A DNA stretch of 64,000 nucleotides. Origin: Candidatus Eiseniibacteriota bacterium (GTDB taxonomy: Bacteria; Eisenbacteria; RBG-16-71-46; CAVPCR01). Below, one piece after another: positions 1-64,000 of this stretch. Location: assembly GCA_963823555.1 (NCBI GenBank), contig CAWGMA010000001.1:384001-448000 (forward strand), read 5' to 3'. The notes beneath the pieces were generated by a model. It saw nothing but the letters and a program-made list of their open reading frames with translations, ran no database searches and was not told the DNA's origin. A program made the position numbers and the translations under genes. Positions within the stretch are counted from its first letter, which is position 1. The number at the start of each line of letters is the position of its first letter.

Positions 1-2118
1 CAGATGAAATCGGTCGGCGAGGTGATGGCGATCGGGCGCACCTTCGAAGAGGCGCTCATGAAGGCCCTGCGCTCGCTCGAGGTGGATCGCGCCCGGGACC
101 GCACTCTCGGTGGTGGGCCGTTCTCCCCGGGCGAGCCCCGGGATCCGACCATTCCCGGGGTCGAGCGCCTCTATGCGGTCGGCGCCGCCCTCGCCGGCGG
201 CGACTCGGTCGAGGCGGTGGCCCGGGCGACGGGGATCGATCCGTGGTTCGTGGACGCCTTGGCGGGTCTGGTCGGGCTCGAGGCCGAGATCTCGCAGGCC
301 GGATGGCCGCTCGCTCCCGAACTCCTCCGGCGCGCCAAACGGGCTGGATTCGCCGATCGGCAGATCGCGCGTCTCGCCGGGGTGGTGGCCCCGTCGCCGG
401 AGCTGGAAGTCCGAGCCCGCCGCGAGCTCCTCGATATCCGGCCCACCATGAAGTCCGTGGATACCTGCGCGGCCGAGTTCGCCGCCTCGACGCCGTACCT
501 CTACTCGACCTACGAGGAGGAGGACGAGGCGATACCCGATCCGCGGCCCACGGTGATCGTGCTCGGGTCGGGACCGAATCGCATCGGTCAGGGCATCGAG
601 TTCGACGCCTGCTGCGTCGAGGCCTGTTTCGCCCTTCGCGAGCGCGGGTATCGGGTCGTTCTGGTCAACTCGAATCCGGAAACCGTGTCGACCGACTACG
701 ATGTCTCCGATCGCCTCTATTTCGAACCGGTCGTGCTCGAGAACGTCCTCGATGTCATCGCGCGCGAGCGCCCGCTCGGCGTCATCGTGCAGCTCGGCGG
801 CCAGACCCCGCTCGGTCTCGCCGGTCCGCTCGCTGCCCAAGGGGTGCCGCTGCTCGGCACGTCCTGGGATGCGATCGATCGTGCGGAGAACCGCGAGCGC
901 ATGAAGGTCGTGATCGAGGATCTCGGGATGCGCTACCCGCGAAGCGCGGCGGTGAGCGATCCCACGCGGGTCATGGCCGCCGCCGCCGAGCTCGGCTATC
1001 CGCTTCTCGTCCGCCCGTCCTATGTGCTCGGGGGACAGGGAATGCGGGTGATCGTCGACCCCAATGAGCTCGAGCACCTGGTCGCCAGCGAGAGCGTCGT
1101 CGTGACTCCTGATCGACCGCTCATGCTCGACGCCTTCATCGAGGATGCGATCGAGGTCGATGTGGATGCGGTTGCCGATGGCGAGACGGTGGTTGTCGGG
1201 GCCATCCTCGAGCACATCGAGGAGGCTGGAGTCCACTCCGGGGATTCCTCGTGTGTGACTCCACCCTGGTCGTTGGGCGAGGACATGGTGGCGGCGCTCC
1301 GCGACCACACGCGCCGCCTGGCCCGCGCCCTCGATGTGATCGGGCTGATCAATATCCAGTTCGCGATCAAGGGCGACACCATTCTCGTCCTCGAGGTGAA
1401 TCCGCGAGCCTCGCGCACCGTACCCTTCGTCGCCAAGGCGACCGGGGTACCGCTGGCCCGCCTGGCGGCGCGGGTGATGGTTGGCGAGAAACTCGCGGCG
1501 ATGGGGGTGCCGCTCGACCTCGAGTCGGAGGGGGTGTGCGTCAAGAAGCCGGTCATGCCCTTCGACCGCTTTCCGGGCGAGGATCTGCTGCTCGGACCCG
1601 AGATGCGCTCGACGGGCGAGGTGATGGGGATCGACCGCGACCTCGGGCGAGCCTTCGCCAAGGCCCTGATCGCCGATCCGGGAGGCGGGGAACTCCCGGC
1701 GGCGGGAGCGGTGTTCCTCTCGGTGAGGGACCGCGACAAGCGCTCGGCGACCTGGATCGCCAAGCGCCTGGTGGAGCTGGGCTACGAGCTCTGCGCCACC
1801 GCCGGTACTGCCCGCCTGCTGGCCATGAACGGCGTCCAGGCGCGGCGCGTGTTCAAGGTCCACGAGGGGAGCCCCAACGCGGTCGACCTGATCCGGAACG
1901 GCGAGATCCGACTCGTCATCAACACGCCGCTTGGCCGTCCCTCGCGCTATGACGAGAAGGCCATCCGTTTGGCTGCCCTGGAGCGGGGAGTCCCATGCGT
2001 GACCACCATGTCGGGAGCACAGGCGGCCGTCAGCGCCATGGATGCGCTCAAGGCCGGCGATCTCGACGTGACCGCCCTTCAAGATCGCACGTGCGGAGCG
2101 GTCGCGGCGGCGAGATGA
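1..2118 (+). CDS. carB: Carbamoyl-phosphate synthase large subunit (5'-truncated by window edge)
   Basis: MKSVGEVMAIGRTFEEA, GSGPNRIGQGIEFD, NSNPETVSTDYD, HIEEAGVHSGDS, EVNPRASRTVPF, C-terminal MGS domain (ATxGT, VINTP). Confidence 0.98.
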   Translation, partial: QMKSVGEVMAIGRTFEEALMKALRSLEVDRARDRTLGGGPFSPGEPRDPTIPGVERLYAVGAALAGGDSVEAVARATGIDPWFVDALAGLVGLEAEISQAGWPLAPELLRRAKRAGFADRQIARLAGVVAPSPELEVRARRELLDIRPTMKSVDTCAAEFAASTPYLYSTYEEEDEAIPDPRPTVIVLGSGPNRIGQGIEFDACCVEACFALRERGYRVVLVNSNPETVSTDYDVSDRLYFEPVVLENVLDVIARERPLGVIVQLGGQTPLGLAGPLAAQGVPLLGTSWDAIDRAENRERMKVVIEDLGMRYPRSAAVSDPTRVMAAAAELGYPLLVRPSYVLGGQGMRVIVDPNELEHLVASESVVVTPDRPLMLDAFIEDAIEVDVDAVADGETVVVGAILEHIEEAGVHSGDSSCVTPPWSLGEDMVAALRDHTRRLARALDVIGLINIQFAIKGDTILVLEVNPRASRTVPFVAKATGVPLARLAARVMVGEKLAAMGVPLDLESEGVCVKKPVMPFDRFPGEDLLLGPEMRSTGEVMGIDRDLGRAFAKALIADPGGGELPAAGAVFLSVRDRDKRSATWIAKRLVELGYELCATAGTARLLAMNGVQARRVFKVHEGSPNAVDLIRNGEIRLVINTPLGRPSRYDEKAIRLAALERGVPCVTTMSGAQAAVSAMDALKAGDLDVTALQDRTCGAVAAAR

Positions 2119-4013
2119 GGGCGGGCGTCGGCTTGCGTTCCCGACTCGGCCTCATCCTGGCGGCGCTCGCTCTCATCGGGTCGGCATGTGCCTACTACAA
2201 CACCTTCTACTCGGCGCGGAAGTACTTCCGTGACGCCGAGGAGCAGTTCAAGGCGAGCGGGCAGGAACATCCCTCGCCGAGCGTGCTCGATCTCTACTCG
2301 CGCTCGATCGAGCGCAGCGAGAAGGTCCTGACCGAGTACCCGAAATCGAAGTGGGTGGATGATGCGCGTCTCCTGATCGGCATGGCCTATCTCCGGCGCG
2401 AGGAGTACGAGAAGGGCATGGCCGCCTTCGAGGAGCTCATCGAACGGCACCCCAAATCGAAGCTGATTCCGGATGCGTGGTTCGGCATCGGCCTGTGTCA
2501 GCTCGGCGGCGGCGAGTTCGAGGCGGGCCGGCAGACGCTCGAGCAGCTGCTCCAGGAGAACCCGAACTACAAGCGACGCGCGGAGGCGCGCTATCAGCTG
2601 GCCGAGAGCGCAGCCCAGCGCCGCGATTACCAGAGCGCGGTCGTGGAGTACACGTCGCTTCTCGCTTCCGAGGATCTGCCTGGCATCGCTCCCGATCGAG
2701 TCTATCGCGCTCGCGGCGAGGCCTACCTCGCTCTCGACGCTCCCGACTCGGCGCTCGCCGATTTCGAGGAGGCGGTGCGCCTATCGAACGTCCAGGAGGA
2801 TCGTTACGAAGCCAGGCTGCTGGCCGGTGAGAGTCTCGAGGAGATGGGCCGGCTCGATGAGGCCTTCGATCTCTACTCGCAGCTGGAGAGGGAGATGCCG
2901 GGCCTCAAGGAGCTGCCGCGCACCTTGCTGCGCAAGGCCCGCGTCCTGAACGCGCTCGGCCGTCATGAGGAGGCGATCGCGGTCTACGAGCGCGTGATCA
3001 AGGACTTTCCATCTTCGAGCTATGCCGCCGAGTCCCTGTACCAGATCGGATTCACGCAGGAGATCTACCTCGGCAATCTGGACGCCGCGAAGGAGGCGTA
3101 CGGCAAGGTGCGGGAGGCGGCGCCGGGCTCCGAGTTCACAACACTCGCCGAGGAACGGAAGCAGGCGATCGATCTCTACGGCCAGTATCGCTCCGAGATG
3201 ACGACGGGAGGCGAGGAGGAGGAGAAGGCTGAAGCCGCTCTCATGCTGGCCGAGGTGGCCCTGTTCCGCTTGCGAAAGGTGGACGAGGCGATTGCGGCCT
3301 ATGAGGCGGTCGAGCGCGATCACCCCAGCTCGGCCCTGGCGCCGAAGGCCGCCTATGCGGTGGCCTGGATCCAGGAGCACGAGCTCGGTGACTCGCTGGC
3401 CGCCGCGGACAGCTACCGGAGGGTGTACGAGAGCTATCCCGATACCGAGTTCGGCGTCGAAGCCGGCGTGCGCGCCGGACTCCTGGCCTCGGATTCGCTT
3501 TCCATCTACCGCGGACGTGTGCTGCAGATCAAGGCTGTCGCCGACAGCCTGGTGGCCCTGGCCCTGGCTCGGGCCGCCGCCGCCCGCGGGGACTCCCTCG
3601 CCGCGATCAGCGATTCCCTGGCCTCGGTGCCCGGCGATTCGCTGCGCGCGGGGCTTGCCGACTCGGCCTTCGGGACGGCGGATTCGCTGGTGGGGTCCCA
3701 GAGGGTCCAGATGGCCCCGGACCGCGGAGTCTCGCCCGTGTCGCCGCGGGTCGAGGCGCCCCCGGGCGTCCCGTCTTCCGTCCCGGAGGATTCGCTTGCG
3801 CCCCATGCGATGCCCCCCGGTGTCCTACCCGGGGCGGCCGATGGGAGCACCTTGCCGCCGGAACCGATGCCCGTGACGCCGCCGGAGTCGATGCCGCCCG
3901 AACCGACAGCGCCCGAACCGACAGCGCCCGAATCGACAGCGCCCGAATCGACGATGCCGCCCGAGCCGACGCCGCCGGACTCGGCGGGAACCACCGAACG
4001 CGGACCTGAATGA
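2115..4013 (+). CDS. TPR-repeat lipoprotein (possibly PorW/SprE- or BamD-like) with DS-rich and Pro-rich C-terminal tail
   Basis: ATG at 2115 overlaps the carB stop (ATGA); signal peptide with lipobox-like GSAC, then YYNTFYSA; many TPR units (YPKSKWVDDA, FPSSSYAAES). Confidence 0.8.
   Translation: MRAGVGLRSRLGLILAALALIGSACAYYNTFYSARKYFRDAEEQFKASGQEHPSPSVLDLYSRSIERSEKVLTEYPKSKWVDDARLLIGMAYLRREEYEKGMAAFEELIERHPKSKLIPDAWFGIGLCQLGGGEFEAGRQTLEQLLQENPNYKRRAEARYQLAESAAQRRDYQSAVVEYTSLLASEDLPGIAPDRVYRARGEAYLALDAPDSALADFEEAVRLSNVQEDRYEARLLAGESLEEMGRLDEAFDLYSQLEREMPGLKELPRTLLRKARVLNALGRHEEAIAVYERVIKDFPSSSYAAESLYQIGFTQEIYLGNLDAAKEAYGKVREAAPGSEFTTLAEERKQAIDLYGQYRSEMTTGGEEEEKAEAALMLAEVALFRLRKVDEAIAAYEAVERDHPSSALAPKAAYAVAWIQEHELGDSLAAADSYRRVYESYPDTEFGVEAGVRAGLLASDSLSIYRGRVLQIKAVADSLVALALARAAAARGDSLAAISDSLASVPGDSLRAGLADSAFGTADSLVGSQRVQMAPDRGVSPVSPRVEAPPGVPSSVPEDSLAPHAMPPGVLPGAADGSTLPPEPMPVTPPESMPPEPTAPEPTAPESTAPESTMPPEPTPPDSAGTTERGPE
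3897..3953 (+). repeat. 15-bp in-frame tandem repeat (cccgaaYcgacagcg, about 4 copies) encoding PEPTA/PESTA
   Basis: Units start at 3897, 3912, 3927 and 3942. Confidence 0.85.
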
Positions 4014-4918
4014 GGGACTCGAGCATGATGTCACCGCCGCGCACGTCGCCTGTGAGCACGGAGGCCGAGATTCTCACGAACCGCCCGATCATGCCCGGCG
4101 GCATGCTCCTGTGCTTGTTGCTTCCCGCTTCCCGGCCCTTTCCGCCGCCGGTCGCCGGTCAGTTCGTGCACCTGCGGGCCGAGGGCTTTCCGCTCCTGCG
4201 CCGTCCCTTCAGCGTGCTCGGGTTCAGAACCGCGAGCGGTGGGAGCGCCGAGCTCGAGATCATGTATGCCGTCGTCGGGCGGGGCACCGAACGGTTGGCC
4301 GAGCTCACGCCCGGGGATCACCTCGGCGTCCTGGGGCCGCTCGGCAACGGCTACGAGCTGAGCGGCGCGGGGCCGCTCGTCCTCGTTGCCGGCGGCCGCG
4401 GTGCGGTGCCGCTCTTTCGCCTGCTCGAAGAGGGAGCGGGCCGCAAACGCGAGACCGTGTTCCTCTTCGGTGCGCGCAGCCGCGAGTACCTCTGGGAGCT
4501 CGCTCGCCTCACGGAGGTCGAGCATCATCTGGCCACCGATGACGGCTCGGCTGGCCGGCACGGAACGGTGATCGATCTGCTCGAGGAGGAGCTTGCGCGT
4601 CGCCCGCGCGGGCGTGCGGCCGGCGCGCCGCGGGTTTTCGCCTGCGGTCCCGAGGTGATGCTCAAGCGAGTGGCGGAGACCGCCGCGGCGTTCGGCGTGG
4701 AGGCGCAGGTCGCCCTGGAGAGTCCGATGGGGTGTGCGATCGGCATCTGTCGCGGATGCATCATCCCGCGCCGCGTGACCCCCGGCGGACATTGGCCTCG
4801 GGACGGCAACCCCCGCTACGGCACCGTGTGCAAGGAGGGACCGGTATTCCTCGGTGATGAAGTGGACTGGGAGGCGCTCGAGCGTGCCGTTCATCCGGCA
4901 GGGGCCCTGGTTTCATGA
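4010..4918 (+). CDS. pyrK: Dihydroorotate dehydrogenase electron transfer subunit
   Basis: GQFV, LRRPFS, GPLGNG, ACGPEVM, 2Fe-2S motif MGCAIGICRGC...VCKEGPVF; directly upstream of pyrD. Confidence 0.93.
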   Translation: MRDSSMMSPPRTSPVSTEAEILTNRPIMPGGMLLCLLLPASRPFPPPVAGQFVHLRAEGFPLLRRPFSVLGFRTASGGSAELEIMYAVVGRGTERLAELTPGDHLGVLGPLGNGYELSGAGPLVLVAGGRGAVPLFRLLEEGAGRKRETVFLFGARSREYLWELARLTEVEHHLATDDGSAGRHGTVIDLLEEELARRPRGRAAGAPRVFACGPEVMLKRVAETAAAFGVEAQVALESPMGCAIGICRGCIIPRRVTPGGHWPRDGNPRYGTVCKEGPVFLGDEVDWEALERAVHPAGALVS

Positions 4919-5850
4919 ACCCCACCACCACGGTCGACCTGAAGGTCCGCCTCGGCTCGCTCGAGCTCGAAAATCCCATCCTCCTGGCTTCAGGCACCTG
5001 CGGCTACGGCGTGGAGCTCGCGGGGTTGCTCGACTTCGCCGCCATCGGGGGTCTCGTCACCAAGACCGTGACTCCGCTGCCGCGAGAGGGCAATCCGCCC
5101 CCGCGCATCACCGAGACGCCCTCGGGCATGCTCAACTCGATCGGCCTCGAGAACGTGGGCATCGACGTCTTCATTGCCGACAAGCTGCCCCAGGCCGCGC
5201 GCTTGCCGACGCGCATCATCGTCTCGGTGGGTGGGCATGCGGTCGAGGACTATGTCGAGCTGGTGGGCCGCCTGGACCCTGAGCCCGGGGTGGCGGCCAT
5301 CGAGCTCAATCTGTCCTGCCCCAATGTCTCGGGTGGTCTCGACCTGTCGCAGAATCCGCGCGGCTGTGCCGAGGTGGTCGCCGCAGCCCGGCGGGCCACG
5401 CGGAAGCCGCTGGTGGCCAAGCTCACGCCCAACGTGACACGCATCGGCGACATCGCGCGTGCCGCCGAGGAGGGAGGGGCCGACGCCGTGTCGCTCGTCA
5501 ACACCTTCATCGGGATGGCGATCGATGTCGAGCGGCGCATGCCCAAGCTGCGCACGGTGACGGGCGGGCTCTCGGGTCCGGCCATCCGCCCGCTGGCCGT
5601 CGCCAAGGTCTACGAAGCGGCGCGGGCGGTCACGATCCCAGTGGTCGGGATCGGCGGCATCTCGTCTGCGGCTGACGTGGTCGAGTTCCTGCTCGCCGGG
5701 GCCACCGCCGTCGAGGTCGGGACCTGGAACTACGTCGAGCCGGGCGCGGCCGGCCGGCTCGCCGCAGGTCTCGGCGACTATCTTGTGCGTCATCAATTGC
5801 GCTCGCCCTCTGATCTTCGTGGAGCGCTGGTTCTCCCGGTTCGGGAATGA
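4915..5850 (+). CDS. pyrD: Dihydroorotate dehydrogenase class 1B catalytic subunit
   Basis: NPILLASGT, GNPPPRI, MLNSIGLEN, ELNLSCPN, KLTPN, GGLSGPAIRP. Confidence 0.97.
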   Translation: MNPTTTVDLKVRLGSLELENPILLASGTCGYGVELAGLLDFAAIGGLVTKTVTPLPREGNPPPRITETPSGMLNSIGLENVGIDVFIADKLPQAARLPTRIIVSVGGHAVEDYVELVGRLDPEPGVAAIELNLSCPNVSGGLDLSQNPRGCAEVVAAARRATRKPLVAKLTPNVTRIGDIARAAEEGGADAVSLVNTFIGMAIDVERRMPKLRTVTGGLSGPAIRPLAVAKVYEAARAVTIPVVGIGGISSAADVVEFLLAGATAVEVGTWNYVEPGAAGRLAAGLGDYLVRHQLRSPSDLRGALVLPVRE

Positions 5851-5881
5851 TCATCACGGGTGGCAAGGAGACGGAAGGCAA

Positions 5882-6563
5882 ATGACCGACGATCGCCTCA
5901 TCGTGGCCCTCGATCACGGGGATCTGGCCGCAGCCCTCAAGATGGTTGATCTTCTGGATGATCTCGTGGGCTTTTACAAGGTGGGCCTCACCCTCTACAC
6001 TGCAGCCGGTCCGGAGGCGGTGGCCCGGTTGCGCGAGCGCCGGAAGCGAGTCTTCCTCGACTTGAAGCTGCATGACATTCCAGTGCAGGTGGGGGGGGCG
6101 GCGCGGGCGGCAAGCCAGCTGGGAGTCGATCTCCTGACCCTGCATGCGGCAGGTGGCAAGGAGATGATGCGGGCCGCAGCCGAGGCGGTGGCCACGAGCG
6201 GGACGAAGCTCCTGGGGGTCACGGTCTTGACGAGCCTGGCCGTTCCCGATCCCCGCGTCATCATCCTGGCGGCCGAAGGAGCGGTGGCGGCCGGTCTGGA
6301 TGGGGTGGTCGCTTCACCGGCCGAGGCCGGGGCCCTCCGACTCGCGCTCGGGCCCGGGGTCCTGATCGTGACGCCCGGTATCCGGCTCGCGCCGGCGGCG
6401 GGGGATGATCAGGTTCGGACCGGCGGGCCGGGAGATGCGCTCAAACGCGGCGCCTCGTCATCTCGTGGTCGGGCGACCGATCACGGCTGCTGTGGATCCG
6501 CGGGCCGCCGCCCAGGAGATCCGGAGGGCGATGACCCCGGCCCCAGCGGCCGGCGGGTGCTAG
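5882..6563 (+). pseudogene. pyrF: Orotidine-5'-phosphate decarboxylase with one +1 frameshift near 6458 (likely sequencing error)
   Basis: LIVALD, KVG, FLDLKLHDIP, VTPGIR; removing one base near 6458 restores GASHLVVGRPIT and a TAG at 6561-6563 (226 aa). Confidence 0.9.
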
Positions 6564-6657
6564 CCCGGGGGTTCGTTCCGATTTCGTGTGATGCGGTTCC
6601 GGGGTGGCCCGGGACCCGCTGGTCGCCGGCGTCGATGCCGGAGGGGAGGGATCCAGG

Positions 6658-7608
6658 GTGCGCGTGCTCGTCACTGGAGTCACGGGATTCGCCGGCAGCC
6701 ATCTGGTCGACTACATGCTCGCTCTTCCCGGCGTGGAGATCTTCGGCCTCTGCCGCTGGCGGAGCCCCCTCGACAACATCCAGCACGTGCTGGCGAGAAT
6801 CCAGCTCCGGGAGTGCGACCTCCGCGATGCGTTCTCGGTGCGCGACGTCATCGAGGACATCCACCCTGACCGCATCTTCCACCTTGCGGCGCAGAGCTTC
6901 GTCCCGACCTCATGGACGGCGCCCACGGAGAGTCTCACCACGAACATCATCGGGCAGCTCAACGTTTTCGAGGCGGTGCGCAAGATCGGTCTTCAGCCGC
7001 TCATCCAGATCGCTTGCTCGAGCGAGGAGTACGGGCTCGTGCACGACCATGAGCTGCCGATCACCGAAGACAACCCGCTGCGCCCCCTGTCTCCCTACGC
7101 TGTTTCCAAGGTCGGCCAGGATCTCCTGGGGTTTCAGTACTTCATGAGCTACAAGATGCCGATCATCCGCACTCGTGGCTTCAACCATGAGGGCCCCCGG
7201 CGCGCCCCGGTGTTCGTGGTCAGCGACTTCGCACAGCAAGTGGCCGAGATCGAGCGCGGTCAACGGCCACCTGTCCTCCGGGTCGGCAATCTCGACGCGC
7301 AGCGTGACTTCACCGACGTGCGCGACATGGTGCGCGGGTACTGGCTTGCGCTCGAGAAGGGTCAACCCGGCGAGGTCTACAACATCTGTTCGGGACGCAG
7401 CTACTCGGTGCGCCAGGTCATCGATCTCCTGCTCGGCATGACCGACGCCAGGATCAAGATCGAGCAGGACCCGCGGCGTCTCCGGCCGTCGGACGTGCCG
7501 GTGCTGCGCGGCGATTTCACCAAGTTCGCGCGTCAGACCGGCTGGCAGCCCGAGATTCCCTTTGCGCAGACAGTTGAAGATCTCCTCAACTATTGGCGCA
7601 TGCGGTAG
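6658..7608 (+). CDS. GDP-mannose 4,6-dehydratase-like extended SDR (Gmd/Rmd family)
   Basis: GTG start after GGAGG; VLVTGVTGFAGSHL, HLAAQSFV, SSEEYG, SPYAVSK, FNHEGPRR, GNLDAQRDF. Confidence 0.88.
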   Translation: MRVLVTGVTGFAGSHLVDYMLALPGVEIFGLCRWRSPLDNIQHVLARIQLRECDLRDAFSVRDVIEDIHPDRIFHLAAQSFVPTSWTAPTESLTTNIIGQLNVFEAVRKIGLQPLIQIACSSEEYGLVHDHELPITEDNPLRPLSPYAVSKVGQDLLGFQYFMSYKMPIIRTRGFNHEGPRRAPVFVVSDFAQQVAEIERGQRPPVLRVGNLDAQRDFTDVRDMVRGYWLALEKGQPGEVYNICSGRSYSVRQVIDLLLGMTDARIKIEQDPRRLRPSDVPVLRGDFTKFARQTGWQPEIPFAQTVEDLLNYWRMR

Positions 7609-7696
7609 GAGGCATGATGAGCGGCACGTGGTGGGGGAGGGGAGGGCCGGCGCCGCGGGCCGGCAGCCTTGGGCTCGCGAGTGCGAGGGACCGGGC

Positions 7697-8683
7697 GTGA
7701 AGGTCTTGGTCACCGGGGCGAGCGGTTTTGTCGGTCGCCACTTGCTCGGGGAGCTCGAGCGGCGGGGTTTGACCACCGTGGCCACCGGTCTTCCCGCCGA
7801 GGGACACGCCGGTGGCGAGATGGCCTCAGCGGAGGCGGTAAGGCCCCTCGATCTGCGCGACGCGAAGCAGGTCGAGCGCCTGGTGGCCGAGGTCGAGCCC
7901 GACGCGGTCATCCATCTCGCGGCTCAGAGCTCGGCGGGCGCCTCCTTTGCGGCATCGCGCGAGACCTTCGAGGTCAACGTGCTCGGCACCTGGCATCTGG
8001 TCACCGCGCTCCGCGACGAGGCCCCGGGCGCCCGCTTCCTGGCCGTCACCTCCGGCGACCTGTACGGGGCGAGTGCTCCGGGAGCGCCTCATCGCGAGAC
8101 CTCGCCCTTCGCCCCGGTGAGCCCCTACGGGGCCTCGAAGGCCGCCCAGGATCTCCTCGTCCAGCTTGCCGGTGCGGCCTACCACCTCAAGGCGATCCGC
8201 CTGCGGCCCTTCACCCACGCCGGCCCGGGCCAGCGCCAGCGCTTCGCCCTGCCCGCCTTCGCGGCGCAGATCGCCGCCATCGAGCGCGGCGAGCACCGGC
8301 CCGTGCTCGCCGTGGGGAACCTCGACGTGGTCCGGGACTACACCGATGTCAGGGATGTGATCCGGGCCTATGCCGATCTCCTCACCCGCGGCACCCCGGG
8401 AGAGGCTTACAATGTCTGTACGGGGCGTGGTATCGCCCTCCGCGACCTGGTCGAGAAGCTGACTGCGGCCTCACATGTCCCGATCCGGGTCGAGGTGGAT
8501 CCGGCCCGCCTCCGGCCCGCCGACCTTCCCCACCTGGTCGGTGATCCCGCCAAGCTCGCCCGGGCGACCGGCTGGCGGCCGGAAATCGAGATCGATCGCA
8601 CTCTTGCCGATCTCTTGCTCGAAGCCCGGGCACGCGCCTCCGGGAGCCTTCGCACCGCCAAGGGGCATAGGGAGTCCATCTAG
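7697..8683 (+). CDS. Rmd-like GDP-4-keto-6-deoxymannose reductase / second Gmd-family SDR
   Basis: VLVTGASGFVG, HLAAQSS, SPYGASK, FTHAGPGQ, GNLDVVRDY; start approximate. Confidence 0.8.
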   Translation: MKVLVTGASGFVGRHLLGELERRGLTTVATGLPAEGHAGGEMASAEAVRPLDLRDAKQVERLVAEVEPDAVIHLAAQSSAGASFAASRETFEVNVLGTWHLVTALRDEAPGARFLAVTSGDLYGASAPGAPHRETSPFAPVSPYGASKAAQDLLVQLAGAAYHLKAIRLRPFTHAGPGQRQRFALPAFAAQIAAIERGEHRPVLAVGNLDVVRDYTDVRDVIRAYADLLTRGTPGEAYNVCTGRGIALRDLVEKLTAASHVPIRVEVDPARLRPADLPHLVGDPAKLARATGWRPEIEIDRTLADLLLEARARASGSLRTAKGHRESI

Positions 8684-8686
8684 CCG

Positions 8687-10027
8687 ATGTATCGAATATC
8701 CGTCATTGGAACCGGTTATGTGGGGTTGGTCACGGGGGCTTGCCTTGCCGACTTCGGAAACGAGGTCATCTGTGTCGACAAGGACAAGGAGAAGATCGCC
8801 GTCCTCCGGCGCAGCGAGATCCCGTTCTACGAACCCGGGCTGGCCGAGGTCGTGGAACGCAATGTCAGCGAGGGGCGACTCACCTTCAGCGACGACTTTC
8901 CGGCTGCGGTGGGGCGGACGCCGGTCGTCTTCATCGCGGTGGGAACGCCGACCGGCAACGACGGCGAGGCCAATCTCGACGCGGTGTTCGAGGTGGCCCG
9001 CGATGTCGCCCTCAACATGCAGGGCTACCGTCTCGTGGTTCAGAAATCGACCGTCCCGGTGGGAACCGGCCGGCGTGTGCGTGATGTGATCATCAAGCAC
9101 CTTCAGGGCGACCATCCCTTCGATGTCGCTTCCAATCCCGAGTTCCTGCGTGAGGGCTCGGCGGTTCAGGATTTCACCCATCCCAACCGGGTGGTCATCG
9201 GCACCTGGACGACGCGGGCCGCCGGCATTCTCTCCGACATCTACAACCCGCTCTACCTCAACGAAACTCCCATGGTGAAGACCACGGTGGAGACGGCCGA
9301 GCTCATCAAGTACGCGTCGAACGCCTTCCTGGCCACCAAGATCTCGTTCATCAACGAGATGGCGAACCTGTGTGAGGCGGTGGGGGCCGATGTTCGCGTG
9401 GTCGCCCGCGCCATGGGGCTCGATCGACGGATCGGCGACAAGTTCCTGCATGCGGGGCCGGGCTATGGCGGTTCCTGTTTCCCCAAGGACACGCGGGCTC
9501 TCCTGCATTTCGCCCGCGAGGTCGGGGTCGCGTTGCCCATCGTCCAAGCCACGGTCGAGACGAACGAGAGGCAGATCGACCGCATGGTCGAGAAATGCGA
9601 GCAGGCGCTTGGTGGTCTTGCCGGCAAGAAGGTCGCCATGCTCGGCCTTTCCTTCAAGCCGAACACCGACGACGTCCGAGAGGCGCCGGCGCTCCGCATC
9701 GCCAAGCGGCTACTGGAAGGCGGGGCCGCCGTGCGCGCGTTCGATCCAGTGGCCATGGCCAGCGCCGCCAAGGCATTGCCCGGACTCGAGTGCGGAGCCA
9801 ATGCCTACGACGTCTGTGAGGGCGCCGACGGCGTCCTGATCGTCACCGAGTGGAACGAGTTCCGCCAGCTCGATCTCAAGCGGATCAAGGATGTACTCCG
9901 GTCTCCGATCTTCCTCGATCTCAAGAACATCTATTCGCCGACGGAGGTCATGGCCGCCGGCCTGCGCTACTATGGCGTCGGCCGTGGCCAGAGTACGAGC
10001 TCGATGGTGGCGAAGGCCGCCGAGTAA
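8687..10027 (+). CDS. ugd: UDP-glucose 6-dehydrogenase
   Basis: IGTGYVGLV, KSTVPVGT, SNPEFLREG, KYASNAFLATKISFINE, GYGGSCFPKD, FKPNTDD. Confidence 0.95.
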   Translation: MYRISVIGTGYVGLVTGACLADFGNEVICVDKDKEKIAVLRRSEIPFYEPGLAEVVERNVSEGRLTFSDDFPAAVGRTPVVFIAVGTPTGNDGEANLDAVFEVARDVALNMQGYRLVVQKSTVPVGTGRRVRDVIIKHLQGDHPFDVASNPEFLREGSAVQDFTHPNRVVIGTWTTRAAGILSDIYNPLYLNETPMVKTTVETAELIKYASNAFLATKISFINEMANLCEAVGADVRVVARAMGLDRRIGDKFLHAGPGYGGSCFPKDTRALLHFAREVGVALPIVQATVETNERQIDRMVEKCEQALGGLAGKKVAMLGLSFKPNTDDVREAPALRIAKRLLEGGAAVRAFDPVAMASAAKALPGLECGANAYDVCEGADGVLIVTEWNEFRQLDLKRIKDVLRSPIFLDLKNIYSPTEVMAAGLRYYGVGRGQSTSSMVAKAAE

Positions 10028-10046
10028 TCCCCCACGAGGAAAGCAC

Positions 10047-11090
10047 ATGAACGTGCCCGGACGCCAGGGACCTGGCCATCTGGACTACGCCGGCCATCTG
10101 CTCGTGACCGGCGGCGCCGGTTTCATCGGGTCGAACTTCGTCCGCCATGTCCTGACGCAGGCGCCGGACGTCACGGTGACCGTACTCGACAAGCTCACCT
10201 ACGCCGGCAATCTGGACAACCTCGCCGGCCTACCTCAAGACCGACTCACGTTCGTCAAGGGCGACATCGCCGACCCGCAGGTCGTAGCGCCGTTGATGTC
10301 CGGCACTCGGGCCGTCGTGAACTTCGCCGCCGAAACCCATGTCGATCGATCGATCCAGAATCCGGGAAGCTTCGTCCTCACCGATGTCTTCGGCAGCTAC
10401 GTCTTGCTCGAGGCGGCGCGCCAGGCGGGGATCGAGCGTTTCATCCAGATCTCGACCGACGAGGTGTATGGCGAGATCCTCGGCGAGCCGGCCACCGAGG
10501 AGGCGCCGCTCATGCCGCGAAACCCCTACGCCGCCAGCAAGGCCGGGGCGGATCGCCTGGCGTATTCCTTCTTCACGACCTATGGCATGCCCGTCGTCAT
10601 CACGCGCTGCTCGAACAACTACGGTCCCTTTCAGCATGTCGAGAAGCTGTGGCCCCTGTTCATCACCAACGCTCTCGAGAACAAGCCGCTGCCCGTCTAC
10701 GGCAGCGGGCAGAACCTCCGCGACTGGATCTATGTCGAGGACCACTGCGAGGCGCTGGCCAGACTGCTCACGGCCCAGGGGGTCGAGGGTGAGGTGTGGA
10801 ACATCGGAGGCGGCGTGGAGCACTCGAGCCTGGAGATCGGCCATCTGATCCTCCGCACCCTCGACCTGCCGGAGACCCTGATCCGGCACGTCACGGACCG
10901 CCCGGGTCATGATCGCCGCTATGCCCTCGATTGCAGTAAGATCCGCGAGCGACTGGGTTTCGTGCCGCGGACGGTTTTCGCGGAAGGTGCCGCGCGTACC
11001 ATCCGCTGGTATGCCGAGAACAAGGACTGGTGGGAGAAGGTGAAGAGTGGCGAGTTCCGCGAATACTACGCGAAGAACTACCGGATTTGA
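10047..11090 (+). CDS. rfbB: dTDP-glucose 4,6-dehydratase
   Basis: GGAGFIGSNF, DKLTYAGN, FAAETHVDRSI, STDEVYG, PYAASK, DRPGHDRRY. Confidence 0.95.
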   Translation: MNVPGRQGPGHLDYAGHLLVTGGAGFIGSNFVRHVLTQAPDVTVTVLDKLTYAGNLDNLAGLPQDRLTFVKGDIADPQVVAPLMSGTRAVVNFAAETHVDRSIQNPGSFVLTDVFGSYVLLEAARQAGIERFIQISTDEVYGEILGEPATEEAPLMPRNPYAASKAGADRLAYSFFTTYGMPVVITRCSNNYGPFQHVEKLWPLFITNALENKPLPVYGSGQNLRDWIYVEDHCEALARLLTAQGVEGEVWNIGGGVEHSSLEIGHLILRTLDLPETLIRHVTDRPGHDRRYALDCSKIRERLGFVPRTVFAEGAARTIRWYAENKDWWEKVKSGEFREYYAKNYRI

Positions 11091-11109
11091 GCCTGGAGCG
11101 CAGGGTGTG

Positions 11110-12783
11110 ATGTCGAGCCCGGCGCCCGGCCTTCTCGGCGCGATCGCCATGCTCGGACTCGCCCTCACCCTGGGCATGGTCTCGTCGGCGACGGCGCAGA
11201 TCGGATCATTCTCCGACGTCAGCCCGCGCGCCAGCCGCCCGGCCCCGCCCCGGACCACCGTGCTCGCCGCTGACGCCCCGTTGCTCGCGGGGCCGATCGA
11301 TGCCGACGAGTACCGGGTTGGCCCTGGCGATGTGCTCAATCTGATCGTCCCCGGTGTCATCCAGGGGGAGGCCACGCTCGTGGTGGATGCCGAGGGCGGG
11401 GTCATCTTGCCCGGCTCTTCGGGGCGCGTGCAGTTGGCGGGAAGAACCTTGAACGAGGCCCGTAACGCGGTGGCGGATGCGCTTTCCCTCCTGGCGCGCG
11501 ATCGCTCCTTTGCCCTGAGCCTCGAGCGTCCGCGGCGCTTCAAGGTCTACGTGACCGGCAATGTCGCCACGCCGGGCGCGGTCGAGACCAGCGCGGTCGC
11601 CCGCGTCTCCGAGGCCATCGCCCTTGCCGGGGGCGTCGTGCCCCCGGGTTCGAGACGGCAAATCCGACTCCGGCGAGCGAGCGGCGAGGAAAGCATGGTC
11701 GATCTCGATCGCTTCGCCCTGATCGGCGATCTCGAGCGGAACCCTCTGGTCGATGGCGGTGACGTCATCGAGGTCCCCGTGCGTCAGGCGAACTACGGAT
11801 TCTTCGGTGGCGTGGGGCGGCCGGGGACCTACGAGCTGGTTCCCGGCGAGACGATGGAGAGCGCGCTGGCGCTCGCCGGAGGTCCGCTGCCGGGAGCCAG
11901 GCTGGAGGCCGTCGAGTTGACACGGTTCGAGCCATCGGCCGAGACCCCGATGCGAACCACGCTGAACCTGAACGTGGCTGGCGATCGGTCCCGAGTGCTT
12001 GCCGGCGGTGACGCCGTGGTCGTGCCCAGACCCGGCGAATTCCAGATGATCCATACCGTTGACGTGAGCGGAGAGGTGGTGTTCCCCGGGCGCTATCCGA
12101 TCGAGCCCGGCATCGATACCGTGGCCGACGTGATGTTGCGCGCCGGAGGGTTCACGGAGAATGCCAACCGGGGTGGGGCAAGGCTCTTCCGCAGGGTGCT
12201 GCCCGAAGCCGATGCCGAGCAACAGCAGGCGCCCGGATCCGTCTCGACCCTCGAAGCGAGCCGCCCGCCGAAGACGAAGACCCAGAACGAGATGGGTGTC
12301 GACCTGTCGCCCAGGTTCGCCGAGCTGCCGCCCACGGCTCGCGAGGAAGAGCTGTCGAGTCTGGGTCCGACCGGCCGCGAGATCCCTGTAGCGTGGACGG
12401 AGCAGCCCTTCGCGGAGTCGGCGATGCTCGCGGGCGGTGACCGCATGGTGGTCCCCCGAACGCAGGGCACGGTGCGGGTCGATGGCCGCGTCCGCTCGCC
12501 GGGCCTGGTCCCCTTCTCCCCGGGGCGAGAGCTCGATGACTACGTCCTTCTGGCCGGCGGTTACGACAAGAACGCCGACCGGGATCGTGTGTATGTGCAG
12601 CGCGCGGGACGCGAGGGTTTCGAGCACGCCGAGGGCGCAGGCCCGATTGCCGATGGCGACGCGATCTGGGTCGCGGAGAAGACGCCGCGCGGAGCCTGGA
12701 CCTGGGCGCGCGAGATCATCACGGTGGCCGCAGCGGTTGCGACCGTGGTCTACATCATTGGCGACGTGAGCCGGGGACCCTGA
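11110..12783 (+). CDS. SLBB-domain polysaccharide export protein (Wza/KpsD-like)
   Basis: Signal peptide; YRVGPGD; repeated SLBB units (V.GxV..PG, ALAGG); C-terminal hydrophobic helix. Confidence 0.85.
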   Translation: MSSPAPGLLGAIAMLGLALTLGMVSSATAQIGSFSDVSPRASRPAPPRTTVLAADAPLLAGPIDADEYRVGPGDVLNLIVPGVIQGEATLVVDAEGGVILPGSSGRVQLAGRTLNEARNAVADALSLLARDRSFALSLERPRRFKVYVTGNVATPGAVETSAVARVSEAIALAGGVVPPGSRRQIRLRRASGEESMVDLDRFALIGDLERNPLVDGGDVIEVPVRQANYGFFGGVGRPGTYELVPGETMESALALAGGPLPGARLEAVELTRFEPSAETPMRTTLNLNVAGDRSRVLAGGDAVVVPRPGEFQMIHTVDVSGEVVFPGRYPIEPGIDTVADVMLRAGGFTENANRGGARLFRRVLPEADAEQQQAPGSVSTLEASRPPKTKTQNEMGVDLSPRFAELPPTAREEELSSLGPTGREIPVAWTEQPFAESAMLAGGDRMVVPRTQGTVRVDGRVRSPGLVPFSPGRELDDYVLLAGGYDKNADRDRVYVQRAGREGFEHAEGAGPIADGDAIWVAEKTPRGAWTWAREIITVAAAVATVVYIIGDVSRGP

Positions 12784-12948
12784 TCCGCCCTGGAATCCGC
12801 CGGGGTGGGCCCGGGCCGTTTCAGTCCCTCTGGTCACAGGTCGGTCTCAGGAGTGGTGCATGAGGATCACGTCCTCGGCGAGGCCCGGATCGGGCGGCAT
12901 CCCGGAGGATGCCGGACCCCGGCCGGGTCTCAGCCCCCCCGGACCGGC

Positions 12949-12976
12949 TCAACTCCTTGTCCGAGCATGCCGATAA
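12949..12976 (+). promoter_or_regulatory. Putative sigma28/FliA-like promoter (TCAA-N16-GCCGATAA)
   Basis: Exact GCCGATAA at 12969-12976; TCAA at 12949-12952. Confidence 0.4.
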
Positions 12977-13027
12977 CCGTGGCAAGCTCGCCGTCTGGCC
13001 AGGTTCCGGTGGAGGCTGGCGGTGGGG

Positions 13028-13044
13028 CAGGAATGGTCCTTGCA
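13028..13044 (+). promoter_or_regulatory. Putative sigma54 -24/-12 promoter (CAGGAATGGTCCTTGCA)
   Basis: GG-N10-GC spacing with TTGCA -12 box; imperfect -24 box. Confidence 0.4.
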
Positions 13045-13137
13045 GAACCCCAGGTGGGGCCCCTCCCCCGGCAAAGGATAGGTGTGAAAAGGACTTCCGG
13101 CCGGGGGGGAGTAATGCCCCAGGGGGGGAATGTCCCC

Positions 13138-13166
13138 TTGACACGGCTACAGGGCTTTCTTATCGT
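13138..13166 (+). promoter_or_regulatory. Putative sigma70 promoter TTGACA-17-TATCGT
   Basis: Perfect -35 at 13138-13143, 17-bp spacer, -10 at 13161-13166. Confidence 0.7.
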
Positions 13167-13276
13167 TCCCGCGTCTCTGCGGTCGGTTAGCGCAAATCCC
13201 TCTTTTTGCAACGGATTGCCGCAGAAGAAGGGGCGTAGCTGACGTCGCGGGAATGACTCGAGGAGGATCGAGGTTG

Positions 13277-14284
13277 ATGAGACACCTGGTGACGGGTGGG
13301 GCAGGATTCATCGGGTCCCATTTGGTCGAGGCCCTGCTCCGCCGCGGTGACGAGGTCGTCGTTCTGGACAACCTCTCGACGGGGAGCCTAGCGAACCTGA
13401 AACACCTGACCGGTCATCCCGGCCTGGTGTTCCTGGAAGAGAGCGTCCTCAATCGCCCGGTCGTCGAGCGACTGGTCGACCGCGCGGATCGCGTCTTCCA
13501 TCTTGCTGCGGCGGTCGGCGTGCGTTACGTCGTGGAGAACCCGCTCAAGTCGCTCCTTACCAATATCCACGGTGCTGAGTACGTCCTCGAGGCGGCGTCG
13601 CGGGATCGGAAGCCCGTCATCCTCTTCTCGACATCCGAGGTCTACGGCAAGTCGGATGACGTGCCTTTCCGCGAGGACTCCGACCGCGTGATGGGCCCCA
13701 CGGGTGTTTCCCGCTGGGGCTACGCTTCCTCCAAGGCGGTGGACGAGTTCCTGGCCTTTGCATACCACCGCGAACGCGATCTGCCGGTGGTGATCGTGCG
13801 TTGCTTCAACACCTGTGGTCCGCGCCAGACCGGGCGTTATGGCATGGTCATTCCCAGCATGATTCAGCGCGCCTGTGCCGGGCGGCCGATCGAGGTCTTC
13901 GGCGACGGGGAACAGACCCGCTGCTTCTCCTACGTCGGTGATGTCGTGCGCGGTGTCATGTTGCTCGCCGATTGCACCGACGCCCATGGCGAAGTATTCA
14001 ATATCGGTACCGATGAAGAGGTGTCGATCAACGAGCTCGCTCGTCGCGTGCGCGAGAAGTGTGGTTCCTCATCTCCCATCGTGCACATTCCCTACGAGGA
14101 GATCTACGGCCACAGCTTCGAGGACATGCGGCGACGCGTGCCCGATCTGTCCAAGATCCACGAGTTCGTTGGCTATCGTCCCGAGGTCGGTCTCGACGAG
14201 TTGCTCCAGCGCACGATCGAATACCTGCCGGACGAGCTTGCGGCGAATCGAGTCGCCGAATCCGTCGCCGTCCGTTCCGGGTAG
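13277..14284 (+). CDS. NAD-dependent nucleotide-sugar epimerase/dehydratase
   Basis: AGGAGG RBS; LVTGGAGFIGSHL, HLAAAVGV, STSEVYGK, WGYASSK, GDGEQTRCF. Confidence 0.9.
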   Translation: MRHLVTGGAGFIGSHLVEALLRRGDEVVVLDNLSTGSLANLKHLTGHPGLVFLEESVLNRPVVERLVDRADRVFHLAAAVGVRYVVENPLKSLLTNIHGAEYVLEAASRDRKPVILFSTSEVYGKSDDVPFREDSDRVMGPTGVSRWGYASSKAVDEFLAFAYHRERDLPVVIVRCFNTCGPRQTGRYGMVIPSMIQRACAGRPIEVFGDGEQTRCFSYVGDVVRGVMLLADCTDAHGEVFNIGTDEEVSINELARRVREKCGSSSPIVHIPYEEIYGHSFEDMRRRVPDLSKIHEFVGYRPEVGLDELLQRTIEYLPDELAANRVAESVAVRSG

Positions 14285-14301
14285 CTGGACACCGGGCGGC
14301 G

Positions 14302-15291
14302 ATGTCGAGTTGGATCTCGTTCGCCGTCGCCTTTGCCACCGCTCTCGTTCTCACCCCGCCGGGTCGCTGGCTCGCGCTCCGTTTGAATTTCGTCGATCGC
14401 CCCGCCGCGCGTAAGGTCCATGTGCATCCCATCCCGCTCGGTGGCGGGATCGTGATCATGGCGGGCATGCTCGCCGGGGCCATGGCCGGCGGGCTAGCGG
14501 GAATGCTGCCCCGCGAGTTGTGGGCGGTCCTGGGTGGGTTGGGCTGGATCGTCGCCCTGGGTATCGTTGACGATCGCTGGTCGCTGCCGCCGCTCATCAA
14601 GCTCCTGGGGCAGGTCGCTGCCGCGCTCATGCTCGTCATCGGCTCGGGACATCCGGCATCCACCGCCCTCGGTGGTTTCGGAGTGCCGATGGCCCTGGTC
14701 GGGAGCGTCGGGCTGATGAACGCCTGCAATTTCCTCGATAACATGGATGGCATCCTCGGCGGCATCGGACTCCTGTGCGGCGTGGGTTTCGCCTTGGCTG
14801 CCAGCGCAACGAGACCCGAGGTGGCCGCCCTCTGTGCCGCGACCGCGGGCGCCGCAGGCGGGTTCCTCGTCTACAATTTCCATCCGGCACGCATCTTCAT
14901 GGGTGACGCCGGATCGCATGCCATTGGCTTCCTGCTCGCCGCAGGCGCTCTCTTGCTCGTGCCGTATTCCCTGCCGGTGGTCGAGAGCGCAGGTCTTCTT
15001 CTCGTCATCGCCTACCCGCTGTTCGACCTTGTCTTCGTCACGGTCACGCGCGTGCAGAGTGGACGCCCGGTATGGAGTCCGGGGAAGGACCACACCACGC
15101 ATCGACTCAACCGCCTGCTCGAGAGCCCGCGGCTGACCGCGCTCGCCGTCTACGCCTTGACCGCCGTGGCGGTCGCGGCGGGCATCGCCCTGCTCCATCG
15201 CCCTGGCGTGCCGAGCGCGGCGGCTGCTGCCGCACCGATCTTGCTCTTCTTGATCCTGGGGCTTCGCCTGGCGCGCGTGGCGTCCGTCTGA
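14302..15291 (+). CDS. WecA/TagO/MraY-family undecaprenyl-phosphate sugar-1-phosphate transferase
   Basis: DRPAARKVH..PIPLGGG, IVDD, NFLDNMDG, YNFHPARIFMGDAGS, DHTTHRL; many TM helices. Confidence 0.9.
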   Translation: MSSWISFAVAFATALVLTPPGRWLALRLNFVDRPAARKVHVHPIPLGGGIVIMAGMLAGAMAGGLAGMLPRELWAVLGGLGWIVALGIVDDRWSLPPLIKLLGQVAAALMLVIGSGHPASTALGGFGVPMALVGSVGLMNACNFLDNMDGILGGIGLLCGVGFALAASATRPEVAALCAATAGAAGGFLVYNFHPARIFMGDAGSHAIGFLLAAGALLLVPYSLPVVESAGLLLVIAYPLFDLVFVTVTRVQSGRPVWSPGKDHTTHRLNRLLESPRLTALAVYALTAVAVAAGIALLHRPGVPSAAAAAAPILLFLILGLRLARVASV

Positions 15292-15430
15292 CGGGATGCC
15301 GCGCCGCGAGGCCTGTCCGGTGGCGCATCGTCTGCCCGCTGGGGTGGCTTGAGAAGAGGGCCGATCCCATGCTAGAGTGCCCGCTGATCTCCGACTCGTA
15401 TCCCGAGTCGCCTACCAGGCAACCGTTTCC

Positions 15431-16678
15431 ATGAGCGACGCACCTATTCCCCTGCCCGATCGCGAGCCCACTCCGCCCTCCCGTGGCCGGCCGTTGCATC
15501 CGCAAGCGATGCCGCCTGTCCCAGCGCACCCGTTGCCGCCACCTGGCGATGCGAACCTCATCGATTATCTCTACGGAGTGGCCCGTCGTGCCCGCTGGAT
15601 CCTCGCCAACATGCTGCTCGTTGGCGCCGTCGCGGCGGTGACCGCGCTCCTCCTTCCGCACTGGTACCTGTCCCGCGCCAGCTTTCTACCATCGGTCGAG
15701 GAACGCTCCGGGTTCTCGCTCACCGCGTTCCTGCGCGAGGTCGCCATTCCCGGTGGCGGCCTCTCTGATGCCGTGCAAGCCGGCGATCTCTCGGTGGCCA
15801 TTCTCAGGAGCCGCACGGCACGCACGACCTTGATCGAGGAGTTCGATCTCATCAAGCGCTACAAGGCGGAGGACATCGAAGATGCCCTCGAAGAGCTCGA
15901 TGACCATTCCAGCTATTTCGTGGGACAGGAAGGTCTGGTCACGATCGGCATCGAGGACCGCGATCCGGCCGTGGCCGCGAGGATGGTGAATCGCTCGCTG
16001 GAGATCCTCGATACGTTCAATGCCGAGCAACGTATGACCAAGGGCCAGCGGACGCGGGTCTTTGTCGAGCGCGAGCTGGCCCAGTGCGAGACCGATCTAC
16101 GCGCCGCGGAGGACGCGCTCGAGCAGTACCAGGAAGAAACCAAGCTCGTCTCGCTGTCGCCGCAGACGGAAGCCGGTGTGACCGCCTCGGCCACGCTTCT
16201 TACTCGCAAGCTGGAAGTCGAGATCGCATTGCGATTGAAGCAGAACATCCTCAGCGAGAACAACGAGGAAGTGCGTCTGTTGCGCGCCGAGCTGGCCGAG
16301 ATCAACCGCAAGCTCACCGAATTGCCAGCCATTGGCCTCGAGTATGCCCGTCTCGTGCGCGATCTGAAGGTGCGAGAACAGGTGTACGGCTTTCTCCGTG
16401 CCGAATACGAGCAGGCCAAGATCGAGGAGGAGCGCGATTCGCCCAGCCTGACCGTGCTGGACGAGGCACAGCAGCCGATCAAACGCGCGCGGCCCAGGCG
16501 CACGAGGATCGTGGTGACGGCGGCTCTCGTTGCCGGTGTGGTCTCGGTGCTGGGTGCGCTGGTTCTGACCTGGATCGACATGCTGCCCCCAGGCGACCGG
16601 CGTCGAGGCACGCTCCGGGCGGCCGGTGAGGAGCTGGCGCGGGTCTTTCGCTTCGGCCGGCGCCGGCGATCCGCCTAG
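15431..16678 (+). CDS. Wzz/GumC-like polysaccharide co-polymerase
   Basis: Two TM segments flanking a coiled-coil; YEQAKIEE, VLDEAQQP..RARPRR. Confidence 0.82.
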   Translation: MSDAPIPLPDREPTPPSRGRPLHPQAMPPVPAHPLPPPGDANLIDYLYGVARRARWILANMLLVGAVAAVTALLLPHWYLSRASFLPSVEERSGFSLTAFLREVAIPGGGLSDAVQAGDLSVAILRSRTARTTLIEEFDLIKRYKAEDIEDALEELDDHSSYFVGQEGLVTIGIEDRDPAVAARMVNRSLEILDTFNAEQRMTKGQRTRVFVERELAQCETDLRAAEDALEQYQEETKLVSLSPQTEAGVTASATLLTRKLEVEIALRLKQNILSENNEEVRLLRAELAEINRKLTELPAIGLEYARLVRDLKVREQVYGFLRAEYEQAKIEEERDSPSLTVLDEAQQPIKRARPRRTRIVVTAALVAGVVSVLGALVLTWIDMLPPGDRRRGTLRAAGEELARVFRFGRRRRSA

Positions 16679-16702
16679 CGCGGGGCAGAAGGCGGGACAT
16701 GC

Positions 16703-18004
16703 ATGCTTGATCTCAAGCTCGTGCGCAGCGAAACCGAGCGGGTGAGGGCGGCGATCGCGGCCAAGGGCTCCGATGTCGATCTCGACCGGATTCTCCACTG
16801 TGATGCCGAGCGCCGCGAGCTCCTGGCGGAAGTGGAAGCGCTCAAGCATCAGCGCAACGACGTGTCGCGGGAGATCGGCGAGCTCAAGCGGCGGGGCGAG
16901 GATCTCGGTGACCGCATGGAGCGCATGCGCCAGGTGGGCGAAGCCATTGCCACCCTCGACGAACGGTTGAAGGGCATCGACGCCACGGTCGATGAGCTCA
17001 TGGCCTGGGTGCCGAACCTGCCGCACGCCACGGTGCCGGCCGGGCGGACCGCCGAGGACAACGTGGTGATCCGGGTCGAGGGCGAGCCGCCGCGCCTCGA
17101 TTTCGCGCCCCGCAATCATGTCGAGCTCGGCGAGCTCCTGGGTATCCTCGATCCCGTGCGCGTGGCCAAGCTCTCGGGATCGGGGTTCAGCCTGCTCCGC
17201 GGCCAGGGCGCGCGCTTCGCCCGGGCACTCATCTCCTACATGCTGGACCTGCACACCGGCGCCCACGGCTACGAGGAGGCATGGACTCCCTATCTGGTGC
17301 GGCCATCCTGTCTCTTCGGCACCGGTCAGTTGCCCAAGCTCCGCGAAGACATGTACTACGTGAACGGGGATGACCTCTACCTGATCCCCACGGCCGAGGT
17401 CTCGATCACCAACCTCTATGCCGAGGAGACCTTGCGTGAGGAGGATCTCCCGCGCAAGTTCGTCGGGTACACTGCTTGTTTCCGGCGCGAAGCCGGCGCG
17501 GCGGGACGGGAGACGCGCGGTCTCCTGCGTCTCCACCAGTTCGACAAGGTCGAGCTGGTGAAGTTTGCCCATCCCGATCGTTCCTACGAGGAGCACGAGC
17601 TCCTCCTGGCCGATGCCGAGAGCGTGCTCAGGAGCTTCGGTCTTCACTACCGTGTCGTGGCCTTGTGCGCCGGTGATCTCAGCTTTGCCGCCGCCAAGTG
17701 CTACGATCTCGAGGTGTGGGCGCCGGGGGAGGGGAAGTGGCTCGAGGTGTCCTCGTGCTCGAATTTCGAGGATTTCCAGGCCCGCCGCATCGGCGTCCGC
17801 ATGCGCCCAGCCGGCGGTGGCAAGGCTCGCCTGGTGCACACCCTGAACGCTTCGGGGGTGGCCCTGCCGCGGCTTCTGGTCGCCTTGCTCGAGCACTATC
17901 AGACCGAGACCGGCGCCGTGCGGGTGCCCGAGATTCTGCAACCCTATCTCGGCGGTCAAGACCTGCTCCGGCCTGCTCCGGACGCGGTGGCCGACAAGCG
18001 GTAG
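16703..18004 (+). CDS. serS: Serine--tRNA ligase
   Basis: MLDLKLVR, TGQLPK, LIPTAEV, FRREAG, HQFDKVE, EVSSCSN, HTLNASG. Confidence 0.98.
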   Translation: MLDLKLVRSETERVRAAIAAKGSDVDLDRILHCDAERRELLAEVEALKHQRNDVSREIGELKRRGEDLGDRMERMRQVGEAIATLDERLKGIDATVDELMAWVPNLPHATVPAGRTAEDNVVIRVEGEPPRLDFAPRNHVELGELLGILDPVRVAKLSGSGFSLLRGQGARFARALISYMLDLHTGAHGYEEAWTPYLVRPSCLFGTGQLPKLREDMYYVNGDDLYLIPTAEVSITNLYAEETLREEDLPRKFVGYTACFRREAGAAGRETRGLLRLHQFDKVELVKFAHPDRSYEEHELLLADAESVLRSFGLHYRVVALCAGDLSFAAAKCYDLEVWAPGEGKWLEVSSCSNFEDFQARRIGVRMRPAGGGKARLVHTLNASGVALPRLLVALLEHYQTETGAVRVPEILQPYLGGQDLLRPAPDAVADKR

Positions 18005-18011
18005 CGGCGCC

Positions 18012-19307
18012 ATGGCCCAGCGTCACGTGAGCAAGCGCCTCGGCACCGAGAGCGCTACCCCGGGCTGGCTCCGGGGCTATGTCTTCCTCGGCTCCTCGGT
18101 GCTCATCGCCGGCCTCTTCCTGTACACGCACATGCTCACGGTTCGCCTCGAGCGGCAGGCGCAGACGATGAGTCGCATCCTCGCCGACTTCTGCGCGTCG
18201 ATCACATTCGAAGCCATCGAATCGGAGCGCATGCGCGAGGTCTTTCGCGACGTCATTCACCAGATCGACTTCCCGGTGGTCCTGACCGATCAGGTCGGTC
18301 GGCCCTACGCCTGGAAGGGAATTGGCATTCCGGTGGAGTCCGTCACGCTCGAGATGAGCGAGAAGCTCGATCCCGGCAATCCGCCGGCGTCGGGACCGCT
18401 GGCTGAGATCTTGACCATCACCCGCGAGATGGACCAGAAGAACCCCCCGGTGCCGATGGTGATCGCCGGTTCCGACCAGGTCGTCGGCTATGTGCACTTC
18501 GGGGAGTCGCAGCTCCTGCGCGAGGTGCGCTGGGTCCCCATTGTCGAGATTGCCGCCTTCTTCCTGTTCATCGCGCTCGGGTTTCTCGGTTTCCGTTCGG
18601 CCAAGGTCTCCGAGCAGAGGTTCATCTGGATCGGCATGGCGAAGGAGACGGCGCACCAGCTGGGTACCCCGATCTCATCGCTCCTGGGCTGGCTCGAGGT
18701 GGTCAAGGACCGTGCCCGGCCCGTGTCCGGCGAAGATGTCGTGACCGTGCCGCGATCGCTCTTCGAGCAGACCGTGACCGAGATGCAGGCCGATGTCGAC
18801 CGGCTCAACAAGATCGCCTTTCGCTTCTCGCATGTCGGTTCCGAGCCGAAGCGCAAGGTCCAGGACATCGTGCCCATCGTTGCCGGAACCGTGGCCTACA
18901 TGAAGAAGCGGTTGCCCCGACTCGGTCATGGACCGACGATCGAAGAGCACTACACGCCGGCGTCCGAACTCAACCTGAACGCCGAACTCATCGAGTGGGT
19001 GATCGAGAATCTGCTCAAGAACGCAGTCGATGCCACGGACAAGCCCGACGGTCGGATCGAGGTCGTCGTCGAACGTCGGCGCGACACGGAGACGGTGGAG
19101 GTCCGGATCGGCGATAATGGACGGGGGATGACCCCCGGTGAACAGAGGCGAGTGTTCCAGCCGGGGTTCACGACCAAGCAGCGCGGGTGGGGCCTGGGCC
19201 TGACGCTTGCTAAGCGCATCATCGAGGAATACCATGGCGGCCGGATCTGGGTGAAGGAAAGCCATCCCGGGCGTGGGACCACCATGGCGATCTCGTTCCC
19301 GGTCTGA
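18012..19307 (+). CDS. Membrane sensor histidine kinase
   Basis: Two TM helices; H-box GMAKETAHQLGTP; ENLLKNAVDA, DNGRG, FTTK..GWGLGL. Confidence 0.93.
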   Translation: MAQRHVSKRLGTESATPGWLRGYVFLGSSVLIAGLFLYTHMLTVRLERQAQTMSRILADFCASITFEAIESERMREVFRDVIHQIDFPVVLTDQVGRPYAWKGIGIPVESVTLEMSEKLDPGNPPASGPLAEILTITREMDQKNPPVPMVIAGSDQVVGYVHFGESQLLREVRWVPIVEIAAFFLFIALGFLGFRSAKVSEQRFIWIGMAKETAHQLGTPISSLLGWLEVVKDRARPVSGEDVVTVPRSLFEQTVTEMQADVDRLNKIAFRFSHVGSEPKRKVQDIVPIVAGTVAYMKKRLPRLGHGPTIEEHYTPASELNLNAELIEWVIENLLKNAVDATDKPDGRIEVVVERRRDTETVEVRIGDNGRGMTPGEQRRVFQPGFTTKQRGWGLGLTLAKRIIEEYHGGRIWVKESHPGRGTTMAISFPV

Positions 19308-19454
19308 GGCGGCGGCCCCGGGCGCCGGCCGGGTCGAGAGGGTCGCGGCTCCGCCGGCTGTCTCCGGCGCATCGCGGGCGCCAGGGGATCGATCCCAATA
19401 AAGAGCCTCGGCCGAGCCCCCCCCGGGCCCCTGACGGCAAGAAGACCAAACACC

Positions 19455-21014
19455 ATGCCAGAAACGCGACACATTCTCTGGGCTGATGACGAGATCGATC
19501 TCCTGCGCCCGCATGTTCTGTTCCTCGAGGACAAGGGCTTCAGCATCGAGGCCGTGGCCAACGGCGAGGATGCCGTGAGCGCCTTCTCGGCGCGCCGCTT
19601 CGATGCGGTGCTCCTGGACGAGATGATGCCCGGCATGGGTGGCCTCAAGACCCTGCAGGCGATCAAGGAGATCGATCCTCTCGTGCCGGTCGTCCTCATC
19701 ACCAAGAGCGAGGAAGAGTGGTTGATGGACGAGGCGATCGGCAAGCGGATCTCCGACTATCTGATCAAACCGGTGAACCCCAGCCAGATCTACCTCGCGA
19801 TCAAGCGGCTACTCGAGGGCAAGAAGATCGAAGAAGGTCAGATCACGCGCGACTTCGTCGAGGAATTCGGCCGCATTCGGACCATTGATCGCGGCGGCCT
19901 GGACGTTCAGGGCTGGATCGACCTCCATCACCAGCTGACCCACTGGGACCTCCGTCTCGACCGCCTGCGCGACCTGGGACTGGCTCAGTCGCTCGAGGAC
20001 CTGAAGCGGGAGGCCAACGCCGACTTCGGACGCTTCATCGAGACCCACTACGCCGGCTGGATGTCCTCCGCTGAGCGCCCCGCATTCTCGCCGGACATCG
20101 TTCCGCTCTGGGTACAACCCCATCTCTCGGCCGGTCGCCGGGTCTTCTTGATCGTCATCGATTGCATGCGGGCCGACCAGTGGCTCATGATCGAACCCCT
20201 GCTGGCGCCCTTCTTCGAGATGACGACCGACTACTTCTACTCGATCCTGCCTTCCGCCACGCCCTATTCGCGGAACTCGATCTTCGCCGGACTCTTTCCC
20301 AGCGAGATCGCCGCCGAGTTTCCCGGCATGTGGCAGGAGCGCGAGGGAGGTGACAAGTCGAAGAATCGCTACGAGAAGGAACTCCTCGAAGCGCAGGTCA
20401 AGCGCCTCGGCAATCGCCCGCTCGCGCTCAAGTACGTCAAGGTGTATTCGACCGAAGAGGGACAGGCCCTGGCTCGGCAGGTGGCGAGCTTCTCCGGGCT
20501 CGACCTGGTGGGCATCGTCTTCAACTTCATCGATATTCTCGCCCATGGGCGCAGCGAGTCGGACATCCTGCGGGAACTGGCTCCCGATGAGGCTGGCTTC
20601 CGTTCGCTCATGGGGCCCTGGTTCACTCACTCCGCCCTCTTCGAGGTCTTGAAGGGAATCGCCGCGCAGGACAACTGCGTTGCTGTCATCACCACCGACC
20701 ACGGTTCGGTCATGGGGCGCCGGGCATCGCTGGTCTATGGCGATCGGACGACATCGACCAATCTGCGTTACAAGTACGGGAAGAACCTCGGTTGCGACGT
20801 GAAGCAGGCGCTCCACATCAAGGACCCGGAAGCGTACATGTTGCCTGCAGACTCGCTGAACAAGAACTACATCATTGCCAAGGAAGACTATTACTTCGTC
20901 TATCCGACGAACTTCCACGATTACGAGCGGCAGTATCGCGGCAGCTTTCAGCATGGCGGCATCTCGCTCGAGGAGCTGATCGTGCCGGTTGTCACGCTCA
21001 CGCCGCGACGGTAG
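19455..21014 (+). CDS. porX: PorX-like response regulator (REC plus PglZ/alkaline-phosphatase domain)
   Basis: ILWADDEID, LLDEMMPG, TKSEEE; VIDCMR, SILPSATPYSRN, TTDHG, FQHGGISLEE; adjacent to tsaE. Confidence 0.88.
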   Translation: MPETRHILWADDEIDLLRPHVLFLEDKGFSIEAVANGEDAVSAFSARRFDAVLLDEMMPGMGGLKTLQAIKEIDPLVPVVLITKSEEEWLMDEAIGKRISDYLIKPVNPSQIYLAIKRLLEGKKIEEGQITRDFVEEFGRIRTIDRGGLDVQGWIDLHHQLTHWDLRLDRLRDLGLAQSLEDLKREANADFGRFIETHYAGWMSSAERPAFSPDIVPLWVQPHLSAGRRVFLIVIDCMRADQWLMIEPLLAPFFEMTTDYFYSILPSATPYSRNSIFAGLFPSEIAAEFPGMWQEREGGDKSKNRYEKELLEAQVKRLGNRPLALKYVKVYSTEEGQALARQVASFSGLDLVGIVFNFIDILAHGRSESDILRELAPDEAGFRSLMGPWFTHSALFEVLKGIAAQDNCVAVITTDHGSVMGRRASLVYGDRTTSTNLRYKYGKNLGCDVKQALHIKDPEAYMLPADSLNKNYIIAKEDYYFVYPTNFHDYERQYRGSFQHGGISLEELIVPVVTLTPRR

Positions 21015-21020
21015 GGATGC

Positions 21021-21647
21021 ATGCCGCACGCTGGCGAGTCGTCACTCATCATGGAGCAGGTCACCCACTCGGCCGCCGAGACCGAGCGTCTGGGTCGCGC
21101 CCTGGGGCTGGCCCTGGGGGGCGAGATCGTGGCGCCGGGAAGGCGACCGATCGTGCCGGGCGGGACTCCGGGAGCGTTGGGAGCCGGTACCACGTGGCTC
21201 CTCAGCGGTGAGATGGGGGCGGGGAAGACGGTCCTCATCCGCGGCATCACGCGCGGCCTCGGTGTCCGGGGGCGGATCCGCAGCCCTGGGTTCACGCTGG
21301 TCACCTCCTACCGGGGGACGCTGCCGGTCGTGCATGTCGACCTCTATCGCCTCGAGGACGAGGGGCTGGTGGCCGATCTCGGGCTCCTGGATCTCGTACC
21401 GGACCGTGGGATCCTTCTCATCGAGTGGGGTGAGCGCGCGCAGGGTGCTGTGGACCGGGACCACTTTGTCTTCTGCCTGGAGCACCGCGGCGGGGACCGG
21501 CGCCTGATCCGGCTCGAAGCGCGCGGTCCGCGCTCGGCGGCCGTCGGACGCGAACTGGCCCGAGCCCTGGGCTGGCCCGATGTCGAGGCGGCGCGCGGAA
21601 CGATGACCAAGGGCACTCGATCACAGGAAACGGCCCACCCATGCTAG
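21021..21647 (+). CDS. tsaE: tRNA t6A biosynthesis ATPase
   Basis: GEMGAGKT, SPGFTL, HVDLYRL, IEW; start could be 21051. Confidence 0.9.
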   Translation: MPHAGESSLIMEQVTHSAAETERLGRALGLALGGEIVAPGRRPIVPGGTPGALGAGTTWLLSGEMGAGKTVLIRGITRGLGVRGRIRSPGFTLVTSYRGTLPVVHVDLYRLEDEGLVADLGLLDLVPDRGILLIEWGERAQGAVDRDHFVFCLEHRGGDRRLIRLEARGPRSAAVGRELARALGWPDVEAARGTMTKGTRSQETAHPC

Positions 21648-22339
21648 TGCTTGCGATCGACACCTCGACGGACCGCCTCGGGCTCGCGCTTCGCCGAGAC
21701 GAGACGCCGCTCGGTGAGCTGCACCTCGAGCTGGGCCGGCGGCATGCCGAGAAGATCCTGATCGCACTCGACGGTTTGCTCTCCGATCTCGGTGTTCGCC
21801 CTCGCGATTTGAAGGGCGTCTGCGTCTCTCTCGGCCCGGGCTCCTTCACCGGGCTGCGCATCGGGCTCGCATTCGCCAAGGGCATGGCGGTGGCCACTGG
21901 AGCGCCGCTGGTCGGCGTGCCCACGCTCGACGTCCTGGCCCATGGCGCCGAACCGTGGGTGGGACCGGTCATCGCCTGCCTTGACGCTCGCCGGAACGAA
22001 GTCTACTTTTGCGCCTATCACCTCGGTGCTGGCGGAGCCGAGCGCATGGATGCGGAATACCAGGTCGGATCTCCTGCCGAGGTGGTGGCGCGCTGCCGCG
22101 TGCTCGGGCCACGCGTGCTTGTCGTCGGGACTGGCGCCGAGGCGGTGCGATCGGCGGCGGGTCCCGACGTTCTTGTTGCCCGCCGCGGCTTTGCGCTGCC
22201 GCGAGCCGGTGTGCTCGCTGAGCTCGGGGTGGAGGCCCTGCGCCGCGGCGAGGGCGTTGACCCGGATCATGTCGAGCCGATCTATGTCCGTCGCTCAGAT
22301 GCCGAGATTCGCCGTGGCTCCCTGGCCGGAAGGACTTGA
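21641..22339 (+). CDS. tsaB: tRNA t6A biosynthesis protein
   Basis: LAIDTST, GPGSFTGLRIG, DARRNEVY, EPIYVR. Confidence 0.95.
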   Translation: MLVLAIDTSTDRLGLALRRDETPLGELHLELGRRHAEKILIALDGLLSDLGVRPRDLKGVCVSLGPGSFTGLRIGLAFAKGMAVATGAPLVGVPTLDVLAHGAEPWVGPVIACLDARRNEVYFCAYHLGAGGAERMDAEYQVGSPAEVVARCRVLGPRVLVVGTGAEAVRSAAGPDVLVARRGFALPRAGVLAELGVEALRRGEGVDPDHVEPIYVRRSDAEIRRGSLAGRT

Positions 22340-22826
22340 GATTGCACCGATGACGGAGTCGATGCTCGGTGACATCCATGCCATCGAGCATCGGTCCTTC
22401 CCTGACCCCTGGCCGCTGCGCTTCTTTCGCGAGGAACTGGCCAAGGTCGACCTGGCCCACGCCCGCGTCGCACTCAAGGACGGGCGTGTTGTGGGTTACC
22501 TCATTGCCTGGTTCATCCTCGATGAGGTCCATCTGGGAAACCTCGCGGTCCACCCCGATTGCCGGCGCCAGGGCATCGGCCGCGCGTTGCTGGAGGAGCT
22601 GATCACCCGCGCCGAGAGGCACGGGTCGAGCTTCATCACTCTCGAGGTGCGCGCCGGGAATCGCGCGGCCATGTCGCTGTATGCGCGCTACTTGTTTCGT
22701 CCGGCAGGGGTGCGGAAGGGTTACTATGCCGGCCGGGAGGACGCGGTCATCATGCTCCGTGAGTTCGGTTCAGAAGGCGGCGCTTCGGCGCCGGTGCCGC
22801 CCGCGGGCGAGGATTCGCTGCCGTAA
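22314..22826 (+). CDS. rimI: Ribosomal protein S18 alanine N-acetyltransferase
   Basis: IEHRSFPDPW, NLAVHPDCRRQGIG, LEVRAGN, RKGYY, EDA; start is GTG 22314 or ATG 22350. Confidence 0.9.
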   Translation: MAPWPEGLEIAPMTESMLGDIHAIEHRSFPDPWPLRFFREELAKVDLAHARVALKDGRVVGYLIAWFILDEVHLGNLAVHPDCRRQGIGRALLEELITRAERHGSSFITLEVRAGNRAAMSLYARYLFRPAGVRKGYYAGREDAVIMLREFGSEGGASAPVPPAGEDSLP

Positions 22827-22841
22827 GGAGGCTAGCGCAGC

Positions 22842-23759
22842 ATGTCCTGGTTCAAGAAGACCAACTTCGGCTTCAAAATCCAGCGGCAACGTGAGCGCGA
22901 GACTCCTGACGGACTCTGGCGCAAGTGCGATGGCTGCGGCGAGATCCTCTATAACAAGGATCTCGAGCGCAATCTCCTCGTTTGTTCCAAGTGCGGCCAT
23001 CACTTCCGCATCCGGGCGCGCGAGTACATGCGACTCCTGGCCGATCCGGGCTCCTTCGAGGAGCTGTTCACGGCCATCCAGGCCACCGATCCGCTTGGTT
23101 TCCGTGACACCAAGCGTTACTCGGATCGATTGCGGGAGAACCGCCGTTCGACCGGCCTCACCGAATCGGTGATCACGGGCCGCGCCCGCATCGCCGGTCA
23201 CCCCGTGGCGATCGCGATCATGGACTTCGCCTTCCTTGGTGGCACCCTGGGCTCGGCGACGGGGGAGAAGATCCGCCGCACGATCGGGCTTGCCGCGCAC
23301 GAACGAATGCCTCTGGTCATCGTCTCCACGTCCGGCGGGGCGCGCATGCAGGAGGGCATCCTGTCCCTGATGCAGATGGCGAAGACGTCGGTCGCCCTTG
23401 CCGATCTCGTGGACCGGGGAGTGCCCTACATCTCGATCCTGCTGGATCCCACGACCGCGGGCGTGGCCGCCAGCTTCGCCGCCCTCGGCGACATCATCAT
23501 CGCCGAGCCCGGCGCGATGATCGGTTTCGCCGGGCCGCGGGTCATCCAGCAGACGATCAATCAGGAGTTGCCGCCCGGGTTCCAGCGCGCGGAGTTCGTG
23601 CTCGACCATGGCATGATCGACATGATCGTGCCGCGCCGCGAGATGCGTGATCGAGTCGGGTATCTGATCGATCTCCTGGTCGAGCCGCAGCGCACGCCCG
23701 ACCGGCGGCCCCAGCGCGTGGCGCGCACCGCCGAAGGGGGCGACGGCCGCTCGACATGA
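22842..23759 (+). CDS. accD: Acetyl-CoA carboxylase carboxyltransferase beta subunit
   Basis: GLWRKC..C...VCSKC zinc finger, SGGARMQEG, GFAGPRVI, FQRAEF. Confidence 0.97.
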   Translation: MSWFKKTNFGFKIQRQRERETPDGLWRKCDGCGEILYNKDLERNLLVCSKCGHHFRIRAREYMRLLADPGSFEELFTAIQATDPLGFRDTKRYSDRLRENRRSTGLTESVITGRARIAGHPVAIAIMDFAFLGGTLGSATGEKIRRTIGLAAHERMPLVIVSTSGGARMQEGILSLMQMAKTSVALADLVDRGVPYISILLDPTTAGVAASFAALGDIIIAEPGAMIGFAGPRVIQQTINQELPPGFQRAEFVLDHGMIDMIVPRREMRDRVGYLIDLLVEPQRTPDRRPQRVARTAEGGDGRST

Positions 23760-25066
23760 CCGCCGGCTCCGCTTCCACCTCGCGGCGCGACTCCCCGGTG
23801 CGCGTCCTCGAGGACCTGATGGGCCGCGAATGGAGCGGGATGAAGCTCGGGCTCACCCGATTCCGTCCCCTCCTGGCCGCCATCGGCAATCCGGAAGCCC
23901 GGGTCCCAGCCATCCTGGTCGGCGGCACCAACGGCAAGGGGTCGGTGGCCGCCGCTCTGGCCTCGATGCTGAGCGCGGCGGGGTATCGCACCGGTCTCTA
24001 CTCGAGTCCGCACCTCCTGTCGTATCGCGAGCGGGTGCGGGTCGATGGCCGCGCCATCCGTCCGGCCGAGGTCGAGGCGGCGATGGCGATCCTGGCCGCA
24101 CCGATCCAGGTCCATGGCGTGTCGTTCTTCGAGGCCATGACCGCGCTCGCCTTCGTCCACTTCGCTCGGGTGGAGGCCGATGTGGCGGTGCTCGAAGTGG
24201 GTATCGGGGGCACCCTCGATGCCACCAATGTGGTCGATCCGGTCGCGTCCGTCGTGGTCTCGGTCGGTCTCGATCACATGGAGGTGCTGGGGCCCACGAT
24301 CCGGGCGATCGCCCGGGACAAGGCCGGGATCGCCCGTCCTGGCCGCCCTCTCGTGATCGGAGCGCGGGGTGCCGCCCGGGCGGAGCTGGTGGCGGGCGCG
24401 CGGCGCGTGGGGGCCGAACCGCTCCTCATCGGCCAGGATGGTCGCTACCGGCTCGAGGAGCTCCAGGCCGACGGGAGCCGCATGGCCTTCCGCAGCGACG
24501 CTCTCGTTGCGGATCATCTGGCGCTCGGGCTTGCGGGCCGGCATCAAGTGCGGAATGCCGCCTGTGCTCTCCTTGCCTTGGGGGCGCTCCCCGGCTTTCC
24601 CCATGCGGTCGAGGGAGCTCGCCCCGGGCTCGCGCGAGTCCGCTGGCCGGGGCGTCTCGAGCGCGTCGAGCCCTGGCTCCTGATCGACGGTGCCCACAAC
24701 ACGGATGGAGCCCGCGCCCTGGCCGCCCATCTCGAACGCTTCCACGGCGAGCGACGGATCGTGCTCCTGACCGGCATGGTCAAGGGCAAGCGGCCTCGAG
24801 CGTTCGCCCGCGCGCTGGGAGGCCAGGTCGAGGGCGTGGTGGTCACCGAGCCGCAAAGCTCACGGGCCCTGCCGGCCGATTCTGTGGCGGCAAGCTTCCG
24901 CCGCATCTCGGTCCCGACCGCGGTCGAGCCCGACCGGTCCCGTGCTCTCGCGCTGGCCCGGCAGGCAGCTGGCCCCCGCGGCCTTGTCGTCGCCTGCGGC
25001 TCGCTCTATCTCGTCGGGGCCGTGCTCCGCCTCCTCGGCCGGCGTCCTGTCGAGTCGATCTACTAG
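23756..25066 (+). CDS. folC: Folylpolyglutamate synthase/dihydrofolate synthase
   Basis: GTNGKGS, SSPHL, SFFE, LDATN, DH, WPGRLE, DGAHN, GSLYLVG. Confidence 0.95.
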   Translation: MTAGSASTSRRDSPVRVLEDLMGREWSGMKLGLTRFRPLLAAIGNPEARVPAILVGGTNGKGSVAAALASMLSAAGYRTGLYSSPHLLSYRERVRVDGRAIRPAEVEAAMAILAAPIQVHGVSFFEAMTALAFVHFARVEADVAVLEVGIGGTLDATNVVDPVASVVVSVGLDHMEVLGPTIRAIARDKAGIARPGRPLVIGARGAARAELVAGARRVGAEPLLIGQDGRYRLEELQADGSRMAFRSDALVADHLALGLAGRHQVRNAACALLALGALPGFPHAVEGARPGLARVRWPGRLERVEPWLLIDGAHNTDGARALAAHLERFHGERRIVLLTGMVKGKRPRAFARALGGQVEGVVVTEPQSSRALPADSVAASFRRISVPTAVEPDRSRALALARQAAGPRGLVVACGSLYLVGAVLRLLGRRPVESIY

Positions 25067-25086
25067 AGCCCGCGCGCGATATCGCT

Positions 25087-25962
25087 CTAGAAGTTGATGA
25101 CGAGCGATGTCGTCAGGTTGGTGTCGAGCTTCTCCTTCTCGACGGTCGAGGTTCCGACCTCCGTGGCCGCCCCCGCGAACGGATCCTGGTCGTAGATCTT
25201 GATCTCCTCGAGCGGCGGGATGTTGCGGTAGAGGATGCGGAAGCCAGCCTTGAGACCGACCTTCTCGGTCATGGCGACGGTGACCCCGTTGTACCAGTCG
25301 GTACGATGGTCCTTGAATTCATCGAAGCTGTCGTTGAACGTGAGCTGGCTCGTGTAGGTTGTGGTCCCGGTGAGCTTGTTTTCGTATCCATAGCCGAGCT
25401 GGAAGCCGGGATAATCCCTGCTCTCCTCGTCGGTGAAATCCTCATAGGTGTAGGTCACGTTGTAGGTGGTGCGGAACTGGACCTTGTTCGAGTCGATCCA
25501 GTTGTTGCCGAGACCGGCTCCGGCGATGTAGCGCTGCTCGATGCCAGCAGGGGGATTGCGCTCAGCATCGAAGGCGACGTTCCAGAACAGTCGCTGCGTG
25601 ATGTCCTTGCCGTACCCGGTCTTGCCGTAGAGCCGGTTGGTGTCGGTCTTACGGGGCGGATCGGTCAGGGTGAAGTTGCCCTCGCCGGGGGTTCCGATCC
25701 CGAAGCGGTCGCCGGAGAAGGACCGGCTGTAGAGGGCACCCACCTCGAGGTAGTACTCCGCGTCAGCCCAGATCCGACGGGTCGTGTTCTTGGCGCCGAG
25801 CGTGGTGGTGTTCGAGTTGCCGCTCGTCGAGACGAAGCTCAGCTCGGCGGCATCGGTCCAGCCGAGCTTCTTCTCCTCGTCCTGGGCGGCTGCTGGCTGA
25901 TCCAGGACCAGGGATCCCAGGGCCAGCGTGATGGCAAGGGCTGTCATGACGCGCATCTTCAT
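25087..25962 (-). CDS. DUF481/YdiY-like outer-membrane beta-barrel protein
   Basis: GGAGGAGG RBS, signal peptide, TSGNSNT motif, alternating beta strands, terminal Phe (SLVINF). Confidence 0.75.
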   Translation of the reverse strand: MKMRVMTALAITLALGSLVLDQPAAAQDEEKKLGWTDAAELSFVSTSGNSNTTTLGAKNTTRRIWADAEYYLEVGALYSRSFSGDRFGIGTPGEGNFTLTDPPRKTDTNRLYGKTGYGKDITQRLFWNVAFDAERNPPAGIEQRYIAGAGLGNNWIDSNKVQFRTTYNVTYTYEDFTDEESRDYPGFQLGYGYENKLTGTTTYTSQLTFNDSFDEFKDHRTDWYNGVTVAMTEKVGLKAGFRILYRNIPPLEEIKIYDQDPFAGAATEVGTSTVEKEKLDTNLTTSLVINF

Positions 25963-26161
25963 CCTCCTCCGCGGCGGCTGTTGGCGAACCGGGGGCCTGG
26001 AACTCGAAAAATCGGGCCGTAGGTTACCAGACCGAACTTGGCCGGGAGAGATGGAAGGCAAAAATCTACAATGGAAATTCGAGAACCGCCGCGATGGCGG
26101 AAGTCGTAGATGGGTCAAGGGGTTGGCCCGTTGGTCCCGGCGGGCAGGGGAAGGAGGGCCC

Positions 26162-28513
26162 GTGAAAGTCGATCTGCCGGCCGGGGACATGGCACCGGCC
26201 ACCAGCCTGCCTCGTGATGCGGGCATCCCTGCTCCCGGGACCGGGGGCGATGCGAGCGCCGGGCCGATGATCCTCGTCGCCTCGCTCTCCTTCACGCTCC
26301 TTGCCCTCGAGGTGGCATGGACCCGGATCTTCTCGGCGGAGTTCTTCTACAACTTCGCGTTCCTGGTGCTATCCCTCGCTGTCCTCGGGCTCGGTGTCGG
26401 CGCTCTCGTGCTCAGGCTCATGCCACGGCTCGGCAGGCAAGAGCATCTGCCGGCCATCCTCGTCTTGACCGGCCTCGCGGCGCTTTCCGGCCCGCCGCTG
26501 GTCTTCCGGCTCGGCCTCGATATCTCGCACGTGGTCGGGAGTCCGATCATGGCCGGGAAACTCGTTCTCGCCATTCTCCTCCTCGGTGCCGCTTACTTCT
26601 TCGGGGGGATGGCGCTCGCCAGCGTGTTCAAGCGCGGCCACCGCCGACTGGACCGCCTCTACATGGCGGATCTCTTCGGGGCAGGGCTGGGCGTCGTCGT
26701 CGCCGTCCTCCTCATGGAGCGGCTCGGCACTCCATCCGCCACGTTTGCCGTCGCGACGCCGGTGCTCGGGGCGGCGTTCATCATGGCCCGGCGATGGTCT
26801 CGCTTGCTACCGGCCGCGCTCCTCGTGCTCATGATCGTCCTCGGGGTCCGGGGGGGAGATCTCCTCCAGGTCCAGCGTCGCGAGCCGGCACCCGTGATCG
26901 CCACCCACTGGGACTCGATCGCCAAGGTGAAGATCTACGACCGCGGCCCTGAGCACCGTGGTCTCAACATCGACAACGCCGCCAACTCCCCCGTCTACCG
27001 GTTTGACGGGGACTGGGATCGTCCCGATTCCTTGCGCTTCCAGTTCGGGATCGACGTCACCCATCTCATCACTCGATTCGAGGCCTGCACCTTCCTCTCG
27101 CTCGGTGCGGGCGGAGGCAGCGACGTCCTGCAGGCCCTGCAGGCCGGGGCGGAGGAAGTGCATGCCGTCGAGGTCATTCCATATGTGAACGAGCTGATGG
27201 TCTCGGGAGATCTTGCCGCTTACTCGGGTCATATCTACGCCGATCCGCGGGTCATCGTTGCCACCGAGGATGCGCGCTCCTATGTGCGGCGCCATCCGCA
27301 GACCTTCGACGTAATCTACTCGCTCAGCTCCAACACCTTCGCCGCGCTCTCGGCGGGAGCCTTCGCGCTCGCCGAGGACTACCTGTTCACGACCGAGGCC
27401 TTCCAGGACTACTGGCGAGCACTCACCGATCAAGGCTTCATGATGATGGAGCACCAGTTCTACATGCCGCGCCTGGTGAGCGCGATGCTCGACGCGCTCT
27501 CCGGGCTTGGGGTCGAGGATCCTGGCGCCCATATCGCGCTCTACGATCTGCCGAGCATGCGGCGGCAGATGGTGCTCCTCTCCCGGCAGCCGCTGACCGC
27601 CGACCTCGTGAACCGCGCGTTCGGTGAGCTGACCCCCGAAGTGGCCGAGCACATCCAGCTCGTGTATCCCCCGCCTGCCGGCCAGGAGGAGCACCTCTTG
27701 AGCCGGATCATGCGTGACGGATGGCGAGAAGCACAGGCCGGCGCTCCGATCGACCTCTCGCCCAGCACGGATGACCGCCCGTTCGCTGCTCAGCTCGGTC
27801 GCTGGCAGAACTTCTCCTTCGATGCGCTCACCGGTCTGAGCCCGCTGGCCGAGGTCAAGGGCTTCCCGCTCGCCAGGCTGCTCATCGTGACCGTTCTCCT
27901 CATCGTCGCCCTGCTCGTGATCCCCCTCATGCTCCTGCCCTACGTCGCCAGCGGCGGGCCCAAGATCGGCCCCGTGCCCTGGCTCTACTTCGCCGCCATC
28001 GGCTGCGCCTTCATGGCGGTGGAGGTGATCCTGATCCAGCGCTACGCGCTGTTCATCGGCCCCTCGGCCCTGGGTTTCGTCACGATCCTGGTCACGCTGC
28101 TCCTGAGTTCCGGGCTGGGCAGCCGGTGGGCCCGCCAGGTCCCCGATGGCGTCGTGTTCGGAGCCATCGTGGGGTTCATCCTCCTCGAGGTCCTTCTCTG
28201 GCGCCGTGCCACCAATGCGCTTGCCGCCTTGCCGCTCGCCGCTCGGATGGGGGTCACCGCGCTTCTCGTGGCGCCCCTGGGATTCTTCATGGGCATGCCC
28301 TTTCCCCGGGCCGGGCAGCGCGTGGGTGAGCTCATCGACTGGGGATTCGCGGTCAACGGCGCGGCCTCGGTGATCGGGGCAACCGGGATCCTGCTGGTGG
28401 CCTTCGCTCGCGGGTACGACGCGGCTCTCCTCGTGGCGGCCCTGCTCTATGCGATCGCCCTCGGGCTTGCACTCTTGAAGCCGGCCTGGGCCGAGCCACC
28501 GCCGGATTTCTAG
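26162..28513 (+). CDS. Membrane-embedded spermidine-synthase-like (class I SAM-dependent) protein
   Basis: N- and C-terminal TM blocks (LYMADLFGAG, AVNGAASV); LGAGGGSD, VEV, EDARSY, FDVI, TDDRPF; GTG start after AAGGAGG. Confidence 0.8.
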   Translation: MKVDLPAGDMAPATSLPRDAGIPAPGTGGDASAGPMILVASLSFTLLALEVAWTRIFSAEFFYNFAFLVLSLAVLGLGVGALVLRLMPRLGRQEHLPAILVLTGLAALSGPPLVFRLGLDISHVVGSPIMAGKLVLAILLLGAAYFFGGMALASVFKRGHRRLDRLYMADLFGAGLGVVVAVLLMERLGTPSATFAVATPVLGAAFIMARRWSRLLPAALLVLMIVLGVRGGDLLQVQRREPAPVIATHWDSIAKVKIYDRGPEHRGLNIDNAANSPVYRFDGDWDRPDSLRFQFGIDVTHLITRFEACTFLSLGAGGGSDVLQALQAGAEEVHAVEVIPYVNELMVSGDLAAYSGHIYADPRVIVATEDARSYVRRHPQTFDVIYSLSSNTFAALSAGAFALAEDYLFTTEAFQDYWRALTDQGFMMMEHQFYMPRLVSAMLDALSGLGVEDPGAHIALYDLPSMRRQMVLLSRQPLTADLVNRAFGELTPEVAEHIQLVYPPPAGQEEHLLSRIMRDGWREAQAGAPIDLSPSTDDRPFAAQLGRWQNFSFDALTGLSPLAEVKGFPLARLLIVTVLLIVALLVIPLMLLPYVASGGPKIGPVPWLYFAAIGCAFMAVEVILIQRYALFIGPSALGFVTILVTLLLSSGLGSRWARQVPDGVVFGAIVGFILLEVLLWRRATNALAALPLAARMGVTALLVAPLGFFMGMPFPRAGQRVGELIDWGFAVNGAASVIGATGILLVAFARGYDAALLVAALLYAIALGLALLKPAWAEPPPDF

Positions 28514-28669
28514 GCCCCAGCGTCCTCAAGTCGGTTGACGCGCCGACCTCACATCCGGGGCTCGACCGGGCTCGTGACGAGAGCTGTCTCGATGCCGCCG
28601 CCGAGGATGCTATCTTCTCGGACCGGATTGCACTCGCTCTGCCAGGGAACCAGGCCGGGGGATGGCTGC

Positions 28670-29647
28670 ATGCCCTTTGCGCTCGGGATCGACATCGGCG
28701 GCACGTTCACCAAGATGGTGGCGCTGGCGGCGGATCATGAGGTCCTTGCCGAGAGTCGCGTGCCCACCGAGTCCCGAGCGGGGGCGACGGAGCTCGTGGC
28801 CCGTGTGGTAGCCGAAGCCCGGGCGATGTGCGCCGGAGCCGGGCTCGACCTGGCGCGGGCGGTCGGGGTCGGAATCGGATTGGCCGGCCTCGTCGATCGC
28901 GCGAGCGGCAGGCTCATGGCCAGTCCCAATCTGCCTGGATTCGAGGGCTTCGCCGCCGCCCAAGCCTTCGGCCAGTCGCTCCTGATCCCCGCGATCGTCG
29001 AGAATGACGCTGGAGTCTTCGCGCTCGCCGAGTCCCGGCTCGGCGCCGGGCGGGGCCGTGATCCGATCGCTCTCCTGACCCTGGGCACCGGGGTCGGTGG
29101 CGCGATCGTCCATGCCGGACGCATCTTTCATGGTTGGCGTGGCTTTGCCGGTGAGTTCGGGCACACGGGGCTCGCGGTGGAAGAAGGACCGCGCTGTGCC
29201 TGCGGGCAGCAGGGCTGCATCGAAGCCTACCTGAGTTCGAGACACGTCGTCGCGCTCGCCCTCGACCTGTCCGTGCGCATGGCGGAGCGGCCGGGCCCGA
29301 TGCTGGCGCGCGCGCTTTCATCCGGGGAGGCCACGGCGCGCACGGTCGGCGAGGCCGCCCGCGCCGGAGATCCGGTGGCGCGGGCGGTGTTCACCGAACT
29401 GGGCCGCTACCTGGGTCTGGCCGTCGCCAACATCATCTCGGCCCTCAACCCGGCGGCCGTCATCATCGGAGGGGGCGTCTCCCTCGCCGGAGACGTGCTC
29501 ATCGACACGGCCCGCGCCACCGCGCTCGCACGCGTCATGCCACCGCTGGCCGAAGGAGTGGCCATTCTGCCCGCCTCCCTCGGGGATCGCGGCGGTACGC
29601 TGGGTGCGGCCCTCCTCGCCCTCGACGATGGACCGGATCTGTGCTGA
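28670..29647 (+). CDS. ROK-family sugar kinase (glucokinase-like)
   Basis: GIDIGGT, ENDA, LTLGTGVGG, GEFGH, CACGQQGCIE. Confidence 0.92.
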   Translation: MPFALGIDIGGTFTKMVALAADHEVLAESRVPTESRAGATELVARVVAEARAMCAGAGLDLARAVGVGIGLAGLVDRASGRLMASPNLPGFEGFAAAQAFGQSLLIPAIVENDAGVFALAESRLGAGRGRDPIALLTLGTGVGGAIVHAGRIFHGWRGFAGEFGHTGLAVEEGPRCACGQQGCIEAYLSSRHVVALALDLSVRMAERPGPMLARALSSGEATARTVGEAARAGDPVARAVFTELGRYLGLAVANIISALNPAAVIIGGGVSLAGDVLIDTARATALARVMPPLAEGVAILPASLGDRGGTLGAALLALDDGPDLC

Positions 29648-32600
29648 TGCTTCGATCTCGGACTGGCAGGGAGATCATCGCGCTCCTGGGCGGCGGGCTC
29701 ATCGGGCTCGTGCTGATCGCCCTGGCGTTGACTCCGGCCGGGGCCCAGCTCGAGACGACGTTCCCCGGTGGCTCCGCCGACGATTCTCTCGCCACGCGCG
29801 TAACCGGCGCCCGCCTGCGGCATGTCGTGGTGGATGGTGTTCCCATCGTCGTCGTCGATTCGGTCCGGATCGACCATCGCGCGACCACGATCACGGGACG
29901 CGTCGGCCGTTACGACCGCCAGAACCAGCGTGCCGTTGTCGATGGGGATGTTCGCATCGTGGACGGTCCGACCACGATCACCGGCGATCATGGCACGTTC
30001 GATGTCGGCTCCGGGGTCGGCACCCTCGTCGGCCGTGTGGTCGTCCGCCGGGAGGATCTTACGATCCGGGCACCTCACGCCACCTACGACCGTTCGAGCC
30101 GGATCGCGCGCTTGCGGGGCGGGGTCCAGATCCAGGACAAGGAGCGCCGCGTCGATGCCGACAGCCTGGTCTACTGGTTTGCCGAGGACCGGGCCATGGC
30201 CTTCGGCAACGTGCGCATCGACCAGACCGGGAAGGAAGAGGCGGTGCTACGCGGCGAGGTCGCCGAGTACCTGAGGAGCACGGGAGATCTGCGGCTCCTC
30301 GAGCAGGCCTCGCTCGTCATCGAGGACGAGGGCCAGCCGGTCACGGTCACGGCTCGCGATCTCCAGTACCAGAAGGAAGGCGCGGAGGTCGTCGCCGAGG
30401 GTAGCGTCGTCATTCGCCAGGAGGAGGCGGAGGCCACCGCCGACCACGCCACGTTCTTCCGGGATGATCGCCGCGCCGTTCTCACCGGGTCCCCGCTCAT
30501 GCGCGATCCCGACGGTCTCGTCTCCGGCGACTCGCTCGTCTTGTCCTTCGACCAGGGCAAGCTCTCACAGCTCGGTGCGCTGGGTCAGGCGCGGGCAAAC
30601 TACAGCCGCGAGCTCAAGACCGGGGGGAAGGAGGAGCTTCATATCTCCGCCGATCGCCTGGACATCGAATTCGAGGACGGCGAGGCGCGGCAGATGAGCC
30701 TCGCCGGAAATGCGGAGAGCCTCTACCTGCCGGCGGGGGAGCCGCTCGAATCCGGGGCGATACGCAATGTCGCCAAGGCGGATCGGATCCAGGTATCGCT
30801 GAGCAAGGGGCAAGCCGAGCGCATCGTTCTCGAGGGTGATGCCACGGGCGAGTACTTCTATCGCCTGGAGCGCCCCGACTCGCTGGGCGAGGTGAATGCC
30901 CTCGGTCGCAGCGATTCCAGACTGGCCGGGGTGCTGGGAGATTCGGCTCGCGCCTTTGCCGACAGCGCTCGGAGCGGGCTCCGCCGCATCCTGGCCGAGA
31001 TGGACAGCGCCCGGGCCGTCGAGGGGGAGGCCCTCGGAGCTGCGGCCGACTCCGCGTTCGCCGAGGCCGACTCCGCGTTCGCCGAGGCCGACTCCGCGTT
31101 CGCCGGGGCCGAGATGGCTCTCGCCGCGGCCGCCGACTCGACGGCGGTCCTGGCTCCCATCTCCCTCGCCGCCGCCCTTCCCGATTCCATCGTCCAGAGC
31201 GTGCGCTATCAGGCGGACCGCATCGAGCTCCTCGTCGAGCGCAACGAGATTCTCCTCATCCACAATGCCGAGCTCTTCCACGAGGACCTCCACCTCAAGG
31301 CCGGACGGGTGCGCTTCTCGGTCGAGGACCGCACCCTCGTGGCCAGCGAGTCCCCGGTGCTGGCCGATGGCAGCCAGACCATGGAGGGGGAGGCGATGGC
31401 GTATGAGTTCGGGAGTCGGGAGGGGGCGGTGCGGCAGGGCGAGACGACCTTCGAGCGCGGCATCTACACCGGGCGGGAGCTCTACAAAGCGGGGGACAGG
31501 GTCTTCTACGTCAAGGGAGCCAACTACACCACGTGCACGATTGCCGAGCCGCACTATCACTTCACCGGGAACGAGATGAAGGTCTATCTCGACGACAAGG
31601 TGGTCACCCGGCCGGTGGGCCTCTTCATCCGCAGCGTGCCCATCCTCGCACTGCCTTACTACATCTTCCCGATCAAGGCCGGCCGGCATTCCGGGATCCT
31701 CATGCCCCAGGTCGAGTTCGGATTCTCCCAGACCCGGGGCCGTTTCGTACGCAACGCCGGCTATTACTACGTGATCAACGACTATGCCGACACCAAGATC
31801 TGGGGCGATTTCTCCGAGTATTCGCCCCATGTCATCGGCAACGTCGACTTTCGCTACGCCAAGCGGTATCTCATGAACGGGAACTTCGCATCCAAGTTCA
31901 GCTTCGGGGGCGGGCAGGAGCGCTGGGACGTCCGGGGCAGTCACGGCCAGGATCTGGGCCAGCGCCGGACCCTCCAGGCCAACATCGATTTCCTCTCCGA
32001 TCGTGAATTCCGGGTGAACGACCAGGGGCAAACCGACGAGGAGCGATTCTCGAGCCAGCTGCGTTCCAACGTGACCTTCGCCAAGAGCTGGTCCACCCAG
32101 AGCGCGCGCGTGACCCTGGAGCGGACCCAGAATCTGCAGAACCTGAGCGGACAGACCCAGCCCGGCAAGGGCACGGTCACCGGCAGCCTCCCGTCGCTCT
32201 CGTATTCCTTTCAGAGCCGTCCGATCGGCCGGCGGCCCGACGCCAAGGGGCGCGACGGCCGCTGGCCCGCGCTCGCCACCACCAACTACTCGTTCTCGGG
32301 TGACTACCGCCGGGGATTCGATTCCCGGCGGGCTCCGAGCGCCTATCTGCAGACCGCCTCGGGCCGGGCCACCGTCTCCGACGGCCGCCGGGCCGGCGTG
32401 CTCAACCTGACCCCATCGTTCTCGGTGAACACGAGCTGGGATGAATACCTGGAGCTGGCTCCCGACACCGCAGGGGTGATCCGCCGCGGGGACGAAGATG
32501 TCTTCCGCGGGCAGTACAGCGCCGGCCTGACCACACGGACCGAGATCTACGGCATGCTGAGTCCGGCCCTCGGCCCCTTCAAGGGCTTCCGCCATATCGT

Positions 32601-33459
32601 GACCCCGACCGCCTCGCTGTCCTTCGCCAAGCGGTTCGACTCGCGCTCCCTGGTCTCCACCGGACCGGCCAGCTCGTCCTTGAACTTCGGCGTGTCCAAT
32701 CGCATCGAGACGCGGCTCCCGGGCGACAAGGGCAAGCTTCGCGTGGTGCGTGATTTCCTCACCTTCAACCTCGCCTCAACTTACGATCTTTCCAATCGTT
32801 CCGCCCGCCGCTTAACCCCGATTCGACTCGATGCACGCCTCCGCCCCGGCGTCGGCCGCGACATCGAGGTGGCGTATGCGACCACCTATGACCCCTACGC
32901 CATGCGTCCCACTCGCTACGACATCTCCGGCCGATTCACCTTCGTGCGGGCCGGCGGGACGGTGTCGACGGCGCGGCCGGGGGAGGTGCCGCCGGGTCAG
33001 CTGCGCGGAGATGACATGCTGGGCCTCGGCGACGACGGCCAGCCCGAGGGCGGCGCCGTCGTCGATTCGGGAGACGTCGGTGGCCGCTCGGACGCCGCGC
33101 TCGGTGCTGCGGTCTCGCCGGCCGAACTCTTCCCGCGCGCCTTCTCCGCCGGTGGCACCATCTCCTACGCCGGGGGGGGCGGGGGCGACAAGACCCTGCA
33201 GGCCAGCTTCGACACGACTTTCAGACCGACGCCCAAGTGGCGGCTCGAATATCGGCTACGCTACGACCTCATGGATCGCGATGTGATTGCCCAGAGCTAT
33301 GCCGTGGTGCGCGATCTCCACTGCTGGGAGGCCCAGTTCCGCCGTACCTACGACGTCGGGAACTGGGAGTACTACTTCCGGATCGCGATCAAGGATCTGC
33401 CGGAGATCTTCTACGAGAGAGGTCGCGAGCGCTCGAACCTGCCGAGCCTGATCCGGTAG
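29647..33459 (+). CDS. lptD: LPS-assembly protein LptD with greatly extended N-terminal OstA/LptA-like region
   Basis: Repeated OstA-like strands (A.GNV.I, L.G.P); YTTC..PHY; RHSGILMP; C-terminal RDLHCWE. Confidence 0.82.
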   Translation: MLRSRTGREIIALLGGGLIGLVLIALALTPAGAQLETTFPGGSADDSLATRVTGARLRHVVVDGVPIVVVDSVRIDHRATTITGRVGRYDRQNQRAVVDGDVRIVDGPTTITGDHGTFDVGSGVGTLVGRVVVRREDLTIRAPHATYDRSSRIARLRGGVQIQDKERRVDADSLVYWFAEDRAMAFGNVRIDQTGKEEAVLRGEVAEYLRSTGDLRLLEQASLVIEDEGQPVTVTARDLQYQKEGAEVVAEGSVVIRQEEAEATADHATFFRDDRRAVLTGSPLMRDPDGLVSGDSLVLSFDQGKLSQLGALGQARANYSRELKTGGKEELHISADRLDIEFEDGEARQMSLAGNAESLYLPAGEPLESGAIRNVAKADRIQVSLSKGQAERIVLEGDATGEYFYRLERPDSLGEVNALGRSDSRLAGVLGDSARAFADSARSGLRRILAEMDSARAVEGEALGAAADSAFAEADSAFAEADSAFAGAEMALAAAADSTAVLAPISLAAALPDSIVQSVRYQADRIELLVERNEILLIHNAELFHEDLHLKAGRVRFSVEDRTLVASESPVLADGSQTMEGEAMAYEFGSREGAVRQGETTFERGIYTGRELYKAGDRVFYVKGANYTTCTIAEPHYHFTGNEMKVYLDDKVVTRPVGLFIRSVPILALPYYIFPIKAGRHSGILMPQVEFGFSQTRGRFVRNAGYYYVINDYADTKIWGDFSEYSPHVIGNVDFRYAKRYLMNGNFASKFSFGGGQERWDVRGSHGQDLGQRRTLQANIDFLSDREFRVNDQGQTDEERFSSQLRSNVTFAKSWSTQSARVTLERTQNLQNLSGQTQPGKGTVTGSLPSLSYSFQSRPIGRRPDAKGRDGRWPALATTNYSFSGDYRRGFDSRRAPSAYLQTASGRATVSDGRRAGVLNLTPSFSVNTSWDEYLELAPDTAGVIRRGDEDVFRGQYSAGLTTRTEIYGMLSPALGPFKGFRHIVTPTASLSFAKRFDSRSLVSTGPASSSLNFGVSNRIETRLPGDKGKLRVVRDFLTFNLASTYDLSNRSARRLTPIRLDARLRPGVGRDIEVAYATTYDPYAMRPTRYDISGRFTFVRAGGTVSTARPGEVPPGQLRGDDMLGLGDDGQPEGGAVVDSGDVGGRSDAALGAAVSPAELFPRAFSAGGTISYAGGGGGDKTLQASFDTTFRPTPKWRLEYRLRYDLMDRDVIAQSYAVVRDLHCWEAQFRRTYDVGNWEYYFRIAIKDLPEIFYERGRERSNLPSLIR
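31045..31107 (+). repeat. 21-bp in-frame tandem repeat x3 (gccgactccgcgttcgccgRg) encoding ADSAFAE
   Basis: Units start at 31045, 31066 and 31087. Confidence 0.92.
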
Positions 33460-33599
33460 CGCAGCCGATCTTGCCGATTGAGCGCGTCGCAACGCGCTCA
33501 ATCGAAGCTCGAATCCGCGAAATGCCGCAGCGGCGGCCGAGGATCGTGATCCCGAGGCGAAGAAAACTGCGCCCTGCTGAGAATTCTCGCGCTTTTCCG

Positions 33600-33629
33600 T
33601 TGACAGGGCGCGTAATCACTGCGTAGTTT
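33600..33629 (+). promoter_or_regulatory. Putative sigma70 promoter for HU (TTGACA-18-TAGTTT)
   Basis: Perfect -35 about 95 bp upstream of the HU start region. Confidence 0.55.
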
Positions 33630-33724
33630 GCCTCGCGAACGGAAGGACGTCCCGTGATCACGGCCTTTCCTCTCGCGGCTGTGTACGAGGACGTCGTACC
33701 GGATCCCGATGAAGGGGGTAGGTA

Positions 33725-34030
33725 GTGAATAAGACCGAGCTCACGGCTGCCGTGGCTGAGCGGGTTGGCCTCAGCCTCAAGGATGCTCGCGTCACCGTCG
33801 ATGCCATCTTCGCGACGGACCGGCGTGGCATCATCTCCTCCGAACTGGCGGCAGGTCGCAAGGTGCAGATCACCGGGTTCGGCTCCTTCGAGACCCGCAA
33901 GCGCAAGGCACGGACCGGGAGAAACCCGCAGACAGGCGAGTCGATCGAGATCGCTGCCAGTCGCTATCCGGCCTTCCATCCCGGCCGGGCCCTCAAGGAG
34001 CGCGTCCGGATCAAGGGGAAGAAGGGCTAG
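33725..34030 (+). CDS. hup: HU-family DNA-binding protein
   Basis: MNKTEL, VQITGFGSFE, RTGRNPQTGE, PAFHPG. Confidence 0.95.
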   Translation: MNKTELTAAVAERVGLSLKDARVTVDAIFATDRRGIISSELAAGRKVQITGFGSFETRKRKARTGRNPQTGESIEIAASRYPAFHPGRALKERVRIKGKKG

Positions 34031-34060
34031 TCTCAGGTCCGATTTCCCCGTCCCTACCGA

Positions 34061-34098
34061 GCGAGAGCCGGGATCTCCACCGAGGTCCCGGCTCTCGC
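34061..34098 (+). terminator. GC-rich hairpin after HU (probable terminator)
   Basis: gcgagagccgggatctc-cacc-gaggtcccggctctcgc, 17-bp stem with one G-U pair; no strong U tract. Confidence 0.6.
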
Positions 34099-34237
34099 GC
34101 GTTGCGGGGCCCCTTGCCCCGCTGGAGAGGAGGATCCCTCCGACCTTCCGGGCCCGGACTTTTACCCAGCTTTGACTAGGGGCCCGGGGAGGGGCTCCGT
34201 AGAATCAGGCAGGCGCTCTGCGCGCCGGGCTTTCGAG

Positions 34238-34266
34238 TTGCCCCTTGGCCCCCCGGCCGGTAGATT
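34238..34266 (+). promoter_or_regulatory. Putative sigma70 promoter (TTGCCC-17-TAGATT) for the selenoprotein gene
   Basis: 17-bp spacing, about 70 bp upstream of GTG 34335. Confidence 0.4.
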
Positions 34267-34334
34267 CTGCCGGTCCGAATTCCCCACCATCTGTGACAGG
34301 CGGCGCCGATGGCGCCGCGGAGGCTCTTGAGAAC

Positions 34335-35318
34335 GTGCATCGCATCCATGACCGTCTTGCCTTCGGTTCGCTCCTCCTGGCTCTCGCGGTAGCCGGCGCC
34401 GGCGTCTCGGCCGAAGCTGCCAAACGCATCAAGGACCTTGAGCTGACCATCCTCTCCACGACCTCCAATCGCGGCGAGGTCGATCCCTGCGGCTGACACA
34501 AGTCCCAGAAGGGAGGGCTGGCCCGGAGGGCTGCCCTAATCGACTCGCTACGCACCGAACGAGGCGCCGTGCTCCTCGTCGACGCCGGGGACTATGCGCA
34601 TCCGACCATGACCCACGAGGATCGCGAGAACTGGTTCATCCTGCGCTCCATGGGCGGGATGCGCTATGACGCCATGACTCTCGGCGAACTCGAGCTCTAT
34701 CGCGGCACCGACTACGTCCAGTCGATCCTCGATTCGACCCGGGTACCGGTCACCCTCGCCAATGCCCGCTTCACGGCCGGCAACAAGCCGATCGGCGAGC
34801 CCTACCTCATCCACCAGGCGGGCGATGTCACCTATGGCATCATCGGACTCATCGGGCAGGATTTCGGGGAGGGCAAGGAGAAGTTCTCCGAGCTCGGGTT
34901 CACCATCGACGAGCCGTTCGAGACGGCGGCCAAGCTCGTCCCCGAGGTGAAGAAGAAGGCGGATGTGGTGGTCGTTCTCGCCCACTTGGGCTCCGCCGAT
35001 GCCTTCCAGCTGCCCAAGGCGGTGAAGGGTATCGACGTCGTCGTTTTCGGGCACTATCCGGGCACGGTCGCTCCGACCCAGGTGGAGGGGGCGGTCACGG
35101 TGCGCCCGGGGCAAAGGGGGCAGTACATGGGCGAGACCAAGCTCGTCCTGAGCCCCGAGAACCAGATCGTGTCCTACTCGGGCGAGGCGGTGGCCCTCGA
35201 TGTGAAGAAGATCGGCGAGGAACCGAAGATCGCCGCCGGGCTTGCTGCCTTGAAGAAGGTCCTGGGCAAGTCGGCGACGTCGGTCGGGGAAGCAGACGCC
35301 AGCCACTCGCTCGAGTGA
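34335..35318 (+). CDS. Exported UshA-like (5'-nucleotidase N-terminal fold) selenoprotein; in-frame UGA at 34494-34496 read as Sec (PCGU)
   Basis: ORFs 34245-34496 and 34569-35318 share a frame. Readthrough gives signal peptide-LTILSTTSNRGEVDPCG-U-HKSQKGGLARRA...LLVDAGD...YDAMTLGELE...LAH...GH. Confidence 0.85.
34514..34537 (+). promoter_or_regulatory. Putative bacterial SECIS hairpin
   Basis: AGGGC-U-GGCCC-GGA-GGGCU-GCCCU: two 5-bp stems, a bulged U, and a G-starting apical loop 29 nt after the UGA. Confidence 0.6.
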
Positions 35319-35439
35319 GCGCGGCCGGTTGCGGCCGGTGACAGCGAAGGGATGAGGTTGCGGTGCGGACCGGTCGGTGGCTGACCGGCGGCGAGCGCCG
35401 GCAGAACGAGGCCAGTCCCGGCTCCGGAGGAAACAGCTG

Positions 35440-36825
35440 ATGCGGCAAGAAGGGGACCGGGGAATCAACTACTACCAGAGCATCGTCCAGACGATCGGCC
35501 GCACCCCGCTCGTCCGGCTCAACAAGATCGTCAAGGGACTGAAGCCGCTCCTTCTGGCCAAGGTCGAGAGCTTCAACCCCGGCGGCAGCGTCAAGGACCG
35601 TATCGGGTGCGCCATCATCGACGCCGCCGAACGCGAGGGGTTGCTCAAGCCGGGCGGCACGATCGTCGAGTCCACTTCCGGCAACACCGGGATCGGCCTC
35701 GCCCTGGTGGCCGCCACCCGCGGCTACCGGCTCATCGCCACCATGCCCGACAAGATGAGCCGGGAGAAGATCAATCTCCTCAAGGCGTACGGGGCCGAGG
35801 TCGTGGTCACCCCGACCGCCGTTCCCCCCGAGCACCCGGAGAGCTACTACGAGGTGGCCAAGCGGCTGGCCCGGGAGATCCCGGGCGCTTTCTACGCCAA
35901 CCAGTACTTCAACCCGGAGAACCCGCTTGCGCACTACAAGACCACGGGCCCCGAGATCTGGGAGCAGACCGGCGGGCAGGTCGATGTCTTCGTCGGCGGT
36001 CTCGGCACCGGCGGCACCATCTCCGGTGTCGGGCGCTATCTGAAAGAGAAGAACCCGGCGGTGCAGATCGTGGGCGCCGATCCGGTCGGGTCGATCCTCT
36101 GCCAGTACTTCTATACGCGCGAGGTCGGTCATGCCCACACCTACATGATCGAGGGCATCGGCGAGGACATCATTCCCGGCACCTCGCACTGGGAGTTCAT
36201 CGACCGCATGATCACGGTCTCCGATCACGAGGCCTACAACTGGGCGCGCCGCGTGTCACGCGAGGAAGGGATCTTGATCGGCAGTTCGGGCGGCGCGGCC
36301 ATCACCGCCGCGCTCACCGTGGCCCGGGAGCTCGATGAGCGGCATGTGATCATCGTGCTCTTGCCTGACACCGGTGAGCGCTACCTGACCAAGGTCCACT
36401 CCGACGAGTGGATGCGGGACAATCGCCTGCTCGATACTCACTTCGTCAAGGTCGGCGAGGTCCTGCGACGGAAGTCCAAGGAGCTACCGGCCCTGGTTGC
36501 CGTCGAGCTTCAGGAGCCGATCCGGAAGGCGCTCGATCTCATCCGTCGCTACAACATCTCGCAGCTTCCGGTGCGCCGGGAAGGGGAGATCGTGGGTTGC
36601 ATCGAGGAAGCGGCCATCATGTCCACCGTGCTCGAGGATGCGCAAACGCTCGATTCGCCGGTCGAGAAGATCATGCACCCGCCGCTCCATCGCGTGAAGG
36701 CCGATGACTCGGTCGATCAGGCCATCAAGTTGCTCGCCGATCGCAACGCCGTCCTGGTCGAGGAGACGGGGGAGCCCTGTGGCATCCTCACTCGCTTCGA
36801 TCTCATCGAATACGTGGCCACCTAG
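35440..36825 (+). CDS. cbs: Cystathionine beta-synthase with C-terminal CBS domains
   Basis: NPGGSVKDR, TSGNTG, DKMSREK, GTGGT, IEGIG, PDTGERY; CBS pair (ISQLPV, GILTRFD). Confidence 0.92.
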   Translation: MRQEGDRGINYYQSIVQTIGRTPLVRLNKIVKGLKPLLLAKVESFNPGGSVKDRIGCAIIDAAEREGLLKPGGTIVESTSGNTGIGLALVAATRGYRLIATMPDKMSREKINLLKAYGAEVVVTPTAVPPEHPESYYEVAKRLAREIPGAFYANQYFNPENPLAHYKTTGPEIWEQTGGQVDVFVGGLGTGGTISGVGRYLKEKNPAVQIVGADPVGSILCQYFYTREVGHAHTYMIEGIGEDIIPGTSHWEFIDRMITVSDHEAYNWARRVSREEGILIGSSGGAAITAALTVARELDERHVIIVLLPDTGERYLTKVHSDEWMRDNRLLDTHFVKVGEVLRRKSKELPALVAVELQEPIRKALDLIRRYNISQLPVRREGEIVGCIEEAAIMSTVLEDAQTLDSPVEKIMHPPLHRVKADDSVDQAIKLLADRNAVLVEETGEPCGILTRFDLIEYVAT

Positions 36826-36862
36826 GTCCATTCGCCAGGCTGATCCCCGGAGGAAACGCGCC

Positions 36863-38068
36863 GTGTCGACCCGAACCGAACCTCGCCGCCCCATCGAGCC
36901 CCGCTCCCTGCAGGAGGGGGAGAAGGCCTGGCGCTTTGCCACGCTCGCCATCCACGCCGGGCAGGCGCCCGATCCCCTGACCGGTGCCGTCACCGTTCCC
37001 ATCTACCAGACCTCGACCTACCACCAGCCTGAGCTGGGGAAGCACAAGGGCTACGAGTACTCGCGTACGCAGAACCCGACCCGCTCGGCGCTCGAGGCGA
37101 ACCTGGCCGCGCTCGAAGGCGGTCGCTACGGCTTCGCCTTCGGCTCGGGAATGGCGGCCATCGGGGCCATCGCCCATCTCCTCGAGTCCGGGGATCACAT
37201 CGTGGCCTCCGATGACATGTACGGCGGTACCTACCGGCTCTTCAGCATGATGCTCCAGCGCTACGGGCTCGAGTTCAGCTTCGTCGATAGCGCGAGCCTC
37301 GAGGCGATCGAGGGAGCGATCCGGCCCAACACCCGCTTGATCTACGTCGAGACCCCGACCAACCCCCTCATGAAGGTGAGCGACCTCGCGGCGGTGGCTC
37401 GGCTCGGCCAGGAGCGGAAACTGCTCACGGTCTGCGACAACACCTTCATGACGCCTTTCTTCCAGCGACCGCTCGGGTTCGGGATCGACCTCGTCGTGCA
37501 CTCGACCACCAAGTACCTGAACGGGCACTCGGACATGGTCGGGGGCGCGGTCGTCACCGATCGGCAGGACCTGGCCGAGCGGCTGGCCTTCATCCAGAAC
37601 GCGGCCGGCGGGGTGCCCGGACCCTTCGACTCCTGGCTCGTGCTCCGCGGCACCAAGACGCTCGCCCTGCGCATGGAGCGGCACAACCAGAACGCCATGG
37701 CCATCGCCCAGTGGCTCGAGCGGCAGCCGAAGGTGAAGAAGATCCACTACCCGGGGCTTCCGAGTCATCCCGGGCACGAGCTCACGCAGCGCCAGGCGAC
37801 CGGCTTTGGCGGCATGATCTCGTTCGATCTGGAGACCATCGATCGGGCGCGGCGCTTCGTCGGCGCCGTGCGCGTGTTCACGCTGGCCGAGAGCCTGGGC
37901 GGGGTCGAGAGCCTGGTCTGCCATCCGGCGTCCATGACTCATGCCTCGGTCCCCGCGGCGGAACGGGCGCGAATCGGGCTCGGCGACGGGCTCGTGCGCC
38001 TGTCGGTCGGGGTCGAGGATGCCGAGGATCTGATCGCGGACGTGGAGCAGGCGCTCGCTCACGCCTAG
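36863..38068 (+). CDS. Cystathionine gamma-lyase/synthase
   Basis: YEYSRTQNPTR, SGMAA, ETPTNP, DNTF, HSTTKYLNGHSD, AESLGGVESL, RLSVG. Confidence 0.93.
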   Translation: MSTRTEPRRPIEPRSLQEGEKAWRFATLAIHAGQAPDPLTGAVTVPIYQTSTYHQPELGKHKGYEYSRTQNPTRSALEANLAALEGGRYGFAFGSGMAAIGAIAHLLESGDHIVASDDMYGGTYRLFSMMLQRYGLEFSFVDSASLEAIEGAIRPNTRLIYVETPTNPLMKVSDLAAVARLGQERKLLTVCDNTFMTPFFQRPLGFGIDLVVHSTTKYLNGHSDMVGGAVVTDRQDLAERLAFIQNAAGGVPGPFDSWLVLRGTKTLALRMERHNQNAMAIAQWLERQPKVKKIHYPGLPSHPGHELTQRQATGFGGMISFDLETIDRARRFVGAVRVFTLAESLGGVESLVCHPASMTHASVPAAERARIGLGDGLVRLSVGVEDAEDLIADVEQALAHA

Positions 38069-38102
38069 CCCCCGCCGCCAAGGGAGCTGAACCGAGCCGC
38101 CC

Positions 38103-39617
38103 ATGGTGCGACGGCACGCCACCCTGCTCGCGCTGGTCGTCTTCACCGCGCTCGCGTTGCCCTTCGTCGAGTATCGGACCGACGATACGTTCATCTTTCT
38201 GCGCTACGCCCACAACCTCGCCACCGGCAACGGGCTCTCATTCAATCCCGGAGAGCCGGTCTACGGCTTCACCTCGATCCTCTGGGTGTTCCTGCTGGCG
38301 ATCCCCGCCGCCCTCGGTCTGCCGGCGTTCGCAGCGGCCAAGGTGATCGCCTACGCGGCGGGTCTCCTGGCGATTCTCGCCTTCGCGGCATGGGCGCGGC
38401 GGCGCCTTCCGGTGGCGCTCGCCGGTCCGGCGACCATCGTCTTCGCCGCCAACGCCTGGCTCGTGCGCTGGAGTGCGGCCGCCATGGAGAGCGCGCTCGC
38501 CACGGCGCTCATCGTGGCCGGGCTATGGCGCCACCTGGCAGAGGTGGAAGACGAGAGGCGGGCTCCGCTCTCGGCGCTTCTCCTCGCGCTGGCCGTCCTC
38601 GCTCGCCCCGAGGCCGCGCTCGTACTCGCCTTCGCGCTCGGGGTCGAACTGGTGGGGGGGCGGCGGGCGGCCGGGCGCGCGGTGGTCGGGGGTCTCATCG
38701 CCGCATTGGTGCTCCTGCCGTGGTTCGCCTATGCGGAGCGCACCTTCGGCACCATCGTCCCCGAGACAGCGGAGGCCAAGGGCCGCCTCGCCCTCGCCGC
38801 CATCGATCTCGACCCCCTGCGCGACGTCGTGCGCGCCGTCGGGACCACGAGCGGGATCGAGGCGATCCTGCTCGTGGTGGGCGCGGCCCTCGCGCTCCTC
38901 GGTGCGCGCGCCGTGAGCACGGGACGGGTGCCTGCCGCCCAGGCGATCCGGCGGGACGGACCCGCTCTCCTCTGGCTCATCGGTCTCCCGCTCCTCTACC
39001 TGGCCACCGGATTCGATGTCCTCTCGCGCTACGCCCTGCCCCTGATCCCCGTGGTCGTGCTCTATGGGTTCCTGGCGCTCACGCGCTTCGCGCGCGGGGA
39101 GCGCGGCCTCGCCCGCGCCGGCGCGCTTCTCGCCGTGCTCGTCCTCGTGCAGAACGCGGCGGTGCTGGCTCGTGTCGTCTACCCGCACACGCACCATTTC
39201 AGCCGCGGGGTCGAGGACTGCCTGGGCGGTCTCGGGCGCTGGTGTCGTGACAACACGCCTCCGGGCAGCGCCATCGCGATCGCCGACATCGGCGCCTTCG
39301 GCTACTATTCCGAGCGCCGGGTGATCGATCTCGCCGGTCTCGTCACGCCCGAGCTGATCCCGATCGTGAATGAGCATCCCATCGACGAGATCGCGGCCGG
39401 ACTCCTGTTCGCCGCTCGCTTCCGGCCGGCATACCTGGTCGACCGGCATCGGGAGCCGGAACGGCTGGCGGGCACCCGGGGCGGCGTCTTCGAGCCGGTC
39501 CAGTGGTGCCGCATCGAGGGGCTCGGGGTGCGCGCGCCCGAGACGATCGCCTACACGCTCTACCGCCTGCACTGGGATATCTACGACCAGGCGCAGCAAT
39601 CCACGAAGGGGCCCTGA
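38103..39617 (+). CDS. GT-C-type integral membrane glycosyltransferase
   Basis: DDTFIFLRYAHNLATGNG..N.GE..GFTS, ME, RPE, GAFGY, IDLAGL; multiple TM helices. Confidence 0.7.
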   Translation: MVRRHATLLALVVFTALALPFVEYRTDDTFIFLRYAHNLATGNGLSFNPGEPVYGFTSILWVFLLAIPAALGLPAFAAAKVIAYAAGLLAILAFAAWARRRLPVALAGPATIVFAANAWLVRWSAAAMESALATALIVAGLWRHLAEVEDERRAPLSALLLALAVLARPEAALVLAFALGVELVGGRRAAGRAVVGGLIAALVLLPWFAYAERTFGTIVPETAEAKGRLALAAIDLDPLRDVVRAVGTTSGIEAILLVVGAALALLGARAVSTGRVPAAQAIRRDGPALLWLIGLPLLYLATGFDVLSRYALPLIPVVVLYGFLALTRFARGERGLARAGALLAVLVLVQNAAVLARVVYPHTHHFSRGVEDCLGGLGRWCRDNTPPGSAIAIADIGAFGYYSERRVIDLAGLVTPELIPIVNEHPIDEIAAGLLFAARFRPAYLVDRHREPERLAGTRGGVFEPVQWCRIEGLGVRAPETIAYTLYRLHWDIYDQAQQSTKGP

Positions 39618-39639
39618 GCCGGGCGCCGGAGGTCGCGCC

Positions 39640-40176
39640 ATGGACGCGATATGGAGCTTTCTCGGCTGGATCGGGTTCGGGACCGGACTCCTGGCCGGTC
39701 TCCTCATGATCCCGCTCGGCCTCGGCGGTACCTTCGTCATCCTCGCGCTCGGCCTCGGGCTCGGCCTCGTCACCGGCTTCGAGCGCGTCGAGTGGCAGGT
39801 CCTGGTGGTGCTCGCCTTCCTGGCGGTGATGGGGGAGGTCATCGAGTCGTTCCTCGGCATATTCACCGTGCGACGCTTCGGCGCCTCGAAGCACGCCATG
39901 CTCGGCACCTTCGTGGGCGGGATCGCCGGCGGTACTCTGGGCACCGGTTGGATCCCGGTCGTGGGGAGCCTCATCGGTGCCTTCGCGGGCGCCTTCGCCG
40001 GTGCCGTGATCGGCGAGGTGATCTATCGCCGGAAGTTCGCCGGCACCATGCAAGCGGGATGGGCGGCCTTCCTGGGGCGGGTGGCGGCAGCCGTGATCAA
40101 GTTCGAGATCGGTGTCGTCATGGTGATCCTCCTCGTCTGGCGTGTCCTCGAGAACCCGCCGCAGCCCGGAGGGTGA
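39640..40176 (+). CDS. DUF456 (YqgC-like) membrane protein
   Basis: Gly-rich hydrophobic protein; RRFGASK, G..IGAFAGA..GE. Confidence 0.8.
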   Translation: MDAIWSFLGWIGFGTGLLAGLLMIPLGLGGTFVILALGLGLGLVTGFERVEWQVLVVLAFLAVMGEVIESFLGIFTVRRFGASKHAMLGTFVGGIAGGTLGTGWIPVVGSLIGAFAGAFAGAVIGEVIYRRKFAGTMQAGWAAFLGRVAAAVIKFEIGVVMVILLVWRVLENPPQPGG

Positions 40177-40305
40177 CGGGGGAATGTGCTAGCATGCCGC
40201 CACGAGGCAAGGGCGCCTCGTGGTCGCAGCGGTGATCGTGCCCGGTCTGGTGGAGGAGGGTCGTTGGGCGCGCGGTGGCTCCAGAACCTCCGTCTCGAAC
40301 GGACC

Positions 40306-41040
40306 TTGATCGCATTCATCGCCGGATGCGCGCTCATTGCGGCCGCCGGATGCGGCGCCGCCGAGCAGGAGGCCGAGCCTGCAGCCGGGGGCGAGTCCAG
40401 TGGCGGCGAGACCGCGGCGCGGGCCCGCATGATCGAGGACACGATCGTTGCCCGCGGGGTGCGCGATTCCCTGGTGCTCGCCGCGATCATGGCCGTGCCC
40501 CGCCACCTCTTCGTGCCGGAATCGTTGCGATCTCTCGCCTATGCCGATCAGCCGCTTCCGATCGGTGAAGATCAAACCATCTCCCAGCCCTACATCGTTG
40601 CCTTGATGACCGAACTCCTCGATCTCAGCCCGGGGGAGAAGGTGCTCGAGATCGGCACCGGCTCCGGATATCAAGCTGCCGTCCTTGCCGAGATCACCGA
40701 TCACGTCTACTCGATCGAGATCGTCGAATCGCTGGCCCGGAGCGCCGCAGCGCGTCTTGCCGCCTTGGGCTACGAGCAGGTCGAGGTGCGTGCCGGCGAT
40801 GGCTACCGTGGCTGGCCGGAAGCGGCACCCTACGACGCGATCGTGGTCACGGCGGCACCCGATCATGTGCCGGCGCCACTCGTCGAGCAGCTCGCCCCCG
40901 GGGGGCGGCTCGTGATCCCGGTCGGGGACCATTTCCAGGAGCTCATGGTGGTGGCGCGAGCCCCGGACGGCACGATCGAGAAGCGGGCCGTGATTCCAGT
41001 CCGCTTCGTCCCGATGACGGGGGAGGCGGAGCGCCGATGA
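40306..41040 (+). CDS. pcm: Protein-L-isoaspartate O-methyltransferase with lipoprotein-like N-terminus
   Basis: VPRHLFVP, QTISQPY, VLEIGTGSGYQAA, PYDAI, VRFVPM; start uncertain. Confidence 0.92.
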   Translation: MIAFIAGCALIAAAGCGAAEQEAEPAAGGESSGGETAARARMIEDTIVARGVRDSLVLAAIMAVPRHLFVPESLRSLAYADQPLPIGEDQTISQPYIVALMTELLDLSPGEKVLEIGTGSGYQAAVLAEITDHVYSIEIVESLARSAAARLAALGYEQVEVRAGDGYRGWPEAAPYDAIVVTAAPDHVPAPLVEQLAPGGRLVIPVGDHFQELMVVARAPDGTIEKRAVIPVRFVPMTGEAERR

Positions 41041-41345
41041 CGGAACGATCGCCAGCCAGGGACGGCGGTGGCGTTCGCCGGCGCGTCCGCCTCCTCATCT
41101 CCGGGCGCGTGCAGGGCGTCTTCTACCGGGCCACGACCGCCTCTCGCGGGCGGGAACTCGGGCTCAGCGGATTCGCCCGGAACCTGGCGGATGGGCGGGT
41201 CGAGGTGGTGGCGGAAGGATCTCCATCGGCGGTGGAGGCGCTCATCGTCTTCTGCCGCGAAGGGCCGCCGGCGGCCCGCGTGGCCGGAGTCGAGATCAAC
41301 GAGCTCGAGCCCACGGGCGAGGGCGGCAGGTTCGGTGTGACCTAG
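41037..41345 (+). CDS. acyP: Acylphosphatase
   Basis: GRVQGVFYR, GFARNLADGRVE, GPPAARV. Confidence 0.95.
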   Translation: MTERSPARDGGGVRRRVRLLISGRVQGVFYRATTASRGRELGLSGFARNLADGRVEVVAEGSPSAVEALIVFCREGPPAARVAGVEINELEPTGEGGRFGVT

Positions 41346-41354
41346 GAGGAGAGC

Positions 41355-44592
<3,238 letters not shown>

Positions 44593-44622
44593 GGCTAGCG
44601 TGGGGCGTATGAAGGGCAGGTG

Positions 44623-45042
44623 ATGGAAGCGCGCTTCTGGCAGATCGAGCACACGGCGGACGTGGCCATCGCCGCGTCGGGGCCCGATCTCACATCGCTA
44701 TTCGACCGCTGTGCCGCCGGCATGTTCAGCCTCATCGTGGAGGGCGAGCCGATCGCGCCGCGAGAGGAGTTTCGGGTGGAGGCTGAAGGAGAGGACCAAG
44801 AGGAGCTCCTCGTCGATTTCCTGCGCGAGCTCCTGTGGCTCCATGCCAGGCACGACTTCCTCTATGCGGAAGCCGACTTCGAGGAGCTTGGTCCGCAGCG
44901 CCTCGTGGCGCGGGTGCGGGGGGAGCGCGTCGATCCCGAGCATCACCAGCTGGTCCGGGAGATCAAGGCGGTCACCTATCACGGGCTCGAGATGGTGTGT
45001 GGAGAGGGGATCTGTACGGCGCGAATCATCTTCGATGTATGA
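44623..45042 (+). CDS. Archease
   Basis: EHTADV at N-terminus, EIKAVTYH, terminal FDV. Confidence 0.93.
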   Translation: MEARFWQIEHTADVAIAASGPDLTSLFDRCAAGMFSLIVEGEPIAPREEFRVEAEGEDQEELLVDFLRELLWLHARHDFLYAEADFEELGPQRLVARVRGERVDPEHHQLVREIKAVTYHGLEMVCGEGICTARIIFDV

Positions 45043-45140
45043 GGTGTGGGGAGTGGCGCCTTGGCGTGAATGGCGACATCCCGGTGGCGATGTGAGCATT
45101 GCAGGAGAGACCGGCAACGATGACGACAAGATCTCCGACA

Positions 45141-45169
45141 TTGACCTGATACGGCGTGCGTGTTAACGT
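45141..45169 (+). promoter_or_regulatory. Putative sigma70 promoter TTGACC-17-TAACGT with extended -10 TG
   Basis: TG at 45161-45162; upstream of the gene at 45272. Confidence 0.55.
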
Positions 45170-45271
45170 CCCCATCGCTCAATGATCATGCGTCGCGACC
45201 TGAGGTGCGATCGCCTGATCCATCCCTGACTCATGGACAGACTCTCTACATGCAGAGCAGAAGGGGGATCG

Positions 45272-46201
45272 ATGATGATCAAGATGGGCGTGATTGTTGC
45301 GGCGTTGCTGCTGGCCGTGGCCAGCGTCGGAAACGTGGCGGCCGACAATGGCGAGATCGCCCGTGTCGTCGCGGCCTTGAACGAACGCGCCGTTCCTCCG
45401 GTTGAGGACGGGCCGGCAGAAGACGGCTCGGCCATTCCGGACGAGCTCGGACTTGTGGCGTGGACCATCGAGACGCCCGGACCCGATCAGTGCTCGATCG
45501 ATGTTGCGGTCCTCGGCGCCTCGACATCGACGCAGCTGCAGGATGTGGTCAACAACCTCACCGGTGACTCACGCATTGCCTCGGTCACGGGCATCGTCAT
45601 CACCGCTGTGACGCCGACCCTGGCCGAACTCCAGGCGTTCGACGCGGTGCTGGTCTACACGAACTCCACCCCGCAGAGCTCGACTGTCCTCGGTGACAAC
45701 CTCGCGGGCTACGTGGATGGTGGGGGCGGCGTCGCTCTCACGATGTTCGCCATTCGCGCCTCCTCGGCGGCGCGCACGATCGAGGGACGGTTCCTCACCG
45801 ACAACTACTACTGCATCGAGCGCAGCGTCGGAACGAGCACGACCGGGAACGCGACGCTCGGGACGATCTACCTCCCGGCCAGCCCGCTGGTCGAGAATGT
45901 GAATACCTTCGATGGCGGGACGTCGAGCTTCCGCTCGCCCGCCCCGCTCCATCCGAACGCCGTCCGGGTCGCCGACTGGTCGACCGGGGAGATCCTGATC
46001 GCGGAGCGCACCGATCTCGGCGGTGGGCGCGTCGACCTCGGATTCTTCGCGGTCTCCCAGCTGGCATCGTCGTCGAGCTGGCTCATCACCACGGATGGCG
46101 CCACCATCCTCCGCAACGCGGTCGTGGTGGCCAGCCGCTGCGGCCAGACGACCGCGGTCGAGCCATCCACATGGGGAGCGATCAAGGCGCTGGGCCAGTA
46201 G
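45272..46201 (+). CDS. Secreted hypothetical protein with C-terminal TAVEPSTWGAIKAL motif
   Basis: Signal peptide; GATase/DUF4350-like core (FDAVLV...GDNLAGYVDGGGGV); C-terminal TWG motif. Confidence 0.75.
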   Translation: MMIKMGVIVAALLLAVASVGNVAADNGEIARVVAALNERAVPPVEDGPAEDGSAIPDELGLVAWTIETPGPDQCSIDVAVLGASTSTQLQDVVNNLTGDSRIASVTGIVITAVTPTLAELQAFDAVLVYTNSTPQSSTVLGDNLAGYVDGGGGVALTMFAIRASSAARTIEGRFLTDNYYCIERSVGTSTTGNATLGTIYLPASPLVENVNTFDGGTSSFRSPAPLHPNAVRVADWSTGEILIAERTDLGGGRVDLGFFAVSQLASSSSWLITTDGATILRNAVVVASRCGQTTAVEPSTWGAIKALGQ

Positions 46202-46232
46202 AAGAGCCCCCGCGAATTCAACGATCGGGCCT

Positions 46233-46278
46233 AACCCCCGAGGAAAGTGTGGAGTAGCACTCTTCTCGGGGGTTTGTT
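46233..46278 (+). terminator. Probable intrinsic terminator
   Basis: aacccccgag...ctcgggggtt hairpin followed by tgtt, about 30 bp after the stop. Confidence 0.65.
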
Positions 46279-46530
46279 CGTCTCGAGGTCGATGCCCATG
46301 TCTGGAGATGACAGCGAGCATATCTAAAATGCTGATTGTAGTTCTGGTGAAGACACGATCGTGCGCCATGGGTCCCCTGAAGGTTGATTCGGCAGCGATG
46401 GCAATGTAACGTTGTCGATGCGCACACATCGCACCCGGTCCGCCGCCAGGAATCGGATATCCTCTGGACTTCATGGGAACGACCGGGCAGGTAGTTCACC
46501 ACCTTCGCAGAGATGCTGGAAGGAGGGACG

Positions 46531-48432
46531 ATGCTTCACTTGGAACTGCAGCGCGCAGGTGGCGCCGGGAGAGTCGCAGTGGCAGTCGCTCTCCTGGTTG
46601 TTGCCGCATGGGCCGTACCTTGCCACTCGCAAGTTGCGTCTTCGCTGATCAATGAAGGCGATCCACTGCCGGATGCACCGGGGCAATCCGTCAGTGGAAT
46701 CAACAACACCGCGGTGAATCGTGTCGATGGCTACGCTGCAACCCTCAATTCGAGCGGTGCGGCGACCCTGAGCCATATCTGGGGCAATCCGACTGGTGGC
46801 GCCGGGATGATCCTTCGCACCGAGACCACCATCGGCTCGCTGGTCCAGACCTCGTTCGAGTCCTTCTACGGGATGGATGACTCCGGCGCGCTCTGCTATA
46901 GCGCCTCGGGAACGGGCGGACCGGACGGGGGTTTCGATGCTGTTTTCAAGGATGACACCCCGATCGCCGTCGAGGGGGATCCTCATCCGACGCTCCCCGG
47001 TCAGTTCTGGAGCTTCGCGAGCCGTCCCGGGATCACCGCTGACGGGATTCCCTATCTTGTCGGTGGCCTCAGGGAGACGGTAGGTGGAGCGACCTCCAAC
47101 CGGGGGATCTTCATCGGCATGAACGGAGATCCGGTCATCATCGGCGGGGACGTTCTGCCGAATCTGCCCGGGCCCCTGGACACGGGGACCACCGTCAGCT
47201 TCGACTACCGCTACTCGACGCTCGGCACCCATTACATCGTCGAGGTCCAGATCGATGGCCTGGGCACCGGCGAGGACAACGCCATGGTCGTCGACGGTGC
47301 CGGCCTTCTCCTCGATGGCGCGCTCGTGCGGGAAGGCACCCCGGTTCCAGCCGCGGTCGGCGGACTCCCGGGCGAGAACTGGGACAACTTCGACTTCGAT
47401 GGCTATACGGAGGCCGGTGAGTACTTCTTCACCGGCGACACGGACGGTGATATCGCCACCGACGAGTTCATCCTCGAGAACGGTATGATCGTCCTTCGCG
47501 AAGGCGACATGCTCGATGGCGAGACGCTCTCGGGTGCCATCGAGGGCGCCTTCATGAACGAGGATGGGGATCTCGCCTTCATCTGGGACATCCAGGGCGG
47601 TACTCTCGAGGCCCTCTACCTGAACGACATGCTCCTCCTCAAGGAGGGCGATGAGGTGGATCTGGATGGAGATGGGGTGCTCGACCCCGGAGTCGTCCTG
47701 ACCGATTTCACCGGCATCAGCTCTTTGACCCTGACCGACCGTGATCTCACTGGCCAGGTGAAGGTCTATTTCACCGCTGACGTCAACACGGGCTCTGCCG
47801 TGATCGAGGGGTTCTACTGCATGGCCATCGATCTCGGCGGGACGACACCGGTTCTGCTCTCGAGCTTCGACGCCGTGGCCGATCCCGAAGAGCACGCGGT
47901 CGAGCTCCGCTGGTCGACCTCCTTCGAGCAGGATCACCTCGGCTTCCATGTCTATCGGAGCTTCGCCGCCGACGGCGACTATGCGCGCCTGAATACCGAG
48001 CTGGTCGCCGGGGAGAGCCCGTACTCCTACGTCGACCGTGACGTCCAGCCGACCACCACCTACTACTACAGGATCGAGGCTGTGGATCGGGAAGGTGGCG
48101 TTGAGCTCCACGGACCGGCTCGGGTGACGACTCCGGCGTGGGGACTCCTGACCATGCTCCGCCCGAACAGCCCCAACCCGTTCATCGGCCAGACGGACAT
48201 TCCGTTCACGCTGAGCACCGAGGGTCGAGTCAGGCTCTCGATCTACGACGTGGGCGGACGTCTGGTGAGAACGGTCATCGACGGATCGCTCCCCGCGGGC
48301 GATCACTCGGTCACGTGGGACGGTTTCGTCGACCAGGGCGGCGTCTCGCCGCAGGGCGTCTACTTCTATCGACTCGAGGCCGGCGATCGGAGCCAGACCC
48401 GCAAGATGGTGAAGATGCCCGCTTCGAGGTAG
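46531..48432 (+). CDS. Secreted acidic protein with FlgD-Ig/T9SS-like C-terminal domain
   Basis: Signal peptide; repeated (L/I).EGD..P units; TPVLLSSF linker; PNPF, IYDVGGRLVR, WDG, GVYFYRL, RKMV. Confidence 0.8.
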   Translation: MLHLELQRAGGAGRVAVAVALLVVAAWAVPCHSQVASSLINEGDPLPDAPGQSVSGINNTAVNRVDGYAATLNSSGAATLSHIWGNPTGGAGMILRTETTIGSLVQTSFESFYGMDDSGALCYSASGTGGPDGGFDAVFKDDTPIAVEGDPHPTLPGQFWSFASRPGITADGIPYLVGGLRETVGGATSNRGIFIGMNGDPVIIGGDVLPNLPGPLDTGTTVSFDYRYSTLGTHYIVEVQIDGLGTGEDNAMVVDGAGLLLDGALVREGTPVPAAVGGLPGENWDNFDFDGYTEAGEYFFTGDTDGDIATDEFILENGMIVLREGDMLDGETLSGAIEGAFMNEDGDLAFIWDIQGGTLEALYLNDMLLLKEGDEVDLDGDGVLDPGVVLTDFTGISSLTLTDRDLTGQVKVYFTADVNTGSAVIEGFYCMAIDLGGTTPVLLSSFDAVADPEEHAVELRWSTSFEQDHLGFHVYRSFAADGDYARLNTELVAGESPYSYVDRDVQPTTTYYYRIEAVDREGGVELHGPARVTTPAWGLLTMLRPNSPNPFIGQTDIPFTLSTEGRVRLSIYDVGGRLVRTVIDGSLPAGDHSVTWDGFVDQGGVSPQGVYFYRLEAGDRSQTRKMVKMPASR

Positions 48433-48476
48433 CCGACCTCGCGTTGCCGGCTGTCAAGAAGTCGCTCTAACGGAGG

Positions 48477-48519
48477 ACGGGCGCGAACCAGGGAAGACCT
48501 GGATCGCGCCCGTTTCCTT
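48477..48519. terminator. Hairpin between convergent genes (probable bidirectional terminator)
   Basis: acgggcgcga-accagg-gaaga-cctgga-tcgcgcccgt followed by ttcctt. Confidence 0.6.
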
Positions 48520-48545
48520 GCTCGGGCAGCGGATCGGGAATCCAC

Positions 48546-49874
48546 CTACAGCGTGAAGGTGAACTCGTCGACGAGAGCGCCCGGGACGCGGCCGCTCTCC
48601 ATGGAGCGCCCGCCGTAGGTCTGGGAATCGATGATGAACTCGCGCTCGGCCGTGAGATCGGCGAGGTGGTCACCGAAGATCCGGTAGATGGTCTCGTCGA
48701 AGCGCATCACGTTGACCGGCGCCGTGATCTTGCCGTTCTCGACCCAGAAGGTCGCGAAGCGCGTCATCCCGGTCATCCGGCACGCCGGGCGGTCGGAGTA
48801 GTTGAGATAGTGCACGTTGTTGATGAGGAGCCCCTCGCCGAGTTCGGCGAGAACCCGGTCCTGAGGGAGGTTGCCGGGGGCCATCTCGATCGAGCTCGGG
48901 CGTCTCCCACGATGACGCGCCGTTGGTCGGTACCCCGTACTCCTTGGCCGAGCGCGGCGAGACGAGGCAGCTGGAGAAACAGCCGCCCTTGATGAGCTCG
49001 ACCCGGGGCGGCTTGATGAAGCCGGCGCTCTGGAAGTTGGGAGCCACCCCCTCGGCGGTGTTCTCGAGGATGGTCACTTCCGGCCTCGAGCCGCGCGCCG
49101 TCCTCCGCCATCTTGATGAGGGAGGTCTGCTTGGTGCGGTGGTCCTTGAGCCCGAAGCCGCCCCACGACAGCGTCCCGAGGATGTCGTAGACGGCGAGCG
49201 GCGAGAAGTAGACGCGATACTTGCCGGGATCGATGGTCTCGGCGCGGGCGGGCGAGGATCTTGAGCTGCTCGTCGGCCGGAGACCATCTTGCGCGAGAGC
49301 TCGCTCTCGTCCCAGGCGAAGCCGGCATAGTAGGACTTCACCGCCTTGTCCTGGTGGTGATAGAGGCTCCAGTCGATGTTGAAGGTGAAGCTCGAGAACC
49401 AGTTGCGCTGGCCGAGCGAGTTGGCGAATCCCGAGTGGATGCCGCCTCCGGCATAGATTCCCACCAGGTCCTTGCCGCTGCCCTTCTCGAGAACGGAGCC
49501 CACGGCATCGGTCCCCGCGGGCAGGCTGTTCTCTCCGTGCTTCTCGCTCGAGTGCACTTCCTCGGAATAGAGGAGGTGCGGGTCATCGGGCAGATGCGGG
49601 ATCGTGGCTGCGCAGGTCGCCGAGCAGGGTCGTGAGCCGTCCCTGGTCCGCTTCCCGATCGCCGGAGAGCGTGGCGGAGCCCCTGGCGTGCTTCCGGCCG
49701 CGGATCAGATCGATCTCGATCTCGCGCTGTACAACGTGGCCGGCCTGCCGGATCGCACTCTTCGATGAAACGCACGAACTCCGAGTCCTCGGCGCGGAAG
49801 GAAGACGTGGCGACCTCGCCTGCCATGAGCTTCGACTGAATGAAATCGGCCAGCTCGTAGAAGTAGCTCTGCAT
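48546..49874 (-). pseudogene. TldE/PmbA-family protein interrupted by six +1 frameshifts (probably assembly errors)
   Basis: Fragments in three frames join to about 440 aa: EDSEFVRF, PDDPHLL, GIYAGG..GFANSLG, PGKYRVYFSP, YLNYSDR..CRMTGMTRFA. Confidence 0.85.
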
Positions 49875-49877
49875 CGC

Positions 49878-51311
49878 TCATGCCCCCCCGAAGACGTCGA
49901 CGTTCGCGAAGAGACAGGCCGGCGAGGCGTGCCCGACCCGGATGGCCTGATTGGGTTCCCCCTTGCCGCAGTAGGGAGTGCCCAGGATGTCGCGGGTTTC
50001 GACCGTTCCCACCATCTTGAGACTGCGCCAGAAAGTCGCCGAGATGCCGCGGTAGCTGGGTTTCTTGACCAGCGTGGTCAGCTTGCCGTTCTCGATGAGC
50101 TGGCCCCACTCGCAGCCGAACTGGAACTTGTTGCGCGAGTCATCGATGGACCAGCTGTTGTTGCTCTTCATGTAGATGCCGTGTTCCACGGCGGCGATCA
50201 TCTCCTCCAGCTTCGAAGTACCCGGCTCGAGGTTCAGGTTGGCCATGCGGTCGATCGGCGGCCGGTTCCAGCTCGAGGCGCGGGCATTGGCCACGCCTTC
50301 GATCCCCGCCCGCTTCTGGGAGACGACGCTCCCGAGCGGGCGCTCGAGGATGCCGCTGCGGATGATGTACTCCTTGCGGGCCGGCACCCCGTCATCGTCG
50401 AAGCCGAAGCTCGCGAACTCGCCCTGGAGCGTGGGGTCGTAGGTGATGTTCAGGAGATCCGAGCCGTAGCGATAGGAGCCGAACATGTCGAGCGTCACGA
50501 AGCTGGTGCCGGCGTAGTTCCGCTCGTCACCGAGGATGCGATCGAGCTCGAGCGGATGGCCGATCGACTCGTGGATCTGGAGGATCATCTGATCCGGAGC
50601 CAGGAGGAGGTCCATCTTGCCCGTCGGGCAGTTGGGGGCGGCGAGGAGCGCCAGCGCCTCGCTCGCGATGCGCGGTGCCGCATCGTAGAACCCGATCTGG
50701 TCGAGCACCTCGAGACCGCCCTGACGGCAGGTGCCGCGCGCGCCGAGCGATCGGGTCTGGGTTTCCGAGCCTTCGTTGGCGGTGGCGCTGAGCACCGGCA
50801 CCATGAAGGAGAAGTGCTGCTCGACATCGCCGCCTTGATTGGTGATGTACTGAGTGTGCGAGCGCGTGTGCCAGAGGGATGCTTCCCAGTCGACGATGCG
50901 CCGATCGATCTTGAGGCGCTCGCTCTCGCGCTTGAGGAGATCGATCTTGGCGGCCAGGGGGATTGAATCCCAGGGTTTGTCGACGTGTGTCGCGTACTCA
51001 CCCTGCGGGGACGGCATCGGGATCCGGGAGAAGTCGGTGACGCCGATACGCGCCGTCTTCTCGGCCCATGCCCGCGCCTGCGCCAGGGCATCGGCGATCC
51101 CGCGCTCGGTGAGATCGGAGGTGGCGGCATAGCCGAGGCCGCCGCCATCGATCACCGTCAACATGGCGCCGACGTCGTTCGCGTGCACGGTCGGCTGGAG
51201 GACGTTCTGCCGGACCTGGAGGATCTCGGAGCGCTCGTCAACGAGGCGGAGTGAGCAGAAATCGACTTTCGGAGCGATGCGGTGGAAAAGCTCCGCGATC
51301 GTTTTGGGCAT
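49878..51311 (-). CDS. tldD: TldD-family metalloprotease
   Basis: GYAAT, QIHESIGHPLE (HExxxH), DDDG, PIDRMANLN, CGKGEP. Confidence 0.93.
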   Translation of the reverse strand: MPKTIAELFHRIAPKVDFCSLRLVDERSEILQVRQNVLQPTVHANDVGAMLTVIDGGGLGYAATSDLTERGIADALAQARAWAEKTARIGVTDFSRIPMPSPQGEYATHVDKPWDSIPLAAKIDLLKRESERLKIDRRIVDWEASLWHTRSHTQYITNQGGDVEQHFSFMVPVLSATANEGSETQTRSLGARGTCRQGGLEVLDQIGFYDAAPRIASEALALLAAPNCPTGKMDLLLAPDQMILQIHESIGHPLELDRILGDERNYAGTSFVTLDMFGSYRYGSDLLNITYDPTLQGEFASFGFDDDGVPARKEYIIRSGILERPLGSVVSQKRAGIEGVANARASSWNRPPIDRMANLNLEPGTSKLEEMIAAVEHGIYMKSNNSWSIDDSRNKFQFGCEWGQLIENGKLTTLVKKPSYRGISATFWRSLKMVGTVETRDILGTPYCGKGEPNQAIRVGHASPACLFANVDVFGGA

Positions 51312-51450
51312 CGTCGGTCTCCTGTGTGTACTGGCGCTCGTGCGGGCGGCGGAGGCGAGAGCCGGCTCGCAGGGCTGGGGACGAAACGCGTGCATTCTAC
51401 GGGATCGAGGCCGGCGGCGCCACCGTTCGCGGCGCGCGGGGTCAGCGCGA

Positions 51451-52641
51451 TCAGCGTGCAGCGCGGAAGCCGTAGGTGGTTGATTGCAGATAGCTGGGCG
51501 GACGCCAGACCCGGCTTGCCGAGCGGCAGAATTTACCGAAGCTGCCCCAGTCCCCGCCGCGCGCCACCTTGTAGGCGCCGTTCTCGGGACCGGGCGGGTC
51601 GGCGAATGGGGATTCACCGTAGTAGCCGCTCCCATACCAGTCGTTCACCCACTCGAGCGCGTTCCCGCTCATGTCGTAGAGGCCGAAGGCGTTGGCTTCC
51701 TTCTCGCGCACCGGGTGCGGGGCCTCGTCCGAGTTGGAGCAGTACCAGGCGATGGCCGCCGTCGCCGGGTCGGCACCGCATTCCAGCTCGGTGATCGCAC
51801 CGTTGTATAGCGCTGTCGAGGTGCCGGCGCGACAGGCGTACTCCCACTCGGCCTCCGTCGGCAGTCGCCAGTCCTGATCCTGGCAGAAGGCACTCGCCCC
51901 GTACCAGGTGACGCGAAGCACGGGGAAGTTCTCGTGGCCTCCATCGACCGTGAAGCCGATGCCGGTGAAGGCGATGTGCGAATCACCGAGCTCGAGGTAT
52001 GTCGCTCCGGGATAGAGGCCGCCGGGGGAACCGACGACGAGAGTGTCCGTGACGGCGACGAGGCCGCGGGCGAAGGCGCGGTCGAGCCAGGTTGCATAGT
52101 GCGTGGTGGTGACCTCGGTCTGGGTGATCGAGAAGGCCGAGATCGACACCGTGTGCTCGGGGCCTTCGTCTTCGTCCCGTCCCGGTTCGTCGGGCGGCGA
52201 ACCCATGAGGAAGCTGCCGGCCGGGAGCGATATCCAGCGCAGCGGCAGGATCGGCGGCGGCACCAGGACCTGGATCCGCACGGTGTCGGCGCCGGTCGCG
52301 CCCTCCGAATCGGTGGCGGTGAGGATGATCGTGTGCTCGCCGGTGGCCAGGGTGTCGATGGTCACGGTCTGGCCGGTGCCGAGGAAGCCCGAGAGGCTCG
52401 AGCTCCAGCCGAGAGCGCCGCCCACGAGCGCGCCGTCCTCGGGATCGGTGCCTGTCCCCTGGAGCTGCACCAGCTCTCCGGGTTCGTAGATCGCGCCCGT
52501 GGCGGGGGAGAAGATGGTGGCGGCGGGCGAGCGATTGGAGGGCGGCGGCGGCTGAGACGGGTAGTCATCGCAGCCGGCGAGGCAGCCGACGGCGACGGCC
52601 AGCATGCCCAATGCGCCTCGCCACCTGGCCCGTTCCCGCAT
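51451..52641 (-). CDS. Lipoprotein with Ig/PKD-like and FGE-sulfatase (SUMF1) domains
   Basis: Lipobox LAGC; DPEDG..WSS..LTATDS; RLPTEAEWEYACRAG, NAFGLYDMSGN, RGG.W, GFR. Confidence 0.87.
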   Translation of the reverse strand: MRERARWRGALGMLAVAVGCLAGCDDYPSQPPPPSNRSPAATIFSPATGAIYEPGELVQLQGTGTDPEDGALVGGALGWSSSLSGFLGTGQTVTIDTLATGEHTIILTATDSEGATGADTVRIQVLVPPPILPLRWISLPAGSFLMGSPPDEPGRDEDEGPEHTVSISAFSITQTEVTTTHYATWLDRAFARGLVAVTDTLVVGSPGGLYPGATYLELGDSHIAFTGIGFTVDGGHENFPVLRVTWYGASAFCQDQDWRLPTEAEWEYACRAGTSTALYNGAITELECGADPATAAIAWYCSNSDEAPHPVREKEANAFGLYDMSGNALEWVNDWYGSGYYGESPFADPPGPENGAYKVARGGDWGSFGKFCRSASRVWRPPSYLQSTTYGFRAAR

Positions 52642-55361
52642 CAGAAGGCCCAGCTCATTCCGAACCGGATCACCCGCCCCCGTTCCCACACCCGCGGATC
52701 GTCGAGGGGGATGAAGCGCGCGCCGCCGGACTCGTCGACGTCGATCGCCGCGCCTCCGGCCTGCCCGGTCTCGGTGTAGTAGATGACGTAATCGTCCTCG
52801 CTCACGAAGGCGTGCGGCGTGTTGTCGGGTGCGAGCTCACGGATGTTCTCCGAATCGAGCAGATTGTAGGCGCGCAGGAAGGCGACGAACCGTTGCCCCC
52901 AGGCGCCGAAGTGCTTCGAGAAGTCGGCATCGACCCGGAACGTCCCGGGGAGCCGCGCCGAGTTGATCTGGTCGGCGGTCCGCCGCGTGCGCTCCCCGAG
53001 CTGGATGGGGGTGTAGGGGAGCCCTGACCCATAGCTCGCGACGAAGGTGGCGATCCAGTCGCCGGGATAGCCGGCATGCAGCGTCGCGTTCACCGTGTGG
53101 CGCTGGTCCCAGTCGAGCGGTCGCTCCTCGGCCGCGCGCGAGGTCTCGACATCCTGGTTCTCGAACCGCTCCTCGGCGCTCGAGGCGACACCGGTGGCCC
53201 GGCTCAGGGTATAGGCGATCTCCCCCCAGAGCGGCGCGCCGGTGCGCTTGCGAAGCGCGACCTCGAGGCCGCGGATGCTCGCGAAATCCTGGTTGGTCCA
53301 GACATCCACGAGCTCGACGAAGCCGGGCACCTCGCGCCGCTCCGTCGTCAGCAGCCCGAAGATGTCCTTGAAGAAGATGGTGCCCGTGATGGCGACATCG
53401 CGCGTGATGAGATGCTGGACTCCGGCCTGGTAGGCCACCGTCACCTCGGGTTCGAGGTTCAGGTTGCCGCGGATCCGCACGTTGGAATCCCGCTCCTCGA
53501 AGATGAAGCGGCGATCGGGCACCTGGAAGTACCTCCCGTAGTGGAAGCTGAGCGCCTGGCGATCGCTGATCGGGAAGGCGATACCGAGCCGGGGGCTCCA
53601 CTGGTCGCGCACTTGCTCATCGGCGGCCGCGGCGTCGAACTGGTTACCGAGCGAGAAGAAGTCGTAGCGGAGTCCCGCGCTCAGCACCATGCCCTCGTGC
53701 TTCCATTGATCCTGGACATAGAAGGCGCCCTCGGGGTTGTCGATCGCCAGCTCCGAGCGGTAGCGTCCCTGCGTGCCGCCGGCGTTCACCTCGTTGGGGA
53801 AGTCGAGCTGGAGGAGGCTCAGATCGTTGAGCTGGAGCAGGTATCCGCCCTTCACGATGTGCTTGCTCGTCGGATGGGTGAGATCGCCGCGCAGGGTCCA
53901 CACCTCGCTCTGGCGCTCGGACCAGTAGGGGAAGTCGCCGTGGGTGACGTAGTAGAACCCCTCATCGAAGTTTCCCTCCCAGTAGTCCGGGAAGAAGGCT
54001 TCATAGTCCTCGGGGTCCTTGCCCAGGACGCTGGCGGTGGCGGTCGAGCGGAGGTAGGCGAGGCGGGTCTCGAGGTTGGTCCTGCCGAAGAGATGCCCCC
54101 AGGTGATCTTGGCGACCGAGATCCGCGTGTCGTAGTTGGGGGTGTGCTCGGGAGCATTGTAGGCGACATAGGTCGAGTCGAGCGGCGTCGATGACCAGGC
54201 GCCGTAGCGCACGATGGGATTGCCCTCGGCATCGACGTCGGGAATCACCTGCACGTATCCGGCGCGACTCCAGGGGTGGGTGTAGAAGTCCCCGAGATCG
54301 CGGTTCTGCAGCAGCTCGAAGCTCAAGCGATCGCCCTCGCGGGGTTGCTTGTAGGTGACCTTCCCGGTCCAGCGCACCTGGTTCGACTGGCGGCCGCCGA
54401 GGGAGATGAAGTCGAGAACGGTGCGGTGCGATCGCTCCTCGTTCGTCTCGAGATAGGTGTCGTCGAACGTGCCTTCATACGACACGAAGTAGGACAGGCG
54501 CTTCCAGCCGAGCGGGCCGCCGAAGCCCAGCGAGAGGCGGTCGAAGTTGGTGTACGTGCGGTCCGGCGCCCCGAAGTCGTCGGTCTCGTAGCGCACCTCA
54601 CCCGAGAACGTCTCGCCGCCGTCGCGGGTCTTGAGATCGACGATGCCTGACTGCGCGTTCCCGTACTCGGCGTCGAAGCCGCCGGTCAGGACCTCGCTCT
54701 CGGCAAGGGCCACGGTCGAGATCGAGAACGGTTCGGGCGCGAGCGGGTCGCGGGCCGGGATGCCGTCGATCTGATAGAGGACCTCCCCGGAGCGGCCGCC
54801 GCGGAAGTGGAGATCGCCCGAGGCGGAGACCACGCCCGGCATCAGCTTGATCGCCTCGAGGACATCGTCGACCGGGATCGAGCGCACATCGTCACCCAGG
54901 ATCAAGCGGCCGCTGGATGCGCTCTCGGGCTGGATGAGCGCGTCGCGGGCGCGCACGTCGATGGCTTCGAGCTCGATGTCCTCACCGGGACCGAGGCGGA
55001 AGTCCACGCGCACCTTGCCCCCGGGGAGGAGGACGACGTCCATCTGGCGCTCGGTCAGATAGCCGAGCGACTGCGCCTGAACGGTGTAGGTCCCGGCCGG
55101 CGCGACGAAGTGGTAGCGGCCGTCCATGTCGGCCATGGCGCCGTAGGATGTGTCGAGGAGCATCACGCTCGCCGCCGGCACCGGGAGGCCGGTCACCTTG
55201 GAGACGACCGTGCCCTCGATCGCCCCGTTCTCGGCCGCGGGTGCGGACTGACTCATCAGAATCGGCACGAGTACCAGCAAGGGGAGAAGGGGCGGAAGCG
55301 GGCGCCTGCGCGGCGCACGCCCGCCTCGCGCTGCGGGGTGCGGAGAGCCGTCGGCTCTCAT
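52641..55361 (-). CDS. TonB-dependent receptor with N-terminal carboxypeptidase-regulatory-like domain
   Basis: GAIEGTV; plug HFRGGRSGEV..IDG and GGFDAEYGNAQSG; SPRLGIAFP, NLEPE, DQRH; ends RFGMSWAF. Confidence 0.92.
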   Translation of the reverse strand: MRADGSPHPAARGGRAPRRRPLPPLLPLLVLVPILMSQSAPAAENGAIEGTVVSKVTGLPVPAASVMLLDTSYGAMADMDGRYHFVAPAGTYTVQAQSLGYLTERQMDVVLLPGGKVRVDFRLGPGEDIELEAIDVRARDALIQPESASSGRLILGDDVRSIPVDDVLEAIKLMPGVVSASGDLHFRGGRSGEVLYQIDGIPARDPLAPEPFSISTVALAESEVLTGGFDAEYGNAQSGIVDLKTRDGGETFSGEVRYETDDFGAPDRTYTNFDRLSLGFGGPLGWKRLSYFVSYEGTFDDTYLETNEERSHRTVLDFISLGGRQSNQVRWTGKVTYKQPREGDRLSFELLQNRDLGDFYTHPWSRAGYVQVIPDVDAEGNPIVRYGAWSSTPLDSTYVAYNAPEHTPNYDTRISVAKITWGHLFGRTNLETRLAYLRSTATASVLGKDPEDYEAFFPDYWEGNFDEGFYYVTHGDFPYWSERQSEVWTLRGDLTHPTSKHIVKGGYLLQLNDLSLLQLDFPNEVNAGGTQGRYRSELAIDNPEGAFYVQDQWKHEGMVLSAGLRYDFFSLGNQFDAAAADEQVRDQWSPRLGIAFPISDRQALSFHYGRYFQVPDRRFIFEERDSNVRIRGNLNLEPEVTVAYQAGVQHLITRDVAITGTIFFKDIFGLLTTERREVPGFVELVDVWTNQDFASIRGLEVALRKRTGAPLWGEIAYTLSRATGVASSAEERFENQDVETSRAAEERPLDWDQRHTVNATLHAGYPGDWIATFVASYGSGLPYTPIQLGERTRRTADQINSARLPGTFRVDADFSKHFGAWGQRFVAFLRAYNLLDSENIRELAPDNTPHAFVSEDDYVIYYTETGQAGGAAIDVDESGGARFIPLDDPRVWERGRVIRFGMSWAF

Positions 55362-57391
55362 CGCCGTTCCTCCCGCCAGAACCACTCGATGGCGCGCGCC
55401 CCCAGGCTGTCGACGGCGCCGTCCGACCACCAGAAGACGGGGAACGTGAACACGAGCACCTTCCCCTGATCGCTCGTGCCCCCGAAGCGGAAGGCGCAGG
55501 GCGCGGCATCGAGGCGCGACGGGACAGGGATCGGCTCGATGCGGCTCCCGTTCGTGATGTAAGTGTAGAGCGTATCGATGTCGCCCGCCTGCTCGGGGGG
55601 CTGATCGTAGCCGATGGTCATGCCCTCGACCCGGGGGATTCCCATGAGCGGGCTCGTGTAGGGCTCCTTGGTGACGATGAGCGCGGGCCAGCCCTCGGTC
55701 ATGGCCTCCGGTGTCAGGACGGCCCCGTCCATGCCGTCGATGCGCTGGTCGGCCAGGTTCCCGCGCGGCCGGAGGAATCCTCCGGCCTCGATCTGGCTGC
55801 CGGAGCGCCGGGTCTGGATCTTCAGGAACTCGTAGCCGAAGTCCCCGGGGTCGAAGCCGAAGAACTCGGCCACGATCCCCGCCTTCGAACGGGTCAGCAC
55901 CTCCTGCCCGAAGAGCCAGACATTCCCGCCGAGCGCGACATAGGCCGCGAGCGGCAGGTTGCCCTCCGGGTCGGCGGCCCGCGTGAGCCCGGTGTTGTTG
56001 CCGGCCACGTTCCAGACAAGGAGCCGGTAGCGCCGGAGCATGGCCAGGTCCGGAGTGCCCTCGACCGGCCGGCCGTCGGGATCCGTGAACTCCACCTCAT
56101 CGATACGGAATCCGCGCCGCGCCGCTTCGGCCAGCAGGACCTCGCGGATGAAGCGGTCGTGCTCCTCATCCGGCGGCAACGACAGGCTGCCGGCCCGATC
56201 CCCGCCGATGTCATCGATGAAGAGGATCTCGCGGGCGAAATCCGGGGGGCCCACCCGGAGGTAGGCATCGACGACGAGGATCTGGCCGAGGGTGTCCCGG
56301 ATCCGGAGCAGGAAGACATGCTGCGTTTCCTCGACGCCCACCGGGTTGTCGAGCCGGATCGTGACCGCCGGGTTGGGCACGGGGATCCAGCCCGGATCGT
56401 CGGGCTCGACGCTCTCGAGATCGACGCCATAGGCATAGTCGCTGATCCGCCCGCCGTAGGACGAGGCATCCGCCGACCAGTTGAAGCTGGCGGCGCGCCC
56501 CGAGATGAGATCGAAGGTCTTGGCCTCCTCGTTCCCGGTGGGCAAGGTCACCGTCTTCCCTGGGCCGGAGAGCTCGACCACGGGGACGCCGGGCGCGGTG
56601 CGGGCGCGCAGGCGAAGGACGTTCCGCGTACCGACCAGAAGCGGCTCGACCGCGCCGGCTTCGTCCATCGCGCGCACACCGAACAGGTAGCTCCCCTCGT
56701 CGACCTCGAAGGATTCGAGCGTGCGCTGGGTGAACGCCGACCACGGCGGCCCGGCCTCCGGCGCGTCGAGCCGAGCGGCTTCGATCGTGAGCAGGCTGTC
56801 ATCGGGAACGCGCACCAGACGGGTCGAGTAGAGCTGCGGCGGGAAGCGGCCGTCCAGGTCCTCGCCCTCCCATGTCACCTCGAAGCGGAGACCGACGGTG
56901 GGGACGCCACCGGGGAAGGGGTTGAGGATTGCCGTCGTCGGGGCCACCGTCACGGCGAAGAACGAGGCGAAGGTGAACGGCGACCACGCGTCCTCGTTGT
57001 CCCTGGCCCGCACGAAGAAGGTGTGATGGCGGCCGAAGCGCTGGAGCTCGACCGGGCGGCCGTCATGGATCTCGATCACCGTGTCGTGGAAGTCATCGGC
57101 GGAGAAGACGAGCTGGGCTTCGGTCTCGGCGGTGGCCCGGATCGAGTCGGCCGCCGCGGTGTCGTCAACGGCATACTCGAAGCCGGCCACGCGACCGTCC
57201 GTGTCCTCGGCCGACCAGTAGAAGGTGACGCGGTGGATATGGAGCGAGTCGGCGGTCGGTCCCACCGTGATGTGGATGCGCGGGATCTGATTGGGTGTGC
57301 GGACGCCGGTCGTGTCCTCGGCGCAGCCGCCGGGAAGCAAGGCGGCGAGGATCGCGAGCGCGCTGCCGGCGAGGAGGGTGCGCGAGCTCAT
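55358..57391 (-). CDS. Lipoprotein with repeated Fn3/Ig-like units and a C-terminal GATase-like domain
   Basis: Lipobox GGC; W...D.DG...Y and HTFFVRARDN / YLFGVRAMDE repeats; ATGA overlaps at both ends. Confidence 0.75.
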   Translation of the reverse strand: MSSRTLLAGSALAILAALLPGGCAEDTTGVRTPNQIPRIHITVGPTADSLHIHRVTFYWSAEDTDGRVAGFEYAVDDTAAADSIRATAETEAQLVFSADDFHDTVIEIHDGRPVELQRFGRHHTFFVRARDNEDAWSPFTFASFFAVTVAPTTAILNPFPGGVPTVGLRFEVTWEGEDLDGRFPPQLYSTRLVRVPDDSLLTIEAARLDAPEAGPPWSAFTQRTLESFEVDEGSYLFGVRAMDEAGAVEPLLVGTRNVLRLRARTAPGVPVVELSGPGKTVTLPTGNEEAKTFDLISGRAASFNWSADASSYGGRISDYAYGVDLESVEPDDPGWIPVPNPAVTIRLDNPVGVEETQHVFLLRIRDTLGQILVVDAYLRVGPPDFAREILFIDDIGGDRAGSLSLPPDEEHDRFIREVLLAEAARRGFRIDEVEFTDPDGRPVEGTPDLAMLRRYRLLVWNVAGNNTGLTRAADPEGNLPLAAYVALGGNVWLFGQEVLTRSKAGIVAEFFGFDPGDFGYEFLKIQTRRSGSQIEAGGFLRPRGNLADQRIDGMDGAVLTPEAMTEGWPALIVTKEPYTSPLMGIPRVEGMTIGYDQPPEQAGDIDTLYTYITNGSRIEPIPVPSRLDAAPCAFRFGGTSDQGKVLVFTFPVFWWSDGAVDSLGARAIEWFWREERR

Positions 57392-58779
57392 GGCAGCACC
57401 TCGAGATCGAGCGCGTTGTTCTCCATGAGCGGCAGCGGCCGGTTGAGGCGCGAGAGCGTCTGCCAGCTCACGAGCACGACCGGGGTTTCCAGGTTCCGCC
57501 ACGAGAGGACGAGAAGATCGCCGGTGCGGGGGTTCTCGGCCAGGTCGCCGAGGACACGGAACAGGTTCTGCCCCGGTGACTCGGGGACGGGCGCCAGGTC
57601 GGAAGCCCTGACCGCGAGCACGTGGTTGTAGCGACCGATGAAGTAGACCCGGTCGCGCACCGGGGAGAGGATCATCGACCACAGGCGATCGCAGCTGCAG
57701 GCCGGCATCTGGAAGCTCACCGTGCGCTCGGGCGCGATCAGATCGACGACCGCGTAGCGCTGGGCCCCGCCGACCCAGGCCCGGCCCCGCGGCTCGTCGA
57801 CCAGGATGGAGTGCGCGTAGGGTGCGCTCTCGGCGGGAAAGCCCTGAACGACCTCGAGTCCCGGCAGCCGGAACCCGGCGAGCGCCGCGCCGCCGTCGAG
57901 GGCGACGAGGAGGATGCCCAGCGTGCGCGCCACCTCCACCCGGACCGGGTCGGCATCGGGGCGATCGAAGACGAGCGGCGGCGCGGCCACCGCGAGCGTC
58001 GTGGCATCGAGGATGTGCACCGCCGGCGCGCCCGGCGCGACCACGAACACGCGCTGGTGCTCCGGGCTCACCGCCAGGTCGGCCGCGTCCGAGGGCAAGA
58101 CGAGCCCGGAATCGCGGAGCACCATGAGCGATCGCCCGTCCACCACGAGCACCCCCGCGCCCTGCTGGAAGGGCCCGATGTAGAGGACGTAGACCACGCC
58201 CTCGCCACGCTCGGCGCGCAGCCGGCGTGGCGAACCCGCGAGCGGGACGGGGGATTCCTCGACCTCCTCGTAGGTGTTCACATCGAGCACGGTGAGGCTG
58301 TTGCTGCCGGCATTGGCGCAATAGAAGCGGCCGATCTCGTGGAGGGCGAGCGCGGTCGTGAAGCGGACGACGAGCGAGTCCGGGCGCGCGTTGCCGGCCT
58401 GGTCGGCGATGCCGGCGGCGAGCGTCGCGGTGAAGTCCGCGGGGATGGTGAAGGGCACGTATGGTGTGAAGGAGATCACGGTGGCTGTCGAGTCGAGGGC
58501 GACATCGCCGCCGACGAGGCCGAGCGGGCCGCGGACCGTGAGGGCCGCCGCCGTGTCGGCGAGGGCGATCGGTTCGTCGAAGGCGAACCAAACGGTGGAC
58601 GAGGCCGGGAACCCGACCGCGCCGTCGGCCGGGTTCGCGCTCACGACCTCGGGCGGGTCGAGATCCGGAGCGACCGGGGTGCCGCCGCCATCGTCCCCGC
58701 AGCCGGAGAGGAGCACGAGCGCGAGGAGCGCCGCTGCGAGTAGCCCGCGCCATCCCGGGTGGGCCGCGTTCGTCCTCAT
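57388..58779 (-). CDS. Lipoprotein with Big_5 Ig-like domain and YncE/YVTN-like beta-propeller
   Basis: Lipobox LSGC; PPEVVSANPADGA...FDEP...DQAGN...FTT; ANAGSNSLTVLD. Confidence 0.8.
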   Translation of the reverse strand: MRTNAAHPGWRGLLAAALLALVLLSGCGDDGGGTPVAPDLDPPEVVSANPADGAVGFPASSTVWFAFDEPIALADTAAALTVRGPLGLVGGDVALDSTATVISFTPYVPFTIPADFTATLAAGIADQAGNARPDSLVVRFTTALALHEIGRFYCANAGSNSLTVLDVNTYEEVEESPVPLAGSPRRLRAERGEGVVYVLYIGPFQQGAGVLVVDGRSLMVLRDSGLVLPSDAADLAVSPEHQRVFVVAPGAPAVHILDATTLAVAAPPLVFDRPDADPVRVEVARTLGILLVALDGGAALAGFRLPGLEVVQGFPAESAPYAHSILVDEPRGRAWVGGAQRYAVVDLIAPERTVSFQMPACSCDRLWSMILSPVRDRVYFIGRYNHVLAVRASDLAPVPESPGQNLFRVLGDLAENPRTGDLLVLSWRNLETPVVLVSWQTLSRLNRPLPLMENNALDLEVLP

Positions 58780-61223
58780 TGCACGATCACCAGCTTGTCG
58801 CGCAGGCGCTGATAGGGCGTCTCGACGACATAGATGTAGATCCCGGGGGCGACGGGCTGGCCGTTCCGCGACAGCAGATCCCAGGCCACGACTCCGGTCT
58901 GCCCCTCGCCTTCGAGCGAGCGCACGAGATCCCCTCCCAGGCTGTAGATGCGCACGACGGAGCGCCCGGCCGGCAGCCCCATGAACTCGATCTTACGCCC
59001 CGAGGGATCGGTGCGGTTGGGGGCGAGATCCCATTCGGCGCGCGCCACATAGGGGTTCGGCACGGCGCGGATCGGCCCGCCGGCGCCCGGCGCCGGTCCT
59101 TCCTCCGGATAGAGGAGGCTCGTCGCGGCGGCCCGCGGCTCGAGGCTCCGGACGATGGTCGTCCCGCCCGGCTGGGGTTCCACTGAAAACGGCGTTACAT
59201 CGTAGAAAACGGCGAAGCCGTTGGTGACGCCGGTGTCCACGAAGCGGTAGCGCCCGACCGCATAATGGGCGATCAGGGAATCGTCGGGACCGGGAACCGC
59301 CGCGATGATCTCCGTGCCTTCCACCACGAACGGCACCGGCGCCGGCGGCAGCCCCGACCACGGGAGCGGCAGATCGACGACCACCTGCCACTCATCGCGT
59401 GTCGGCCCGCTCGAACCGGGTGGCCGGGTCCAGCCCTCGGCGCGCCACACCCGGTAGCCGGCGACGGGTGGCAGCACTTCCTTGGCTGTCGGCAGCTCGG
59501 CGGCGTTGTCCCATTCGATCATTACCTGCCGGTCGCCGGGCGTGAAGCGGCTGCCGATCGGCCGCGAGCTGACCTGCGTGGCCGTATCCGCCCAGCGCGT
59601 GAGCGACTCGCCGCCCACGGCATTCGGGGTGCAGCTGTCACAGTCGGCATCCACGAAGACGCATTGCAGGCCAAGCACGCGCACGCGATCGGTGCATCGG
59701 TTCTCCGGCAGTCCGGGACAGAAGGTCTGGATGTAGGAGTTGAGGCAGCCCGCATGGCGGCGATCCAGGGTCTGGCTCTCGTCGCAATCGTGGTCGACGC
59801 GCATCGGCGAGAAGTAGCAGAAGGGCGCGTCGGCGCTGGTGAGACAGGTCTCGAAGCCATTGCGGCCCGAGAAGCTCGAGCCGTCCAGATCGAGCCAGCG
59901 GCCGTGGAACTGCTCTTCGAGCGTGGTGAGATTGGCGGCCAGCTCGGCGCGGTCGGCGGCCACGATGAGGGCGGTCGTGAGCTCGATCCGCGCTCCCGGC
60001 AGGAGCTCCGAGTACGGGCCGGCGTTCATGATGAAGCGATGGTCGTCGACACGCAGGTCGCCCTGGTACCCGGTGCGGGCGAGGAGCGCGTACTTCTCGG
60101 CATCCGACAGCTCCTCCCGGGTGCGGTCGAAGGTGACGCGACCGGCCAGGTGGACGATACCCGACGGGCCCACCCGGTCGGGAGCGCGAAAACCGAAGAA
60201 CTGGGTCGTGTGATCGAGGAGGACGGCGGCGACGAGCCCCGGCGCATCGCCGCCCGCACCTTCTGTGCCATCGGGAACATCCTCGACGATGACCACCGGG
60301 CGCTCGAAGGGTACGGTCGCGCATCCCGGCGCCGGGAACTCGGCGCGGTTGGGAAAGGTGCCGCGGATCGTCTCGATCGAGTAGCGGTCGTCCCGCCAGT
60401 AGCCGTCGTGGGCCTTGGGGCCGACGTCCGGATCGACGTAGAAGCCGGCGCGCACATCGTAGAGCGTGGTTCCGGACACGTTCTCGATCGTGTACTGGAC
60501 GACGACGCAGCGATCGAGCCCGGCCACACCCTCGGCCCAGGTCCAGGATGACTGCTCGATCTTGAGTCCGAGCGGCCGGTGGGCGAGGAGCTGGGCCCGA
60601 GCCTCGGGCGTATCGTCGCGATACTCGCAGGCGAAGGTCTGGTTGCCGAGGGCGACGTAGTCCTCGTCGACGCGGCCGTCCCCGTCGTCGTCCTTGCCGT
60701 TCAGGAACTCCTCGTCGATCGCGCCGTCCCGATCATCGTCGGCTTCCTCCACCTCCCGCGTGCTGCCGAAGCGGCGTGTACCCTGATCGCCGTCGAAGCT
60801 CGTGTAGATCCGATCCACCTCAGCGAGCGAGGGCCGGAGCTCGCTCACCGGCGCCGCCGTGGAGACCCCGATGAGGGCGCCGCTGCGGTCGTTGGCGCCG
60901 ATCCAGAGCCCCGCCTCGAGCAGGAACTCGTTGGCGCTGCCGGCCGGCCACTCGAGGGAGGGATGGTCGGAAAAGGAGGGGTAGGTGGGGTTCCCGAGCA
61001 CGCCGAGGTTGGTGACGAAGAGACGCACCGCCCCGGCGTCATGGATATGCTCGCCCGCGCGCTCGAGGATGGCGCCGGCCGGCGGGGCGAGGGTGAAAGC
61101 CAGCACCATGGCGGTGAGGGGAACGAGCCAGGATGGCACGGAGGGGGAGGGAAGGGCCGCGCCCGCCTGGGAATCAAGCTCACGCCGGCGCCGATCGAGC
61201 CCAGCTCGATCGTCAGACTCCAT
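58776..61223 (-). CDS. Large secreted protein with Asp-rich Ca-binding-like repeats, a Cys-rich insert and a T9SS-like C-terminal domain
   Basis: AAGGAG RBS; EWPAGS, GLWIGA; DDDRDGAIDEE / DDDGDGRVDED; VPNPY, IYSL.GDLVR, WDL..RNG, GIYIYVVE, KLVIVQ. Confidence 0.8.
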   Translation of the reverse strand: MESDDRAGLDRRRRELDSQAGAALPSPSVPSWLVPLTAMVLAFTLAPPAGAILERAGEHIHDAGAVRLFVTNLGVLGNPTYPSFSDHPSLEWPAGSANEFLLEAGLWIGANDRSGALIGVSTAAPVSELRPSLAEVDRIYTSFDGDQGTRRFGSTREVEEADDDRDGAIDEEFLNGKDDDGDGRVDEDYVALGNQTFACEYRDDTPEARAQLLAHRPLGLKIEQSSWTWAEGVAGLDRCVVVQYTIENVSGTTLYDVRAGFYVDPDVGPKAHDGYWRDDRYSIETIRGTFPNRAEFPAPGCATVPFERPVVIVEDVPDGTEGAGGDAPGLVAAVLLDHTTQFFGFRAPDRVGPSGIVHLAGRVTFDRTREELSDAEKYALLARTGYQGDLRVDDHRFIMNAGPYSELLPGARIELTTALIVAADRAELAANLTTLEEQFHGRWLDLDGSSFSGRNGFETCLTSADAPFCYFSPMRVDHDCDESQTLDRRHAGCLNSYIQTFCPGLPENRCTDRVRVLGLQCVFVDADCDSCTPNAVGGESLTRWADTATQVSSRPIGSRFTPGDRQVMIEWDNAAELPTAKEVLPPVAGYRVWRAEGWTRPPGSSGPTRDEWQVVVDLPLPWSGLPPAPVPFVVEGTEIIAAVPGPDDSLIAHYAVGRYRFVDTGVTNGFAVFYDVTPFSVEPQPGGTTIVRSLEPRAAATSLLYPEEGPAPGAGGPIRAVPNPYVARAEWDLAPNRTDPSGRKIEFMGLPAGRSVVRIYSLGGDLVRSLEGEGQTGVVAWDLLSRNGQPVAPGIYIYVVETPYQRLRDKLVIVQ

Positions 61224-61389
61224 CGCAGCTCCTTCTGGAGTGGGTGAGTCGAGTCTAGTCCCTTGGGTTCCGGTGTGCAATGGCTGCCAGCACAAGCGCC
61301 TGGGTGCTCTATAATGATGCCGGCGGCCGAGCGTTGACGTTTGTCCGCCGGCGCCCCCCTGGACCCGGAGCGGGGAGACACGTGCGGCC

Positions 61390-63276
61390 ATGAAGAGGCT
61401 TCCCATCCTTGTGTTTGGACTCGTTGCGGCGCTTCTCTTCGCGGTTGCCGCGGCCTCCGGAAACGAGGACTGCTCGGACGCCATCGACCTCACCGGCATG
61501 CCCCTGCCCCTGACCGTGACCGGGACCACGGCGGGGAAGGCCAACGACTACGGGCCCTTCCCCGACCGCCCCGATTGCTGGCAGGGCGAGCGCTGGCGCT
61601 CGACCTCATGCATCGGAGGCGATGCCACCTACAAATGGACCGCGCCCGCCGCGGGCCTCTACACCTTCTCCACCTGTCACAGCGAGGCCTTCAACACCGA
61701 CATACTGCTCTACGACGACACCTGCCCGGACGAGCCGCGCTACCCCGAGGACTTCATCTGCGGCAACGATGCGCGCTGCCCCTTGAACGCGCTCCTCAAG
61801 GACATCCCGCTCGCCGCCGGCCAGGAAGTCCTCATCGTCGTCGATTCCGGACCGGGAGGGGAGGGCCCCTTCGAGCTCGATATCGCCGAGACCACCGTGC
61901 TCGAAACCGCGATCGAGGTGCTGATGGATGCCCACCGCATCCCCGGGACGGCGGCCACCGTCGTCGGTCCCGAAGGGGTCTCCTGGCGCGGCAACTTCGG
62001 TCTGGCCGACATGGCCACGGCTCGTGCCGTCGACGACTCGACCCTCTTCTACATTGCATCCGTCTCCAAGCCGGTCACCGGGGCGGCGCTCATGCAGCTC
62101 CACGACCGCGGGCTGTTCGCTCTCGACGACGACATCGACGACTACCTGCCCTTCGCGGTCCATCATCCGCTGTTCCCGGACTCGATCATGACCTTCCGCA
62201 TGCTGCTCTCCCACGTGAGCGGCATCGACGACAACTGGGACGTCATGGAATCGGTCATGGTCTGCGACATGGACTCGCCGGTGGCGCTCGGCGACTTCCT
62301 CGCGGAGTACTTCACACCGGGAGGGGCCTTCTACGATCCCGATCTCAACTTCACCGACAGCGCTCCGGGGACCGAGTATCGCTACTCGAACATCGGCGCC
62401 TGCCTGGCCGGGTACCTGGTCGAGTGCATCCTCTCCGCGATCGAGCCCGGGAGCACCCTCGAATCGGCCTGCCAGGAGCATCTCTTCGCGCCGCTGGGCA
62501 TGAACGGGACCTCCTGGTTCCTCTCCGGCGTGGACATGGAACATCTCGCCACGCCCTACCACTACGAGAATGGAGTCCAGAATCCCCTCTGCCAGCTCGG
62601 GATGCCCTGGTATCCCTCGACCACCCTGCACACGAGTGCCAGCGAACTATCGCGCTTCGTAGCCGCCTTCATCCGCGGTGGCGAGCTGGGCGGCGCCCGC
62701 ATTCTCGAGCCGGCGACGGTCGACACGATCCTCACCCTTCACTACCCCGACCTCTACGCCTATGGACTCCTGTGGAGCGGCGAGGACTGGATCGGGCTTC
62801 CGAGCTGGAACCACGGAGGTGTGTTCCTCGGAACCAGGACCTTGATGTGGCTCTTCCCGGAGGAGGATGTGGGTGGCATCGTCCTCACCAACGGCGAGTC
62901 GACCGGCGGCCTGTGGGACATCGCGGAGCGGATCATGACCTACAGCATCGATGCTTCGACCACTGTGGCGGAAGCAGCGATGCCGGATCACGCGGCGCCG
63001 GGTCTACGTCCCGGCTCGCCCAATCCCTCCCGCGGCGCCACCACCATCGGTTACGAGCTTCCCGCGCCCGCGGCGGCGACGATCAAGATCTACGATGCCC
63101 AGGGACGGCTGGTGCGCACGCTACGGGATGGCACCACCATGGAGCCCGCGGGCAGCCATCATGTGCGCTGGGACGGCCGTGACGACAGGGGATACGCAGC
63201 GTCTGCCGGCGTCTACTTCTGTCGTCTGAGCGCGGGTAACACAGACCGCGCCAACAAGATCGTGCTGATTCGCTGA
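61390..63276 (+). CDS. Secreted beta-lactamase-family serine hydrolase with Cys-rich N-terminal domain and FlgD/T9SS-like C-terminal domain
   Basis: Signal peptide; IASVSK (SxxK), LLSHVSG, YRYSN, WNHGG; PNP, IYDAQGRLVR, WDGRD, GVYF. Confidence 0.85.
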   Translation: MKRLPILVFGLVAALLFAVAAASGNEDCSDAIDLTGMPLPLTVTGTTAGKANDYGPFPDRPDCWQGERWRSTSCIGGDATYKWTAPAAGLYTFSTCHSEAFNTDILLYDDTCPDEPRYPEDFICGNDARCPLNALLKDIPLAAGQEVLIVVDSGPGGEGPFELDIAETTVLETAIEVLMDAHRIPGTAATVVGPEGVSWRGNFGLADMATARAVDDSTLFYIASVSKPVTGAALMQLHDRGLFALDDDIDDYLPFAVHHPLFPDSIMTFRMLLSHVSGIDDNWDVMESVMVCDMDSPVALGDFLAEYFTPGGAFYDPDLNFTDSAPGTEYRYSNIGACLAGYLVECILSAIEPGSTLESACQEHLFAPLGMNGTSWFLSGVDMEHLATPYHYENGVQNPLCQLGMPWYPSTTLHTSASELSRFVAAFIRGGELGGARILEPATVDTILTLHYPDLYAYGLLWSGEDWIGLPSWNHGGVFLGTRTLMWLFPEEDVGGIVLTNGESTGGLWDIAERIMTYSIDASTTVAEAAMPDHAAPGLRPGSPNPSRGATTIGYELPAPAAATIKIYDAQGRLVRTLRDGTTMEPAGSHHVRWDGRDDRGYAASAGVYFCRLSAGNTDRANKIVLIR

Positions 63277-63281
63277 TCTTC

Positions 63282-63310
63282 TTGACGGGGCAGCCGCGCT
63301 CAGGGATACT
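63282..63310 (+). promoter_or_regulatory. Putative sigma70 promoter TTGACG-17-GATACT
   Basis: 17-bp spacing, upstream of ATG 63385. Confidence 0.45.
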
Positions 63311-63384
63311 CCTTCGCCACGCAGCGCCATGTGCTGCGCGTCGCCCCTTCAACCATTGAATTCCAAGTCAATAGGAGTTGCCCC

Positions 63385-64000
63385 ATGACCCTCAGTGCAT
63401 CGACAAGCCGCCGGTTGCTTGCCCTCGCAGCCGTGATGCTCTTTGCCTCCGCGACCGTAGCCCTGGCCGCCGACGCCACGGGCTCCTCGACGGCGACCAG
63501 CCTCAAGGAATGGCTCAAGCTCTCCGACGACCAGGTCGAGAAGCTCAGGCCGATCATCAAGGATCGCGTGATCAAGGGGGATGCCGCCCTCGACAAGCTC
63601 GAGGCCGGCAACCCGCCGAACATCAACGCCTACCTCGAAGAGCGCAAGGAGATCAAGGACGAGTTCCAGGCGAAGGCGAAGGAGATCCTCACGCCGGAGC
63701 AGCAGAAGCAGATGCAGGAGCTCCGGGTCGAGATCGAGAAGGCCTTCGTCCAGGAGTCGGCCGCCAAGAGCCTCAGCGACATGCAGGTGGCGCTCAACCT
63801 CAGTGATGAGCAAGTGAAGAAGATCGAGCCCGCCGTGACCTCGTCGACCCAGGGCACGCTCGACCTGCTCCAGGAGCTCGGTGCCAAGGGCAAGCTCGAG
63901 AAGTCCGATATCGATGCCGCGACGGCGGCTCTCGACAAGATCGGTGTCGATCTCGACAAGGCGGTCACCGGCGTCCTGACGCCGGATCAGCTCGAGACCT
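63385..64000 (+). CDS. Exported helical LTxxQ-motif (Spy/CpxP-like) protein, 3'-truncated
   Basis: AGGAG RBS; signal peptide MTLSASTSRRLLALAAVML; LSDDQ, LTPEQ, LSDEQ, LTPDQ; absent from the ORF track because it runs off the window. Confidence 0.75.
   Translation, partial: MTLSASTSRRLLALAAVMLFASATVALAADATGSSTATSLKEWLKLSDDQVEKLRPIIKDRVIKGDAALDKLEAGNPPNINAYLEERKEIKDEFQAKAKEILTPEQQKQMQELRVEIEKAFVQESAAKSLSDMQVALNLSDEQVKKIEPAVTSSTQGTLDLLQELGAKGKLEKSDIDAATAALDKIGVDLDKAVTGVLTPDQLET

Follow-up and report, generated by a model that had tools for sequence, protein, structure and literature searches.

A probable heme-less UshA-like selenoprotein encoded by a read-through gene in an Eisenbacteria genome

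The gene described here occupies positions 34335..35318 (+) of the window, the whole 64-kb stretch of DNA that was analysed. Read through exactly one internal TGA (34494-96), it encodes a protein of 327 aa, which the frame, the best family match and a predicted model describe as a single-domain, heme-less UshA-like selenoprotein. The codon context is GEVDPCG-U-HKSQKGGLARRA, giving a PCGU motif (P51-C52-G53-U54; C52-G53-U54 codons at 34488..34496, +, assigned from the sequence and the codons of relatives) with selenocysteine (Sec) as residue 54, and the stop lies 274 codons past Sec. C52 and U54 are the sole Cys/Sec residues of the protein, which contains no CxxCH motif. A GGAGG sequence (34319..34323, +), likely the ribosome-binding site, is found 11 nt 5' of the GTG start, and the alignments of close relatives begin at residue 1-3; a promoter/terminator scan gave no signal exceeding shuffles. 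Hydropathy alone predicts a signal peptide at about residues 1-28 (34335..34418, +; cleavage site inferred), with a hydrophobic stretch at about residues 9-25 and no lipobox Cys, and the pLDDT of the AlphaFold model is low as far as residue 30. Export via this signal peptide, as claimed in an earlier sequence-only reading of the DNA, is likely. The same reading expected annotation to truncate the gene, and the database protein record (P0002) is indeed only the 249-aa downstream piece; many close relatives are likewise cut at the UGA in databases and named nucleotidases.

The gene is preceded by an LptD-like gene (29641..33459, +; annotation of window genes), the upstream marker of a conserved slot, and by a gene encoding an HU-like DNA-binding protein (33725..34030, +; PF00216). 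A cystathionine beta-synthase (CBS)-type gene with matches to PALP and CBS domains follows directly (35440..36825, +), and then a cystathionine gamma-lyase (CGL)-type gene (36704..38068, +; PF01053; the coordinates are ORF bounds and the true start is likely later). Among the 40 genomes with a full-length CBS match, CBS lies less than 1 kb downstream of the family gene in 21; a further 8 have the two within 17 kb, and in the other 11 they are on different contigs or there is no family match. LptD is a more constant neighbour than CBS, which is replaced by MgtE or other genes in several families. The CBS adjacency hints at sulfur chemistry, although it may reflect inherited synteny alone. Two long ORFs elsewhere in the window have no Pfam match. 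Judged by eye, the product of the one at 41355-42506 begins with a signal-like segment, contains one CxxCH and ends in a region resembling a beta-barrel, and that of the one at 25928-28513 is a multi-pass membrane protein whose middle part looks methyltransferase-like.

Selenocysteine is almost certainly the residue inserted at the TGA (34494-96), as the sequence-only reading had claimed from the single TGA within one frame. The genome (92.5% complete) encodes selA, selB, selD and a tRNA-Sec with anticodon tca (selC), so that a search suggested with that reading recovered the entire machinery, and selD of the same genome has an in-frame TGA of its own. Across the phylum, selA is present in 59 of the 61 genomes searched and family matches in all 61; most best matches contain one TGA, and the weak matches include ordinary nucleotidases. 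The closest named records, with 67-82% identity, come from Candidatus Eisenbacteria assemblies. Homologs had been expected to carry either Cys or TGA at this codon, and among motif-bearing loci it is TGA in 42, including this gene and its paralog, and TGC/TGT in 11 (counted over L008-L067, leaving out two duplicates, one divergent PCGRC paralog and rows lacking the motif). The aligned column has C in 48/50 rows of the Cys group.

That the TGA is a true stop, a sequencing error or a codon recoded as Trp or Gly, and the gene hence broken or split, is barely credible. In favour of a stop or an error, no bridging of the codon was seen among the reads and contigs listed: four of the 22 listed runs were examined as contigs, none of the pieces listed spans 34494-96 and none of the differences listed falls at the codon, and two RNA runs gave near-identical contigs over the HU gene with almost zero depth over the selenoprotein gene. 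Against this stand the recurrence of the same TGA in 42 loci with Cys in 11 others, the SECIS signature that accompanies the TGA and the complete Sec machinery. Recoding to Trp or Gly was rejected because homologs carry Cys there, and within the window TGA is the terminating codon of many genes, this one included.

A bacterial SECIS (bSECIS) hairpin lies within the coding sequence at 34514..34537 (+), on the evidence of folding, codon signature and covariation. It has 10 pairs (-17.0 kcal/mol), a bulged U34519 and a GGA loop (34525-27) whose first base is the 29th past the UGA, and it shows all four features of the bacterial SECIS model given in PMC13188914. The genome's selD likewise has a GGA loop, at nt 21. 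The stability of the hairpin is weak evidence by itself (z of -0.18 to -1.48 in five windows of 36-97 nt), and reaches z -2.51 in a tight 28-nt window that was picked around the hairpin; judged across the aligned loci, it is conservation and covariation, rather than stability, that raise it above chance. The underlying codons are fixed in the TGA group (GCC in 41/42, CGG in 42/42), and the codon signature occurs in 42/42 TGA loci vs 1/11 Cys loci. This pattern was derived from the same 42 and 11 loci, and was hence checked on loci fetched later, where it was found in 13/18 TGA vs 0/6 Cys loci (one repeat excluded). Of the five misses, three fall in a divergent PCTU group, and the other two retain the stem but close it with a GUC loop. 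The 1568 long ORFs of the genome contain 111 Ala-Arg-Arg-Ala sites, and not one is encoded as GCC CGG AGG, the codons used in this gene. Over 34 distinct hairpins, 92.5% of cells are paired, with 17 double-sided changes vs 4.4 in shuffles, a value reached in 0/500 shuffles, and slid controls were far lower; these rows are kin rather than independent, and the contrast with the Cys genes serves as the real control. The hairpin with a G-starting loop 29 nt after the UGA was thus where the sequence-only reading had placed it, but its bulged U was rejected as the conserved form, since pairing reaches 92.5% of cells in the unbulged register and 84.1% in the bulged one. Three loci of family f8 (L084, L085, L086) form a divergent heme-less PCTU subgroup in which the downstream RNA lacks the usual SECIS signature.

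The class to which this protein belongs is not new. PMC2398784 lists UshA-like (COG0737) proteins with a CxU motif from ocean samples, where 76 sequences had Sec and 92 had Cys, and the family is listed again in PMC9312934 and PMC13188914, the latter adding the model NF041198 and a family 2. Its cataloguing goes back to 2008 or earlier, and NCBIfam models exist for it; the main text of PMC1976440 and PMC13326102 does not mention it. The UshA-type domain and the CxU motif make this protein a member of the UshA-like CxU selenoproteins in the COG0737 sense of the surveys, the placement originally proposed. The best family match is NF041198 (UshA_like_PCGU), with which it shares the PCGU motif, a calcineurin-like N-domain and Sec/Cys pairs among relatives, at E 1.2e-42 and 146.2 bits vs a cut-off of 275, over profile positions 9-274 of 519. 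Unlike the proteins described by this model, it has no C-terminal multiheme region. The six heme-fused relatives scanned scored just 210-269 bits, also below the cut-off of 275. By these matches the protein is a heme-less variant of a catalogued family, rather than a formal member of NF041198. NF049981 (UshA_like_Sel_2, family 2) is also a short UshA-like selenoprotein model (262 positions), but it matches weakly (residues 37-119, 41.2 bits vs a cut-off of 140), and its motif is CxxU according to PMC13188914, whereas that of this protein is CxU. A search of the ESM Atlas with a Cys relative (P0004) returned hypothetical-protein and calcineurin-like clusters only. In the literature searched, which lay mostly outside subscription journals and supplements, neither a functional study of UshA-like selenoproteins nor a paper linking Eisenbacteria with selenocysteine was found.

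The AlphaFold model (pLDDT 91, pTM 0.87) matches the N-terminal domain of 5'-nucleotidases, with VIA Z 34.4 and rmsd 2.1 over 273 residues aligned to 2z1a, and Foldseek matched it to UshA/CD73/CpdB-type 5'-nucleotidases at E 2e-24; there are weak family matches to UshA, CpdB and PF00149. It ends with a linker helix at about residue 310, and Pfam detects no C-terminal substrate-binding domain (PF02872). Alignment of the metal motifs to 10 canonical nucleotidase/SoxB-type proteins, all of which (10/10) keep DxH and GHxH, shows that DxH has become S44-N45-R46 (D44 replaced by S, H46 by R), GNHE has become GELE (N118 replaced by E, the catalytic His119 by L) and GHxH has become GHYP (H242 replaced by P). 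For the two-metal series DxH/GD/GNH/H/GHxH the protein thus reads SNR, GD, GEL, H and GHYP. Like the N-terminal catalytic domain of UshA/CD73/CpdB it keeps D86, H217 and H240; unlike that domain it has lost DxH, the His of GNH and the second His of GHxH, is not followed by a C-domain, and has gained a CxU loop, 6-8 residues past the lost DxH. The metal ligands had been called degenerate in the sequence-only reading, which holds for D44, H46, His119 and H242 but not for the putative ligands D86 (34590), E118 (34686), H217 (34983) and H240 (35052), retained in the alignment over 34590..35054 (+); the changes to GELE and GHY had been read correctly, and DxH one residue off, as TSN. Following UshA numbering, we take the lost residues to be those of metal 1 and catalysis, and D86/E118/H217/H240 to be the ligand set of metal 2. 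This D/E/H/H set is retained in 35/40 Sec rows (11/12 heme-less, 24/28 heme-fused), and in 27/41 heme-less and 5/8 heme-fused Cys rows. It is found in merely 32/73 CxC domains of the wider family and is lost in the genome's own heme-fused Sec paralog.

The C-terminal 5'-nucleotidase domain is missing, as noted earlier from the sequence and now from Pfam and the model, but the informative loss is that of a tetraheme cytochrome c. A tetraheme cytochrome c region (3-4 CxxCH) is fused to the UshA-like domain in 28/42 TGA loci, the C-terminal part of the NF041198 model (about 344-519) maps onto the CxxCH-rich region of the fused relatives, and the heme region of the paralog in this genome is similar to cytochrome c554 (E 1.4e-7). 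For a natural Cys-tetraheme relative (P0056), AlphaFold predicted a 31-residue linker helix (pLDDT 81.9, pTM 0.78). The slot LptD-(HU)-X is conserved, as judged by eye, in 22/25 loci of other families, and the best match is heme-fused in 24/25 of the loci compared. One fused gene fills this slot in the sister family (L041, L042); two copies, the first fused and the second a heme-less Sec form, share it in L020, L021 and L022; and here the heme-less copy stands alone. Families f8, f15 and f16 contain complete heme-less Sec genes as well; heme-less copies recur, often adjoining a heme-fused twin, as in the tandem pairs of L022, L079 and L080. In a quick tree, in which several rows are cut at locus ends and which places this protein only to within a 42-row clade, a heme-less copy groups with the fused gene next to it in four instances (support 95-100), and the heme/heme-less label requires at least 10 changes. 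The simple reading of these sequences is repeated duplication with heme loss, in which a heme-less copy such as this one would arise by tandem duplication and then lose the heme domain; gene conversion could mimic such repeated loss. In family f9 (L051-L057, L061, L062), a conserved gene of about 335 aa lies 3' of the Sec-tetraheme gene, and the two copies scanned had no Pfam match.

The genome contains further members of the family. A second PCGU gene with four CxxCH (L035:13447-16060; G000:C1 ~1971446-1974059) follows rhodanese and MauE/DoxX genes at a distance of about 9 kb from selA, and its SECIS is identical to that of this gene at 27/28 nt, despite 45% protein identity; the same heme-fused paralog occurs behind a rhodanese gene in G001 (L068). 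A heme-less Cys paralog with the motif HCGC (L036:7574-8557; G000:C3 ~713573-714556) is 57% identical to this protein and lacks the SECIS signature, and provides a natural Cys control in the same genome. A divergent exported PCGRC paralog with CxxC spacing lies between tRNA genes (L037:7014-7730, -; G000:C1 ~2006013-2006729 onward).

A Cys/Sec role other than that of a nucleotidase, suggested by the sequence-only reading, is likely in view of the loss of the metal-1 and catalytic residues and of the C-domain. The favoured form of this role, ahead of metal binding and of a SoxB-like enzyme with a Sec nucleophile, is that of a periplasmic selenol/thiol redox protein relaying electrons in trans, a proposal to which we give an even chance. 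C52 and U54, being the only Cys/Sec residues, would cycle between selenolthiol and selenenylsulfide, one bound metal may help to hold an anionic, probably sulfur-containing substrate, and electrons would pass in trans to a separate cytochrome or thioredoxin-type partner, for example the PCGU-tetraheme paralog of the genome; a separate partner is likely because the protein lacks the four-heme domain of its relatives. The redox role is favoured because the Cys/Sec pair is constant and relatives are fused to redox-type domains. The pair stays where metal residues are lost, as in the genome's heme-fused Sec paralog, which suggests that it, and not the metal site, is the constant feature of the family. 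The heme-fused paralog, lying behind rhodanese and MauE genes, is a further redox link. In a set of 26 long hits selected for Pfam, relatives that carry CxC show fusions to TlpA/AhpC-TSA (P0190, P0220, P0248), to DsbA/thioredoxin-like domains (P0118, P0119, P0122, P0247, P0258) and to c554, and these TlpA, DsbA and c554 fusions point to periplasmic thiol/selenol redox. P0118, P0119 and P0122 are about 1200 aa long and combine a pair of CxC UshA-like domains with one DsbA-like domain and four hemes. Among new representatives, CxC was found in 70/144, with fewer than three heme motifs in 57/70. Against a redox role, CxU, with its one spacer, is not a thioredoxin-type motif, PMC2398784 keeps UshA-like proteins separate from the families with conserved Cys-based redox motifs, and the retained D/E/H/H set fits metal binding or catalysis equally.

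C52 and U54 could instead be metal or metalloid ligands replacing those of metal 1, in a mixed S/Se and D/E/H/H site of a periplasmic soft-metal (Zn, Cu, Hg, As) binding protein or chaperone. The position of CxU just past the lost DxH, the four metal-2 residues in most Sec rows, an MgtE transporter gene 3' of the family gene in several relatives and the frequency of heme-less forms among the CxC proteins (the 57/70 above) are all consistent with this, yet the four-residue set is patchy in the wider CxC family and lost in the heme-fused Sec paralog, and the fusion partners are redox modules; we regard it as possible, if on the unlikely side. A one-metal enzyme with a Sec nucleophile, cleaving or transferring S-S, S-SO3 or Se-containing groups in the periplasm, loosely as in SoxB, and feeding the adjacent CBS/CGL pathway, is decidedly unlikely. 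The thiosulfohydrolase SoxB is involved in periplasmic sulfur chemistry; it is the second-best NCBIfam match (E 4e-20) and has the fold in common (Z 31.3, rmsd 3.0, 285 aligned), CBS is often adjacent, and a rhodanese gene lies 5' of the paralog in two genomes. The SoxB score is nevertheless 71.6 bits vs a cut-off of 550 (TIGR04486), the second metal site and C-domain of SoxB are absent, and all 5'-nucleotidases have the same fold, at higher Z; the CBS synteny may be passive inheritance, and both CBS and CGL act in the cytoplasm. Annotation of window genes turned up no sox gene. It is very improbable that the protein is still a phosphoesterase or nucleotidase, the JGI name of many relatives, with the C-U pair merely a structural bond. 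The fold and the weak matches to UshA, CpdB and PF00149 would fit, and a structural bond in the C52/U54 loop is possible because a canonical nucleotidase-type protein (P0109) has two Cys in that loop; against this, the protein has neither the catalytic His nor the substrate-binding domain and has lost three metal-1 residues, and a Sec codon and SECIS kept across a class would be costly for a structural bond.

Beyond the favoured redox role, the calcineurin-like fold might here bear an active site of a new type: a Cys-Gly-Sec loop would replace the first metal beside a one-metal site and turn over periplasmic S/Se compounds, the heme-less copy taking electrons in trans from the tetraheme paralog and serving the CBS/CGL pathway across an uncultured phylum; this combination is speculative and unlikely as a whole. 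UshA-like selenoproteins are widespread, and such genes are held in databases cut at the UGA, often under nucleotidase names. The gene described here encodes a natural minimal version of the family, heme-free, with about 300 residues in the mature form and a single Cys and a single Sec. This minimal form, together with the 57% identical Cys paralog in the genome, makes expression and assays far simpler than with the cytochrome fusions, and the protein is valuable as a small and testable way into an orphan family. Other candidate Sec codons were noted in this genome (G000) in a crude screen, which missed even this gene and is hence no census: C2:649882(-), C4:69366(+), C1:1632372(+), C1:2024024(+), C2:139022(+) and C4:338494(-). 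The motifs in this screen include TPT-U-PHC, CSI-U-I, HPT-U-GPC, WAS-U-IGG, NFR-U-GVC and STG-U, and the candidates may include thioredoxin-like, HdrA, TlpA and methyltransferase proteins.
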